A stretch of DNA of 64,000 nucleotides from Elsinoe ampelina (lineage: Eukaryota), in assembly GCA_010093995.1 (NCBI GenBank), contig ML992514.1, positions 62,001-126,000 on the forward strand, written 5' to 3'. Below are positions 1 through 64,000 of this stretch, piece by piece (position 1 is the first letter of the stretch; each line of letters opens with the position of its first letter). A program made the translations under genes and the position numbers. The notes under the pieces were generated by a model, which was not told the DNA's origin, searched no databases, and was given only the letters and a program-made list of their open reading frames with translations.

Positions 1-237
1 GAGGTGTGGGAGATGGCGTTTGCGGATGTGACGGTCAGTCCGACGTATACGGCTGCGATTGGGCTGGTGAATGAGGATAAGGGGTTGAGTTTGAGGTTTC
101 CGAGGTTTTTGAGGGTGCGGGAGGATAAGGGGGTTGAGGAGGCGAGCACGGTGGATTTTTTGGCGGGGTTGTACAGGAAGCAGGAGGCGAGGGGGCCGGA
201 GAGGAAGGTGGGAGTGGAGGAGGGGGAGGAGGAGTGA
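1..237 (+). CDS. ATP-dependent DNA ligase I family, C-terminal OB domain (partial; 5' part outside window)
   Basis: [20 protein letters not shown] and [16 protein letters not shown] (ligase motif VI region); stop TGA at 235-237. Confidence 0.9.
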
Positions 238-363
238 GATACCCTTGGTGCTATGACTTGGATGAGGATTTCTGCCGATTGGCGTGCATTCAGCTACAAT
301 ACGTTTTCGACGTCACCTGTTGGAGGCCAGGGCCGCTCTCTTCCTTCCGTGCTCCGTGAAGCC

Positions 364-2940
364 TTAAATCCTGCTCTCCAAAGCCCTTCCATCCCTCAAC
401 GCCACCAACTTGTCCACCGCCTCCTTCAAGGGCACCAATTCCCCCATCTTTTGTGTCTCGGGAAGATCTCTGTTCCTGATGTTTACCGTCCTCGTCTCTG
501 ACTCCTTTGCTCCAAGCACGAAAATGAAGTTATACTGCGCCAATTGACCCGTGCGAATCTTCTTCTGCATTGTGTTGCCCGTGATATCCACGTCTGCGTG
601 AAGCCCCTGCTCACGCAGGAGACCCTGAACCTCGAGCACGTAGGGGTTGACGGCCGGCATGACCGGTACGATGAGGACTTGGCGAGGAGAGAGCCAGAAG
701 GGCCATTTGCCGGCGAAGTGCTCTGTAAGGATGGCGATGAAGCGTTCAAAGGAGCCGTAAATGGCACGATGAATCATGACCGGGCGAGCGCAGCCAGGGG
801 TGAGGGCGCGACGGTAGTGGGTGTTATCTTTGAGCTCTTTAGGGTCTTTCGATTCCTCGGGAGCGGCGGCCGCGTCTGGTGCAATGGTAGAGGCAGCGGG
901 ATCTTTCTTCTCGACGGCAGGGGATGTAGACATGACTTGTGCGCTGCCTTCTCGACCTTCGACACCTGACTCTGCTGCTCGGTATTCGAGGTTGAATTGT
1001 TGTGGTAGTTGGAAATCGAGCTGGATTGTGGCGCATTGAAACTCTCGCTTGAGAGCGTCCGAGATGGTGATGTCGATCTTTGGGCCGTAGAAGGCGCCGT
1101 CGCCTGGATTAAGCTCCCATTTGGAGCCACCCTCTGACGTGAACTGGTCGAGAGCTTTGGTGAGCTGAGCTTCTGCTTTGTCCCACGTGGCAATGTCACC
1201 AAGATGTCCCTCTGGTCGCGTGGAAAGCTTCATCTTGAAGGTGAAACCGAAACGACCATACACGGCACGAAGGAAGTCGAAGAGACCGAGGATTTCTTGT
1301 TCGACCTGGAGAATGTTAGATCATGGACGTGACTGGACGATCAGCCATTCACCGACCTGCTCTTCCGTGCAGAAGATATGCGTGTCGTCTTGCTGAAATC
1401 TTCGTACTCTCGTCAATCCCGTCAGAGCGCCTGATGCTTCGTTTCTGTGCAGTACGCCAAAGTCCGCGATGCGCATTGGTAGCTCACGGTAACTCCTCTC
1501 TCTGTGAGCGAAGAGAAGACAATGGCCAGGACAATTCATAGGTTTGAGCGCCCATTGGTCCTTCTCCACCTCGAAAGTAAACATATCATCCTTGTAATGT
1601 TGCCAGTGACCAGATTGTTTCCAGAGCGCAGAGTTGTACATGTTTGGTGACATGACTTCTTGGTACCCACGTCTCCAGTACTCGCCTCTCAAGAAGGCTT
1701 GCAGGGCATTGTAGATAATCATACCATGAGGAAGGAAGAAACTTGATCCAGGCGACATTTGATGAAAGAAAAACAGCTCTTGCTCTTGACCAATCTTGCG
1801 GTGATCTCTCTTCGCTGCCTCCTCGAGGTAGACCTTGTGCTCCTCCATCTGCTTCTTGTCTGGGAACGAAACACCGTAGATGCGCTGAAGAGAGTCGTTG
1901 GCAGCATCGCCCAGAAAGTAGGATGAAGAATTCTTCATAACCGCGAAGGCCTTGATTCGTCCAGTATGTGGCACATGTGGTCCTCTGCAGAGATCAATGA
2001 GCGGTCCGTTTCTGTACACTGTCGTGCTCGTGCCGTCTGGAATCTTGTCCTTGATGATGTGCTGTTTGTACTTGTTGTATGCGAACATGTCAAGCAGCTG
2101 CTCCTTCGTCAATGTCAGACGCTCGAACTTTTGCTTCTCCTTGATGGCCTTGTCTACGATCTTCTCGAGAGGCTTGTGATCGGATTGCAGGACCGCTCCA
2201 TTCTCTGGCAACGCCATCTCATAATAGAAACCATCTTCTACAGGAGGCCCAATGCAGAGACTGCAGCCGAATCGTTTTTCACAAGCTTCACCTAGGATGT
2301 GTGCCGAGCTGTGCCAGAATACCTTCTTTCCCTCTGGATGCTCGAAGTCAAGTAATTCCAACTTACAGCTCTTCTCCAGTGGGCGTTCCAGATCCCAGAG
2401 CTCTTCTCCACCCAGTCTAGCAACCACCGTGCGCTCGTACAAGCTCTTGCTGATGTTCCTAGCGATTTCTCCAGGTGTGATCTCCCATGCCTTGCCAACC
2501 CTCACGTCGCCAGAAGAGAGTGTGATCTGGATGTCATCCCGCGGCTGCTTGGCAACCCATTCGTCATACTCGGCCTTTACTTTGTCGAATATGGCCAGGC
2601 GGTCTGCGATGTACGACGGGGGAGGGGATAGTTCGAGAGGGCCTGAGTCGGACTCGCCTGCTTTCGCTTTCTTCTCCTTCTTCTGACCTTGCTGCTTCTT
2701 GTCTCCTGATACTTGCAGGTTCTTCACACCATCGACTGCTTCATTGACTTTCTCTTTGATTGCATCCATATTGCATGTAATTTGTGGGGTCGTAGAAAAA
2801 GCTCGGGTCGGAGTTTGTGGACAAACTCGAATTGTGTTTTGGGAACCAATTCGTTGACTCAGAACCGGTCTATATGGCAAGAGGAGGGTGTTACGCAGGC
2901 AGTGAGTCAATGGCCGGGGGTTCAGCGGTCGTGTGAGCAT
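364..2940 (-). CDS. THS1: Threonyl-tRNA synthetase; 2 exons (intron 1306-1356)
   Basis: TGS/editing motifs [10 protein letters not shown] and DLCRGPH; catalytic [30 protein letters not shown] and [27 protein letters not shown] intron joins the two ORFs in frame. Second in-frame ATG at 2769. Confidence 0.95.
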
Positions 2941-3239
2941 AGAGGGGTGGAAGAGGTACAGAAGCTATGACTCCTTTCCGGACACGATATCAAAATCCTA
3001 CGGTTGACCAAACGGAGACATATGCCGCGGACCATACACCATAACCGTCACCGCAAGTGAAGAAACGCACTCTGCGTACTTTATAATTGGATGCTCGAGA
3101 CGAGTTGCAAGCGAGAGTAGCTCCTTATCACCTCTCATAGAAGCGGGCGGCCCACGGATATTGTAAGATCTCGAGCCGATCGTCGTCGTCGCCACTCATC
3201 TTCTGGAGAAAGCAATCGAGTCATGAGCAAGACAGGATC

Positions 3240-5186
3240 ATGACACTGCCGCCATTCGCGGCCTTTCCACCGGCCTCTGTAAGGGCCGGGCTCAATCCAG
3301 AGCAGTGGAGTCAGGCTATCGAAGTTTGGCTTACAGTGGCAAACATCTGGCTAAGTGCACCCGACAGTCAATTCCGAGGCGAGGAACAACTCCACAGCCA
3401 TCTCTCAAGCTTCTTAAGATCGTTCTACAATGAGCTATTCCGTTCTTCTAAGAAGGGCTCGTTACTGGAATCGAATCAGACTTTGCAACTGCGAAAAAGT
3501 ACCTTTCTCTTGAGCCATAGGCTTTTGCTTGGATCGGTGAAAGAGAACGGCAAGGATCTCCTTGATGTCTCCTTCTTGGGAGCCTTCTCCTACGCCCACT
3601 TGAAAAGCCATGCCTTGGTCGGTCTACTGGCAAAGCTGTGGGCCCAGTATGAAACGCAGATACGAGCAAGTCTGAAGAAGACCCGCTCTACTCTAATCGG
3701 CATCTTGGAATCGGATCAGCCAAATGCCGCAGAGGCTGATTTACGCCGGTTGGTGCCCTTATTACACTCACTACCCGTTGCTGGAGCATTCATGGCTGAG
3801 GGATCGGAGCTCATGGACGCAATGTTTCTCGCATACGATCATGCATCTGCGAATCTAAGGTCAGCTCTGGTACCAGTCGCATATTTATCTTTGTCATCCT
3901 TGACCAAGGACGACACTTCTAACAGATCTGCACTCTTGGACCACCTGTACAGTCTCAAAGCTCAAGCCGAGACTAGTAAGCAGTCCTTGAATTTGCTAGT
4001 AGATTTGGTGACCAATACACCACTTCTTGCGAAGCTCCAAGGCAAGCCCGGTGAGAAAGGAGCAGAAAGGGCAAGGACACTGGCAGCATCACTGCAGTCT
4101 TTCAAGTCTATATCGATAGCACGGTCAAGACCTAAGAAGTCATTCCGGCCCAATAAAGGCAAAGGAATCGCCAACAACGACGCCGTGGGGGATCGTCACA
4201 TCCACCTTCTATCCAAGATCACTCAAATACAAGATCTCTTCCCGGACCTTGGTTCAGGTTTCATCGCCCGTCTTCTAGACAATTACGATGAGGATGTTGA
4301 ACTTGTCACCTCTCACCTACTCGAAGACTCACTTCCCGCCCACCTTTCCAATCTCGACAGAGCTTTGCAACTCGCAGACCCTGCTGATACCGATCCTATT
4401 TCAAATTTCACCCCTTCGACCACGCCTCCTCAATCGTCTCTGCCGACTCGACGCAACATCTTCGACAATGACGATTTCGACCGCCTTGCTGTAGACCCCA
4501 ACTCCTACTCCAAGGGCCGGACCACAACGTCACGAACTGCAGACGATGAGCTAGCCGACCGCACACGCGCACCCCAGAAAGCTCACATCCTGTCTGCCCT
4601 CGCCGCATTCGACTCGGACGACGACGAACGCGACGATACCTACGACGAAGCCGACGTCGGCGGAACAGTAGACAAGGCGGCACCAGACGGGGAAGACGAA
4701 GCAGAGATTGACATCGGCGGGGACGCCAACGAAGAGCTCCTCTTCCGCATGTGGAGAGAAGACGTGAGCCTCTTCGCCCGAGATGCACGACGAGGCAAAG
4801 GCAGAGAAGAACTCAAAGGCAAGACCAACATGACGGACGAAGCCCTGGAAGGCTGGGCAGTGATGCTGGGCCGAGACCCCAGAAGACTGAGAAGACTAGA
4901 AGGCAAATACGCCTTCGATGGCGGGCAGAGGGAGATTGAACGGACAGCTTACCGCGAGGGCGACGGGGAAGGAGACGACAGCGCGGGTAGAGGCGGCTTC
5001 CGCGGTCGCGGACGAGGCAGAGGACGGGGTCTTTTCAGAGGAAGAGGTAACGTCGCGGGCGAAGCAAGCGACTCCCAAACCCAAGCCGCTCGACACAGAA
5101 AGGAAGCAAACAAAGGTAGCCGAGCGAACCACAACCGACGAGACCAAAGAGCGCGAAAGATGGCAAGAGGTGGCTTCCCGGGGTAA
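3240..5186 (+). CDS. CUE3: CUE-domain protein, ASCC2/Cue3(Rqt3)-like
   Basis: CUE motif ITQIQDLFPDLGSGFIARLL, acidic DDDERDDTYD motif, RGG tract and C-terminal KGSRANHNRR..RARKMARG. Confidence 0.8.
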   Translation: MTLPPFAAFPPASVRAGLNPEQWSQAIEVWLTVANIWLSAPDSQFRGEEQLHSHLSSFLRSFYNELFRSSKKGSLLESNQTLQLRKSTFLLSHRLLLGSVKENGKDLLDVSFLGAFSYAHLKSHALVGLLAKLWAQYETQIRASLKKTRSTLIGILESDQPNAAEADLRRLVPLLHSLPVAGAFMAEGSELMDAMFLAYDHASANLRSALVPVAYLSLSSLTKDDTSNRSALLDHLYSLKAQAETSKQSLNLLVDLVTNTPLLAKLQGKPGEKGAERARTLAASLQSFKSISIARSRPKKSFRPNKGKGIANNDAVGDRHIHLLSKITQIQDLFPDLGSGFIARLLDNYDEDVELVTSHLLEDSLPAHLSNLDRALQLADPADTDPISNFTPSTTPPQSSLPTRRNIFDNDDFDRLAVDPNSYSKGRTTTSRTADDELADRTRAPQKAHILSALAAFDSDDDERDDTYDEADVGGTVDKAAPDGEDEAEIDIGGDANEELLFRMWREDVSLFARDARRGKGREELKGKTNMTDEALEGWAVMLGRDPRRLRRLEGKYAFDGGQREIERTAYREGDGEGDDSAGRGGFRGRGRGRGRGLFRGRGNVAGEASDSQTQAARHRKEANKGSRANHNRRDQRARKMARGGFPG

Positions 5187-5281
5187 GCCTACTATAGCAA
5201 AAAATCGCATCGCAATCAGCCAAGACATAGACAAGGAAAAGGGTACATCGCTCCACCTTTGCCCCCCCTCCCCCTATCCGC

Positions 5282-6238
5282 TCAAGCATACTCCCTCGTC
5301 TCCTTCTCGCTCCAACCCCAAAACTTCTCCGCGTTCCCCGCCTTGATCGCCTCCCCGATATCCGCCTTGTAACTCCCAATCCTGCCCCAAGGAATCACAT
5401 ACGCCCCGTTATTCTCGGGCGTCAGGTCCGTGCTGCACGCGGCGTACAGCTCCGTGTACCCGCCGAAAACAGGCGGGTAGCAGATCATCTTTGTGAACGT
5501 CGCCTGCAGCCCGCTCATGTGCCGCTGTAGTTCCGAGTTAAGGTTGCCTGGGTTCCAGGCGTTGCTGAGGATGCCGTCGGGGCCGTAGCGGCGGGCGGTC
5601 TCGACGGCGTAGAAGACGTTGGCGGATTTGCTGATGGCGTAGGTCTTGCGGTTGTCGGCGGGGAGGATCGGGGAGCCGTCGGTGTTGATGGGGACACCGC
5701 CTTTCGGGGAGAGTTCGGTGGCGAGGGAGGCGGCCCAGGTGATGCGAACGGAGCCGGGTGGGGAGGTGGAGGCGGTCTTCTTGAGGAGGGGGATGAGGAG
5801 TTCGGTGAAGAGGAATGGGCCAAGGCAGTTGGTGCCGATTTGGAGTTCGTGGTTTTGCACGGTTTTGGAACCTTGTGGTGGGATCATGACACCGGCGTTG
5901 TTGGTGAGGACATCGAGACGGTCGGTGCGGGAGATGAGGTCGTTGGCTGAGGCTTTGATAGTGGTGAGGTCTGCGAGGTCGAGTTTGAGGAATTCGAGCT
6001 TGCCGGTCGAGTTGGGCGCGTGCTTCTTGACAGTCTCGATGGCGGTTGTAGCCTTCTCCGGGCTACGGCCAGCAATGAAGACGGTGGCGTTGCGAGAGTA
6101 GAGCATTTTGGTGAGCTCGAGACCAACGCCTGCATAGCCTCCCGTCACGACATGGACTTTGCCTGCTTGATCGGGGAGATTCTTATCTGTGAGAGAGGGC
6201 GCAGGGATGCGCATCGACTGACTGAGTGCGTTGCCCAT
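5282..6238 (-). CDS. Short-chain dehydrogenase/reductase (retinol dehydrogenase/WWOX-like)
   Basis: VTGGYAGVG Rossmann motif, NNAGVM, catalytic YAISK and NPGNL. Start placed at ATG 6238 (MGN...). Confidence 0.9.
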   Translation of the reverse strand: MGNALSQSMRIPAPSLTDKNLPDQAGKVHVVTGGYAGVGLELTKMLYSRNATVFIAGRSPEKATTAIETVKKHAPNSTGKLEFLKLDLADLTTIKASANDLISRTDRLDVLTNNAGVMIPPQGSKTVQNHELQIGTNCLGPFLFTELLIPLLKKTASTSPPGSVRITWAASLATELSPKGGVPINTDGSPILPADNRKTYAISKSANVFYAVETARRYGPDGILSNAWNPGNLNSELQRHMSGLQATFTKMICYPPVFGGYTELYAACSTDLTPENNGAYVIPWGRIGSYKADIGEAIKAGNAEKFWGWSEKETREYA

Positions 6239-7026
6239 GTTGATGTTCTTGCAGAATGTAGACAGATGGAAAACGAGTGTGTTCTTCAACGTTTCTTAAG
6301 TGTATTTTGTTTTGTGCCCTGGACCTAGGCTGCAGAGATACGAGATGCACAAGAGGCGATGACGCTATGCACGGCGGGGATAAAGGGTAAGCAATCTCCG
6401 TTACGTGCATATCCAAGCATAAAATTGGAGCATTACTCACGCTTGAGGGAAAGCTTCTCTGTGGTAGTTCGCAATCGGCCATTTTCACATGCTGTTGCCC
6501 TGTTTCGTTCACTCATCCAACAATACCGATCATTTGTCGAGCCCACCGAGCAATATGAAGAAGAGCATGTCTGCAAGTATCTCTGAGCAGTTTTGTACAC
6601 CCGTAGCATCTTAGATCTCGGACAACATCACGACTGTCCCCAGACGTCTGACCAAAGGCCACGGTGCTGCCGTAATGGATGTCGCGATGTTGTCGACATT
6701 ATGTGAATCGGTTGGCTCTAGCCGGTGAAGAAGTAGAGCTTGCTGAGGTCAGCTTCGGCCTTCAGCCAAGGCCGAAACGTCCTCCACCACGGAGATAGCC
6801 AAGACAATATCTCCTCCCTCTGCTGAACGTGACACACAACAGAATCGCAGGAGACTGTAACGTCTGCCCCGGGGATCTGGCCATCCCCTAGAACTGGCCA
6901 CTTTAGGGTTAACCCTATCTGCAGCCAATCGGAGAGCGTGATTTTGCCCCGAGACTAGTCCAAAATAGTGTTCTCGGATTTCTATCTTCTTCTAAGCTTT
7001 ATTACACCTAATAACTACCTTTTCTA

Positions 7027-8928
7027 ATAGTTCTAGCTATCTTAATTAAATGTAAAAAGTAGCTTAAAGAGGCTATATGTAAATATTATTATTAGAAAGG
7101 CAAGATATTAAAAAAAGAGCTTAAATAGTACTTTCCTCTCGTTACTAAATAAACTCTTACTTATTATTTAAGAGAATTATATAAGTTATATATAATAAGC
7201 TATTCTTATTAGTAGCGCCTTATACTAGGATAAGAGAATGCTCTAATTAAGTTTATTTACTTCCTATCCTTTAATAGCTTTAATCTAAACAATTACTGGC
7301 TTAATTAGTACACTAGTTACTTACTTAAATCCTTAACTATCTAACTAGTATATATACTCTCTACCTCTATTAGTAAGCACTAGTATATCTGCTTTAAAGA
7401 GCGCTATCTAGAGATCGATCTCTAGCGTTGTCTAGCTATAGATAGTAATAGATTAGAAGAGCTTAGTAACACTAAAAAGGTAGAGGCTTAGTTTAAGTTA
7501 GTAGTATACGCCTTTAAAGTCTTTAATATTAAGCCTTATAACACTTATAATATAGACAAGATTAGCTATATACTTAGTCAATTACTTTACAAGTAGATCT
7601 AGATTATAAGTAATAATAAGTACAAGTCCTATTTATATTAATCTAGTAACTATAAGTAGGCTATAGCTATTAAGACTCTAAGTGTTATCGGCCGTGTAGT
7701 ACTACTAATATTTATCTTAAAGAGTTAAACTATTTAAGATAGCTAGTTCGACGACTTAATTAATTTACTAGAGAATTTAATATACACTAATACTATAATT
7801 AATACCTCTTTAACTAGCTAGACAAATAATAAGATTACTATTAAGTAGTTAAGGAATTACTTTATCCCCTTTATATAGTCTCTTAACAAGTAAGAGAGGA
7901 AAGTAAAAGAGAAGAATCTTAATTAAAACTAGTATTTACTTCTCTTTAATAGTTATTACTTACACCTTACGCTAGAGTTTATCTAATTAGCTTAGAAGCA
8001 CTATATTACTCTATTAAAGCTTCTAGTATACACCTTACACTTTCTCTAGCCTCTTAATATTACTATATTTGCTAGTTTAAAGCGTAAATATCGAGGTAAA
8101 GTTTGCTAGATTATATATAAGAGAGTTTAATAGATTAGTAAGTACTACTTTATCGAGGCTTATATTAATTACTATAACGTAGTCTTTAGTAGTAATAGCT
8201 AGATAAGGGCCTTTAAAGTTACTAGTATATAGCTAAACGATCTAGCACTAGTTCTCTATTAAATTTAGCGCTATTTACTCTTTTAATTAACCTCTTAATT
8301 GACCTCTTAATCTACCTCTTAACCTTTAGATTTAGAGGCGAATTTAGCCTCTTAATTAAGTACTTAATCCTTACAAAATTTAACTCTAAATTTATAGTTA
8401 AATTTATAGTTAAATTTTATAGAGATTTTAACCTTCTTCTCTATAGCCTCTACTCCCCTTCTAGCTACCTCTTTAAGGCGCTCTAACCTCTTATTAAGTA
8501 ATAGTACACTAATTAAATCGGCTAAGTAGTTTAACTAGAGGCTTAAGTAACTCCTTAATAATTAGTAGCGTACTAAGCGTAGTTTAGCTAGCTATTAATA
8601 AGCTTCTTAATCTCTTTTTAAAGCTATAAAAGTAATAGAGAAGGAAGTAGATATTACTAAGAAGGAGGTAAAGCTCTTAAAGAGGAAGTTACTTAGTATT
8701 AATAAGCGTACTAAGAAGAAGAATAAGCGTTAGCGTAATAGTACTAGTTATCTATCTAGTAGTACTTTAATTAGTGTTAAAAGAGTAATAGAGTAGAGAG
8801 ATACTAACAAGGAGGTAGAGGAGGCTTACTATGTTAAGAATGCTACTTATAAGTATAGGGTCGACCTTAGTAAGTAGATTTAAGCCTTAAAGAAGTCTAC
8901 TAAGCATCTCTTAGCTAAGTATCTAAAG
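7027..8928 (+). pseudogene. RIP-degraded DDE transposase (CENP-B-type HTH plus DDE_1); frame resumes at 19634 and runs to about 19930
   Basis: Reversing C>T/G>A changes by eye gives HQQRLTPGQEDAL, VGKHW..RFKERHPEI, YNMDETG (about 7546), LLLFDGHHSH (D at 7948) and LPAHTSHFLQPLDV (D at 8056; 35-residue spacing), all in one frame. The start at 7027 is inferred (ATA from ATG). Confidence 0.85.
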
Positions 8929-11900
8929 TGTTAAGCGAAAGGTACGTTTAGGGGTAGAGTATTATATAGAACTAATCCGTACACTAGTTAGGTAATAGAC
9001 GAGTTAATTAATTAAGAAGTCTATCTACTAGAAGAAAGAACAGCTTATAAATCCCTAGGCCTATTAACTTGTGTGTAGAGGAAGAGAAGATTTATTACTA
9101 CCTAATCTACTAAAATTAGGTAGATTCTCCCTATATAAATACTTAACCTAATAAACTAAGAGATAACTAAATTGACAGAACTTCTAAGCTTTAACAGAAT
9201 AAGACAATAACCGTCTAAATCGATCATGAATTGGTATAACCGTTAATAAGTGCTTAGTTTAACCTTAGGTGCACTAAATTAGGGTCCTTCTTAGTACTAC
9301 ACTCTTGCCGAGGTTAACACACCCCTTTACTAAATAGCTATAAGTCTATTATAGCTAGTTAGTAGACTACTAACTCGAGGGATAGCTATTGTAAGAAGGC
9401 CTTATACCTCCCTAGAGGAAGTAACTTAGTAAGTCTATCTACTAGTGTATCTACTAAGGGAGTCTAGTCTATAGAGATAGGGCCTCCTAGAGTAATCTCT
9501 TGCCTTAGCTAGTAATAGTAGATATCTATATAGCGTAGACGTGTGTTAAGCTTCTTAATTAGATTAGTGACAAGGCTAATAGTTTGCTAGTTGTTACACT
9601 AAATGCTAATATTCCTTAGTAGATAGATGGCGGCTATTAGCCTCCTCTACTATATAGCTTACTTAGTAGTCTCTATAAGAGTAAGTAGTTTAGCCTCTAT
9701 GCTAGAAGTGGTAACAGTTAGCTGCTTTATAGCCTTCTAATCTATAGAGCCTTAGAACAGCTTAAATAGATACCCCTAAAGACTCTTCCTTAAAGGGTAA
9801 CTTCTAAAGCTAGTATCTAATAAGGCTTAGAAGATTAGTAGTAGTATTAAGCTATTAAAGGTAAGGGCTAGATCTCTAGTCTTATAGAGATACTAGATTA
9901 CTCTATTTGCTAGCCTTTAGTATGTTAGTAAAGGATTTATTAGATGCTCTAACAATCTAGAAGTAGCAAAGGCAACATTAGGCCTAGTAATAACAGCTGC
10001 AAAATTAATAGATTCTATCTTCTACTAATATAGATAGATCTCCTATAGTAATACTTAGCCCTTATTTAGCTAGAGTATCTCTATTAGTAGAGGTGTTAAT
10101 ACTAGCCTTGTTAGTTCTATAATAAACTTGCTATACATCTGTTATAAGTACTAGGCTTAGCTAAGCTATAGCCTCCTTATAGACCTATCCCTTATAACTT
10201 AGATAGCAAGGAACTAGCTTAGATCTCTAAGTATCTTTATCTTATACTTAGCACATAAGGCTACAATAATAGTATTAGCCTTGCCCTTATGCTTCTTAAG
10301 GTATATAATAGTAATATTATCTACAAAGAAGAAGATTATTACCTTAGGGGTTAGCTAGAGGTATAGAGCCTTAGGTGCCTAGGTAAATCTAAGATTCTTT
10401 AGTGTAGTAGTGAATTCTATATACTAGAGAGCTAGTGCTTATTTAAGGCTATAGAGTGCCTTCTTTAGTAGGAGAATTGCATTAGATAATACTATACTAG
10501 GATAGTCCTTTATAAGCTCCTCTAGTAGGAGCTTAAATCTAGAGAGAATTATGTAGTAGGTAGTCTTATTAATATAGCTATTAATATAAGCATTAACTAC
10601 ATCTATCTAAATAGCCTCTATATCCTTGTAAGCAAGGAGAGCTATAAGTATTCTAAAAATCTTAGTAGCTAATATAGCTATATAAGTCTCTAAATCTATA
10701 GATTAAAGATTACCCCTTATATAAAGCCTTACCTTGTGTTTAATAACTTCTCCTTTGTTATTAGTCTTATATATAAAGACCTAAGTTAGTGGCACTAGCT
10801 TCCCTATAGCTTAAGATGTAAGCATAATAGTCTAAGTGTCTTTTAAATAGAGAGTAAGTAATTCTACCTTCATTGCTTATTAGAATTGCTCCCTATAAGA
10901 ATAAGCTTATAGCTCCCTAATGTTAGCTAGTAGTAGAGGTAGATTATCCCTTAGTTCTAGCTTTAGCTAGATTAGCTTTATTAATAGATAAGCATTAAAA
11001 GCTTAATAATATCTAGAAGCCTCCTAAGGCTATATAAGACTAGTAATGTAGGCCTACCTTCTTAGTTTCCTAGTCCTTCTTATAGTAAGAATATACTTAG
11101 GCAATAGGTTAGCTAACCTTATAGCAATCCTTTTTCTAGGCTATTTAGGCTCCTTAGTTACTCCTTTAGCTAGGGCTTCTACCTTACTCCTTATAGTTTT
11201 AGCTTTAGATAGAGGTAAAGGCTATATAGCTGTTAAGAGTAGAGAGGCTAGAGCATTATAGAACTACTCTAGTAATATAGCCTCCTAGATCTAAGCCGGG
11301 TTTAGCTCTAGAGTCTATAACTGTAATAGTAGACTATAATTATCTAGTAGAGGTAATAGAGCCTATTAAGCCTGTAACTATAATAATAAACTATAATTAT
11401 TTAGTTCCTTAGTTAGAATCTGCTAAACTAGATTCTAAGCTAAATTTTAAACTAGATTCTAAACTAGATTCTATAGTATAGATAGGCCTTTAGTTACCCC
11501 TTTAGTTTAAGGTATATTCTCCTTAACTTCCTATAGTAGTCTTAGTAGATTAAGTAGTCTAATAGGCTAAGGCTAAGGCTACTCCTCTAGCTTATAAAAC
11601 TAAGTCTTATTAAATCTAACATCCCTTGTTCTAATAACCTTCTTTAAGGCTAGTATAAAGATCCTAAATATGTTAGTTAAGTTATATCTAACTAGATAAC
11701 TAATATATGCTCTTAGTGTAAGCTTATTACTACTTATAACATAATAATCTAGTGTATAGGCCTTATAACCAATTAGCCTAAGATAGGAGATTAATAGAGG
11801 GCATCTATAAACTAGCTTAAAGAGAGTCTTCTAGTTAAGCTTCTTAAGTAGAGTTCTATTTATTAGATAGGCTACTAACCTATATAGTTTAGAGTGTAGT

Positions 11901-14900
11901 TCCCTTAGAAGATTAGTAAAGATAGCTACTACCCTTACTCTCCTTAATAGCATAGACTCTATCCTTTTACTATGACTATTCTATACTAGAGTGTATAGAG
12001 TAGATAGCTCTCTTTAGATACCTTTACTATCTAGGAAGATAGTAAATCTAAGGCTAAAGGCCCCTTTATTGTCACTCCTAATGAATCTAACCTTAAAGCT
12101 AAGATTGCTTTTAATGTAAGTAATTATCTTAATACAGATTTTATTAATCTTATATCTATAAGCATAACTACTTACAAGGTGATAGTTAGTAGCCCTGCAG
12201 GCAAAATGGCTTATATACCTTGCCTTATTATAGCTAGTGAACCTATTAATAATAATGTTAAAGGTGATCCTTTTAAAGGGCTTAGTTGTAACAATCTTAG
12301 TGTTAGGGCTCCTTAAGATAAGCTTCTAAGCATTTAATAGCTTATAAGTCTAACATAGTAACCTAAGATAGATTAGCTAAACTAAGTTAGGCTTAGTTAG
12401 AGTTAGCTTACTACTAACTATAGCAGTTAGGAGGTAATTAATAGACTCTATACTTGGATGGCCTATAACTTTATACTAGGATTAATTAGTCCTTGTTATA
12501 ACTAAGGTAAATACTAATAGATAAGGATCTCTAGTGCCTCCTATAGCTATAGCAATAGTATAAGGAGCTTTAGAGTTATTCTCTACTATATATTAATTGT
12601 GTTTTAGAGTCACTAAGAAGAGTACTCTTCCTTTATAATTGATCTCTATAGTTTAAGTGTTCTAGTGGACTCTACCCTTTAGGAACCTCCTAAGGCTAAC
12701 TAGATTAGTTATTATTAATAGCACATAAGCTACTTATGTAAGCTAAATAGTCACTAGCTTTCCCCTATAGATCGCTATAATAGTGATCGATCCCTAACTC
12801 TTAATAGTAAGTAAGGTGTTACTATAGAACATTTGCTTATAAGGTTCTACAAGTCTAGTGACCTTATATCTGTCCTTTATAGTGTAATTACAGATGTAAT
12901 TAGTTGCTCCAGAATTTAGAATCTATAAACTTAAGATATTACTAGTGGCTAAGATAAATGCTAAGTGTAATCTAATAGTTATAGCTATGTTAATTAGCAC
13001 TAGTAAGGATAACTCCTTATAAAGGTAAGCCTCCTTAGTAAGGATAGCTTTAACCTTCTCCCTTAAGGCCTTATTATTAAGCCTTTGCTTAACCTCCTTA
13101 AGGGTCTATTAGTTTAGTAACTATCCTTCTAGCCTTAGATGCTTATTTAAGTAATAGCACTTGCTCTACTTATGCCGCTTCTAGCACATATATCTAGGCT
13201 CCCTAGTAGGACTAGACTTCTCTTATAAGGAGTCCTTAGTAGCTATAGAGAATACTATTACTCCCTTACTAGCCTTTATGCTACTATATAGCTTATAAAG
13301 TTTATAAAACTATCTAAACTTAGTAATTAATTTAAGCATAGTTAGTAGAGTTAGTGAATCTAGATTAATAAGATATTTGTTAGTAAATGCTAGCTTAGTC
13401 TTTAAGATAGATAGTAAGAAGTCTCTCTATAGCCTTAAGCCTTAAGCTTCTAGTAGGTTGTAATTCCTAGCCTTATTTATAACCTCTTTCTATTACTAAA
13501 GCTAATAGTCTATATTCTATAATAATGGACTAGAGAGTTGTCTCCTCTAGAGAGCTTTAACCTTAAGCTAAACAGCTGTATTAGAAGGTGTAAACCTGTT
13601 CTTAAGTGCTCTAAGGATAGTCTATAGATAGGGATCTCCCTCTAGTTAGATAACTATAAGAACTTATAGTGCAATTAATAACTAAATAAGGCTAGCTAGA
13701 TCTACTAAGGCCTTGTGCTATTTATTATACTAAGCTTGCTCCTCCTTATATATCTAGAAGAGTACTAAGAAGTTAGAATCTAATACATCTAGCCTCTAAG
13801 GCTTAGGGAGCCCTTCTAGCTTAACTGTCTATTAAGGATTAACAAGGTTCTATATCTTAGTGTTTAATGCTCTTATCTTAATAATATATAGCTAGCTAGC
13901 CTATTTAGCTAATATAGCAAGAATAATAGGTGTTCTAGCTATTAGTGTGTTAGTATCTATAGTTGTTTATCTCTTTATTAACACCTAAATCCTGTAGTTA
14001 TAGTTAAGGCAGTTCTTAACAGATTCTAATGCTTAAAAAGCGAGATAATAGAGAATTGACTAATAGATAGAATAGAGAAGCCACTAAATGATATACTTGT
14101 ATAGGGGTAGTTATACCGGGCTTATAACTATTAACTTATGTGTAGGGGAAGAGAAGATTTATTACTACCTAATCTACTAAAATTAGGTGGATTCTCCCTA
14201 TATAAATACTTAACCTAATAAACTAAGAAATAACTAAATTGATAGAACTCCTAAGCTTTAATAGAATAAGACAATAACCGTCTAAATCGATTATGAATTA
14301 GTGTAACCGTTGATGAGTGCTTAGTTTAACCTTAGGTGCACTAAATTAGAGTCCTTCTTAGTACTATACTCTTGCCGAGGTTAATAAGGCCTTAGTATTA
14401 CATGACTACAGGTTATGTAACTCTCTAGCCTAAGCATCTAGAGAGAGCTATATTCTTAATACTCCTACTTAGCTCCTATAGATAAGCTATTAGGTTAATG
14501 ACAAGCTAAGTTACTTTATAAAGCGTATAAAACTCTAACCTTGTAATAGCTTAGTTAACCTATTAGTAACTATGTCTACTGTCCTTACAAACTTAACCTA
14601 TATCCTCTAGTCCCTCTATAGCCTCCTAACGTAGTAGTAAGCAACATTAATGTACTTTGCCCTTTTATAAGTATATAGCTCCTTTATAAGTAAAAGAGCT
14701 ACTTAATTATTACTATTAATCTTAGTAGTAAAGGGTAATCTTATTATTGCTTTCTAAGACTCCTTTATAGTTAGTTTCTAAGGTAACTAACTAACTATCT
14801 TATAACAGCCTATATCTCTTAGTAACTAAGACAGGAACTATAATCTCTTTATATAAGAGTATATTACTATATATTTAGCCTCTATAGTAGAGGTTAAAAC

Positions 14901-17900
14901 AGACTTCTACTTCCTACTTATCTAGCTAATAGGACTACCTACAAGTATAAAGACATATCTAAGAATAGAGACTCTATCTGTCTTGTCTAAGGCATAATCT
15001 AAATTAGAATATCCCTTAAGAGTCTTATTCCTATTCCTCCTAAATAAAATGCTAAGATCTTTAGTTAATCTAATGTATCTTAATATCTTCTTTATCTTAA
15101 TAGCATAATTATCTATTAGATCTGCTATAAACTAACTTAGCCTTCCTAAGGCGAAGGTAGTGTCTAGCCTTGTTAGGGTGCTAAGGTACATCTAGCTTCT
15201 AATAGCATATAAGTACTTAGTTCTACTAAATCTTACATCTTTAGTCTAAGCTCTCTAAGGGAGCTTATTGTCTATTAGCTGCTTTATTAGAGTAGCCTTA
15301 TTAGAGGTTATGTTAAGCCTCTATAGCATATTATTCACATAGTAGGTTTAGTTAAGCCTTAAGGTTCCTTATTGTCTGTCCCTTATAACTTTAACACTAA
15401 GAACTTTACTAACCTCGCTAAGATTCTTAATCTTAAAGATTCTACTAAGCTCTTACTTAAACCACTAAATGTTCTCTTTGCTTTGTGCTATAAATAGTAT
15501 GTTATTAATATAAACTAAGAGAATAATCTTCTTATTATAGTACATAAGAAGATAGAGGTCTACTTCGCTCTAAGTAAAGCCTAGCTTTAAGAGCTTAGAG
15601 ATGTAGTACTAATTCTAATCTCTAGTAGCTTGCTTAAGTCTATATAAGCTCCTAAGAATCCGGAAGGCAATGCTAGGTCTAACTTTAAGTCTAGGTAGTG
15701 GCCTTATATAGATTACTTCCTTAAGGAATAATTCTATAAAGGCGTTATTAACGTCCACCTAGTAGCACTTAAGGTTACGCATGTATACAATGGCAAAGAA
15801 CAGTCTTAGTGTATCTACTCTAACTGTTAGTGTAAATATGTCTTTATAGTTAATACTATACTTCTATAAGAAGCCTCTAGTAACAAGTCTAGCTTTAAAC
15901 TTCTTAATAGAGCTATCTATGTTGTACTTAATATTAAAGACCTACTTAGATGTTACTAAGTTAGATCCCTTTAGGGGAATAACCTCTTCCTATGTATTGT
16001 TTAATCCTAGAGCATTTAGCTCGGTATTAATTGCTTCCTGCTACTTGCTTCCCTATATTAGATTAGCAATAGCCTTATTATAGTCCCTTAGGATTAGAAC
16101 GTATTACTTAATAGAGGCTATTATAGTAATCTCCTTACCTTTATCTTACTAGTTAATATACTTAGCTATAAATACTCTATAATGCTTTACTATAGGCTTC
16201 TTATTATTAGACTCTTTATCTCTTAATCTCTTAAGTAATTAACCTACATAATTAGATAATCCTAATTGTACTATTAGCTCTTCTCTATAATAGAAATCTA
16301 TAAGGTTAACAGGGTTAACTCTTAGGATCTTAATATATAAGAAGATTCTCCCTATAGGCGCTTCTTACTAAATAGGCTAATTTAATTAGTCTATCCTAGA
16401 ATTGAGCCTAGCTCGAATCTAGGTTAGTCTCCTAACTAGTCTCCTAATAGGTGCCTAATTGCTTGTAGTGTTAATCTTAATACTAAGATCGATATTACTA
16501 CCTTTCTTAAATTTAGAGAACTTAATATTTAGTAACACAATTACTAACTTCCTATTAGGTGCCTATATCTTGTATATCCTATTAGTTCCATCTACATAGC
16601 TAAGAAATACTTCTACTCTCTCTCTGTCTATAAGCTTATCTTTTCTTCTATATATAGGAAGGGACTTTAGGTTTATATAGGTGTATACCTTATAGCTCTA
16701 GACTCTAATATAATTAACTAATAGCTTAATGCCTATATAGGCTTTAATTAGTATAGCTTATTTACTATTGATCTTAGGTCTAGTTACTATCCTATTCCTT
16801 AGATATGTATCTACCTAAACTGCTTTAGGCTAGAACTTATTTAGCATCTTTAAGTCCTTAAGCATTGCTCTTATACTATTCTCTAAGGTTTAGATGCCTT
16901 TCTCTACTAGTCTATTCTAAATTAAATTATATAGCTTAGTAGTTGTGTAATGGATGCCTTCTTAGCGCTCTTACTACTTTAGGATCTTATTAAGCTTACT
17001 AGCATTGTCTAATCTAGTAACCTTGACTTTAGTATCACTTTCCTTCTTAACTCTTAGCTTCTACTTAATAAGCCTCTATAGGGCTTTATCTCTTGTCTTA
17101 AGTGGTATAATCTATATCATCCTTAAATAGCTATCTATAAGCTCTAGGAAGTATCTAAACCCTTCCCTACTTACTTTAATTAGGCTATAGATGTTAGCAT
17201 AAATAAGCTAAAGAACCTCTAGTCTTCTCTATAAAGTTTTACCTCTTCTGTTTCTTATCTTTATTAAGGAACAGACCTTACATAGGATTAACAAATTATA
17301 GTTTAAATTAATAGGCTTCTTAAGGGTTATAACCTTATAAAGATCCCTAAGCTTCTTAACTCTAAGGTAAGTAAATCTCCTATGCTAGAGTTAGTACTCT
17401 ATGTTAGAGTTATTAGGTCTTAAATTAATAAGATCCTTATGTTACTTATCCTAGGTTAGATATACATACTTAGTGTGTGATATAATTACTAGCTAAGTAG
17501 CAAGGAATACTATGTCCTAATTAGCTAGATCTAGAATTAAGCCGGGCTTAGATCTAGAATGTAGCTTTTAATTAGCTAACTACTTAAAGAGAAATTAGAT
17601 AATATATACCCCCCCTCGAATTCTGGCTTTAAGTAGTAGCTGCTTTTATAAATTAAGAACAAGAAAAGAATTTAAATTAAGAACTCTAGAAACTCCTAAA
17701 TCTATATATAGCTTACGATAGGAGACTAAATTAACACTAAGATTAGGTATATAAAGAGCCTATACCTTTATCTTATCTCCATTCTTAGTCTTAATAACAG
17801 CGGTTCCTATTAACTATAACTAAAGGTAACCCCCCCTAACCTGGATCTATCGAGTGTATATCTTGCTTAATAGGCCTCTAAAGAGGGTTAGCTTGTCTAT

Positions 17901-19628
17901 TATATAGTTAGATACGCTAGAGTTAAGCATCTACTAGTGATATAGAAGCTTACCTTAAACCTCTAATATAGAACCTATAGTCTTAAGCTCCTTACCTCTA
18001 GATAGAACCTCTAGTAGTAGAGATAGAGATATTAATAGTAAATCTCTTTTAGTAGCTAGATAGGCCTTGCCTTTCCTCTTTAGCTTAGCTGCTTTAAGAG
18101 AATCTATCCTCTTAGTAAGCTACCTTATAAGGGTAATTAGATTATTAGAAGCTAATAGAGATCTTCTCCTCCTTAGTAGGCTCTTAGTAATCCTATAGGA
18201 AGGCTAAATATACCTCTATACTCTTTAAAGTTAAGGGCATCTAATTACGGTATAACTAGCCTATAAGTAGAGAATATATATATAGCTTATACTTCTACTA
18301 GGTCCTTAATTTGGTCTCCCCCTAGTAGATATAGTAATCTTATGCTTACTAAGGCGTCTCTCTTCCTCCTTAAGAATAAGAAGGACCTTATCTATGTTAG
18401 TTAATCCTCTTGCTTTAATTACTTGCCTTATAAACCTATAGTCGTTAGGAAGAGAATAGAGAAGCTACTATAATCTCTCTACTGCCCTCTAATAACTCTT
18501 GTCTAGGTAGACAATAGCAATCTATCTTCCTAGGCTAGCAAGGTAGGACTAAGCTTTATTAATAGTGTCCTACTTATCTATCTTATAGTTTATAAATTAG
18601 ATAACTAGCTCTCTTACGCTTACCTTAAGGTTTGTTTTGTACTTAGACTTAAGCAATCTCTAACACTCTAATATAAGCTCTTCCTTATATAGTAACTCTT
18701 TATTATCTTATAAGATGCACTAGACAACCTAGTACTTAGTAGTTACATTAGCCTTTTACTAGTCCTTTAACTTAATAGGTAGGACTAAAAAGGAGCTAGA
18801 GGTGTTATCGGATAATAGTGTTACTAAAGGGGTAGTCTAACTACGAATAGTCTAGAAGGTATCCTTACTTATAAGGTACATTTCTATCTAGTGAAACTAT
18901 TCTCTCTAGTTAAGTCTATTAAGCTTAATAACTAGTCTTCTTAAAGATAAGGACTAATCTTCTATAGTTAGGAATTAAGTTCTCTAAGGAGAATTAAATT
19001 TGTAATAAGTAAATAAAGGTCTAGTTCTTATTAATAACCTTTAGCTAATCGTTCTAGGTGTTAAGATCTATCGATTCCTAATCTTAAATAGATAATTGTT
19101 AATAAGATTAATAGGTGCTTAATCTTAAGAGAAAAGAGGTAAATAAAAGAAGCTATTTAGTTGTTTATAGCTAATAAACAGCAGCTGTTGTACAATTACA
19201 GGATTTGAACCTATACTAAATAGAAGTGCTATTCCTGCTTATTGTCCTAAGTAGTACAATCTTTTACAACTTATAGTATAGTCTACTAGGCTTTCTAAAG
19301 GTATCTAGATAGTTAACTATAAGGCGGTAGAGATATTATAATTCCGCTTCTGTTTTGTTTAAGCAGTGGGCCAACTGCTATACATACAATTCTATACTTG
19401 TGCTATAAGCTCTAGGCTTATAACCTATTAAGCAAAAGGCACGTTTAGGAGTAGAGTATTATATAGAACTAATCTACACACTAGTTAGGTAATAGACAAG
19501 TTAATTAATTAAGGAGTCTATCTACTAGAAGAAAGAACAGCTTATAAATCCCTAGGCCTTAGCATTACATGACCACAGGTCATGTGACTCCCTAGCCTAA
19601 GCATCTAGAGAGAGCTATATTCTTAACA
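8929..19628 (-). mobile_element. Ty1/Copia LTR retrotransposon A, RIP-inactivated; 5370 bp without the nested element B
   Basis: 5-bp TSD TAAAG (8924-8928, 19629-19633). 203-bp LTRs: 19426-19628, and a split copy 8929-9061 + 14392-14461. PBS-like GGTTATAAGCC follows the 5' LTR on the minus strand; PPT near 14462-14476. De-RIP motifs in Copia order: gag CCHC (about 18240-18280), protease WMLDSGASDH (about 17900-17935), RT SLYGLKQ and LVYVDD (about 15500-15650), RNase H KHIDVAYH (about 14635-14660). Confidence 0.93.
9062..14386 (-). mobile_element. Ty1/Copia LTR retrotransposon B, RIP-inactivated, inserted in the 3' LTR of element A
   Basis: TSD AGGCC (9057-9061, 14387-14391). 258-bp LTRs at 9062-9319 and 14129-14386. 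PBS-like GTTATAAGCCCGG (14116-14128) and PPT AGTAAAGGGGTG (about 9320-9331). RT FFFVDDI (about 10312-10335), ALYGLKQ (about 10440-10460) and RNase H RLRHVDI (about 9520-9542). Confidence 0.95.
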
Positions 19629-20589
19629 TAAAGCGCCTTTACCTTTTATAACTTAATAAGAATTATAAGTAATCTAAGCTAGACTATAATACTGCTAAGA
19701 AGAGTTACTCTAAGTTATAAGAGCGCTATAATAGATTAAAGAGTAAGAGTAAGGGACTATTAATACTAGAGCGTAATAGTCTTAAGATAGATAAGACTAA
19801 TACTACTACGTAGATTAATAAGCTACTACTAGAGATGCTACTAGAGTTGCCGCTAGAGGTAAAGGAGAAGAAGGAGAAGAAGGAGGAGAAGCACTAAGCC
19901 GTTACTAACACTCTTTATAATACTTAATTTTAGTAAATTATTATAAATCTAGCGCCTTAAAAGGTTAGAGATAGCTAGAGTACTTAGTATATAGTGCTAT
20001 ATAACTAAAGGACATAAGGAAGCAATTTTGCACTATATAATAGGTTATTTAGCGCTTTCTAAGGTCTTAATTATAAGCTAAAAACACTAACTCTAAGCCT
20101 TAGCCTTATTTACCTCTATACTAGCAACAATAATTCAGTTAAGTCAATTCTCACCAAAAGCTGTAAGGTATGCTAAGATATACATCTTTTACCAATTCTG
20201 GCAGGTCGGCGTATCTCCGGCTGTATCTCACCGCTTTCCGGAACCAAGGGGTGGCCAGTTCTAGGGGATGGCCAGATCCCCGGGGCAGACGTTATTTGGT
20301 TCGAGGTACCAGAAATGCTGACCTCCATTCGCGCCGAGTCTGTCCCCGCGCACCGACTGACCGATGGGTGACTCCACCTTCAAGGCCTCGCTGACAAAGT
20401 GGGGGTTTGTGTGGAGGAACAGGACGCCCGACACCAATTGGAGCCGCAAGTATATCAACACAAGGTCTGCCCATCTCTAACCCATCTTTCAATATCAGAT
20501 TACAACCAAAAATCCACCGTCCTCGACTAAAACCCACTCCAAACATCATCCCCTCAACACCCCCCACAAATCCACAAACCACCACCAAA

Positions 20590-21552
20590 ATGGCCCTCCC
20601 CTACGACCCCGAATTCCACACCGCCATCGCCCCCATGCTCGCCCACCCCCAACCCGCTCTCCCCGCCGGCGACGTCCCCTCCCGCCGCGCCCGGCTCGAC
20701 GCTCTCTTCACCTTCCTCATGTCCACCATCCCACCCCAACCAACCATCACCCAAACCACCCTAACCATCACCACCCCCTCAGGCCCCCTCCCCATCCACG
20801 TCTTCACCCCCACCACGCTCCCCCCCGGCCCCTCCCCCGCCATCCTCCTCGCCCACCCAGGCGGCCACGTCTCCCTCACCTCGGCCATCCTCGCGCCCTC
20901 AACAGCCAAACTCGCCGCCCAACTGCAACTCCCCGTGTACTCGGTCGAGTACCGCCTGGCCCCCGAACACCCCTTCCCCGCCGATCTCGACGACTGCTAC
21001 GCCGCCCTGTCCCACCTGTCCACACACGCGGGGGACCTCAACATCGACCCCGCGCGGATCATCCTCTACGGCGCCTCGGCGGGCGGCGGTCTAGCCGCTG
21101 CTCTGGCCCTGCGCGCCCGCGACCAGGGCCTGACCCCGCAGCCGAAAGGCGTCGTGCTGGTGTACCCCATGCTCGACGACCGCGTCTCCTCCGCCGCGCC
21201 GGGGACGGAGAAGGCGTTGGTGTGGACGCTCGCGGACCAGGAGACGGGGTGGGGGGCGTACCTCGGGGGAAAGTTCCGGGGGGAGGAGGTGTCGACTTAC
21301 GCGGCGCCGGGGAGGGCCAAGGCGGGGGAGCTGGAGGGGTTGCCGCCTCATTGGATTGATGTCGGGGGGTTGGATTTGTTTGCTGGGGAGAGTTTGAGGT
21401 ATGCGGCGGGACTGGTGGAGGCGGGGACGGAGGTGGAGATGCACCTCTGGAAGGGGGTAGTGCATGGGTTTGAGGTCATGGCGCCGGAGGTGGCGGTGAC
21501 GAAGAGGGCGGAGGAGGGGAGGGTGGGGTTTATAAGGGGGTTGGTTGGGTGA
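20590..21552 (+). CDS. Alpha/beta hydrolase, HSL-like lipase/esterase (Abhydrolase_3)
   Basis: VEYRLAPEHPFPA, GASAGG nucleophile elbow, YPMLDDR, DLF and HGF catalytic residues. Start placed at ATG 20590 (CAAAATGG context). Confidence 0.9.
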   Translation: MALPYDPEFHTAIAPMLAHPQPALPAGDVPSRRARLDALFTFLMSTIPPQPTITQTTLTITTPSGPLPIHVFTPTTLPPGPSPAILLAHPGGHVSLTSAILAPSTAKLAAQLQLPVYSVEYRLAPEHPFPADLDDCYAALSHLSTHAGDLNIDPARIILYGASAGGGLAAALALRARDQGLTPQPKGVVLVYPMLDDRVSSAAPGTEKALVWTLADQETGWGAYLGGKFRGEEVSTYAAPGRAKAGELEGLPPHWIDVGGLDLFAGESLRYAAGLVEAGTEVEMHLWKGVVHGFEVMAPEVAVTKRAEEGRVGFIRGLVG

Positions 21553-21739
21553 AATGTAATCTTCTCGTTCGTGGGAATCTAATCTCGTCCTTTTACAAAT
21601 TTCTCTCGCGCCTGCATCTGCCCTCGCCTATAATCCGGACGTGCGCTGTCGACTGTCCAGTCTTGATAAGTTTTGCTCCTCGCCCTCCCCAACACCTTGT
21701 AATGCAACGCCCATTACTTTACTTCGTCCTGCGCTTCCA

Positions 21740-22921
21740 CTATGCCGCGGCAGGTTGCTTCTCGCCATCAGTCACTTTGTGTTCCCCACTCGTCGCGGCC
21801 GGTGCTGCACCCTCTGCCTTCACATCTGTTGGCTCGCTAGCAGTGTTGTTGATCTCATTCCCGCCTTCCTTCTTCTTCTTCAACCACGCTGGGTCTCTCG
21901 CGAATTGCGGGTCGTGCCATGGTCCCTTGTCCGAGTATTGGCATCCACCAGGGCATTCGCACGATCCACCGTACTCCTTTGGCAAGTTCTCTGCTGGAAT
22001 CTGCTTGAGCAGCTCAGACTTGTAGCCGCCGCCGAGAACGTGAATCTTGGCCACTGTTACGGGATCGAGGAATTTCTTGACCACGGCAAACACGCTGCTG
22101 AACCCCCAAGGAGCGTTGATGACGAAGAGTTTTCCAAGACGTTCGGGGTAGTAGTTTTGTGATACACCGGAAGCCTTACCCATGTAACCGTAGACTTGGC
22201 CGACATTGGTCAGGCCGACACCCTTGAGGTCCATGATGGTGCAGCATGTTTCGAGAAGATGGCCGGATTGGCGGGAGCAAGCTGGCAGGCGTGGGTCGGA
22301 GACCTTCTCGTATTCGACCACAAGGTTGGAGAGGAGACGCTCTTCGGTGGTGATTTTGTACATTTCTGTAAGGTTGATGTTGCCTAGTCGTTCAATGTAT
22401 ACCGGTCTGCCATCCTGACAAGTATTAGAGCAAGACTACACGCAGTTGTCGTGGTTATGTACCTTGTCTGTACCGTGGTAGTACTGCGGGTAGAGATGTT
22501 CCAGCTTCTTCTTCTCGTCGCTGAAATCAAAGGTCTGGAGGAGATTGTCGATTCCACCGCCGAACTCTTTCCGCCATTTCTCGCAGTCGATGAACCTAGA
22601 TGCATCAGCATAACAGCTTGCTTGTGAGCAAATGCAATGACCCACATCTGCTTTGACAGCTCAACGTTGAATTTCCTTGCTCGTAGAAACCGTAGCTGTT
22701 GTGCGTCAGCAACCCCTCGACGCTGCCTTGCCCGGATTGCTTACGAGTGTCAAGGTGTCCAATCGCTCAGTGTATCCCGCCTGCTCCAGCATCATCCTGA
22801 ATTGGGAAACCTGTGCCTCCTGTTCTGGCGTCAAGTGTCCTGGGTGACCTGGCTGGTTCGTGGCCGACGTTGTGGGGTAGTCATAGTGGTCGTATTTCTC
22901 ATCTAGCTTGAGTTCAGGCAT
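21740..22921 (-). CDS. SEC14: Sec14 phosphatidylinositol/phosphatidylcholine transfer protein; 4 exons (introns 22696-22744, 22596-22645, 22415-22462)
   Basis: [55 protein letters not shown] and KGPW. The GT-AG introns restore the frame. Confidence 0.95.
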
Positions 22922-23316
22922 GGTAGTGGTTGGTTGTGTGTGTCGCGCTGTCTGAGTGTTGGAGTTGGTGATATATTAACGGGTCTGCTCAAAAGTAAGG
23001 CGAATAAAGGAGTGCGAGAATGTCACCGACAATGCTTGCGGATCACGGATGAAATGCCAGGGTTCAAAAAGAGTGGAGGTCTGGCCAGCGCACGGGATGA
23101 GGTCAACAAGTGTTTTGACGACCACTGGGACTCTGCCACGGACAGTGCGCAAGGCTTTGCCCCGCTCCCTCTCTCTTTTTCAACCACCTCAGCCCCACGT
23201 GCTTGTGCTTGTGCCTGCTGCTGCCACTGACGTCGACGTTGACGAACCGTTGTACATTTATTGACGACAAGGACGATACTATTTACACCGCGAGAAGCAA
23301 GACACACAGAGCAGAC

Positions 23317-25282
23317 CTACTTGGTTGCAAGATACTCGACAAACAGATCCGCCGCCTTTTCCCCAATCATCAACGCAGTGTTGTTCGTGTTCGCACCAAC
23401 ATTGACAGGAGGCACCGACAAGTCTGCCAACTTCAAACCCTTCGTCCCGTGAACACTCAGCTGATTGTCCACAACTCCCTTTTGCTCCTTGGCAGCCATC
23501 TTACACGTCCCAAGCGAATGCCATGTCGTACCAACCGTCTCACGGATTTTCTGCTCGATGGCCTTGTCGTCTTCCTCGGTGTACTGAATAGGTGGAGTAT
23601 CATCCGGCACAGGACCGTCCGCCTTTTCAACGACTGCGGCCTTTGACCCCGCAGGGAACCGAGGATGTCCGATGGCTAGCTCGCCGCGGTAGATGCTCAT
23701 GCGGCGGAACATCTCTCGGGACAGCTTGTAAGCCCAGATGTGCTTCATGAGGTCCACGTCGCCAGGGTCAGTCAGGTAGCCGACGTTGAAGTCGATCCGG
23801 TCTGACAGTTCTGGACCTGTGATGTGGATGTGTCCTCGAGAGTAGGGGTATGCGGTCCAGTTGGCGCAGGAGATGTACTCTGCGTCATCGGGCAGGACCG
23901 AGTGGTCGCTGTCAGCGAGGAATGATAGGTACATGGCGATGATCATGAGTGGGCGATCTGGGGAGTTGGCAAAGTCTCGCTTCCAGGCAGCCTCAAAGTC
24001 GGGGCCAAGGGCAGCGACGTCCTTATCCGTGGGGCGAAATTTGCCAGACGCATCCATCGAGTTCCAGCCTAGGAGCTCATGCTTCTTTGCGATCATGTCT
24101 TTGACGTCAGCTCGACCACTGATGAGGTTGTTGATGGTCTCGTTGGGTGTGAGACTGGTTCGATAAGTCCAGAGGGACAAGTGGTGATCTTGGTAGTCAT
24201 TGCCCACACCTTCGAGAGGAACGATCACTTCGACGCCAGCACGCTTGAGAACTTCAGGATTACCGACACCGGATCGCTCCAGGACAAGAGGTGTGCCATT
24301 GGCACCGGTTGAAAGGACGACAAGCTTATTGGCCTTGATGTTCTGCAAAGTCTTGTGGTGTCCATTCACTCCGTTGGTCCCGTTCGTGCCATTGGTGACG
24401 CCTGTCTTGGGTCGAAAGTGTCCAGGCTGAACCTCAACACCCACGGCTCGCTTATCGTCGTCGAACAAGACTCGCTTGACTTGGTGCTCGACGAGCACAT
24501 GCAAGTTGGGATTGTTCCCACCTTGAAGTTTGGGATGGATATAGCGATGAGCTGCATCCTGACGCTGGCCATCCGGTCCAACATACCTGAGCCACCGTTC
24601 GGTCCCATTGTTGTTGTCAAGATTCTGCAGATCTTGAAGTTCATGGTAGCCCATCTTCGCAGCTGACTCGATGAAATCGTTCTCGGCTCTATGAGCACGG
24701 AAGGTGCCGCTGGAGATGTGAATAGGTCCATCGGAGCCGTGAGCCTTCTTCTCGCCTTTACCATGGTACGTCTCGAACTGATAGAAGTTAGTCGACTGCT
24801 ATGATGACAAATGCCCGAGGCTAGCCTACCTTCTTGAGGTACGGTAACAGCTCGTCAGCAGTCCACCCAGACTGCTTCCACGAGTCAAAGTCGGACCTTT
24901 GAGCTCTGGTGTAGACCATCCAATTGATGGACGATCCACCACCTAGGATGCCTCCAGACGGTACGACGGGAGATCGATCTGCTAGTTGCTTTGCATGGTT
25001 TCCCTGCCAAAACAGAGCAGTGTTACTTCCAGGTGCTATGTTGCGAGGGAAGAGGCCGGGATGGATAACTTCAGGGACTTGGTAGTTGTTCGATCCTTGC
25101 TCGATAAGCAGGATGGACAGGTCGGGGTATGCCTCAGTCAAGCGAGCAGCGACGATACAGCCAGCAGAGCCACCTGGGAAGATGTCAGATGTGCCGATTC
25201 ATTTTGTGTCGTGAGTCGCACCTCCTGCGACTATCACGTCTACAGTCTGCAGGTCTTCTGGAAGCTTGTCGTAGAGTCCCAT
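23317..25282 (-). CDS. GMC oxidoreductase, alcohol oxidase-like; 3 exons (introns 25174-25221, 24778-24829)
   Basis: DVIVAGGGSAGC FAD motif across intron 1, LGGGSSINWMVYTR, GQRQDAAHRY, TTWHSLGTCKM and NVGANTNNTALMIGEKAA. Confidence 0.92.
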
Positions 25283-25849
25283 CTTGATTACAGAACGCAG
25301 TGGTTGAATTGAGTAGTAAGGGTGTACAGCGGTGTAAGATCAGAAAAAGATGGAGCCAAGATGTAGCAGCTCTTGTCACATTCAGCAGTACTTATGCATG
25401 TCGCGGGTTTTGGATAACATCCTTGTCCTTGATGACGGGCTTTGTGGAGAGGCGCAGGAGCGGGGTTCATCGCCATGTACGAGATCCAATGGCAATCAGC
25501 AGCTTGCCATGTTCCCGGACGACCTCCAGCTTTACAAGGATCATTGTATGTGGGCCTTGAGCGTCGGACATGGTTATGTGGTTGGTAGTCGAAGATCCCC
25601 CGCATTGAACATCCCCTCCCCGCATGTGCCTAGCAGAAAGACCCACAATTCAGTGATCGTGCCCTAGGTATTCGGAGTACACTGTCCATTGTTCGTGCAG
25701 CGCTTCTGGTACTTCGAGAGTTCTTTTGCCGTTCATGCGCGGGAGGGCGGTGTTTTGGAGGTCGGTCAACTTCCCACGAAATGACGACAGATGGCGGAGT
25801 CCTGCCCGACCTGCGGCAACCGGGTGCAAGACTGAATGCAGAGACTTGA

Positions 25850-26770
25850 TCACAGCTCAGACTGCGGCGTTACGAAATCGTCTCTATCCAGAAAGGTGCT
25901 AATGTGATTCGCGACAAGTTCAGGATACTGCCACAGAAATCCGTGGCCACTTCTTGGATATATGATAAGCTGAGAGTTCTTGATACCGACGTGGAGTTCC
26001 CAATTGCGACTTGTCGATATTAGAACATCATGGTCGCCATTCAGGATCAACGTGGGCATCTGCAGCTCATGTAGTCGAGGGTGAGAATTGCTCGAGTTGT
26101 TTGGAGAATGCCAGGCCATTGCGGCTTGACGTTGTCTCTTTGATGCATCGAGGTTGAGAGGGTCGAGAGGTATATCCTGTCCACGGGGATGCTCCTGATC
26201 CGTAATGCGTGTCCAGTACCTCTTTGCTGCCGCACGACCTTCGTCGTCATCGTAGAAGAAGGAAAAGGCAATGGCCTTCTCCATCTCACCCACATCAACT
26301 GCCGAAGACAAGACCTTTATAGGCTTGGGAGGGGCTGGTTCCCTTGGCCAGATGATGTTTCCAGGATTACTTGCGGGTTCTGAAGGGCCAGTCCCGGCAA
26401 GTATCAGCCTTCTGATTAGATGCGGTGCAGTCAAGGCTACCATCTGAACAGTGTAGCCACCCATTGAGAAGCCAAGCAAGTCAATATGGGGTAGTTGGAG
26501 GGCTTTCACGAAGGCAATGACACCGCCTGCCCAGCCTTGGTAAGTCGAGGGGACGTCGCCAGTGCTGCTGCCGATGCCTGCGTTGTCAAAGACGATGACT
26601 TGTCGGTGTTTGGCCAATGATTGGATCAAGGTGGGATCCCAATAGAACATGTTGGCTCTGAAGTGAATGTGCATCACTAATGGCACCACATCCCTAGTGT
26701 CACCAATACGACGATACGCATAGCTGACACCGTCATCTGCAACAACGTGTTCGATCGCGGTCGCTGACAT
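25850..26770 (-). CDS. Alpha/beta hydrolase fold protein (Abhydrolase_1), intronless
   Basis: FDNAGIGSS, LLGFSMGG nucleophile, NGDHD and YPRSGHGFLWQYP. Start placed at MSATAIEH. Confidence 0.88.
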   Translation of the reverse strand: MSATAIEHVVADDGVSYAYRRIGDTRDVVPLVMHIHFRANMFYWDPTLIQSLAKHRQVIVFDNAGIGSSTGDVPSTYQGWAGGVIAFVKALQLPHIDLLGFSMGGYTVQMVALTAPHLIRRLILAGTGPSEPASNPGNIIWPREPAPPKPIKVLSSAVDVGEMEKAIAFSFFYDDDEGRAAAKRYWTRITDQEHPRGQDIPLDPLNLDASKRQRQAAMAWHSPNNSSNSHPRLHELQMPTLILNGDHDVLISTSRNWELHVGIKNSQLIIYPRSGHGFLWQYPELVANHISTFLDRDDFVTPQSEL

Positions 26771-26949
26771 ACTGATGATACAGATTAGAGTGAAGTGAAT
26801 GGTTGCTAGCAGTTGTAGAATAATGGCGAGCGCATGTATATATTCGTTGCCCGGATCCGGACCGGAGTTTAACGGCTTCAGGCAGTCTACGTCTCGACTC
26901 ACCTTGATGGATGTCAGAGACATGCGGAGCACTTACCTTGGAACTCTCC

Positions 26950-27642
26950 TTACTGATCACTGTTGGAATCGTCGGGTAGTCGTGACTTGAGATTGTCCTT
27001 CCTGTCCTTCGTCCATTGTTCTGCCCAGGCATTGACTTTGCCGCCGAGAAGTTCGACTTGTCCTGCTTCCAGGAGGATCATGCCACGAGCAATGGTCGCC
27101 GATCGGATGAGCAATTTGGCACCCATGCCTGTTGCCAGACTAATTCCAGAAATAGGTGTGAGCTCAAAAGCGTATATTTTGGTGCCGTTCACGTCCTGAA
27201 CAAGCAGCTTATGCGGGCCCTTGGACTGGTCCGGATTCATGTTCACTGTCGTGCCGTCGTCGCTATCCGGATTTAGACGGATGATTTCTCGACCTCGAGT
27301 CATTTCGCCACGTTCCTGCTGTTCGAGCAGTTCGATCTGTGACCAGCGAGATCGACTGATGTCTTCAATGTCCAGAATCTGGACGATGACAGGATGGAGG
27401 ATTTGTTGTTCCTTCACTGTCGCCTGGACGGCATTCCCAGGCAGGGCATTACAGGTGTCTTTGTCCAGACTTTGTGTGATATCAGAGGCGAGTAATTTGA
27501 ATTCGGCAGATTTCTTGAGAGCGGCTGGAGCGCTGTTGGGCCTTGCAGAAGCGGTGAAAGAGGCCAACCATTGCTGCGGCGGACAGAGTTGCTTCGAGGA
27601 CAGATAAGCTCGCACGGATTGCAGTAGATCGTCACTCGCCAT
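26950..27642 (-). CDS. RMI1: RecQ-mediated genome instability protein 1-like (N-terminal helical region plus OB fold)
   Basis: LLASDI, VQILDIEDISRSRWSQ, GPHKLLVQD, GMGAKLL and ARGMILL pattern of the RMI1 OB fold. Start placed at MASDDLL. Confidence 0.8.
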   Translation of the reverse strand: MASDDLLQSVRAYLSSKQLCPPQQWLASFTASARPNSAPAALKKSAEFKLLASDITQSLDKDTCNALPGNAVQATVKEQQILHPVIVQILDIEDISRSRWSQIELLEQQERGEMTRGREIIRLNPDSDDGTTVNMNPDQSKGPHKLLVQDVNGTKIYAFELTPISGISLATGMGAKLLIRSATIARGMILLEAGQVELLGGKVNAWAEQWTKDRKDNLKSRLPDDSNSDQ

Positions 27643-27934
27643 CACCACACGCCATGAACGTTGTCCGTCAGATTTGTCGTGGCAGGTGGAAAGATGGAAT
27701 CGTGGACATAACTTACTGTAGGTAGTCGTGAAAGTGTTCAAAACGCCCGCGGCCTTGGCGTTTCCTGGAGACCCACACATGAACAACTGTCAGTCCTGTA
27801 TCCTGTCTTTCATTCCCAATATACAATAATTCTTGACATTGTTCGACAGTGTCGTTGTACCTCGGCTCCGTATACTGTGTGTAATCCGATAGAAGTTCGG
27901 CTATCAGATCTTTTACTCTGCTCTGCACTCCACA

Positions 27935-28735
27935 ATGACCACTATAGCTTCTCCTCGCCCATCCTTGACTTTATCCTCAAGACGTACATCAACCTCCACG
28001 GACACAATCGTGAGATCTGAGTCATCTACAAGAATACCAGGAGCGCCAACTCAACGACGAAATCGAGCTGCCTTACGGGAGTTCTATGGCATCAAGAATG
28101 CAGCCCAGACCGAGAGCACTAACTCGAGCGACACACTGCCATTCGAGGACGACAATCCAAAATCCGAACTCGACAGCGAGAACTTTGATGCGGATCGATA
28201 CGTCCGAGATTTGCTGCAAAGGGAGGGTCTCGAGGGTGTTTTGAAGGTGGAGGCGAGTCTCCTCAAGGACATTAGGGGTTTCGACGGCGAAAAGAAAGCA
28301 TTGATCTACGACAATTATTCCAAACTCATCGGTGCCACTGACACTATTCGCAAGGTTCGTTAATGTATGTCTTCTATTTGACTAGAATACACCCTGACAC
28401 CAATCCAGATGCGTGGCAATATGGATCCTCTAAAGCCAACTTTCCGGACACTTACGCCAGCGATATCTGATATTGCCACAACCGCCGAGAAGCTCTCAAG
28501 CTCGTCCAGTCAGATTGTCCCACCCAGCCAGAACGACGAGAAACGGGAGAAGCAAAGACGGGCGGTCCAATATGTGCTCGAAACGCCGACCAGACTAAGG
28601 CGACTACAGGACGCTGGTCAGACAGGAGCGGCTGCCGAAGATTGGGCCAAAGTCTCGAAGCTGCTCGAGAAATGGAAAGATGTCCCTGGAGCTGCCGAAG
28701 TACGGCAGGAGTGCAGCCACATTATGGCTGGCTGA
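27935..28735 (+). CDS. VPS51: GARP complex subunit Vps51-like; 2 exons (intron 28355-28408)
   Basis: RRNRAALREFYG, SELDSENFDADRYV and DGEKKALIYDNYSKLIGATDTIRK-MR. Confidence 0.88.
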
Positions 28736-30164
28736 TCTCACCACTCCGGAACATTTGGTCTGATGAACCCATACAGCCACCGACTGCCATGCTAGTAGGA
28801 GGGATCCCGAAGATGAGCTTTGGAACTGTGATCTGGCGGTCGTTTGACCAGTCAGATGCAGACTGCTCTAGCGCCACAACTCGGAATGACAGGTAGCAGC
28901 CGCCATGTCCGAATTGTTCACTTTATCCGGTGCTATGGGCGCAACAAAGAGTCAGTTGTCGGAGTTTACGGCATGTTCGGAACCCGACGGAAAGTCAGCA
29001 CCACCACAAAGCGACCAGCGAGACCAATGGGCGGTTAGTGACAACGACGACCGGGCATTCACATCATAAATCTGAAGCACACCGCTCTGGTTATGCAGAT
29101 GCTCGGTGTCGGGAGGGCTCTGCTGGACCGTGGTCGCCGCTCCATCAACTTCTTGGCCGAGGTCCCAGGACCACGTGATGGTGGGACACTTTAGCTGCAT
29201 GCACGCCGATGATCAGCGAATGGACCGATTCTCGGAATGACAAGCATGTACGAGTAGATGGAATTCGTTGGCACGCACGTTAATGCGCGCATGTGAGTCA
29301 GGCAGCAAGAAGGCGATGCAGATCCTTCGACATGGCATTGCTTACCAAACCGCGGTCAGGAATGTCTGGCCTTGCATTGTGCTTGACCTGGGGAGTGTCA
29401 GCCTTATTTGCACCTGTCAGACACAACTCTTGTCAAAAATCTGGGCAGACACGCCCATCAAGTATGCTCAGATCTGCTGTACAGTAAGCATGGATGTGGT
29501 TTGCGAGCATCGAGCATCGAGCATGCGGGTTCGGGAGCTGCGGAACGAAAGTCGATGAACATCATCATTTTTAGCGCTGGTTCGGCGGCATTTGGCGAAT
29601 TTTTGGCGAATCCGCCCTGCATGTGTCGGGGCCTTTCTGACCAATCCGGGCTCGTCATGGGAGCTCCGGAGGTCAAGGCTTGTTTGCGTCATGAGCCCAG
29701 CTTCCAAACTTTTTTTTTGGAGCTTCACACATGCTCTGCTGATGCGTGCTGACAACCACCTGGTTCGGCACACATCCTTTCCAGCCTCATGCCTTTTGTG
29801 ATCCGACTCAAACTCCATTCCTTACTGCCGTCGGGTCTTTCGGGTGCGATGGAGCAGGACGGCGGCGGTAGGCTGACCGATGGTATGACACAATGCTACT
29901 TCATCTTCGTCAGACGGACCTTTATTACCAATACTGTCAGCACTTTCTGCACGCGATACTCGGTAGATACTATTTCTTGACCCTCCATCATCAGTCAGCT
30001 GTTCCGCTATCTTCACAAACTTGATCCGCACCTTCCTCTTGCGCTTTCCTTTACTTCAAGACAACTTCACAACGGTCAGCATCATAGCTTTACCTCACCG
30101 AGCAGTCCATTTGGGCACCGCATTCTTAGTCGTATGAGTTTGGAACTTGTTGCGCCACCGAGGC

Positions 30165-32023
30165 ATGCTCGAGCTTTCAAGATCTGCACAAAGCTCTGCC
30201 GCGTTCCTGCTTGCGGTTCTGCCGCTGGTGGTCGCGCACGGTGAAGGACAGGGCCATGAAGCAGCAGCATGCATGAATATGGATCATCCGGCACACGAAG
30301 CGCATGGAGGCTGCACGCATACGACAGCTGCGGCACCACAAGACCTGCCTCCAACTTACTTCAACCACCCAGACTACGCTGGCTGGATGTATGCGCACAT
30401 CATCCTAATGACAATTGCATGGGCCGTCATTCTCCCAGTCGGTGAGTACGACACTATTGAATTAGTATGTCGGCAAGACTGACCAAGCCAGCTGTCTTCA
30501 TCAGCACCGCGAAATCTCGAATAGCGATACCTGTGCAGTTCCTATTCCTCGGGGTCAATGCTCTAGGCATCTTCACGAGCATTGTGTACGATGCAAAGAC
30601 ACCCGATCTCTACCCCAACAACGCGCACCACAAGATCGGATGGGCTGTCACCTGGATAGCTCTGGCATGGCTCCTGCTCGGTCTGCTGAATTTCGTCAAT
30701 CTTCGCCAGCCGAAGGCTTCGCGCGTTCAGCACAATCTCACCATCTCGTCCCAAGCCATGGCTCGGTACGAGCAGCTTACCGACCATAATATCCAGAACT
30801 CGCCTAGGTTCTCTCGAGATTCAGGACACGGCACAGAGCGTAACTCGTCATCGTCGTTCGGAGGCCCGACCAGGACCAACAGCGCTGAAGAAGTGCTCCA
30901 AAAGCCAGAGCTCCCGTTGTACCCATCAGACAGCGATCGTGAAGAGGACGAGCTGGAAGCTGAGCATGAATCTAGCCCGTTCATGCCTACTGGGCGGGTC
31001 AATCGGTTCGTCACCAATCGCATTCCAAAGTTCAGGTCGGCCCGTTTCGTCAAAGCGATCAAAGTTACCTATGTCCTTCTCGAACGCTTTCAAGTAATCC
31101 TCGCCTTCGTTGCGCTCGCTACAGGGTTTGTCACTTGGATCGGCATCTTCAAGACTGATGGACTCCTGAATGGTTTGGCACATTGGGTCAAGGGTGGAAT
31201 CTTCTTCTGGTATGGGCTGCTCACTCTTGGTCGTTGGATGGGAGCATTCGCAGATTTCGGTTGGGCGTGGAATGCCAAACCAGGTCATCCCTTGGTCTCT
31301 CGGGCAGCTGCGCGTATGCCATCTGCCGAGTTTACAGAAAGCTTCGTCATCTTTCTCTACGGTGCCAGTAACGTGTTTCTCGAACATCTTACTGCGTGGG
31401 GCAAAGAATGGTCGATGATGGATCTCGAGCATATCAGCATCACCATCATGTTCTTCGGAGGCGGCTTGTTGGGTATGCTGGTGGAAAGTAAAAGAGCAAG
31501 GGAACTCCTCAATACCAACATCCAACTCAAATCCGAGGAGGTGGAAAGGTTTGCTGGACCATCCCACCTGCAAGAAGAAGAATGGGATACACCAAAAACG
31601 TACAAGATCAGTCTGAATCCTCTGCCGGCGCTGGTCATCTTCCTGCTAGGTCTCATGATGTCGAACCACCACCAGGATAGTGCGACGTCAACTGCGATTC
31701 ATGGTCAATGGGGCACCCTCTTCTCTGGATACGCACTGGCTCGCATGTTCACCTATCTGCTTCTCTACCTCAAACCGCCAACATCATACTTCCCTTCTCG
31801 TCCGCCGACCGAGCTGATCTCTGCGTTCTGCTTGATCTGTGGAGGGCTGATATTCATGGCCAGCACGAGGGATGTCATCAAGCTTCTGGACAGGAACAAT
31901 CTGCACGCCATGTTCATTCTGACCGTCATGGTTGGGGTTTCCTGCTTGATCATGGTTTGGACTGTCATACTGTATGGTATTCGCGGCTGGGCTGTCAGAA
32001 GGGAAGCGAGGAGAATGCGATGA
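30165..32023 (+). CDS. Multi-pass membrane protein, Ytp1/DUF2427-like; 2 exons (intron 30442-30491)
   Basis: Signal peptide ending VVAHG, YAHIILMTIAW, TPDLYPNNAHHKIGW, NGLAHWVKGGIFFWYG, DLEHISI and SRPPTELI. Confidence 0.8.
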
Positions 32024-32276
32024 GATGGTATTGTGTAACAGGGCGTACAACCACGACGACACGATTTGACATTTCGCGTACATGATACCCTAGGAGCCTG
32101 GGTTTCAATCGACCTTGGATGTCGAATGCAGATTAGCCTTTGTCTTTAGCCTTGTGTTCCAAATGTCGTTGATGCTATCCATAGCACCTAATAATTACAA
32201 TCCCTCTCCTCATCCACTTCTCTAAGCAAAATGGGTATCATGCATCCTCCCCTCCCCTCCCCTCCATTCATGCCAA

Positions 32277-33035
32277 TCACCTCACCCCCCTGACCCTCCC
32301 CCTGCTGATCCCCGACCCCCTCGCGCTTCCCGTGCCAGGTGTCCCCCTCCCAACCCCACCCCTCGTCGACACACCCCTCCCCCTCCCTCCCCTCGCCCCA
32401 CTCCCCACCCCAGCAGACCCACTCCTCGCACTCCCCACTGTCGACACGGGCGTCGCGTACCTCCCCGGCCCCACACCCGCCGACGCCGACGCCGGCGGAT
32501 CATTCACAAAACTCGTATCGCTCGTCAAAAACGTCGCATCGACATCGGCCTTCCTGCCCGTCGTCCCCAACGCCTGACCCAAACCCGCCGGGCCCACCCT
32601 CCCCTGCCCCTGCCCCTGGCGTCCCTCCTCTTTATCCCTCTCCGTCTCCCGCTCCGCGACCCGCCTGAACGCCTCCCCCCCCGGGGCCTCGGGGAAATCC
32701 ACGCAGAAAGCACTCATGTTCAGGCCGTAGAGGAAGGCGGAGAAGTTCTCGTTGAAGCGGGCCACGGATTCGTGGAGGAGTTGGAGGTGCATCATGTTGG
32801 CTTCGAGGTCGGCGAGGGAGTCGGTTAGCTCGGCGAATTGGGGCTCGAAAGGGGTGAGGGGGTGGGAGGTGGTGGAGGTGGTGGAGGGGGGGTTGGTGGT
32901 GGAGGAGGAGGCGCGGAGGGAGGAGCGGGATGGGGGCCGGAGAGGGGTGGTGGGGTGGTGGGGTGGGCGGGTGCGGGAGGTGCTCCGTGGGCGAGGATGG
33001 GAGGAGGGCGGGGGGAGAGGGGGGGTTGTGGACAT
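32277..33035 (-). CDS. DAM1: DASH complex subunit Dam1
   Basis: RPTTPLRP-like N-terminus, FAELTDSLADLEANMMHLQLLHESVARFNENFSAFLYGLNMSAFCVDFPEAP, and TFLTSDTSFV. Confidence 0.9.
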   Translation of the reverse strand: MSTTPPLPPPSSHPRPRSTSRTRPPHHPTTPLRPPSRSSLRASSSTTNPPSTTSTTSHPLTPFEPQFAELTDSLADLEANMMHLQLLHESVARFNENFSAFLYGLNMSAFCVDFPEAPGGEAFRRVAERETERDKEEGRQGQGQGRVGPAGLGQALGTTGRKADVDATFLTSDTSFVNDPPASASAGVGPGRYATPVSTVGSARSGSAGVGSGARGGRGRGVSTRGGVGRGTPGTGSARGSGISRGRVRGVR

Positions 33036-33653
33036 GGTGGTGTTGGGGTTTGAGGTTGAGGTTGATGGGGAGGTTCGAGGAGGACGCGTTGAGTGGGTTG
33101 AGCGCGTTGACGAGGGGGAATTGCTGAATAGGATGGGTTGAGAAGCGTGCAGCTTTGATCCAGCGTCTGAGGAACTCCAGATCGGTGCCCAATTGACTGG
33201 CCAGTAGTGTGCTCCGAGGTCGTGAAGTGGTGTGTATGTTTACGTCAAGGTCAAATTGATGTTGATCTGCAGAAGATCGATGAAATAGCTTCCCCGGATT
33301 TCTCGCTGCATTGAAATTTCCGGGTGCCTTTTTTTGACGATCCGTGATGATCGCCGTCAGGTGCAGGTTCAGGTTCAGGTCGCGTCAGACACATCTCACC
33401 GTTGCACAACCTCCAAGAAACGACTCGACCATTTGCTCGGCAACATCTATCTATCCTCGACCCTAGGGCACGCAATCTATCGACTGTCACACTTGACTCC
33501 TGCCAGGATTCCTCTCCCAGTCGACCATAAACCCCGCGACGCGGTATTTCACTCGTGGTTTCAACCAGATCATGACATAATCCTGGGCTCCCTCATCTCA
33601 CCACCAACACTGCCCCCTCCCGGTACCTGGCGCATTCGTCCCTCCCGCCGTAG

Positions 33654-35433
33654 ATGCGCCCTCTGAGACTTACATCACTTTCTTCTATACCCAATCGTGC
33701 TTTCAGATCCTATACATCTCTCCTTGGACTACAATCCGTACAACCCCGCTGTTCCGCGCAGGCACTTTTCGCAAACAGAGTCTCACCCATCCGGCGCATC
33801 CACACGCGAGCATCTTACAGACCAGAACCACAGTATCAGCGCGTACAGTACGCAGTAGATCCAGTCTCCATCCTAGTCGCACTTGCCATTACCTCAGCAG
33901 CCGGATACCTTGTCACAGAATACCTATATCCTCTGCAAGACGACCCCTCCAAGCCTACCCCTCAACCCATCACTCCCAGTCCTTTGGACCTCGAGGAAGA
34001 CCTCGACATGACAACACTTCCTCCCGGACGACCCGGTAATCTTACCGCCGAACAAGAGGTCAAGCTGAAAGAGTTCTGGCAACAAACATTTGAGATACTC
34101 GGCGTACTCGATAGCACACATGCACCAAATGGTACCCCGAAACTAGGCTCATCACCCAATCCTGGCGCAACTTCTTCTCCTCTCTTGTCCGCAGAGTCGC
34201 CGAATCTATCAAAACGCAAGTCTCGTCTCTCCTGGTTCGGACGGCATGGCAAGGACGAGGATTCCGACGCCAACAGCACAGCCAGTGGTGACGACAAGCA
34301 TGGTCTCAACAAGGAGTTCAAGAAGGCTCTGGCACAGCATAGTAGCGAAAAGTTCCGGACCGCTTTCTGGGGTATGGTAAAGCACGACGATCCAGATGCG
34401 CTCATGCTACGATTCCTGCGCGCAAGGAAGTGGGACGTCCACGACGCACTCGTCATGCTGGTCGCGACACTACATTGGCGCATGGTCGAGATGAAGGTCG
34501 ACGAAGAAGTGATGAGTACTGGCGAGGGTGGCTTCATCGAGCGCAGCAAGACCAGCACAGGCGAGACAAAGAAAGACGCCGAGGACTTTATGGCTCAACT
34601 CCGCATGGGTAAGAGTCTGATCCACGGCCGCGATCGAGAAGGACGACCTGTCAGCGTCGTCCGCGTCCGAAAGCATCAACCTGGCCAACAGACCGAGCGC
34701 GCTCTAGAAATGTACACCGTCTACGTAATCGAAACCACCCGCCTCCTCCTCAAACCCCCCGTCGACACCGCCGTACGTCTTCCTCTCCCCACCTTCCACT
34801 TCCCTTCACTCTAACCACTCCCAGACCATCATCTTCGACATGACCTCCTTTGCCATGTCCAACATGGACTACACGCCCGTGAAATTCATGATCAAATGCT
34901 TCGAAGCCAACTACCCCGAGTCTCTCGGCAGCGTCCTCGTCTACAAATCGCCCTGGATCTTCCAAGGCATTTGGAAGATCATCCGCGGCTGGCTCGACCC
35001 GGTCGTCGCCTCCAAAGTGCACTTCTGCGACGACGAGACGCAGCTCGGCGCTTACATCGACACGAAACGTATTCCCAAGGAAATGGGCGGCGAGGAGGAC
35101 TGGGAGTATAAATACGTTGAGCCGACACCCGGCGAGGACGAGAGGATGAAGGACGAGAAGACGCGGGGGGAGATTGAAAAGGAGCGTAAAGGGGTGGCGG
35201 AGGAGTATGAGAAGTTGACGGTGAGTTGGGTCAAGGAAGGGGGGAGGAGAAGAGAGGAGAGAGAGAAGTTGGCGGAGAGGTTGAGGGAGAATTATTGGCG
35301 GTTAGATCCGTATGTGAGGGCGAGGAGTCTGTATGATCGGATAGGGATGATAAGTGAGGGGGGCAAAGTGGAATTTTACCCACAGGATCATGCGCAGAAG
35401 AAGGTTGAAACGGGAGCGGATGATGTGGATTAG
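33654..35433 (+). CDS. CSR1: CRAL-TRIO lipid transfer protein, Csr1-like; 2 exons (intron 34773-34824); alternative start 34008
   Basis: [51 protein letters not shown] and YWRLDPYVRARSLYDR. Confidence 0.85.
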
Positions 35434-35599
35434 ATAACCAGGAGAAGATAGAGCTGGTTAGAGATGTCATTAAAAAGGTCTATACAGTAATCCCCACCAC
35501 AGCGCCTCGCTATGCTGATATTCCTGTCCCAGTGGTATCGTGCAAGACAAACCATCCCCATGAAGCAGAAGAACCTTCCGCCCGACTTTTATGAATGCT

Positions 35600-36420
35600 T
35601 CAGAAGCAATTCAACTTCGCCCAGAAACCCTTCTTCTTCTTCGGCATCCCCCCAAACCCTTGCGGTCCCTGCTTCAGACTCGGGCTCTTCTCCCCAAAAC
35701 TCCCCTCATGCTTCCCCGTCATCGGACTAGCAACAGGCGGCTGCACATGGCCCTGAGCATGCATGCGTCTCGCCTCGACAACCCTCCGCACCAACGCTGT
35801 TCACCACATCAGCCCCCGCTCATCCCTCGCAGTGTCCTCGGTTTCACGCAAAACTCACCACTAAACGTCTCCTCGACATTCACACACTCCCTCGCACTCG
35901 TCTCCATAAACCCATACCCCCTCCGCCTGGCCCACTCCAACCCCTCACTGGAACTCACCTCCCTCTCGGCGCCCAAATCACACTTATTCCCCACGACCAT
36001 GACGCCGGGCCAGACGGCGCCGCGCTCGCGCCTGTTCATGCACTCCTCCTCGACCATCCTCTCCCACACCCCGAGCATCTCCAGGCTCTGCCTCGAGGTG
36101 ATGCTGTACACGAGCAGGAACGCGTCGGCGTGCACGTTGCTGGCCGAGAACATGGAGCGGTATTCTTCCTGCCCGGCCGTGTCGGCGAGGTGCAGCGCGA
36201 AGGGTTGCCCGTCCACGGTGCGGGAGACGGTGTAGCTGTCTTCGATTGTGGGGTCGTAGTCGTGCGTCCACGCCCCGCGGACGATGCGGAGGGTGAGGGA
36301 GGATTTGCCTGGGTATGTGTCAGGGGCGGAGGGGGGAGGGATGGGGAGAGGGGGGAGAGGGGGGGGAAACGCACCGCAGCCGCCGTCGCCGCAGATGGTG
36401 ATGGTGAGGGAGTCGGCCAT
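35600..36420 (-). CDS. Ras-family small GTPase; 3 exons (introns 36309-36374, 35797-35858)
   Basis: G1 GDGGCGKS (after splicing), effector loop YDPTIEDSY, DTAGQEEY, NKCD and ETSA; ends KKKKGFWAKLNCF. Confidence 0.9.
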
Positions 36421-37246
36421 TTTGAGCGAGCGTCGGTGGGGGGGTGGAGTGGCAGGTGATGTGCTGGCGACGGTAGATGGTGTAGATGTCGGAGTAAACG
36501 AGTGGTGTGAAGTCAAGCAAGTAGGCAAAAAATCCTCCCAGCCTCAGAGCTGCAGCGCGCAGTGATCAAGCTTCGGTTCCCGAGAGAGCAGACGGGAGAA
36601 TTGAGCACAGATGGTCCCGTCGTGCACAAACACGTTCGTATCAATCGCAATCTTTTAGGCTGTCGCACAACGCACAGAGATGCAAAGTTGCGGTATCGTA
36701 CTCGAAACCAGAAAGCAGCGAACGACTGAACCTCTTGTACCTCATGTCCCGCCTGCGACTCAATGACGCCCCCCCTCGCGTGCTTCCTCGCAAAAGAAGA
36801 AAATCGTAGTTTCACCCACCAACGCTCCGCCCGGCTCTCGTTTCCCTCACCCAAGAAAGGTTTCTCGCGTGCCCACCTCAACTGCCACAGGCCCACAGGG
36901 TTGCCCGTTCGTCAAATCCTTCCCGCAAAAGAAAAAGTTCCACGCGGGCCGGTCGGGCAGTGAGGCATGCTTTCTTCGCGCTGAGAAAGAAGCCTGTGCC
37001 CTGCGCCTCTTGGGTGCAAGCGAGACGGCTTGGCGCCGGTTTGGCTGATCGTGGCGCTTGTGTCAGACGACGGGACTTTGTGGTCAGGGACGGCGGGTGT
37101 AGCGTGTCTTGCGTCAGAGTGGGAGAACGATACAGATGCGATCAGGACATGTCTTGGAGGGTTAGTCTTGCCTTGACGGTCACCGGACGCTGACAAAGTA
37201 GAAACAGAGCTTGTGCATTTCTTTCACTGACTATCGATCCTTGACA

Positions 37247-40132
37247 TTAGCTTTTGCCCTTGTAGTCGGTAGACCCTGGTCGTATGGGAGCAGGACTCCC
37301 GTTTGTTCTGTGACCCCATGGTACTATTCCGTCACTGACCGAGCGTCCGCTGGATCCGCTGCCTTTGCTCGCCTTGCGCTCATACTCGCCGTTTTGGTGA
37401 GGCATGTCCAGGTCATCCGTGAAGCCGCTGTATCCGCTTAGCATGGATGAACTGCGCTGACGTCCTCCCCATTGCTGGGACTGAAGAGGCGGGTGCACCA
37501 TGTTGGAAAAGGCCGGGAACTCGAATGGCTGCTGCACTGGTCCAAGCGGTCCATTCGTCCCTGGCAGATTACCTTCCGGAGTCGTTGGCTGCTGGAGATT
37601 GGCTGATGCTTCGACCGCTTCGAACTGCTGATAGAGTTGATTGGCCCTAATGGTAAAGTCTTCAGCTTGAGCGCGGGAACTATTGATCCAAAAAGCCATT
37701 TGCTCGGCGCGGCGGGCTCTCTCATCTCTCATCTCTGCTCGGGTCTGCTCGCGATGTTGACGACTAGTCATGTTGGCATTCTGCGCAGATAGCAGACGAT
37801 CGGTCTGTTCCTGGAGCTTCGTTCTACGGGTGTTGAGACGATCACGCTTTTGAGCAAGAGTTGAGATTTCCGCCTGGAGAGCAGCCAGATCCTTAGATGC
37901 GTCACATTTGGTCTTTTCAAAGTCCGATTTTGCAGCATTCTTTGCTTCGAGCGCTGCATCGTACGACTTGCGGCGTGCTGCAGAATAGTCGAGCTCATCC
38001 TTGGGGATGGCGCCCATGGTCTCAATCTCTTCCGCGATAGCATCGGTTGACTCTTTGGTCTGCTTGATCTGTTGCTGGATCTGCAGGTGACGTTGCTTGG
38101 ACTTTTCGTCTTGACCGCCTGCAGAGTTGACCTTGGCTTGCAACTGGTCGATCTCACGGCGAATGCCGGAAGCAGCAGTCTTGTGATCTTTGCGAGTTCT
38201 TTTGAGCTTGTTGCGGACTTCTTCGCGCTTGGCTTCGGCAGCAGCGATCGACTGTTTGAGCGTAGAGGTGGGTGACATGGGACGGAGCGCTTGGTGTTGA
38301 GGAGGAGCCGGGATTATCACGGCAGCTAGGATGGTCAGCAACGGGAACATATAATGACTACTGCAAGAAAAATAATCACCTTGCTCCATGTTGGGAGCTG
38401 GCAGAGTGACAAAATACGTCCGACAGATGATATGCTGATCATGCATCCTGACAAATTCGCAAGAGTACTTTGTCAGTGGCGAGAGCCCGTAGATCTCGCC
38501 TGACCATGCGATGTTCTCTGCGTCTTCAGTAGTGTCACCCACCGCTCCCCTGATCCTGGTCGAGCCCCAATCTGCACCGTTCAGGCGAACATAAAAAGGC
38601 TTCTGCTTGTCAATACCAGGGCTTGGAGGAACAATGTCGTCCGGAGATGATTGAGCATGCTCGGCAGCCGTGGCAAAAAGTTCCACCTTGAAATCAATCC
38701 GAGTTGGACTGATATCAAGGATCCATACTCTGTCGTTGGTCGGTTGCGGCGCAGGTAGACCATCCACCAAAGGCGTTCCCTCGGTCGTTTCGATAGCGTC
38801 ATTCAAGAGAGCTTTGTGCTCCATTTCTTTCATAAATGTTACTTTTGTACTGGCAATGGCAGCCCACAGAGGCTGCTGACTCCTGACTTGATTCGCCTGC
38901 TTTCGTTTCTTTCTACTGTTGGAAACCTTCTCCTTGCTGTCGCGAACGGCCGGCGAAGGCCCTGGTGACCGACCGTCCGTGCTCGCACTCACTGAGACGT
39001 CGGCGGAATCAAGGTTCAGCATGGCAAGTTTTCCAGAACTTTGTAGAGCAGCCTGCTCAGCATCCAATCGGTTAGCTTGGCGCTTCGCATTTGATGCGGC
39101 AAACCATCGTCGTATGAGAGTCAGTAGTCCCTGTGCTAGTATGTGACATCCAAGTATTAACCGCGACCATCCATGATTGATGGGGGTGGCCACTTGACCT
39201 TGCTCGGACCAGAAAGTGTCGGCCGAGAAATTTATGCCCAAGCTTCTGACAAATGTTCCAAAATACTGCAACGAAGTGATGTGAAATGTCTCGTAGCGGT
39301 AGATATGCGAAGTGACAATAATGGCACTACACACGGCTATGCTTCTTGTTGAGCTTCCAGTACCGGCTGCAGCACCGCTCAGTGATATGGCAATCACAGC
39401 TTGAGCTAGGTCCATGAGGATATTTCGCAGTCGAAGTGTGCAAACGAGGTAGATGGCGATCATAACAACATCTGTACACACCATTGTGAATGGTGAAGGT
39501 CCCCCTCCTGCAGTGCCTTGGAACCATGTCGAAGGGGAGAGTGTCGGGATGGTGAAAATGGAAGCCCAAGAGATGCCGGCTGCAGGGGGGACCAGGGTCA
39601 GGGAGATGAATAAGCTGTGGATGACGATGAGTAGAGTCGGCGGAAGAGACAGCAGGAGGATAAGGATGGCTATGGCATCTCGCATCGGACAGGCAGCGAG
39701 AATGGTGGCCGCGAGAGCCATTGACGAGGTCGCTTGGGAGGCCAAAGCCTTGAGAGTGGAAGCTTCCTTTGAGCATATTGTTTCACTACCAGAACGGTCG
39801 ACGACAGCAAGTTTGTGATTCATGTCGTCTGCATCGTCTGATGGTGTTCCAGCCGTGTCTGCTCCTGGCTCTTTTGCTTGTTCAACAACCTTATCTCCTG
39901 ATCCGCTTCCGTCAGAATCAGTAGCCTGGTAGTATTCTGGACGGGGGTAGACGATCCCCTGGTTTAAGCCAGTAGAAGGGAGAGGCGGAGGGGATTGAGT
40001 CGGTCTGCCGTTCGTATGTCCATTGGTGGTCGTGGGCTTATCCTTTGAGATTCGTTTGCCTGGTGCGGCCAGTCCGGTATCATTTCGTTTCTCGTGCTGA
40101 TTTGCGTGTTTAATCCTGCCCTTCGGCGGCAT
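37247..40132 (-). CDS. acrB: AcrB-like membrane/coiled-coil protein (ubiquitination network signalling); probable intron 38326-38379
   Basis: DAIAILILLLSLPPT transmembrane segment, KKRKQANQVRSQQPLWAAIASTKVT, FYVRLNGADW, IYGLSP and a long coiled coil. Confidence 0.75.
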   Translation of the reverse strand: MPPKGRIKHANQHEKRNDTGLAAPGKRISKDKPTTTNGHTNGRPTQSPPPLPSTGLNQGIVYPRPEYYQATDSDGSGSGDKVVEQAKEPGADTAGTPSDDADDMNHKLAVVDRSGSETICSKEASTLKALASQATSSMALAATILAACPMRDAIAILILLLSLPPTLLIVIHSLFISLTLVPPAAGISWASIFTIPTLSPSTWFQGTAGGGPSPFTMVCTDVVMIAIYLVCTLRLRNILMDLAQAVIAISLSGAAAGTGSSTRSIAVCSAIIVTSHIYRYETFHITSLQYFGTFVRSLGINFSADTFWSEQGQVATPINHGWSRLILGCHILAQGLLTLIRRWFAASNAKRQANRLDAEQAALQSSGKLAMLNLDSADVSVSASTDGRSPGPSPAVRDSKEKVSNSRKKRKQANQVRSQQPLWAAIASTKVTFMKEMEHKALLNDAIETTEGTPLVDGLPAPQPTNDRVWILDISPTRIDFKVELFATAAEHAQSSPDDIVPPSPGIDKQKPFYVRLNGADWGSTRIRGAVGDTTEDAENIAWSGEIYGLSPLTKYSCEFVRMHDQHIICRTYFVTLPAPNMEQGDYFSCSSHYMFPLLTILAAVIIPAPPQHQALRPMSPTSTLKQSIAAAEAKREEVRNKLKRTRKDHKTAASGIRREIDQLQAKVNSAGGQDEKSKQRHLQIQQQIKQTKESTDAIAEEIETMGAIPKDELDYSAARRKSYDAALEAKNAAKSDFEKTKCDASKDLAALQAEISTLAQKRDRLNTRRTKLQEQTDRLLSAQNANMTSRQHREQTRAEMRDERARRAEQMAFWINSSRAQAEDFTIRANQLYQQFEAVEASANLQQPTTPEGNLPGTNGPLGPVQQPFEFPAFSNMVHPPLQSQQWGGRQRSSSMLSGYSGFTDDLDMPHQNGEYERKASKGSGSSGRSVSDGIVPWGHRTNGSPAPIRPGSTDYKGKS

Positions 40133-41206
40133 CAGCGCGCCGCCAGCTCTTCAGAAATTACCACTGGTATGCTGAGGGATACAGCATTCGCCAGCGTCAA
40201 GATCCGAAGAGAGTGTAGAGTGGGAGTGAAAGACGGGTGGTGGGAGTTGATGGTTGTGTGTAAAATACTTGGACAGGCTAGATCGAATCTCGACATAGGG
40301 ATGCTGAAACGGCCTGCCAATGTCAGCCGAACCGCACGTGACCCTAGGGCCAGGAACGTGCAGTAGTAGGTGCAGGCGGAAAGGATGAATCAAGCTTTTT
40401 GCGCCCGAGAGAGCAGCGGAAATTTTTTGGAGTCACGTCTCCTCACCGTAGATTGGGTCACATACATGTTCTGCCTCGTACCATGTCGTTATGGTGAGCT
40501 ACCAGCGAGCTAGCTCTTCAAGCGCGGTGCCATTTCTCGCGGTGCACCAGCTGCTTTCAGGATCTGCAGAATGATCACCACGCCGATTTCCCTTCTCTGC
40601 TAGTACCGAGGTCGGCTTCTGGAGCCCACTCAGCATTCACGTCAAGCAAGTGGGATTTTCGTCTTGCTCTGGGGGATCGCTCGGAGGGCTTGTGTTCAGG
40701 CGGCTGTTCCTGTTTCTTTGCTCGCGGTCCACTTCTCGTTCCTGCTGCGCCGCTGACTTGCTTCGATGCACCCCGTCGATCACAAGGAAAACACGATTGT
40801 GCGTCGTGTGCTGTCGCATATTACCGTCACGTCGTCATTGGGTAGATTTTCATGGCGATCAAACAAGCATACGCTAGGTAGGTCGAGCATGTGGCCGCAA
40901 GCTTTTGCCCGCGTCGTTTGTGATGACACTGCACAAGCAGCTTTAGCACGGCGGGGAATCGATGATAAGACGAGGAGGCGGTGACTATCTCCTCATGATC
41001 CCTGCACCGCTATATTGCTATCTGACACATCCCGTCCACAAGAGGCTACTCTACGGAATTCTTCTCGTGTGCCGGAAATGCTGGATCATATTGACTGTCG
41101 CAGGAGACTACGGCACACCTGACGTCGACGCGACTCGATATGTAGGGCTCAAAGCTCCTCTCTGCGAATAGTATTCTCACATTGCTCGGCGGCAAGGCAG
41201 CACACA

Positions 41207-42247
41207 TCATCGTGTCCCACTCCCCATATCTTCTACCGCGTCTGGCCTGTCCCAAGTTTCCTGTTCTAAGCTCCGGACGCGTTTGAGCAAAACATGAACA
41301 CGTCTGCTATTCGACACCTTGGCCTCTTCCTGCAGGCGCCAGGTTTCTCGAAAGGCATCCACCATGAACGGCTTGAGAGGCGCCTTCTTGGCCTTTTGAT
41401 AGTCGTAGACCACAATGTCTTCTACACATCGTGCTGCTGGTCGTTGATGCAGCTCAGACAGGATCATGACGTCCAGAACGAATGAATCTGTTGCTGAAGT
41501 CGGCTCAGTTGCCAACTTGTGGTACACTGTGACACGATCTGGGTAAGTCATGGGCTGTCAGTATCAGCGCTGCATCTCCCAAGTCACGTTAGACCACCTT
41601 ACAAACTTGAAGTCTGTCTTTATGCTCCGTAAGATCAAGCCGACTCCTCGAGAAGTCATCAACTCCTTCCACTCTTTCTTGTGCGTGGGGTCGATGTGTG
41701 TGGCATAATTCTTCGACCAAAGTACTCGTCCCGATTCCGCATATCTGTTGTACACGACATTGTTGACGTGACCTTTGACTGTAAGTCTGACGCCGACATC
41801 TCAACTCACGATTGTTCATACCCTTCATGTGGTCTCAGTCCTGATCATGTTCAGATCCCAGTATTCCGGGTATCATAGCTTTGTACTTACCATGCTGTCC
41901 ATCTCTCCCCAAACCACAGCTTGCCTGAATAAGCCTCTTCGACCGGGTGCAGTGAGAAATCCTTCGCTGCCCGCGACAAGCTCTCTCCAATCTCTTGCTA
42001 TACTTTCAAGAATGGTTGTAGCGTCCTTGGTTTGTTCATTGTTCATGCCGAATGTAATGCACTTCCCGACTCTTGTCTTGACCTCCGAAAGCCATCTTGG
42101 AGGTAACGATGCAGTTGCCGGTTGTTGTGATGTAGAGTAATTCCCTCGAGCAGACGCGGTCAATAGCCCAGTTAGTGAACGGCACGCATGGTAGTAGGAT
42201 GGCGCGGGCAGGCAAAGTAGCGGCCTTTTAGGCACAGATACTCGCAT
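41207..42247 (-). CDS. Hotdog-fold thioesterase with a mitochondrial-type presequence; exons 42247-41891, probable 1-nt exon at 41822, 41772-41603, 41554-41207
   Basis: LPPRWLS..K.RVGKCITFG, WRELVAGSEGFL, VVWGEMDSM-G-HVNNVVYNRYAES, GLILRSIKTDFKF-PMTYPD and AARCVEDIVVYDY. Confidence 0.85.
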
Positions 42248-42328
42248 CGTACCCCAAAACATGCATGTGAAGCAGGAAGACAAACACTCAAGGCTCAATT
42301 GATGCGGGGCTCTGCGGGAAGAGGAGAG

Positions 42329-45300
42329 TGTCAACCTCGGCAAGAGCTGTGGTGCCAAGAAGGACCCTGATTCAGTGCATCCAAGGTTGAACTGAGCACT
42401 TATCAACGGTTACACCAATTCATGATCAATTTAGACGGTTATTGTCTTATTCTGTTAAAGCTTAGGAGTTCTGTCAATTTAGTTATCTCTTAGGTTATCA
42501 GGTTAAGTATTTATATAGTGAGAATCCACCTAATTTTAGTGGATTAGGCAGTAATAAATCTTCTCTTTCCCTACACATAAGTCAACAGTTATAAGCCCGG
42601 TATAACTACCCCTACACAAGCAGAGTATTTAGTTGTCTTTCTACTCTATTTATTGGTTTATTCTCTACTATTTCACTTTTTAAGTACTAGAATCTGTTAA
42701 GTACTGCCTTATCTATAACTATAGGATTTAGGTGTCAATAAAGAGATAAACAACTATAGATACTAACACACTAACAGCTAGAACACCTATTATTCTTGCT
42801 ATATTAGCTAAATAGGCTAGCTAGCTATATATTATTAAGACTAGAGCTTTAAACACTAAGATCTAGTACATTATTAATCCCTAATAGACTATTAAACTAG
42901 AAGGACTCCCTAAGCCTTAGAGGCTAGATATATCAGATCCTAACTTCTTAGCACTCTTCTAGATCTATAAGAAGGAGCAAGCTTAGTATAACAAGTAGTA
43001 CAAGGCCTTAGTAGATCTAGCTAGCCTTATTTAGTCATTAATTACACTATAAGTTCTTATAGTTATCTAACTAGAGGGAGATCCCTATCTATAGGCTATT
43101 CTTAGAGCATTAAAGAACAGATTTACACTATCTAATGCTATAATCTAGCTAGAGGTTAAAGCTCTCTAGAGGAGACAACTCTCTAGTCTATTATTATAGA
43201 ACATAGACTATTAGCTTTAGCAATAGGAAGAGGTTATAGACAAGGCTAGGAATTACAACCTACTAGAAGCTTAAGGCTTAAGGCTATAGAGAGACTTCTT
43301 ACTCTCTATCTTAAGGACTAAACTAGCATTTGCTAACAAATATCTTATTAATCTAGATTTACTAACCCTACTATTAATACTCGAGTTAATTACTAAGTTT
43401 AGACAGTTTTATAAACTTTATAAGCTATATAGTAGCATAAAGGCTAGCAAGGGAGCAATAGTATTCCCTATAGCTGCTAAGGACTCTATAAAAGAGCCTA
43501 GTCCTACTAGGGAGCCTAGATATATATACTAGAAGCGGTATAAGTAAAGCAAGTGCTATTACTTAAATAAGTATCTAAGGCTAGAAGGATAGTTACTAAA
43601 CTAATAGACCCTTAAGGAGGTTAAGTAAAGGCTTAATAATAAGGCCTTAAGGGAGAAGGTTAAAGCTATCCTTACTAAGGAGACTTACCTTTATAAGGGG
43701 TTATCTCTACTAGTACTAATTAACATAGCTATAACTATTAGATTACACTTAGCATTTATCTTAGCTACTAGTAATATCTTAAGTTTATAGATTCTAGATT
43801 CTAGAGCAACTAATCACATCTGTAATTACACTATAAAGGATAGATATAAGGTTACTAGACTTATAGAACCTTATAAGTAAATGTTCTATAGTAACACCGC
43901 TTTTATAATTAAGAGCTAGGGATTAATTACTATTATAGCTCTCTATAAGGGGTAGCTAGTAACTATCTAACTTATATAGGTAGCTTATATGCTATTAATA
44001 ATAACTAATCTAGTTAGCCTTAGGAGGTTCCTAAAGGGTAGAGTCTACTAGAACACTTAAACTATAGAGATTAATTACAAAGGGAGGGTACTCTTCTTAG
44101 TAACTCTAAAACATAATTAATATATAGTAGAGGATAACTCTAAAGCTCCTTATGCTATTACTATAGCTATAGGAGGCACTAGAGATTCTTATCTATTAGT
44201 ATTTACCTTAGTTATAACAAGGACTAATTAATCCTAGTATAAAGTTATAGGCTATCTAAGTATAGAGTCTATTAATTACCTCCTAACTACTATAGTTAGT
44301 AGTGAACTAACTTTAACTAAGTCTAACTCGTATTAACTAATTTATCTTAGGTTACTATATTAGACTTGTAAGCTATCAAATACTTAGAAGCTTATCTTAA
44401 GGAGCCCTAACACTAAGATTGTTACAACTAAGCCCTTTAAAAGGATCACCTTTAACATTATTGTTAATAGGTTTACTAGCTATAATAAGGCAAGGTATAT
44501 AAGCTATTTTGCCTATAGGGCTACTAACTATCACCTTATAAGTAGTTATACTTATAGATATAAGATTAATAAAATCTATATTAAGATAATTACTTATATT
44601 AAAAGCAATCTTAGCTTTAAGGTTAGATTTATTAGGAGTGACAATAAAGAGGCTTTTAGCCTTAGATTCACTATCTTCCTAGATAGTAAAGGTATCTAAA
44701 GAGAGCTATCTACTCTATACACTCTAGCATAGAATAGTCACAGTAAAAGGATAGGGTCTATACTATTAAGGAGAGTAAGGGTAGTAGCTATCTTTACTAA
44801 TCTTCTAAGGGAACTACACTCTAAACTATATAGGTTAGTAGCCTATCTAATAAATAGAACACCTCTTAAGAAGCTAGACTAGAAAACCCCCTTTAAGCTA
44901 GTTTATAGATGCCCTCTATCTATATCCTATCTTAGACTACTTAGATGCAAGGCTTATACCCTAGATTATTATATTATAAGTAGTAATAAGCTTGCACTAA
45001 GAGCATACATTAGTTACCTAGTTAGATATAACTTAACTAACATATTTAGGATCTTTATACTAGCCTTAAAGAAGGTTATTAGAACAAGGGATGTTAGATT
45101 TAATAAGACTTAGTTCTATAAGCTAGAGGAGCAGCCTTAGCCTTAGCCTATTAGACTACTTAATCTACTAAGACTACTATAGGAAGTTAAGGAGAATATA
45201 CCTTAACCTAAAGGGGTAACTAAAGGCCTATCTATACTATAGAATCTAGTTTAGAATCTAGTTTAGAATCCAGTTTAGAATCTAGCTTAGAATTCAGTTT

Positions 45301-47621
45301 AGTAGATTCTAACTAAGGAACTAAATAATTATAGTTTATTATTATAGTTATAGGCTTAATAGACTCTATTACCTCTACTAGATAATTATAGTCTACTATT
45401 ACAGTTATAGACCCTAGAGCTAAACCTAGCTTAGATCTAGGAGGCTATATTACTAGAGTAGTTCTATAATACTCTAGCCTCTCTACCCTTAATAGCTATA
45501 TAGCCTTTACCTCTATCTAAAGCTAAAACTATAAGGAGTAAGNNNNNNNNNNNNNNNNNNNNNNNNNNNNNNNNNNNNNNNNNNNNNNNNNNNNNNNNNN
45601 NNNNNNNNNNNNNNNNNNNNNNNNNNNNNNNNNNNNNNNNNNNNNNNNNNNNNNNNNNNNNNNNNNNNNNNNNNNNNNNNNNNNNNNNNNNNNNNNNNNN
45701 NNNNNNNNNNNNNNNNNNNNNNNNNNNNNNNNNNNNNNNNNNNNNNNNNNNNNNNNNNNNNNNNNNNNNNNNNNNNNNNNNNNNNNNNNNNNNNNNNNNN
45801 NNNNNNNNNNNNNNNNNNNNNNNNNNNNNNNNNNNNNNNNNNNNNNNTAGACTATTATACTTATATCTTAAGCTATAGGGAAGCTAGTGCTACTAACCTA
45901 GGTCTTTATATATAAGACTAATAACAAAGGAGAAGTTATTAAACACAAGATAAGGCTTTATATAAGAGGTAATCTTTAATCTATAGATTTAGAAACTTAT
46001 ATAGCTATATTAGCTGCTAAGATTTTTAGAATGCTTATAGCTCTCCTTGCTTATAAGGATATAGCGGCTATCTAGATAGATGTTATTAATGCTTATATTA
46101 ATAGTCCTATTAATAAGATAACCTACTATACTATCCTACCTAGATTTAAGCTTATACTAGAGGTGCTTATAAAGGACTATCCTAGTATAGTATTATCTAA
46201 TGTAATCCTCCTGCTAAAGAAGGCACTCTATAGCCTTAAACAAGTACTAGCTCTCTAGGATGTAGAATTTACTACTATACTAAAGACTCTTAGATTTACT
46301 TAGGCCCCTAAGGCTCTATGCCTCTAGCTAACCCCTAAGGTGATAATCTTCTTCTTTGTAGATAATATCACTATTATATACCTTAAGAAGCACAAGGGTA
46401 AGGCTAATACTATTATTGTAGCCCTATATGCTAAGTATAAGATAAAGATACTTAGAGATCTAAGCTAGTTCCTAGCTATCTAGATTATAAGGGATAGGCT
46501 AACTAAGAAGCTATAGCTTAGTTAAGCTTAGTATATCTAGCAGATGTATAGCAAGTTCATTATAGAACTAATAAGGCTAGTCTTATTACTACTGCTAGTT
46601 AAAATGCTCTAGCCCTCTAAAGGCTAAGTATTACTATAGGAGATCTACCTATACTAGTAGAAGGTAGGATCTATTAACTTTGCAGCAGTTATTACTAGGC
46701 CTAATGTTGCCTTTGCTACTTCTAGATTGTTAGAGTATCTAACAAATCCTTTATTAATACACTAAAGGCTAGCGAATAGAGTAATCTAGTATCTCTATAA
46801 GACTAGAGATCTAGCTCTTACCTTTAATAGCTTAATACCACCACTAATCTTCTAAGCCTTATTAGATGCTAGCTTTAGAAGTTACCCTTTAAGGAAGAGC
46901 CTTTAGAGGTATCTATTTAAGCTGTTCTAAGGCTCTATAGATTAGAAGGCTATAAAGTAGCTAACTATTACTACTTCTAGCATAGAGGCTAAACTACTTG
47001 CTCTTATAGAGACCACTAAGCAAGCTATATAGTAGAGGAGGCTAATAGCCTCTATCTATCCCCTAGAGCATGTTAGTATTTAGTGTAATAACTAGTAAAC
47101 TATTAGCCTTGTTACTAGTCTAATTAAGAAGCTTAACACACGCCTTCGCTATGTTAATATTTATTATTACTAGCTAAGACAAGAGATTAATCTATCTAGC
47201 CCTATCTTAGTGACATAGACTCCCTTAGTAGACACCTTAGCTAATGGACTAATAAAGTTACTATCTCCTAGTAGATATAAGGCCTTCTTATAATAGCTAT
47301 CCCTCGAGTTAGTAGTCTACTAACTAGCTATAATAGACTTATAGCTATTTAGTAAAGGGGTGTGTTAACCTCGGCAAGAGCTGTGGTGCCAAGAAGGACC
47401 CTAATTTAGTGCATCTAAGGTTGAACTAAGCACTTATCAACGGTTATACTAATTTATAATCAATTTAGACAGTTATTGTCTTATTCTGTTGAAGCTTAGG
47501 AGTTCTGTCAATTTAGTTATCTCTTAGGTTATCAGGTTGAGTATTTATATAGTGAGAATCCACCTAATTTTGGTGGATCAGGCAGTAATAAATCTTCTCT
47601 TTCCCCACACACAAGTCAACA
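42329..47621 (+). mobile_element. Ty1/Copia LTR retrotransposon C (same family as B), RIP-inactivated
   Basis: TSD GAGAG (42324-42328, 47622-47626). 259-bp TG..CA LTRs at 42329-42587 and 47363-47621. PBS-like GTTATAAGCCCGG (42588-42600) and PPT at 47351-47362. Protease WILDSGATDHIC (about 43788-43823) and RT FFFVDDI (about 46349-46369). Collinear with the reverse complement of 9062-14386. Confidence 0.95.
45543..45847. other. Assembly gap (305 N) inside element C
   Basis: Run of N; its flanks align to element B on either side of 10835-11182. Confidence 1.
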
Positions 47622-48204
47622 GAGAGCTCTTCGGAGATGACACGGGAATGACCGCAGACATGGCGTGCATGACATTGGCGGATCTCCGACTCGCCATCTG
47701 CACTCTCCAACTGGCATGGCAACACATTGATCACGCCAACGGAACAATATATCGATAATGAGTGGTAAGACAATCCTGCGACAGGATGTCAAGAGGATCT
47801 ACAAGGGTCAGCGCAAATCTCGACCCCTCGTCGGTATGGCTACTCACTGTCCTCAGAACTACTATATCTCGGAAGGGACTACCCAAGAGGATTTGACTAC
47901 TTCCGACCTCGCCTTCACAAAGCATTTGCCAGCCAAGCCAGCATCACAGACGAAGAGCAGATTCGCAAGGGCATTGAACGGGCCGAATTTGTGAAGAAAG
48001 GTTCGTAATCGGGTATCTTCAAGGATCAAGTATCGGAACTAAACCATTCCAGAAATTGAGGCAATGTACGCCTTCCCAACGCCTTCGCTGCCGTGATAAT
48101 CAGACAAAAAAAACTAATCCCTGTCGCCAGGTACTATCTGAAGAAATACCGCAAGCTGCGGCAGACGTATAATCCAGAAGCGTGAGCTCAGTACTGAGAT
48201 TCGG

Positions 48205-49740
48205 TCATGTCTTCATCCTCTTTCTCGCCCACCAGGCACCCATTTCGAGGCACTCTCCGCTCTTCACGCCGTCGCCTTCCACGAGATCGGCCATCATGTT
48301 AGCCCACCAGGTGGCCCACTCCTCGACGTTCTTGCCGCTGAATTCCTGCAACACCGGCTCCAGACTCTCGATTTTCTGCATCACGGTCATCAGAGCAGTG
48401 TGTCTGATCGCAGCTTGCTCGGGCGTTAGGAGTCCTCCGCTTGTCTTCGATTTGGTTTTTCCACTCGTCTTGCCGCTTGATCCAGACCGGCTGGCTTTGC
48501 GACCACTGGAGGTAGACACAGACCCGCTGCGCTCCTTCTCCCATGGTAGTTCAGTCAGTGGAATAGCCACACGTCTTGATCCGACGTCACAAAGCAGATC
48601 CGGCTCCTGGAACAACGTTTCGGCTACCCTTGCACAGGGCAGCGACGGTAGCTTGCGCTTGTCGCAAGCCATCTCTATCCACGAGTTGCTGTCCTGGATG
48701 AATTTGTTCTGGGCAGACACAAAGGGCATGCCAGGTGTGATCAGGAATGTCCTGGTAGCATCTGCAGTAGCTTCGTCCTGCGCATCAGTTCCAGCTGGCG
48801 CAGTGCGATTGTGCGGCGACAAGCATCGCAAGACGTGGTCCGACTCCCAGACTTCGAGGTGTCCTCCAGGCTGAAGAATCCGGATACATTCTTCCAAGAA
48901 GCGCTGCGAATTGGTGAAGGGTATAGCGAGTGAGAGGTCCTTGACCATGATATAGTCGAACGATTCCGCGGGAAATGGCCAAGGATAGTTGCGCCCATTA
49001 TGGAGAACAAAAGTCCAATCAATCCCCTGCTCACGCAAATCCGGCGCAAGAGGCGCCATGTCAAAACCCGTGAACGAGATTTTTTCTTGTCCATGCGCCT
49101 TGAAATAATCGTGCGTCGTCGACGTCCAAAACGCACTCCCACATCCAATCTCCAGCACCCTCTTCGGCGGCCTCTCCATGACCGGCGCACAAACCGGCTT
49201 CCCAAAAACCGTCGTCCCTAACATAGTCCGCATACTTTGCCTATGGATCTCCGACAGGTCGCAAGGCAACAAATACGGCACATCACGTAGGTACCGCTTC
49301 CCATGCCTCATCTCGTACGGCGAAGCAGGCACCTCGATGATATCCTTCGCCATCTCGCGCTCCTTGGCCTCCAAACCCAGCTGCCCTGCCTGCGCAAACG
49401 CGCGCATGGCATGCATGTCCACGGGTGGGGGAATGAACAAATCCATCCCGCTAGTAACCGAATCACCTCTGAACAACTGCTTTGACAAACCGGGACTATC
49501 AGCAGTGTTCGAATGCGAAGAAACAGTAGGTGTCAGTGCCGCGCCGCCGGTCCATTCACTCGTGGCGGGCCAAAGATCAGTGTGTTGATGGTGCGAGGAT
49601 TGTTGTGGCAATGATTGCGCTGCGGTTTCTGCGGCGGCTGCGGCCTCGCGACGTCGTCTGCGTGCGGCCGCGAGTTCTTGCTCGTGTGCGCCGGTGAGCA
49701 AGTATGCGAAACCGGCTTCCATGGTGGTAAATGTTGTCAT
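48205..49740 (-). CDS. SAM-dependent methyltransferase domain protein
   Basis: YLLPCDLSEIHRQ, VLEIGCGSAFW (motif I), FTGFDMAP, WPFPAESFDYIMVKD and RILQPGGHLEVWE. Start uncertain. Confidence 0.85.
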   Translation of the reverse strand: MTTFTTMEAGFAYLLTGAHEQELAAARRRRREAAAAAETAAQSLPQQSSHHQHTDLWPATSEWTGGAALTPTVSSHSNTADSPGLSKQLFRGDSVTSGMDLFIPPPVDMHAMRAFAQAGQLGLEAKEREMAKDIIEVPASPYEMRHGKRYLRDVPYLLPCDLSEIHRQSMRTMLGTTVFGKPVCAPVMERPPKRVLEIGCGSAFWTSTTHDYFKAHGQEKISFTGFDMAPLAPDLREQGIDWTFVLHNGRNYPWPFPAESFDYIMVKDLSLAIPFTNSQRFLEECIRILQPGGHLEVWESDHVLRCLSPHNRTAPAGTDAQDEATADATRTFLITPGMPFVSAQNKFIQDSNSWIEMACDKRKLPSLPCARVAETLFQEPDLLCDVGSRRVAIPLTELPWEKERSGSVSTSSGRKASRSGSSGKTSGKTKSKTSGGLLTPEQAAIRHTALMTVMQKIESLEPVLQEFSGKNVEEWATWWANMMADLVEGDGVKSGECLEMGAWWARKRMKT

Positions 49741-51492
49741 GTTGGAAGAGGGCCCTAGAGGGGGGGCCAGGACGTGCCCCAGGTCGTGGCGCTAGCTCGT
49801 TGGGCCGGGAGAGGTCCCGCTGGCCGAGGGGATTTTCTGGAACGGGGACTCTGCGACTGGCGTGGAGAAGTGCAGGCGGCGGCCCTGGTTGCCGGCTGAA
49901 TGGCGATCCTGGAGGATGAGGGGAATTGGATTGTTTGGCACTGGGTAATGCGGTTATATAAAGACGAGAGATGTCTGTGTGGATATGCGACGGGTAGGGT
50001 GATAAGACAAGTCGCCTTGTTGAACGTTGATTGTCGTCCTGCCGTTCCGCAGCGTCCCAATGCTTGTCATTGATATGCTGTGTCTCGGGCCATGGGCTCT
50101 CAATGTCTCGCAGCCAATGGGCGCTTTTGACCCTGCAGCGTGTGCATCTGGAATCTGCACGGAAAAATAGCCCCACGCGGACGACACGCCTTAACATGGT
50201 CGAGATAAAGTCACATGTAATCATGCCATGAGTCTCGCCATCGCTTGACTGACTCTTGTTGTGTCCGAGCGACGGCAGATTGGCTTTGTCGGTAGTGGCG
50301 GTGCTTGTAGCCTCAATGTGCCGCCTGTGTTGGACATTTCATGCCCCGTATTCTGTGTCTACTTCAGCTATGCACTTCCCACCCTATGCATCTACTGCTT
50401 CATCATGAATGCCAGCGAGCGTACTCCCTCCACTTTCCTTTGGTCAGCTTGTGGTCAGGAAATCTTCTTATGTATGAATCGTGTCGTTGCAGAAACTGCC
50501 AAATCCATCCACTTGTCACCCGTGTATTGGTTCGATGTCTGCTTTTGCTGCATTGCTTTTGTACCATTGGATGGGTAAAAGGTCTTTCGTCTGCTGAGAA
50601 TCATGCTTCTCTGTCCTTACAACACCAACCATCTCCATCTATATATAAATACAGGTGCAACATCTTCAGCCTTGCTTGCAGTGGCTTCCTTGGTCGATCA
50701 CGTACTCAGAGCACGTACTGAAACACAACAAAGTCAGTATGGACCAGGACGACTCTCTTTTCCGAAATCTGGATGACTTGTATCAACGGAGAAGACATTT
50801 TGTCACAAATTCAGTGCACCCACATACCAAAAGGTAAGTTGTTGCAATGAATCAGCTTATGCAGGAACGAGGAAAGCGGATAGGGCCGAGATCGTCCTTG
50901 GCGCGGTTTGACCGTGACGCCCTCAGCGCAGTGTGCGAAGACGACTCCTTCTCCAACTGCCCACAATCGATCCCTCACTACTACCTATAGAGGCCGCTTT
51001 CATTTTTCTGTTCATCGTACTAATCAAATCAGTCCTCCTCAGCGTCAACTTTGCCTTCTTCGACGGCGGCTGGATCTGGCATCCCAGCTTGCAAGTCCTT
51101 CAAGCTCAGCTCTGTGTCGCACCACTCTCATCCACACCTGCCCAAATCAACACGGCCGGTCATCTGTCAAGAACAACGCCGCTTGTGCACAATAGTCGTG
51201 AATCGTCACGAGCAGAATCGCCAGGGATTGATTTGGATTGGACACTTGCAACATTGCGGAAACCACACGTGCTGGCGCACTAAGGGGACCCTCGGACAAC
51301 CACCAGCTCTGAGCTGTCAGAAGTATCACGACTTCATGAGATACTGCATCGGCGCCCATGTACAAGAAGAGAAGATCACGCCGCCTCAGTTCTCACCCTA
51401 CCTGATCATTGCGAACGACATCCCTTCATCTCACCCGAACTCGTCACTCACTGACTGCGAAAACCTCTCCACCGATCCTCCACCGCCATTAG

Positions 51493-53772
51493 ATGGCAGA
51501 TGGTGGTTACCGGTTCTCAGGGGCCGGTCAGTATTTCTATCAAGGACAGAATCAGCAAGCACATCGCGGACATCTTCATCAGCGCACCGGATCGCCTACT
51601 AGTAGTGCGCGGCTAGGATTTCATAACAACGACACGCCATCACCCAATCGCTCAACTGGCACAAACTCACCTGCCTTTAGCATGTTCGGTCAAGGCCACC
51701 ACGGTGGTCAACATTCATTGCTCAATGGCAATCAGAATCATAGGGGCTTTCAGGTCCCGATGAACCTGAACAAGTATTCGCAGCAGAGCGGTCAACATCA
51801 GTCCAATCATCATCAAAACCACGGATCGGACCAAATCTTTCAAAATGGCTACAATCATCAGCACAACATGTCATCCGGTACTCTCTCAAGCACGACTCCT
51901 CATTTCACTCCCAGTCACCTCCATAGCAGTACCCCAGTCGGTGGACAATCAAGAGTGCCAGACACTGAACACTGGAAAGAGCAGGTTACAGTGGCCAATG
52001 CAACAAGAGAAATGCAACAAGCGCACATCTACGCTAGAAGTTCGGGGGGTCAAAATAAGCAATCGATTCCTCCGGCACTTCAGGCTGCGCTCCGGAACGA
52101 CGATGAAGACAAGAGAGCACTGACTTCACCATACGGGAAACAGCCATGGCGGACTTTGGATTTTAGCGGGCAAGGTGTACGAACGATCTCCTCCTCTCTC
52201 TTCAACTACCCTTTCCTAGAGAGGCTCTTCTTCAACCACAATAAATTGCGATTCATCAATCCCGACATTGGCCAGCTTCGAAACCTTACCTTCCTCGATC
52301 TTTCCCAGAATGAGCTCACCCATCTCCCTCCCCAGATGGGCATGCTTGTCAATCTCAAGGGCCTCTACCTTTTCGACAACCACTTACATACGCTTCCTTA
52401 TGAGATGGGTTATCTGTACAATCTGGAGTTTCTGGGTATAGAGGGTAATCCATTGAATGATGAGATACGAAACACAATGGCAGAAGGCGGAACGCAAGAG
52501 TTGATTCGGTCATTGCGAGAGTCTATACCAGGTCAGTCGTGCTCGGATGGTGGACAGACAGTTGCTAACGTGATGACAGAGATGGATCCGCCTGATGAGC
52601 GGGATTGGATAATTCTGGATGAAACCCCCGTCAACACAGCCGAAGAAGATCGCTTCACTGTCTTCGACGCCAACATTCTGTGCCCGAAGTATGTTACCGC
52701 GACTCAATACCCGTATGTACCAAGTCGAGCGCTCGCCTGGGACCGTCGTAGAGAGATGGTCATGAACGAAATTCGGCACCGAGACGCAGACATTGTTTGT
52801 CTTCAAGAGATCGATTCGGAGAGCTTTAATGAAGCATTCCGCCCAACACTGGCTCGGAACGACTACAAGGGCATCTTCTGGCAAAAGTCAAGAGCGCAAA
52901 CAATGGCGGAAAGGGAAGCCAAACTTGTCGACGGTTGTGCAACGTTCTGGAAGAACAGCAAGTATATCATGCTTGACAAACAGATGGTGGACTTCAGAAA
53001 GATGGCTATCAACCGTGCCGATATGAAGGGTGAGCACGACATCTTCAACCGTGTCATGACCCGCGACGACATCGCGACCGTCACATTCTTGGAGAATCGT
53101 CTGACTGGCTCTCGGGTAATTGTGGTCAACACCCACGTCTTCTGGAATCCCGAATTTGCCGATGTCAAGGTCGTCCAAATTGCAATCCTCATGGAACAAG
53201 TTGCACGTCTGGCCGAGACATACGCCAAGTGGAAACCATGCACGGACAAGGAGGTCTTCAAATTCGCCAACGGAGATTCTGACGAGCCGGAGGTGGAGGT
53301 CAAAGAGCCTGCGCCATCACAAACATACGCCCATTCGACTGACATCCCAATGCTCATGTGCGGGGATTTTAACTCGACGCCTGGCTCTGGACCTTACGAC
53401 CTTATAGCACACGGTTCGTTGTCCAACTCTCACGAAGACCTCGCAGGCCGCAGCTACGGTACCTTCACGCGGGACGGCATGCGGCACCCCTTCAGCATGA
53501 AGTCAGCCTACTCGAATGTGGGTGAGATGGAGTTCACGAACTACACGGCGCAATGGCAGGGTGTGGTAGATTACATCTGGTATTCGACGAACGCGCTACA
53601 GAACACTGGTCTACTTGGTGAGATCGACCGAGAGTATCTCAAGCGAGTGCCCGGGTTTCCTTCGTGGCATTTCCCCTCTGATCATTTACCGCTTTTCGCA
53701 GAATTTGTGGTCAAGGGTAAGAAGGAGAAGAAGGTCGTCGAGGCGGACTTTGGGCCTTCAACGAAGCGTTAG
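51493..53772 (+). CDS. CCR4: CCR4 deadenylase (LRR plus EEP nuclease); probable intron 52532-52579
   Basis: H/Q-rich N-terminus, LRRs (LDFSGQG..LGIEGNPL), DIVCLQE, DGCATFWK, CGDFNS, DYIWYS and FPSDH. Confidence 0.95.
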   Translation: MADGGYRFSGAGQYFYQGQNQQAHRGHLHQRTGSPTSSARLGFHNNDTPSPNRSTGTNSPAFSMFGQGHHGGQHSLLNGNQNHRGFQVPMNLNKYSQQSGQHQSNHHQNHGSDQIFQNGYNHQHNMSSGTLSSTTPHFTPSHLHSSTPVGGQSRVPDTEHWKEQVTVANATREMQQAHIYARSSGGQNKQSIPPALQAALRNDDEDKRALTSPYGKQPWRTLDFSGQGVRTISSSLFNYPFLERLFFNHNKLRFINPDIGQLRNLTFLDLSQNELTHLPPQMGMLVNLKGLYLFDNHLHTLPYEMGYLYNLEFLGIEGNPLNDEIRNTMAEGGTQELIRSLRESIPGQSCSDGGQTVANVMTEMDPPDERDWIILDETPVNTAEEDRFTVFDANILCPKYVTATQYPYVPSRALAWDRRREMVMNEIRHRDADIVCLQEIDSESFNEAFRPTLARNDYKGIFWQKSRAQTMAEREAKLVDGCATFWKNSKYIMLDKQMVDFRKMAINRADMKGEHDIFNRVMTRDDIATVTFLENRLTGSRVIVVNTHVFWNPEFADVKVVQIAILMEQVARLAETYAKWKPCTDKEVFKFANGDSDEPEVEVKEPAPSQTYAHSTDIPMLMCGDFNSTPGSGPYDLIAHGSLSNSHEDLAGRSYGTFTRDGMRHPFSMKSAYSNVGEMEFTNYTAQWQGVVDYIWYSTNALQNTGLLGEIDREYLKRVPGFPSWHFPSDHLPLFAEFVVKGKKEKKVVEADFGPSTKR

Positions 53773-54151
53773 GAACTTCCCTGGCGTCGAGTGGTTGAGC
53801 CCGGCGGAACAGACGGTAGAAGTCACGTCCACGACTGAAGCTGTCCGACTGCTAGAGAGAGCACTGGTGACTCGCTGGCGGAGCATTCGGGCGGAGGTAT
53901 TGTCGTGGGATCGGTCAAAAGCCAGAAGCTTTGACTAGTTACAAGATGATGGACAGTGGAGGCTCCGCTCAGCGAGCATCAAGTCTTGTTATTTTGACGC
54001 CGTTTATGGGGAGTTGTTGTTTCTGCGGCTTATTTCCTGGTGTGTCACGCATGATGATGGTGTCTGCTTTGGATCCATAGCATTGGCGGGTAATGTGAAT
54101 TGCCAGCCCAAATGTGCAAATTAGTGTGTACTGTTCATCCCTCTCCGCATC

Positions 54152-54601
54152 CTATCCAGTATCGCCGGTGTTCGCTTTGTCGTCCTGCTTCCACAAAGTG
54201 ATGGCCTGGTCAGGGGCATCCTTATCATTGGATTCGTGGGTCTTTCGACACACCCATACTTGTCCATCGAACTCTACACGATCATTCTTCGTGTACTTGA
54301 CATGCTCGTCAGTCCAAAGAGTGGGATTCAACCTCGCCTTCTGCCTCTCTTTGACCTTTTTGGGTTTCTTGGCCGTCACATCGGCGTGTCTGTTCTTCCA
54401 CATCCCACCATAGCGGTAGAATTTGTTCGAGCCGTCTCCATCCTCCACCCCACCACTCACGTCTTGCCAGCACTTTCCAGGGCAGATCAGGTGCCACTTG
54501 GCAGTATCGTCCACCTGACATCTGATCAGAACGTCTCGAGGTACGCCGCATAGCGTACATTGCTTGCGGTGCGCCACAGGATCTCCACTGCTGAGCACCA
54601 T
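54152..54601 (-). CDS. Small uncharacterised protein: Cys-rich N-terminal domain plus a CBM5/12-like C-terminal module
   Basis: CxxC..C..CPGKCW..YRYGGMWKN, followed by W....YTKNDRVEFDGQVWVCRKTHES..P....LW. An extra 5' exon cannot be excluded. Confidence 0.7.
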   Translation of the reverse strand: MVLSSGDPVAHRKQCTLCGVPRDVLIRCQVDDTAKWHLICPGKCWQDVSGGVEDGDGSNKFYRYGGMWKNRHADVTAKKPKKVKERQKARLNPTLWTDEHVKYTKNDRVEFDGQVWVCRKTHESNDKDAPDQAITLWKQDDKANTGDTG

Positions 54602-55135
54602 AATCCCTGTCTGCTCGGTGTTTGAAGAGGACCGAGTGGCGGAGGCTGAGGTTGAAGCAACCTGTCAAAGTTTGACTGGTTGATGCCTTGGGGGGCGGGA
54701 CAAGGGTTGCTGGGCCGCAGGATGATGTTGCGAGGCGTCGATCACATGTCAGCCAAGCTGGAGGGCGGATATTGAGGGACGAGGGGATGTCATACAGCGG
54801 CCACACAGCTTCAGCGGCGGTCCGAATGACAATAGCTTGGGGAGCGAACAGCTTCGAGCATTGCGACTGAGACAAGTCAACATCATGAGGCGTGACTTGA
54901 TGCACGATACACAAAGCATATGAGGATGCATTGTGCAGCGCGGTTCAGATCGACCGGGTGATGACGTAGCCGAGCTCAGCCGTGTTCCGAAGGCCCAAAG
55001 AGAATGTGCAAATGCGACTCTGCGATTCTGCGACTTACGCGGCGATTGAAAGGCATTTGCGCTCGAGGAATGAAGCCATACCACTACTATTGCTTGCTAT
55101 TCTTCCTTCCTTTGACCTAACATCGCGTCCTTCCA

Positions 55136-57890
55136 ATGTCTTCCAGCTCGCGCTCACCCAATGCCCCGATCCACAACAGCTCGAGCTACCCCAACCCAGA
55201 CCAAACTCAAATCAACAGAGGCTACGGCGCACAGATGACACCCACCACTTCCACCGACGCCCAAGACTACGGAGCCGATACCCGTCCTACTACCGCACAA
55301 AGCTACGATTCCAATAAGGTCAATTCGTCCTACGCGATGGAAAACTCGGGCGGCTTGTCGCGGTCTGCATCGCGGGCCTCGACAACAGCTGGTGATGGCG
55401 TGTCGAGGAGCAACACGTTGAAGAAGCGTAACAGCTTGAGCCGGAGGAGCTCTTTGAAGCGTAGTGGGAGCAGGAAGAGTTTGAGGGCGGGTAGTATCAA
55501 GGGTGTTGTGGTCGGCGAGGAGGAGCAGGACAAGGACTACAACAGTGCTTTCCATACCCCTATCCCTACGCATGGGTCGCCGACGGATGTGCTCGCGAAC
55601 AGGTTCCAAGGTAAGTTGGCCTCACAGAAAGGGAGTTTCAAGGGACTGACGATGAATAGCATGGCGATCATTCCTGAAAGGACTCATCACCTATTTCCGC
55701 GAGATCCAGACATCCTACGAAGCACGGTCGAAAGCGATCATGAAAGTCTCCAACACAATCTCGAATACTCAAGCCCCATCAGTCTTCATGTCGGATGGAG
55801 GGTTAAACGACGCGAGCAGAATACTAGGCGACTACCACAAGCATGCGCTCAGCGAGGCGAACAAGGCAAAGGATATCGAGCAGGATGTCATCCAGGCGCT
55901 CAATGGACTTCGTGCAGATCTGGGCGCGAAGATCAAGGAGATCAAGAGCTTGCATGGAGACTTTAAGAACTCGGTCGAGAAGGAGAAGGAGGGTACGAGA
56001 AAGGCGATTGCGGCGCTAGATGAGGCCTTGCAGCATTATGATCATCATGATGGGCAGGATAAGGGAAGGAATGACCCGTTCATCGTGAGGTTGAACGTTG
56101 ATCGGTTTGTGGAGAGGCAGATCGACGAGGAGAACTACTTGCATCGGGTAAGGAGTGTGATCGCATGGATGGGGCTGGCAACTGACAGCGATAGGCATAT
56201 CTCAACCTCGAGAGCTCAGGACGTGAGCTGGAGTCAATCGTTGTCGGTGAGATTCAAAAAGCTTACAATGCGTATGCGGGAATCCTCAAGCGGGAGGCCG
56301 ATGATGCATACAACACCGTGGATCTCCTAAGAACTGGACCAGTCGCGATGCAGAAGGACTTTGAGTGGAATCATTTCGTCAACTCTGACCCGCACCTGGT
56401 CAATCCAGAAATGCCACTGCGCAACGTTCAGGATATCGAGTACCCTGGCAAGTACCACCCTGCAGCCGCTGAGATCAGGGCTGGTATGCTCGAGCGCAAG
56501 AGCAAGTACCTCAAAAGCTACACAGCTGGGTGGTACGTGCTATCGCCTACGCACCTCCACGAGTTCAAGTCGGCCGACAACATCTACTCGCAGCCTCCAG
56601 TCATGTCACTCTATCTTGGTGAGCAGAAGCTCGGCTCGCACTCTCAGCTAGGATCAAGTTCGCATAAATTCATGCTCAAGGGCAAACAAGCAGGTAGCAT
56701 GCACCGAGGGCACTCTTGGGTCTTCCGTGCCGAGTCACATGAGACGATGCTTGCTTGGTTCGAGGCGATCAAGAATCTCACCGAGAGGACTGGCGCTGAC
56801 AAGGCAGAATACGTCAGGAAGCACTCTCGTAGCGTCAGTGGCAACTCTGCACGTGCTATGAGTATTTCGTCAGATGGCATGATGGATGAGGATGAGGCCG
56901 ACCAAGTGCCGTATGCTGCTAGCATCAACAGCACGCAGCTGAATGACCCACCACAGCAGCAGAGGCCTCAAAGACCTCAACCAGGTGCGTACGTCTGCCC
57001 CCTTTTATGCTTTTCCACTGAAGAAAGAATCCTGCTGACATATTACAGGTGGCCGATTCCCATCCGATCTAGCGTTGCCGCGTAGGGATCTCGCTCTCTC
57101 CGACTATTCATCCGATCCGGAGCAAGATACAGTACAGAGCCATAATATCGGATCACACCTGCAGGAACGTACACCAAAGACACCGCAGCAGGATCCAACC
57201 TCGTACGACGGCTATGATGCCAATCCTTACACACTGCGAGGCGTGGCTACACACGAAAGTAGCCCTGCTCAGCAGAGGGAACGAGTCGCCTCAGATGCTC
57301 CGCTACCAGTGCCAACTCAAAGCCATCAGAACAACTACGCCAGTGCTCATGATGGCCAGCGAGAGCAGTACCCTGAGCCAACTGTCTCACAACCCAGCGA
57401 GTCACATCCGGCGAACTCTGTCCCGACACAGACCTTTGTTCTTCCGTTGCGTTCTGAGGCTCCAACGCACCAGGTACAGCCGACTGGACCAGAACCTGCT
57501 GTCACACAGCTCCCGCCCCAAGAACTAGAGCCACCAAAGCGCCTGTCGACCGAAGACAGGCACAACAGCTCCTATGGTGACTGGATGGCCCCCACTGCCG
57601 CCGGTGTTGCAGGAATGAGCCTTGGAGCAGCAGCTGCTCAAAGTCATCTGAGCCCTGGAGAGTCCAGAGAGCCAACAAGTCGCTTCTCGACCTCTACACA
57701 GCCGTCAGTCCTGACGACCGACACAGAGCTGACAGACAATTCGGCACCGTTTGGTACTGGCGTGAGCAATAAGACGATCGACCACAAACCGAAGCAGCCC
57801 ATGACACGCCAGAATACGGATTACAGCGTCAGTGCTTTGCATGTTCCTGGCGAGTTTCCTAAGTCGACAGATAAAGGTGCAAAGGCATGA
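55136..57890 (+). CDS. Slm1-like BAR-PH domain protein; 4 exons (introns 55611-55659, 56148-56194, 56985-57048)
   Basis: PTDVLANRFQ-AWR, KIKEIKSLHGDFKN, DEENYLHR-AYLNLESSG, PH domain GMLERKSKYLKSYTAGWYVLSPTHLHEFKS and WVFRAES. Confidence 0.88.
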
Positions 57891-58189
57891 TTTAGGATAT
57901 TGGAAGGCTGGGCATGGATTGTGCAGGACTTGTTTTTGGTTGATTCCCACGCTGCTGGTTGTAGCAATTGAAAGGATTCTCAAGATAGAACATGATCGCG
58001 GCCGTCTCGTTACAAAACTTGGTGTGTTGAATGGTACTTCGTTTGAAGGGGACAACCTCGTCTAGTCCTCTGTGGCAAATCCTACATATAGTCTACCCCT
58101 AGCAGACTGTGATGACGCCTTGCTTTTGCAAGCTCCGAGTGCTTGCCATCCGTGAACGCCAGAACACCAATGCCATGTCAATCATCCCT

Positions 58190-58878
58190 CTAGTAGCCCC
58201 TGCCTCTGCCACGGCCTCCTCCCCTTGAGAACCCACCACTTCCGCCCCTGCCACCGAAACTGCCGCCTCCTCTCGAGAATCCTCCACCCCTACCACCACC
58301 GAACCCCCCTCCCCTACCAGGTGGTCCACCCCTCCCTCTCGGCGCACCCCTCCCACCACGCGAAAACCCGCCCCTCGCTCCGCCCCTTGCACCACCCCTT
58401 CCTCCAGCGCCCGCGGGCTTCTTCACCTTCGCCGCACCCGGCGCCGGCTTCGGCTTCGGCAAGAACCTATCCACACGCATTAGTCTCTCATATCCGCCCA
58501 ACCTTTCAACCCAACAACTCACCTCTCCAAAGGCAACAACTTATCCCCACCAATAAACACCTTATCCCCCGCCTTGAAACTCCCCGCCACGATCCCCTCC
58601 TGCGGCTTGACCGTGAAATAAACCTGGTTCAACGGGCCCAAAATCTCATCCACCTTGCCGATCTGCGTCTTGTTCTCGAGGAAAATCGGGGCGTTGAAGT
58701 ACGGGATCTTCGGGTTGATGGATTCGCAGACCATTTCCCCCTCGCAGGCGTGCAGGAAGGTGCCCATGGGGAGTACGCTGGCCGGGGGCCCAGAGGGCGT
58801 GAAGGATCCCCCGTAGCTGCCTCGTCCGCCGCCGCGTGAGAAGCCGCCGCGGGAAGCGCCGCCGCCGCGGAAGGACAT
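58190..58878 (-). CDS. GAR1: H/ACA snoRNP subunit Gar1; 2 exons (intron 58467-58522)
   Basis: RGG arms flank [58 protein letters not shown]. Confidence 0.95.
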
Positions 58879-59264
58879 GGTGGTGGGCGCTTGGGAGGTA
58901 GCTTGTGGGAGGAAGTTAGCGGATGGGTGAACGTTGAATGCGCGGTCGTCAGTGAGCGTCGGCAGCAGTCGTCGCGGCAGCAGAGGTCGTTGTGGTTCGA
59001 GCTGGGAATTTTCTCCAGAATTTCCTACAGGACAGTCAAGCGGCGGGCAGCTCCGATCGGGCCTAGCGCGCCAAGACTTGCGTCCCACGAGCGCTGAAAT
59101 TCCACTTTACAGTCTCGCGACTCCATATCGAGATTCTTTTTTACACCACCAATCATCACTTTGCCGGAGCCCATTCTCGTCTCCGAGTCGTGATTGGAAA
59201 CCTTTTCCCCCTTCACACGCAACAACCCAACCCATCAACTCCGCTCCCCGGGAAATCCGCAACC

Positions 59265-59873
59265 ATGTCCTACAACGACGCCAAAAAAGCCCCCCTCGAC
59301 GCCCCCAAGATCCACAAGATCCGCATCACCCTCACTTCCCGCAAGGTCCAGTCGCTCGAGAAGGTGTGCACCGAGCTGATCGACCGCGCAAAGGGCAAGG
59401 ACTTGCGCGTCAAGGGACCCGTCAGGCTGCCGACCAAGGTGTTGAAGATTTCGACCAGGAAGACGCCCAACGGTGAGGGTTCCAAGACGTGGGATATGTT
59501 TGAGATGAGGATTCATAAGAGGTTGATTGAGTGAGTACTTCCCCTTTTGCAAGAGTGTTTTGGGTTTTGGTGGGGGGGGGGAGGGACGGGAGACGGGGGG
59601 GTAGAGAAGGTGAATGGAGAGAGGAAAGGGAACAGGGGAGAGGGAAGGGAGGTTAGATGGATCAGAAGAGGTGGCGATGGAGATCCGAAGAGTTCCCAGT
59701 GATATGAGAGAAGAGGAGGAGTATAGGCATACTAGGAGATGGCAGAACGAAGACGAAGCGAGAGAGATCATGCACTGACACTCTACAGCCTGAACGCCCC
59801 TACCGAGGTCGTCAAGCAGATCATCATCAACATCGAGGCCGGTGTCGAGGTCGAGGTCACCATCGCTGCTTAA
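59265..59873 (+). CDS. RPS20: 40S ribosomal protein S20 (uS10); 2 exons (intron 59531-59788)
   Basis: [42 protein letters not shown] and [18 protein letters not shown]. Confidence 0.97.
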
Positions 59874-60078
59874 ATGCAGGTCTGATGTGGTCAAGGTCGA
59901 GAAACGAAACGGCGTCCGCAGATCGCCAGGAACGAAGGAAAGGTCATGTAGCAGCTCGTCAATCAATTTCCTGCTACCTGCAAGATTTGTTCTATGCCTT
60001 GTGCTATGCTTGCCTCGCATATGTCGATATCGTACAATAGCCGCTCTACTGTTCCCACTTCTTGTCTGCCACGCCCCA

Positions 60079-61392
60079 TTACTTGTAGAAGTCGAACTTG
60101 TCCGCTTCGCTTCCGCCCTTGACCTGGCTGGTGTATGCGTCCTCCAAATCTTGCTGGATGATGTTGTACCTGTTCTTCCTCACTGCTCTCAGGCCCGCCT
60201 CTTGCATGATCGCTGCGATTACAGCACCACTCAAGGGATCGTTCCTCACGATCAAGCTATCCATGTCCACCTCCGGGCTCAAACTCATCTTGCCGGCGAT
60301 CGTGCTGAAGATCAGGCGCCTCTCCCTTCTGTCTCTGAGCGAGGGGAACTCGATCTTCCTGTCCAGGCGTCCAGGGCGTAGGAGTGCAGGGTCGAGCGTG
60401 TCCGCACGATTCGTTGCCATGATGACCTTGACATTCGAAGTCTGATCGAATCCGTCCATCTGGTTAAGCAGTTCAAGAAGAATACGTTGCACTTCTCTGT
60501 CTGCACCGGTCTGCGCGTCGAAACGTTTTGTTGCAATGGCGTCAATCTCGTCGATGAAGATGATGGCTGGGCTGTTCTCGCGGGCCATGCGGAAGACGTC
60601 ACGAACCATTCGAGGACCTTCGCCGAGGTACTTCTGCACGAACTCTGAGCCAACGACACGGATGAAAGACGCGGTGGTGCTGTTCGCGACGGCTTTGACA
60701 AGCATGGTCTTGCCGGTTCCTGGAGGACCATACAGAAGGACACCACGTGGAGGATCGATACCTGGGGAACATTAGCCTGTGGATGCGAGTAGCGGATTGA
60801 AATGCGTACCGATTTGATGGTAGAGGTCGAAATGTGTAAGTGGTAGCTCCACAGCCTCTCGGATTTCCTGCTTCTGCATGTCGAGACCACCAACATCCGC
60901 GTACGAGACATCTGGCTTCTCGTCCGCGCCCAGCATCGCAATCGTAGAGTCCGACTCGGGAGGAAGAATATCGACAAGAGAGTTGGAGTGTCTGTGGAGC
61001 GCTACTGACGACGAAGGCTTGAGCAGTTCGCGGTCCAGGGTGGAAAGAATGCGGACAACGTAATTTGATCCTGTGGATGATTGCACGATACCGGTATTCT
61101 GATCGATGGCTTCCATGAACTGTCCGATCACCAAGGGTACACTCTGTATCCTCTTGATCTCCTCCTGTGCCCTGACAAGCTCGCGCTTGAGACTTCGCTG
61201 CTCATCCTTGATGTACTCCTCTTGCAGATTGATGTATTCCAGTTGTCTTTGGAGTCGCTTGAACTGCTGATATTGATCATCTGTGTCCTGCCCGAATCCT
61301 TCTAATGAGTCGATGTTCGGTATCGATGAAGGGAGCTGCTTCTTGTGAGGCGCGGGAATGTTGACGGGATTCTCGACGGCGGCGTCCGCCAT
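60079..61392 (-). CDS. RPT3: 26S proteasome AAA ATPase Rpt3; 2 exons (intron 60762-60809)
   Basis: [18 protein letters not shown], Walker [32 protein letters not shown] and C-terminal DFYK. Confidence 0.97.
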
Positions 61393-61633
61393 GTTGCAAG
61401 ATTGTAAGTCTGCTTTTTTTGCTTCGTGTCTCCTTGTTATGATCAGAAATCCTTGATACGGCTGGATGACTTTGCGATTTGAGCTATAGATGGAGGTCAG
61501 GTGAGTGATGAAGTTGTGGAAGATCGATGCGGCTTGACGATCCCGAAGCTTCGATTGTCCGAGCTTCGTTGCGGCAGCTCGTCACGTGCAAGACAATTCA
61601 TGGTGACCTTAACAAACTCACTCGCGTCTCATG

Positions 61634-61684
61634 CTACAATGGCATGAGCTCTACAATGGTATGAGCTCTACAATGGCATGAGCT
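61634..61684. repeat. 17-bp tandem repeat x3 (CTACAATGGYATGAGCT)
   Basis: Three consecutive units with one C/T difference, about 240-290 bp upstream of RPT3. Confidence 0.95.
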
Positions 61685-61817
61685 CAACTTGCAGCTATAC
61701 AGAGGTGTGGCGGCGTCAGAATTTGAGTCATGCTCATCGGCCGAATTGTGGCGCAAGATTTCCGGTGTTAACACATCATCTCTCGACTTTTGATTGTACA
61801 TGTGGGCGGCAGGACTT

Positions 61818-62669
61818 CTATTTGCCCTTCTTTACCCAGTCTTCTACCTTCTCGCGAGCTTCCGTCACTTTCTCCTCGGCCATGCCAATGCCCATCTTGC
61901 TGTGTGCGATTCCAGTCTGCACAAAGTATGAAACGCGCTCCTTTACCCTTAAGTGGCTGTCGCGGATGACAGGATACTTCTCCTCGTACTTCCAGATCAG
62001 ATCTCCGACATTCCTCGTCGTGATTGGCAGAGCGTAGTACGAGGTCGTGACGCCTGCCGCAAGTGGCACTGTTGCCCGGAGTAAAATGTTCCGATTTCTT
62101 GTGATGATGGATCCAGCCATAGCAGCTACTAGCACGTATACCGCTCCTGGTAACACTCTTTCGTTCGAACCTTTCGGTGGTGCCAGAGAGGCGATTGTTG
62201 ATGTAAAGTCTGACTCGAGCTGGAGGAATCGGGTCATCGTATTGTTGACACCGTCTTCTGCCTTGACGGCATATTTGTGGAGGAAGAGCCTTGTCTCCTT
62301 GACTTGTGCGGCAAGCCTGTCTGTTGGCGAAGGTCTTGAAGGGTTAGGTGGGACAGGTGAGGTAGTCGCTATAGTAGTGTCGTGAATGTCTTGAGGCGTC
62401 GCGCGAGCATCGGCAGGAACATCGTAGATAGGTTTTCGCTGCATGAAATCAGTGTATGAACACTTCCAGAAATCCATTTGAAGCTCACTGAGGATCGAAC
62501 GTCTTCTAGGGTCTCGGCGAAGAGAGACCTCTTAGGATACAGTGCCAGTCCAGTGCTGAGGACTACCAGCGGCACAGCGCGCTACAATCACAGCGTCAGC
62601 CCAATTGCCCTCGCCAATCACGATCAGCACTTCGCGACTCACCCGCCGTAATGTTGGAGCAAATGCCAT
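61818..62669 (-). CDS. MICOS subunit Mic26/Mic27 (apolipoprotein O family); 3 exons (introns 62582-62642, 62439-62488)
   Basis: RKPIYD, PTDRLAAQV..RLFL and LPGAVYVLVAAMAGSIITRNRNILLRATVPLA..LPITTRNVGDLIW. Confidence 0.85.
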
Positions 62670-62848
62670 CCTGAGGAGTGGATGGTAGGTGGTCGAGAGC
62701 AGCTTCATGAAATTGTCGTCGGAAACAGCAACTTCTCGCCGACGTCCGGGATCTCAATGCCAAGCCAATGTCATCAAATATGGCATGTGAAAGCTTGACC
62801 ACAAATTGTTCATCACTGTCAGCCAAGTCTGATTCTGGATTTGAGGAT

Positions 62849-64000
62849 ATGAAGCGGCTCGTGCGACCACGCTGGGTATGTCAGACATGCCAGGTCGCTC
62901 AGAGACGAACTTTCTCGCGACGAGCCGTCGCCACTGCGGCGGCAGCAGCGATACCACAATCCATCTTCCCTACGACATTTGCCGATCCGAAAAATCGACA
63001 GGACGATGACATTCTTCGTCAGATCTTCGACTCGCCATCTGCTTGGAGGGACTTTGCAGCGCGCTCAAAAGCCTTGAACGATGGCCGCCCTGCTGGCCTT
63101 TTCAGGAACAGGTACTTGACGAAGCCGGCAGGATTCGAAAAGTATGCAACTTCGACACTCTCGAAATGCAAGAAGCTCGTCTCTAGGATCGCCGGGTACG
63201 ATACAATCCAGCAATACAAGGGTATTGTCAAAGATCTCGACCGACTCAGCGATCTGCTCTGCCGAGTCATTGACCTTTGCGAGTTTGTGCGTTCCACTCA
63301 TCCTGATAGAGCGATCCAAGCCGCGGCGACACAGGCGTATCTTATGATGTTCCAGTACATGAACGTACTCAACACAACACCCGTGTTGCACGAGCAGCTT
63401 CAAAAGGCTCTATCCATGCCTGAAGTGACTTCTTCTTGGACAGAACAAGAGAAAGTGGTGGCGAACATTCTTGCCAGGGACTTCTCCAAATCTGCCATTG
63501 ATCTGCCGGAAGGTGATCGCCAGTCCTTTGTCGAACTGTCAGACTCGGTAAGCCAGGTCGGGTCGCAATTCATGGATGAAATGGAGCCGGCAAAGTCAGT
63601 CATAGAGCTGCCTAGTAGCAAGCTCAAAGGTATGGATCCAATGATCGTCCGGCAGCTGACACGCTGGGGTTCTGTGTCACTTCCTACGGCAGGGATGCCT
63701 GCTAATCTCGCGCTGCGAACTGTGGAGGATCCAGATGTGCGACGCGAGATTTATATGGCCAATCGTACGGCATCCAAGGATAGCGTACGGAGACTGGAAC
63801 AAATGCTCGAGGAGAGGAGCCAGCTAGCACATTTGTCTGGATTCGACTCATTTGGACATCTAACATTAGCTGATAAGATGGCAAAGACGCCGGAAGCCGT
63901 GAACAAGTTTCTCAAGGCACTGCACGAGCAAAATCAAACACAGTCAAAAGCAGAGCTCCAGGATTTGCTCGAACTGAAGCGCTCTGATGCGAGAGCGAAC
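62849..64000 (+). CDS. OCT1: Mitochondrial intermediate peptidase (M3 family), 5' part; runs off the window
   Basis: Absent from the ORF track because there is no stop. My translation gives MKRLVRPRWVCQTC, DDILRQIFDS, GLFRNRYL, LDRLSDLLCRVIDLCEFVRSTHPD, YMNVLNTT and LADKMAKTPEAV. Confidence 0.9.
   Translation, partial: MKRLVRPRWVCQTCQVAQRRTFSRRAVATAAAAAIPQSIFPTTFADPKNRQDDDILRQIFDSPSAWRDFAARSKALNDGRPAGLFRNRYLTKPAGFEKYATSTLSKCKKLVSRIAGYDTIQQYKGIVKDLDRLSDLLCRVIDLCEFVRSTHPDRAIQAAATQAYLMMFQYMNVLNTTPVLHEQLQKALSMPEVTSSWTEQEKVVANILARDFSKSAIDLPEGDRQSFVELSDSVSQVGSQFMDEMEPAKSVIELPSSKLKGMDPMIVRQLTRWGSVSLPTAGMPANLALRTVEDPDVRREIYMANRTASKDSVRRLEQMLEERSQLAHLSGFDSFGHLTLADKMAKTPEAVNKFLKALHEQNQTQSKAELQDLLELKRSDARAN

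Follow-up and report, generated by a model that had tools for sequence, protein, structure and literature searches.

A single G at position 41822 is very probably spliced into mRNA as a one-nucleotide exon, between independent introns of 68 and 49 nt, in a minus-strand gene of the window (the whole stretch of 64,000 nucleotides of DNA that was analysed). This gene, in an Elsinoe-like fungus, is predicted to encode a 4HBT_2 thioesterase with a hot-dog fold. One-nucleotide exons have already been published for Arabidopsis APC11, Fusarium CYP621A and Coprinopsis; the thioesterase case is new, and it is unusually widely conserved. A literature search found no report on this thioesterase gene or on a thioesterase micro-exon in Pezizomycotina. 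The exon is transcript-supported and occurs in a plant-pathogen genus, and its retention across wide evolutionary distances bears on how small an exon can be under intron definition.

Gene structure and the missing nucleotide

Reading of the minus strand located every splice element named in the initial annotation at its position (Table 1). Exon 1 ends in phase 0 with ...GAG ATG GAC AGC ATG, and the coding block downstream opens from 41772 with GT CAC GTC AAC AAT. The frame of exon 1 is that of the open stretch 41873..42409, and the frame of GHVNN is that of the open stretch 41564..41800; a single 118-nt intron (41890-41773) would therefore shift the frame by one. Seven homologues were aligned and showed no gap at ...DSM/GHVNN..., which means that exactly one nucleotide is missing. 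The open frames and the gapless homologues thus agree with the initial reading that a single intron leaves the motif one G short. An exhaustive search for canonical introns that restore W-G-E-M-D-S-M-G gave one solution for the window, with exon pieces of 21, 1 and 2 nt and introns of 68 and 49 nt. The lone base stands directly between an acceptor AG and a donor GT, in AAG-G-GTATGA at 41825-41816. The two intron sizes had been called typical, and this holds against the 48 nt of the third intron (41602-41555), which was confirmed by three RNA contigs. In shuffles of the interval, AG-G-GT leaving both halves at least 40 nt long arose in 948 of 20000 (about 5%), so the motif alone is weak evidence, and the case rests on RNA and orthologues. 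For the folded RNA 41760-41905, z was -0.79 and 41 of 200 shuffled sequences equalled or exceeded its stability, with no sign of a structure bringing the sites together.

The product is predicted from Pfam PF13279 (4HBT_2, thioesterase-like superfamily), which matched the translation of 41603-41773 with 27.7 bits and that of 41207-41554 with 34 bits (gathering cut-off 25.5). The two matches jointly span profile positions 10-122 of 122, and homologues also carry PF13279. The last exon is 94% identical to the E. batatas protein. The putative start codon of exon 1 was taken from the E. batatas model P0001, and a further in-frame ATG lies at 42262-42260. The translation of exon 3 reads (G)HVNNVVYNRYAES...KTDFKF.

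Table 1. Features of the predicted thioesterase gene, with positions in the window
Feature	Position	Strand	Evidence
Exon 1, coding part; ATG 42247-42245, last base 41891	41891..42247	-	Sequence, frame and homologue alignment up to ...VVWGEMDSM
Intron A, 68 nt, GTAAGT (from 41890)...ATGAAG (to 41823)	41823..41890	-	Excised alone in X5; within the 117 nt removed in X11
Alternative acceptor CAG, giving a 50-nt intron (41890-41841) and a 19-nt exon (41840-41822) with in-frame TGA	41841..41843	-	X3 contig; stop from sequence
Branch-like ACTGAG of intron A, A at 41835, 12 nt before acceptor	41834..41839	-	Sequence; branch use putative
One-nucleotide exon G, first base of Gly codon GGT in DSMGHVNN	41822	-	X11, X5 and X3; unique canonical solution; orthologues
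Intron B, 49 nt, GTATGA (from 41821)...TCAAAG (to 41773)	41773..41821	-	Removed in X3; retained in X5
Branch-like ACTTAC of intron B, A at 41782, 9 nt before acceptor	41781..41786	-	Sequence; branch use putative
Exon 3, 170 nt, GT CAC GTC AAC AAT ... TTC AAG TTT	41603..41772	-	In all three RNA contigs
Intron C, 48 nt, ordinary GT..AG	41555..41602	-	Skipped in X3, X5 and X11; present in DNA contig X1
Last exon, coding part; stop TGA 41209-41207	41207..41554	-	Sequence, frame, Pfam 4HBT_2

Spliced contigs

RNA data were taken from Logan assembled contigs, one per run, from three runs of three studies; the evidence is thus at contig level, where one path could in principle combine different molecules. 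X3, X5 and X11 were presumed to be RNA when chosen, and their RNA nature is shown by their spliced structure, all three skipping the ordinary 48-nt intron. The X11 contig (depth 689) consists of the pieces 41500-41554, 41603-41772 and 41890-42050. The contig lacks all but one of the 118 nt separating 41891 from 41772 (117 nt, with one ambiguous base), reads ATG-G-GTCAC, and thus holds one base beyond what canonical removal of the whole interval would leave. The mature junction reads ...AGCATG-G-GTCACGTC... and restores both the frame and the DSMGHVNN motif, as the initial annotation had predicted. With one ambiguous base in the joint, the mature junction does not by itself identify the retained G.

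The other two contigs show splicing at the sites that flank the G. In the X5 contig (depth 6.8), 41603-41821 is unbroken and is followed by a 68-nt skip with GT..AG ends (+1 cut), so that intron A is removed and intron B retained. The X3 contig (depth 29.6) contains a 49-nt skip with GT..AG ends (+2 cut), corresponding to removal of intron B, and a second joint, a 50-nt skip to an alternative acceptor (GT..AG after a +1 cut), with the piece 41820-41839 between the two. The splice sites on either side of the lone G are therefore both used, and at contig level each flanking intron was found excised at these borders, the 68-nt intron in X5 and the 49-nt intron, behind a 19-nt upstream exon, in X3. 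It had been expected that the downstream intron would be removed first, through an intermediate lacking only 41773-41821. No such intermediate was present among the three RNA runs examined, and the sole intermediate-like form, that of X5, has the upstream intron out and the downstream intron retained; the expected order thus has no support from these contigs.

An indel at an outer splice site, named at the outset as a finding that would refute the exon, was not seen in the contigs. The X11, X5 and X3 contigs show no other base difference or gap relative to the window and are identical to it in exon 1 over 41890/41891-42050. Over 41500-42050 the DNA contig X1 (depth 223) matches the window at every base; X1 is a possible source of the assembly, and its agreement is therefore not an independent DNA confirmation. 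The genomic arrangement was the same in 32 of 70 evaluable orthologous loci.

Conservation in orthologous loci

Eighty metagenome loci of the same gene were collected, and for all of the 70 that were evaluable a canonical solution exists. The AG-G-GT one-nucleotide exon is needed in 32 of these, in 10 as 21+1+2 nt and in 22 as 12+9+1+2 nt, and the remaining loci comprise 5 with a 2-nt exon, 18 with one phase-0 intron, 1 with one phase-1 intron (L053) and 14 that are intronless; since the seeds of the locus search included the uninterrupted DSMGHVNN peptide, intronless loci are over-sampled and these class proportions are not population estimates. AG-G-GT was also present in 5 of 8 truncated loci. 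More than one canonical solution was obtained in 10 of the 37 micro-exon loci (including L004, L035, L022, L023, L039, L048, L051, L052 and L060), L048 having two candidate Gs; the solution kept in such loci is the one that yields the conserved Gly with GT donors.

AG-G-GTA is invariant in 28 distinct orthologous sequences, and the rest of the introns diverges freely. This invariance answers the call of the initial annotation for a conserved internal AG-G-GT among orthologues. Across the same 28 sequences each sub-intron has its own branch-like motif, CTRAG/CTRAY-like at the equivalent place of intron A and CTGAC/CTAAC-like at that of intron B. The AAG acceptors and the branch-like sites, the latter described at first as weak, recur in the orthologous intron pairs. 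The donors of intron B are systematically poor, with GTA followed mostly by C/T, T, N and without the usual +5 G. AGGGT was found in none of 15 distinct phase-0 introns.

The carriers of the one-nucleotide exon form 28 clusters at 90% protein identity. In a weakly supported tree (170 columns; 32 of 90 inner branches below 80% support), they adjoin reference proteins named Elsinoe/Myriangium, Pleosporales (Melanomma, Lentithecium) and lichen-forming Lecanoromycetes (Pleopsidium, Psora), an architecture being assigned to a taxon through the nearest named proteins in this rough tree. The distribution indicates that the AG-G-GT exon is inherited and not a local accident, with carriers in many distant ascomycete lineages from what look like several orders or classes.

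Alternative explanations

The X11 mRNA could also be produced in one step, by removal of a 117-nt intron whose borders are non-canonical, either GT..AA (41890-41774) or TA..AG (41889-41773); AG-G-GT inside it would then serve side products only. The mature joint, ambiguous by one base, has the ends CT..TA on the plus strand, and either pair of borders gives an identical mRNA; the partial forms of X5 and X3 are both unproductive as they stand and could on this account be dead ends. This route is nevertheless improbable, given that both internal sites show exact GT..AG borders in independent runs and that each half of the interval has a branch-like motif and is of a size like that of the gene's other intron (48-68 nt). 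One-step removal would not require AG-G-GTA to be invariant across the 28 distinct orthologous sequences, and a canonical solution is at hand in 70 of 70 evaluable loci. There is hardly any chance that the odd nucleotide reflects a frameshifted pseudogene, or an assembly or sequencing error that dropped a base at an outer splice site of one ordinary intron. A one-nucleotide discrepancy is the commonest type of assembly error, and the sole DNA run, X1, is a possible source of the assembly; however, the RNA contigs, from three separate studies, match both exon edges, X5 confirms the sequence of intron B, and a separate Logan assembly of X1 gives the same sequence. The one-base deficit together with the internal AG-G-GT moreover recurs in 32 of 70 evaluable unrelated contigs, and the mature mRNA is in frame.

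Two further readings concern the way in which the interval is divided. An exon of 13 nt (41822-41810), with a GTGAGT donor at 41809 and a 37-nt intron, was the alternative offered by the initial annotation; it keeps the frame and would give ...MGMNNRHVNN..., and by the usual fungal consensus GTGAGT outranks GTATGA as a donor. It was absent from all three RNA contigs, the deepest of which (X11, depth 689) has the one-nucleotide form, and a different, 19-nt variant was seen instead. As the main product it is next to inconceivable: it would add four residues to a motif that 59 of 120 database homologues and 7 of 7 aligned ones carry without interruption, and its 37-nt intron would be shorter than any intron seen in this gene. 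The term stwintron-like, used for the interval at first, applies only loosely. Two consecutive splicing reactions would indeed take place in one intervening region, and in Pezizomycotina, where stwintrons are documented, but neither intron interrupts the splice signal of the other. The GT and AG of both introns are intact in the primary transcript, each intron is excised without the other, and the interval has no AGT overlap of the [D1,2]/[A2,3] kind at a usable place. A nucleotide is also retained between the introns, and none of the stwintron types in the excerpted text of PMC5587772 leaves one that way. A true stwintron, whose external intron has its donor, branch site or acceptor split by an internal one and gains a canonical site only after the first excision, is accordingly very improbable. 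A recursive splice site, that is, a zero-nucleotide exon, was set aside as a candidate because one G is retained.

Proposed splicing mechanism

With the G as a one-nucleotide exon, two complete and independent U2-type introns would split the coding sequence inside the DSMGHVNN motif. A separate GT donor, branch-like motif and AG acceptor are present in each of the two, and recognition would therefore be by intron definition, across each intron. Since intron A's acceptor lies at most 3 nt from the donor of intron B, simultaneous engagement of the two is implausible, and removal would be sequential. Removal of intron A would join ...ATG to the G and leave G-GTATGA as an ordinary donor; removal of intron B would join the G to GT CAC and give ATG GGT CAC, encoding Met-Gly-His. 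Splicing at this place is imprecise: the upstream CAG acceptor produces an exon of 19 nt that contains a stop codon, and the frame shifts where intron B is retained. The contigs and orthologues show the mature junction, the use of both internal splice sites and the conservation; we infer the sequential order, intron definition, the branch points and what becomes of the unproductive forms. Unproductive forms were present in two of the three RNA runs, and by hypothesis this splicing step may limit or tune enzyme expression.

Comparison with known systems

Recursive splicing in Drosophila uses zero-nucleotide ratchet points within very long introns, at which a 3' splice site adjoins a 5' splice site and nothing is retained. 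In ratchet points and in the thioesterase gene alike, the end of the upstream exon and the downstream GT would form the next donor after the first ligation. The thioesterase gene differs in that one nucleotide is retained and both introns belong to the shortest class.

The published reports discussed below are represented by excerpts of their text, and the comparisons extend as far as these excerpts. In the CYP621A P450 genes of Fusarium, a one-nucleotide exon was described in 20 orthologues of one genus (Nelson & Syed 2026, PMC12940212). Like the thioesterase gene, CYP621A is a fungal nuclear gene with AG-G-GT, in which the G belongs to a Gly codon of a conserved protein motif; in both, the phases of the flanking exons are one apart, automatic models are wrong and public RNA gives support. 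The G is the middle base of the codon in CYP621A and the first in the thioesterase gene. The excerpted account of CYP621A is confined to one genus, whereas the thioesterase exon is found in 28 clusters at 90% identity from apparently several orders or classes. Unlike CYP621A as excerpted, the thioesterase gene also has sister states (a 2-nt exon, a single phase-0 or phase-1 intron, and no intron) and partial or alternative forms.

Arabidopsis APC11 contains a constitutive one-nucleotide exon that is needed for the frame, and intron definition and consecutive removal were argued (Guo & Liu 2015, PMC4674806). The exon is an A, 333 nt into what was formerly annotated as a single 422-nt intron, and constructs with base substitutions served as proof; the rice paralogues are without the intron, and the excerpts of the report mention no deep conservation (PMC4674806). 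APC11 is thus a plant gene with an A proved by base substitution, whereas the thioesterase exon is a fungal G supported by contigs and orthologues. A long-read annotation of Coprinopsis cinerea lists 13 exons of 1 nt in 13 genes (PMC12230235). These are likewise fungal one-nucleotide exons, were found through transcripts, and lead to premature stops when omitted. Coprinopsis is a basidiomycete, and in the excerpted text its exons are given as genome-annotation counts; the 13 genes could include a thioesterase.

The DHA1 antiporter gene of Pezizomycotina was reported to contain a [D1,2]/[A2,3] stwintron and to show a one-nucleotide intron shift (Fekete et al. 2017, PMC5587772). Two consecutive splicing reactions are common to DHA1 and to the model for the thioesterase gene, as are orthologous canonical introns one nucleotide apart, in the thioesterase gene in phase 0 (18 loci) and in phase 1 (L053). 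A two-intron state as a possible stable intermediate is also shared. The thioesterase introns abut a retained nucleotide and split no signal, whereas the DHA1 introns, as excerpted, overlap by one G.

What could the one-nucleotide exon mean for intron evolution?

It is tentatively proposed, with a chance somewhat below even, that the one-nucleotide exon is ancient and stably inherited, being older than the split of several filamentous ascomycete classes, and that the two-intron state is a stable intermediate for intron shifts by one nucleotide. If this proposal is correct, the classes would be the Dothideomycetes lineages around Elsinoe and Pleosporales, the lichen-forming Lecanoromycetes and perhaps the Eurotiomycetes, and intron positions would have moved by one nucleotide without the protein ever being changed. 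Loss of intron B would leave a phase-0 intron, loss of intron A would leave a phase-1 intron as in L053, and a shift of intron B by one base would give the 2-nt GG exon of Aureobasidium-like loci. Introns could then shift by one nucleotide in a second way that involves no stwintron, and living species would provide a natural series of intermediates. The poor donors seen in intron B would mean that this intron depends on a context created by its neighbour. The natural variants (1-nt, 2-nt, phase-0 only, phase-1 only and intronless) make both intron sliding and splicing order testable.

Database gene models

A one-nucleotide exon can defeat automatic gene prediction, and pipelines for ascomycetes should allow exons of 1, 2 and 9 nt at this place. 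Aberrant database models show annotation trouble and not its cause. Models reading '...SSFK-GHVNN' were dropped as evidence of a one-nucleotide exon in other named species, as a phase-0 intron ending in AAG/GGN gives the same K-G-H read-through. The uninterrupted motif is present in only 59 of the 120 database homologues. Both named Elsinoe models are wrong at the junction, P0001 skipping 18 residues and P0002 reading into the intron.

One-base deficit in the thioesterase gene

On a minus-strand reading, all coordinates and strings of the initial annotation for this gene proved correct (table of features). Exon 1 lies in the open frame 41873..42409 and the GHVNN exon in that of 41564..41800; since these frames differ, excising the full 118 nt would put the downstream exon one base out of frame. 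The flanking exons match Pfam 4HBT_2 (thioesterase-like, hot-dog fold) at 27.7 and 34 bits (cut-off 25.5), and the two matches together span profile positions 10-122 of 122. The closest proteins among the matches listed come from Elsinoe batatas (94%, last exon) and E. fawcettii (86%), and the window adjoins E. batatas in the tree, with 96% identity over 170 columns. In the homologue alignment, exon 1 ends ...VVWGEMDSM, the following exon starts GHVNNV.YNRYAES, and the DSM/GHVNN junction is gapless in seven full-length homologues, so the Gly codon consists of one base plus GT. Between the two exons exactly one base is missing.

Features at the DSM/GHVNN junction
Feature	Position	Strand	Basis
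Exon 1 3' end, ...GAG ATG GAC AGC ATG	41891	minus	sequence
Intron A, GTAAGT...ATGAAG, 68 nt	41890-41823	minus	sequence
Lone G	41822	minus	sequence
Intron B, GTATGA...TCAAAG, 49 nt	41821-41773	minus	sequence
Next exon start, GT CAC GTC AAC AAT	from 41772	minus	sequence

By itself, the motif AG/G/GT (slashes mark splice borders) is hardly beyond chance: it arose with at least 40 nt on either side in 948 of 20,000 shuffles of the interval, and 0.03 occurrences are expected from the pentamer frequency in the window. The case is carried by RNA and orthologues.

RNA contigs across the junction

Thirteen sequencing runs were listed as containing all or part of the stretch. None is on record as RNA, but in several roughly 70% of the sampled words are present, which is expected of a spliced transcript. 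Logan contigs, one per run, were aligned over 41500-42050 for X3, X5 and X11 (runs from three studies) and for the DNA run X1, which is possibly the source of the assembly and not independent. Over the aligned pieces all four contigs match the window letter for letter, with no gap, and X1 is identical over 551 bases. The ordinary 48-nt intron 41555-41602, which has GT..AG ends, is absent from the X3, X5 and X11 contigs alike; these thus represent spliced RNA.

The X11 contig (depth 689) joins 41772 to 41890 and so lacks 117 nt; one base at the joint can be assigned to either side. The product is the mature mRNA ...AGC ATG GGT CAC GTC..., in which exactly one base is retained and the predicted junction ATG GGT CAC is seen. 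The shallow X5 contig (depth 6.8) runs unbroken over 41603-41821, beyond which 68 nt bounded by GT..AG are missing, so that intron A is out at the AAG/G acceptor and intron B is kept. This form shows that removal of intron A first does happen; the reverse order, downstream intron first, had been proposed initially and is not supported by the three RNA contigs. The X3 contig (depth 29.6) lacks 49 nt between GT..AG ends, intron B being out at the G/GTATGA donor. A second joint in this contig, of 50 nt, begins at 41890 and uses a CAG at 41843-41841 as alternative acceptor; the resulting 19-nt exon (41840-41822) keeps the frame and reads ATG GAC TGA, a stop. Both splice sites flanking the G are thus used, each without the other, in contigs that give no isoform proportions and whose paths can in principle merge molecules. 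The form with the 19-nt exon was the sole one assembled for X3, so a considerable share of splicing may be unproductive in certain conditions. A 13-nt exon, the alternative put forward earlier, is present in none of the X3, X5 and X11 contigs.

Orthologous loci and splice-signal anatomy

An alignment of 18 homologues served as query against JGI metagenome contigs. It matched 588 stretches; confirmation left 498, of which the best 80 are used here as loci of the same gene (L numbers). Of the two peptide patterns used in the locus search, one was the uninterrupted DSMGHVNN, and intronless loci are therefore over-sampled. For each locus, all canonical intron sets (GT or GC donor, AG acceptor, at least 35 nt) were enumerated, a solution requiring 24 nt that read W-G/A-x-x-D-x-M/F/L-x between the Trp and His codons. 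Ten of the best 80 of 498 loci were left out (cut by a contig end or lacking an anchor), and a canonical solution was found in all 70 evaluable ones (table of architectures). Nine loci had more than one, and the solution with the invariant Gly and GT donors was chosen; L048 is ambiguous between two candidate Gs, with a 1-nt exon either way, and the window has a single solution. Among the eight truncated loci reaching far enough, five carry AG/G/GT (L013, L019, L044, L047, L057), two are intronless, and in L031, too short beyond, the exon begins with GT.

Junction architectures in the 70 evaluable loci (from the best 80 of 498) and their neighbours in a weakly supported tree
Architecture	Loci	Neighbours in tree
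No intron	14 (over-sampled)	
One phase-0 intron, ATG/GT..AG/GGN	18	Hortaea, Cercospora, Zymoseptoria, a Xylariales protein
One phase-1 intron, ATG G/GT..AG/GC	1 (L053)	Xylona as nearest named protein, long branch
21+1+2 nt, same as window	10	Elsinoe and Myriangium (window included), with L004, L035, L038, L042, L048
12+9+1+2 nt: extra intron after W-G-E-M, 9-nt D-S-M exon, 1-nt exon	22 (L021, L022, L023, L028-L030, L032, L033, L036, L041, L049, L051, L052, L054, L056, L058, L060, L063, L067, L068, L074, L078)	Pleosporales (Melanomma, Lentithecium); Lecanoromycetes (Pleopsidium, Psora)
21+2+1 nt: 2-nt GG exon, then C	5	Aureobasidium

Splice signals were compared in 31 loci and the window (28 distinct sequences; L048 left out). 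The initial annotation had called for aligning orthologous loci to look for a conserved internal AG-G-GT, and AG/G/GTA was found to be invariant in the 28 sequences, the remainder of both introns varying freely. AAG is the usual acceptor ahead of the G, with A at -3 in 86% of sequences, and a motif like CTRAG or CTRAY lies about 10-17 nt upstream of it; intron B, 48-61 nt long in these loci, has a separate motif like CTGAC or CTAAC ahead of its own acceptor. The ACTGAG, AAG and ACTTAC of the window, regarded earlier as weak, are thus the family's normal signals. Intron B donors continue after GTA mostly with C/T, T, N, the commonest letters being C (46%) and T (50%), as in GTACTC, GTATTG and GTACCC; the +5 G usual in fungi is thus mostly lacking, unlike in intron A donors, where it is present. 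This systematic weakness may tie recognition of intron B to its neighbour. An internal AGGGT occurs in none of 15 distinct phase-0 introns (three duplicates of the 18 phase-0 loci omitted).

In the 22 loci of the 12+9+1+2 class, D-S-M forms its own exon adjoining the 1-nt exon, giving three introns in eight codons; the window is without the first of these. That first intron is GC-AG in L067 (GCAAGT), and its relatives L056 and L058 have GTGAGT. In all three, H-V-N-N-V-T-Y-N-R hits stop about 27 nt past the His codon, which suggests an extra intron within an exon unbroken in the window. The 2-nt-exon loci (L014-L017 and L039) are 88-98% identical to Aureobasidium proteins; there CAAG/GG/GTGAGT...CAG/C replaces the 1-nt exon, the second intron lying one base further on with a strong GTGAGT or GTGAGC donor. 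For A. pullulans, database models P0009-P0013 and P0016 all mispredict the junction. The single 55-nt intron of L053 (ATG G/GTAATA...GTAG/GC) occupies the intron B position, with no intron A, one base from where 18 other loci have their phase-0 intron.

The quick tree (104 rows, 170 columns) is unrooted, with SH-aLRT support only and 32 of 90 inner branches below 80%. Clustered at 90% protein identity, the 38 rows with a 1-nt exon, window and five truncated loci included, fall into 28 groups. Presence or absence of this exon requires at least six changes over the 77 rows scored, and gain and loss are indistinguishable because the tree is unrooted and weak. In this rough tree the intronless L001-L003 nest among 1-nt-exon loci (L004, L013, L035; 96% SH-aLRT), a pattern consistent with both introns having been lost cleanly and at once, for example through a spliced-RNA copy.

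Proposed splicing route and rival explanations

The mature junction, and use of the AAG/G acceptor and the G/GTATGA donor in separate molecules, were seen directly, and two complete sets of intron signals are conserved in orthologues. Each short intron would be recognised across itself (intron definition), as short fungal introns usually are. Introns A and B would be removed one after the other, because the intron B donor region (about -3 to +6) overlaps the intron A acceptor and both cannot be engaged together. With intron A out, exon 1 plus G would offer G/GTATGA as a donor of the ordinary kind. As in recursive splicing, a donor would be formed by the first removal, but here a base is retained. 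Local RNA structure gave no signal (z = -0.79). The 19-nt stop form and the frameshifted form retaining intron B appear to be the price of crowding at this site.

The identical mRNA would result if 117 nt were excised in one step, with GT..AA or TA..AG borders, but this reading leaves both partial forms and the invariance of the internal AG/G/GTA unexplained, and is highly improbable. An assembly error or pseudogene is for practical purposes excluded by the three RNA contigs, the new Logan assembly of X1 (possibly the assembly's own source) and recurrence of the same one-base deficit in unrelated contigs. A stwintron is rejected, since its defining feature is an interrupted splice signal and none is interrupted here; of the stwintron-like ordered splicing first suggested, sequential removal is kept as an inference and the stwintron sense is not. 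The RNA contigs and orthologous loci bear out the main initial reading, and the one-nucleotide exon at 41822 is very probably real.

Known one-nucleotide exons

Exons of one nucleotide have already been published, and the thioesterase case is a new example. In Fusarium CYP621A, AG/G/GT was found in 20 orthologues with SRA reads and presented as the first fungal case (PMC12940212). The 1-nt exon of Arabidopsis APC11 was proven by base substitution, Guo and Liu making the same argument that the introns cannot be engaged together (PMC4674806); long-read annotation of Coprinopsis cinerea includes 13 exons of 1 nt (PMC12230235); and a plant micro-exon database covers 1-15 nt. The nearest evolutionary parallel is stwintron work on a one-nucleotide intron shift, where orthologue introns also lie one base apart and are explained by alternative loss from a two-intron state (PMC5587772). 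A literature search on micro-exons, Pezizomycotina and thioesterases turned up nothing on this thioesterase. Distinctive here are how widely the exon is conserved, its co-occurrence with a 9-nt exon, the partial splice forms seen directly, and the related states in other loci: a 2-nt exon, a phase-0 or phase-1 intron alone, or no intron.

Database gene models

The Elsinoe models P0001 (E. batatas) and P0002 are both wrong precisely at the DSM/GHVNN junction: P0001 skips 18 residues, and P0002 continues past DSM into intron sequence as DSM-VSPKL..., matching what GTAAGT.CAAAGCT gives in the window. Among 120 homologues listed, W-G-E-x-D-x-M-x-H-V-N-N is uninterrupted in 59, deviating or truncated in 59, and two are without both anchors. 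Aberrant homologue models were dropped as evidence of a 1-nt exon elsewhere, because a phase-0 intron ending AAG/GGN reads through identically. In P0101, P0112, P0094 and P0057, models of 406-1955 residues with extra Pfam domains, the thioesterase is fused to neighbouring genes, probably through additional misannotation around this locus in assemblies of lichen and rock fungi.
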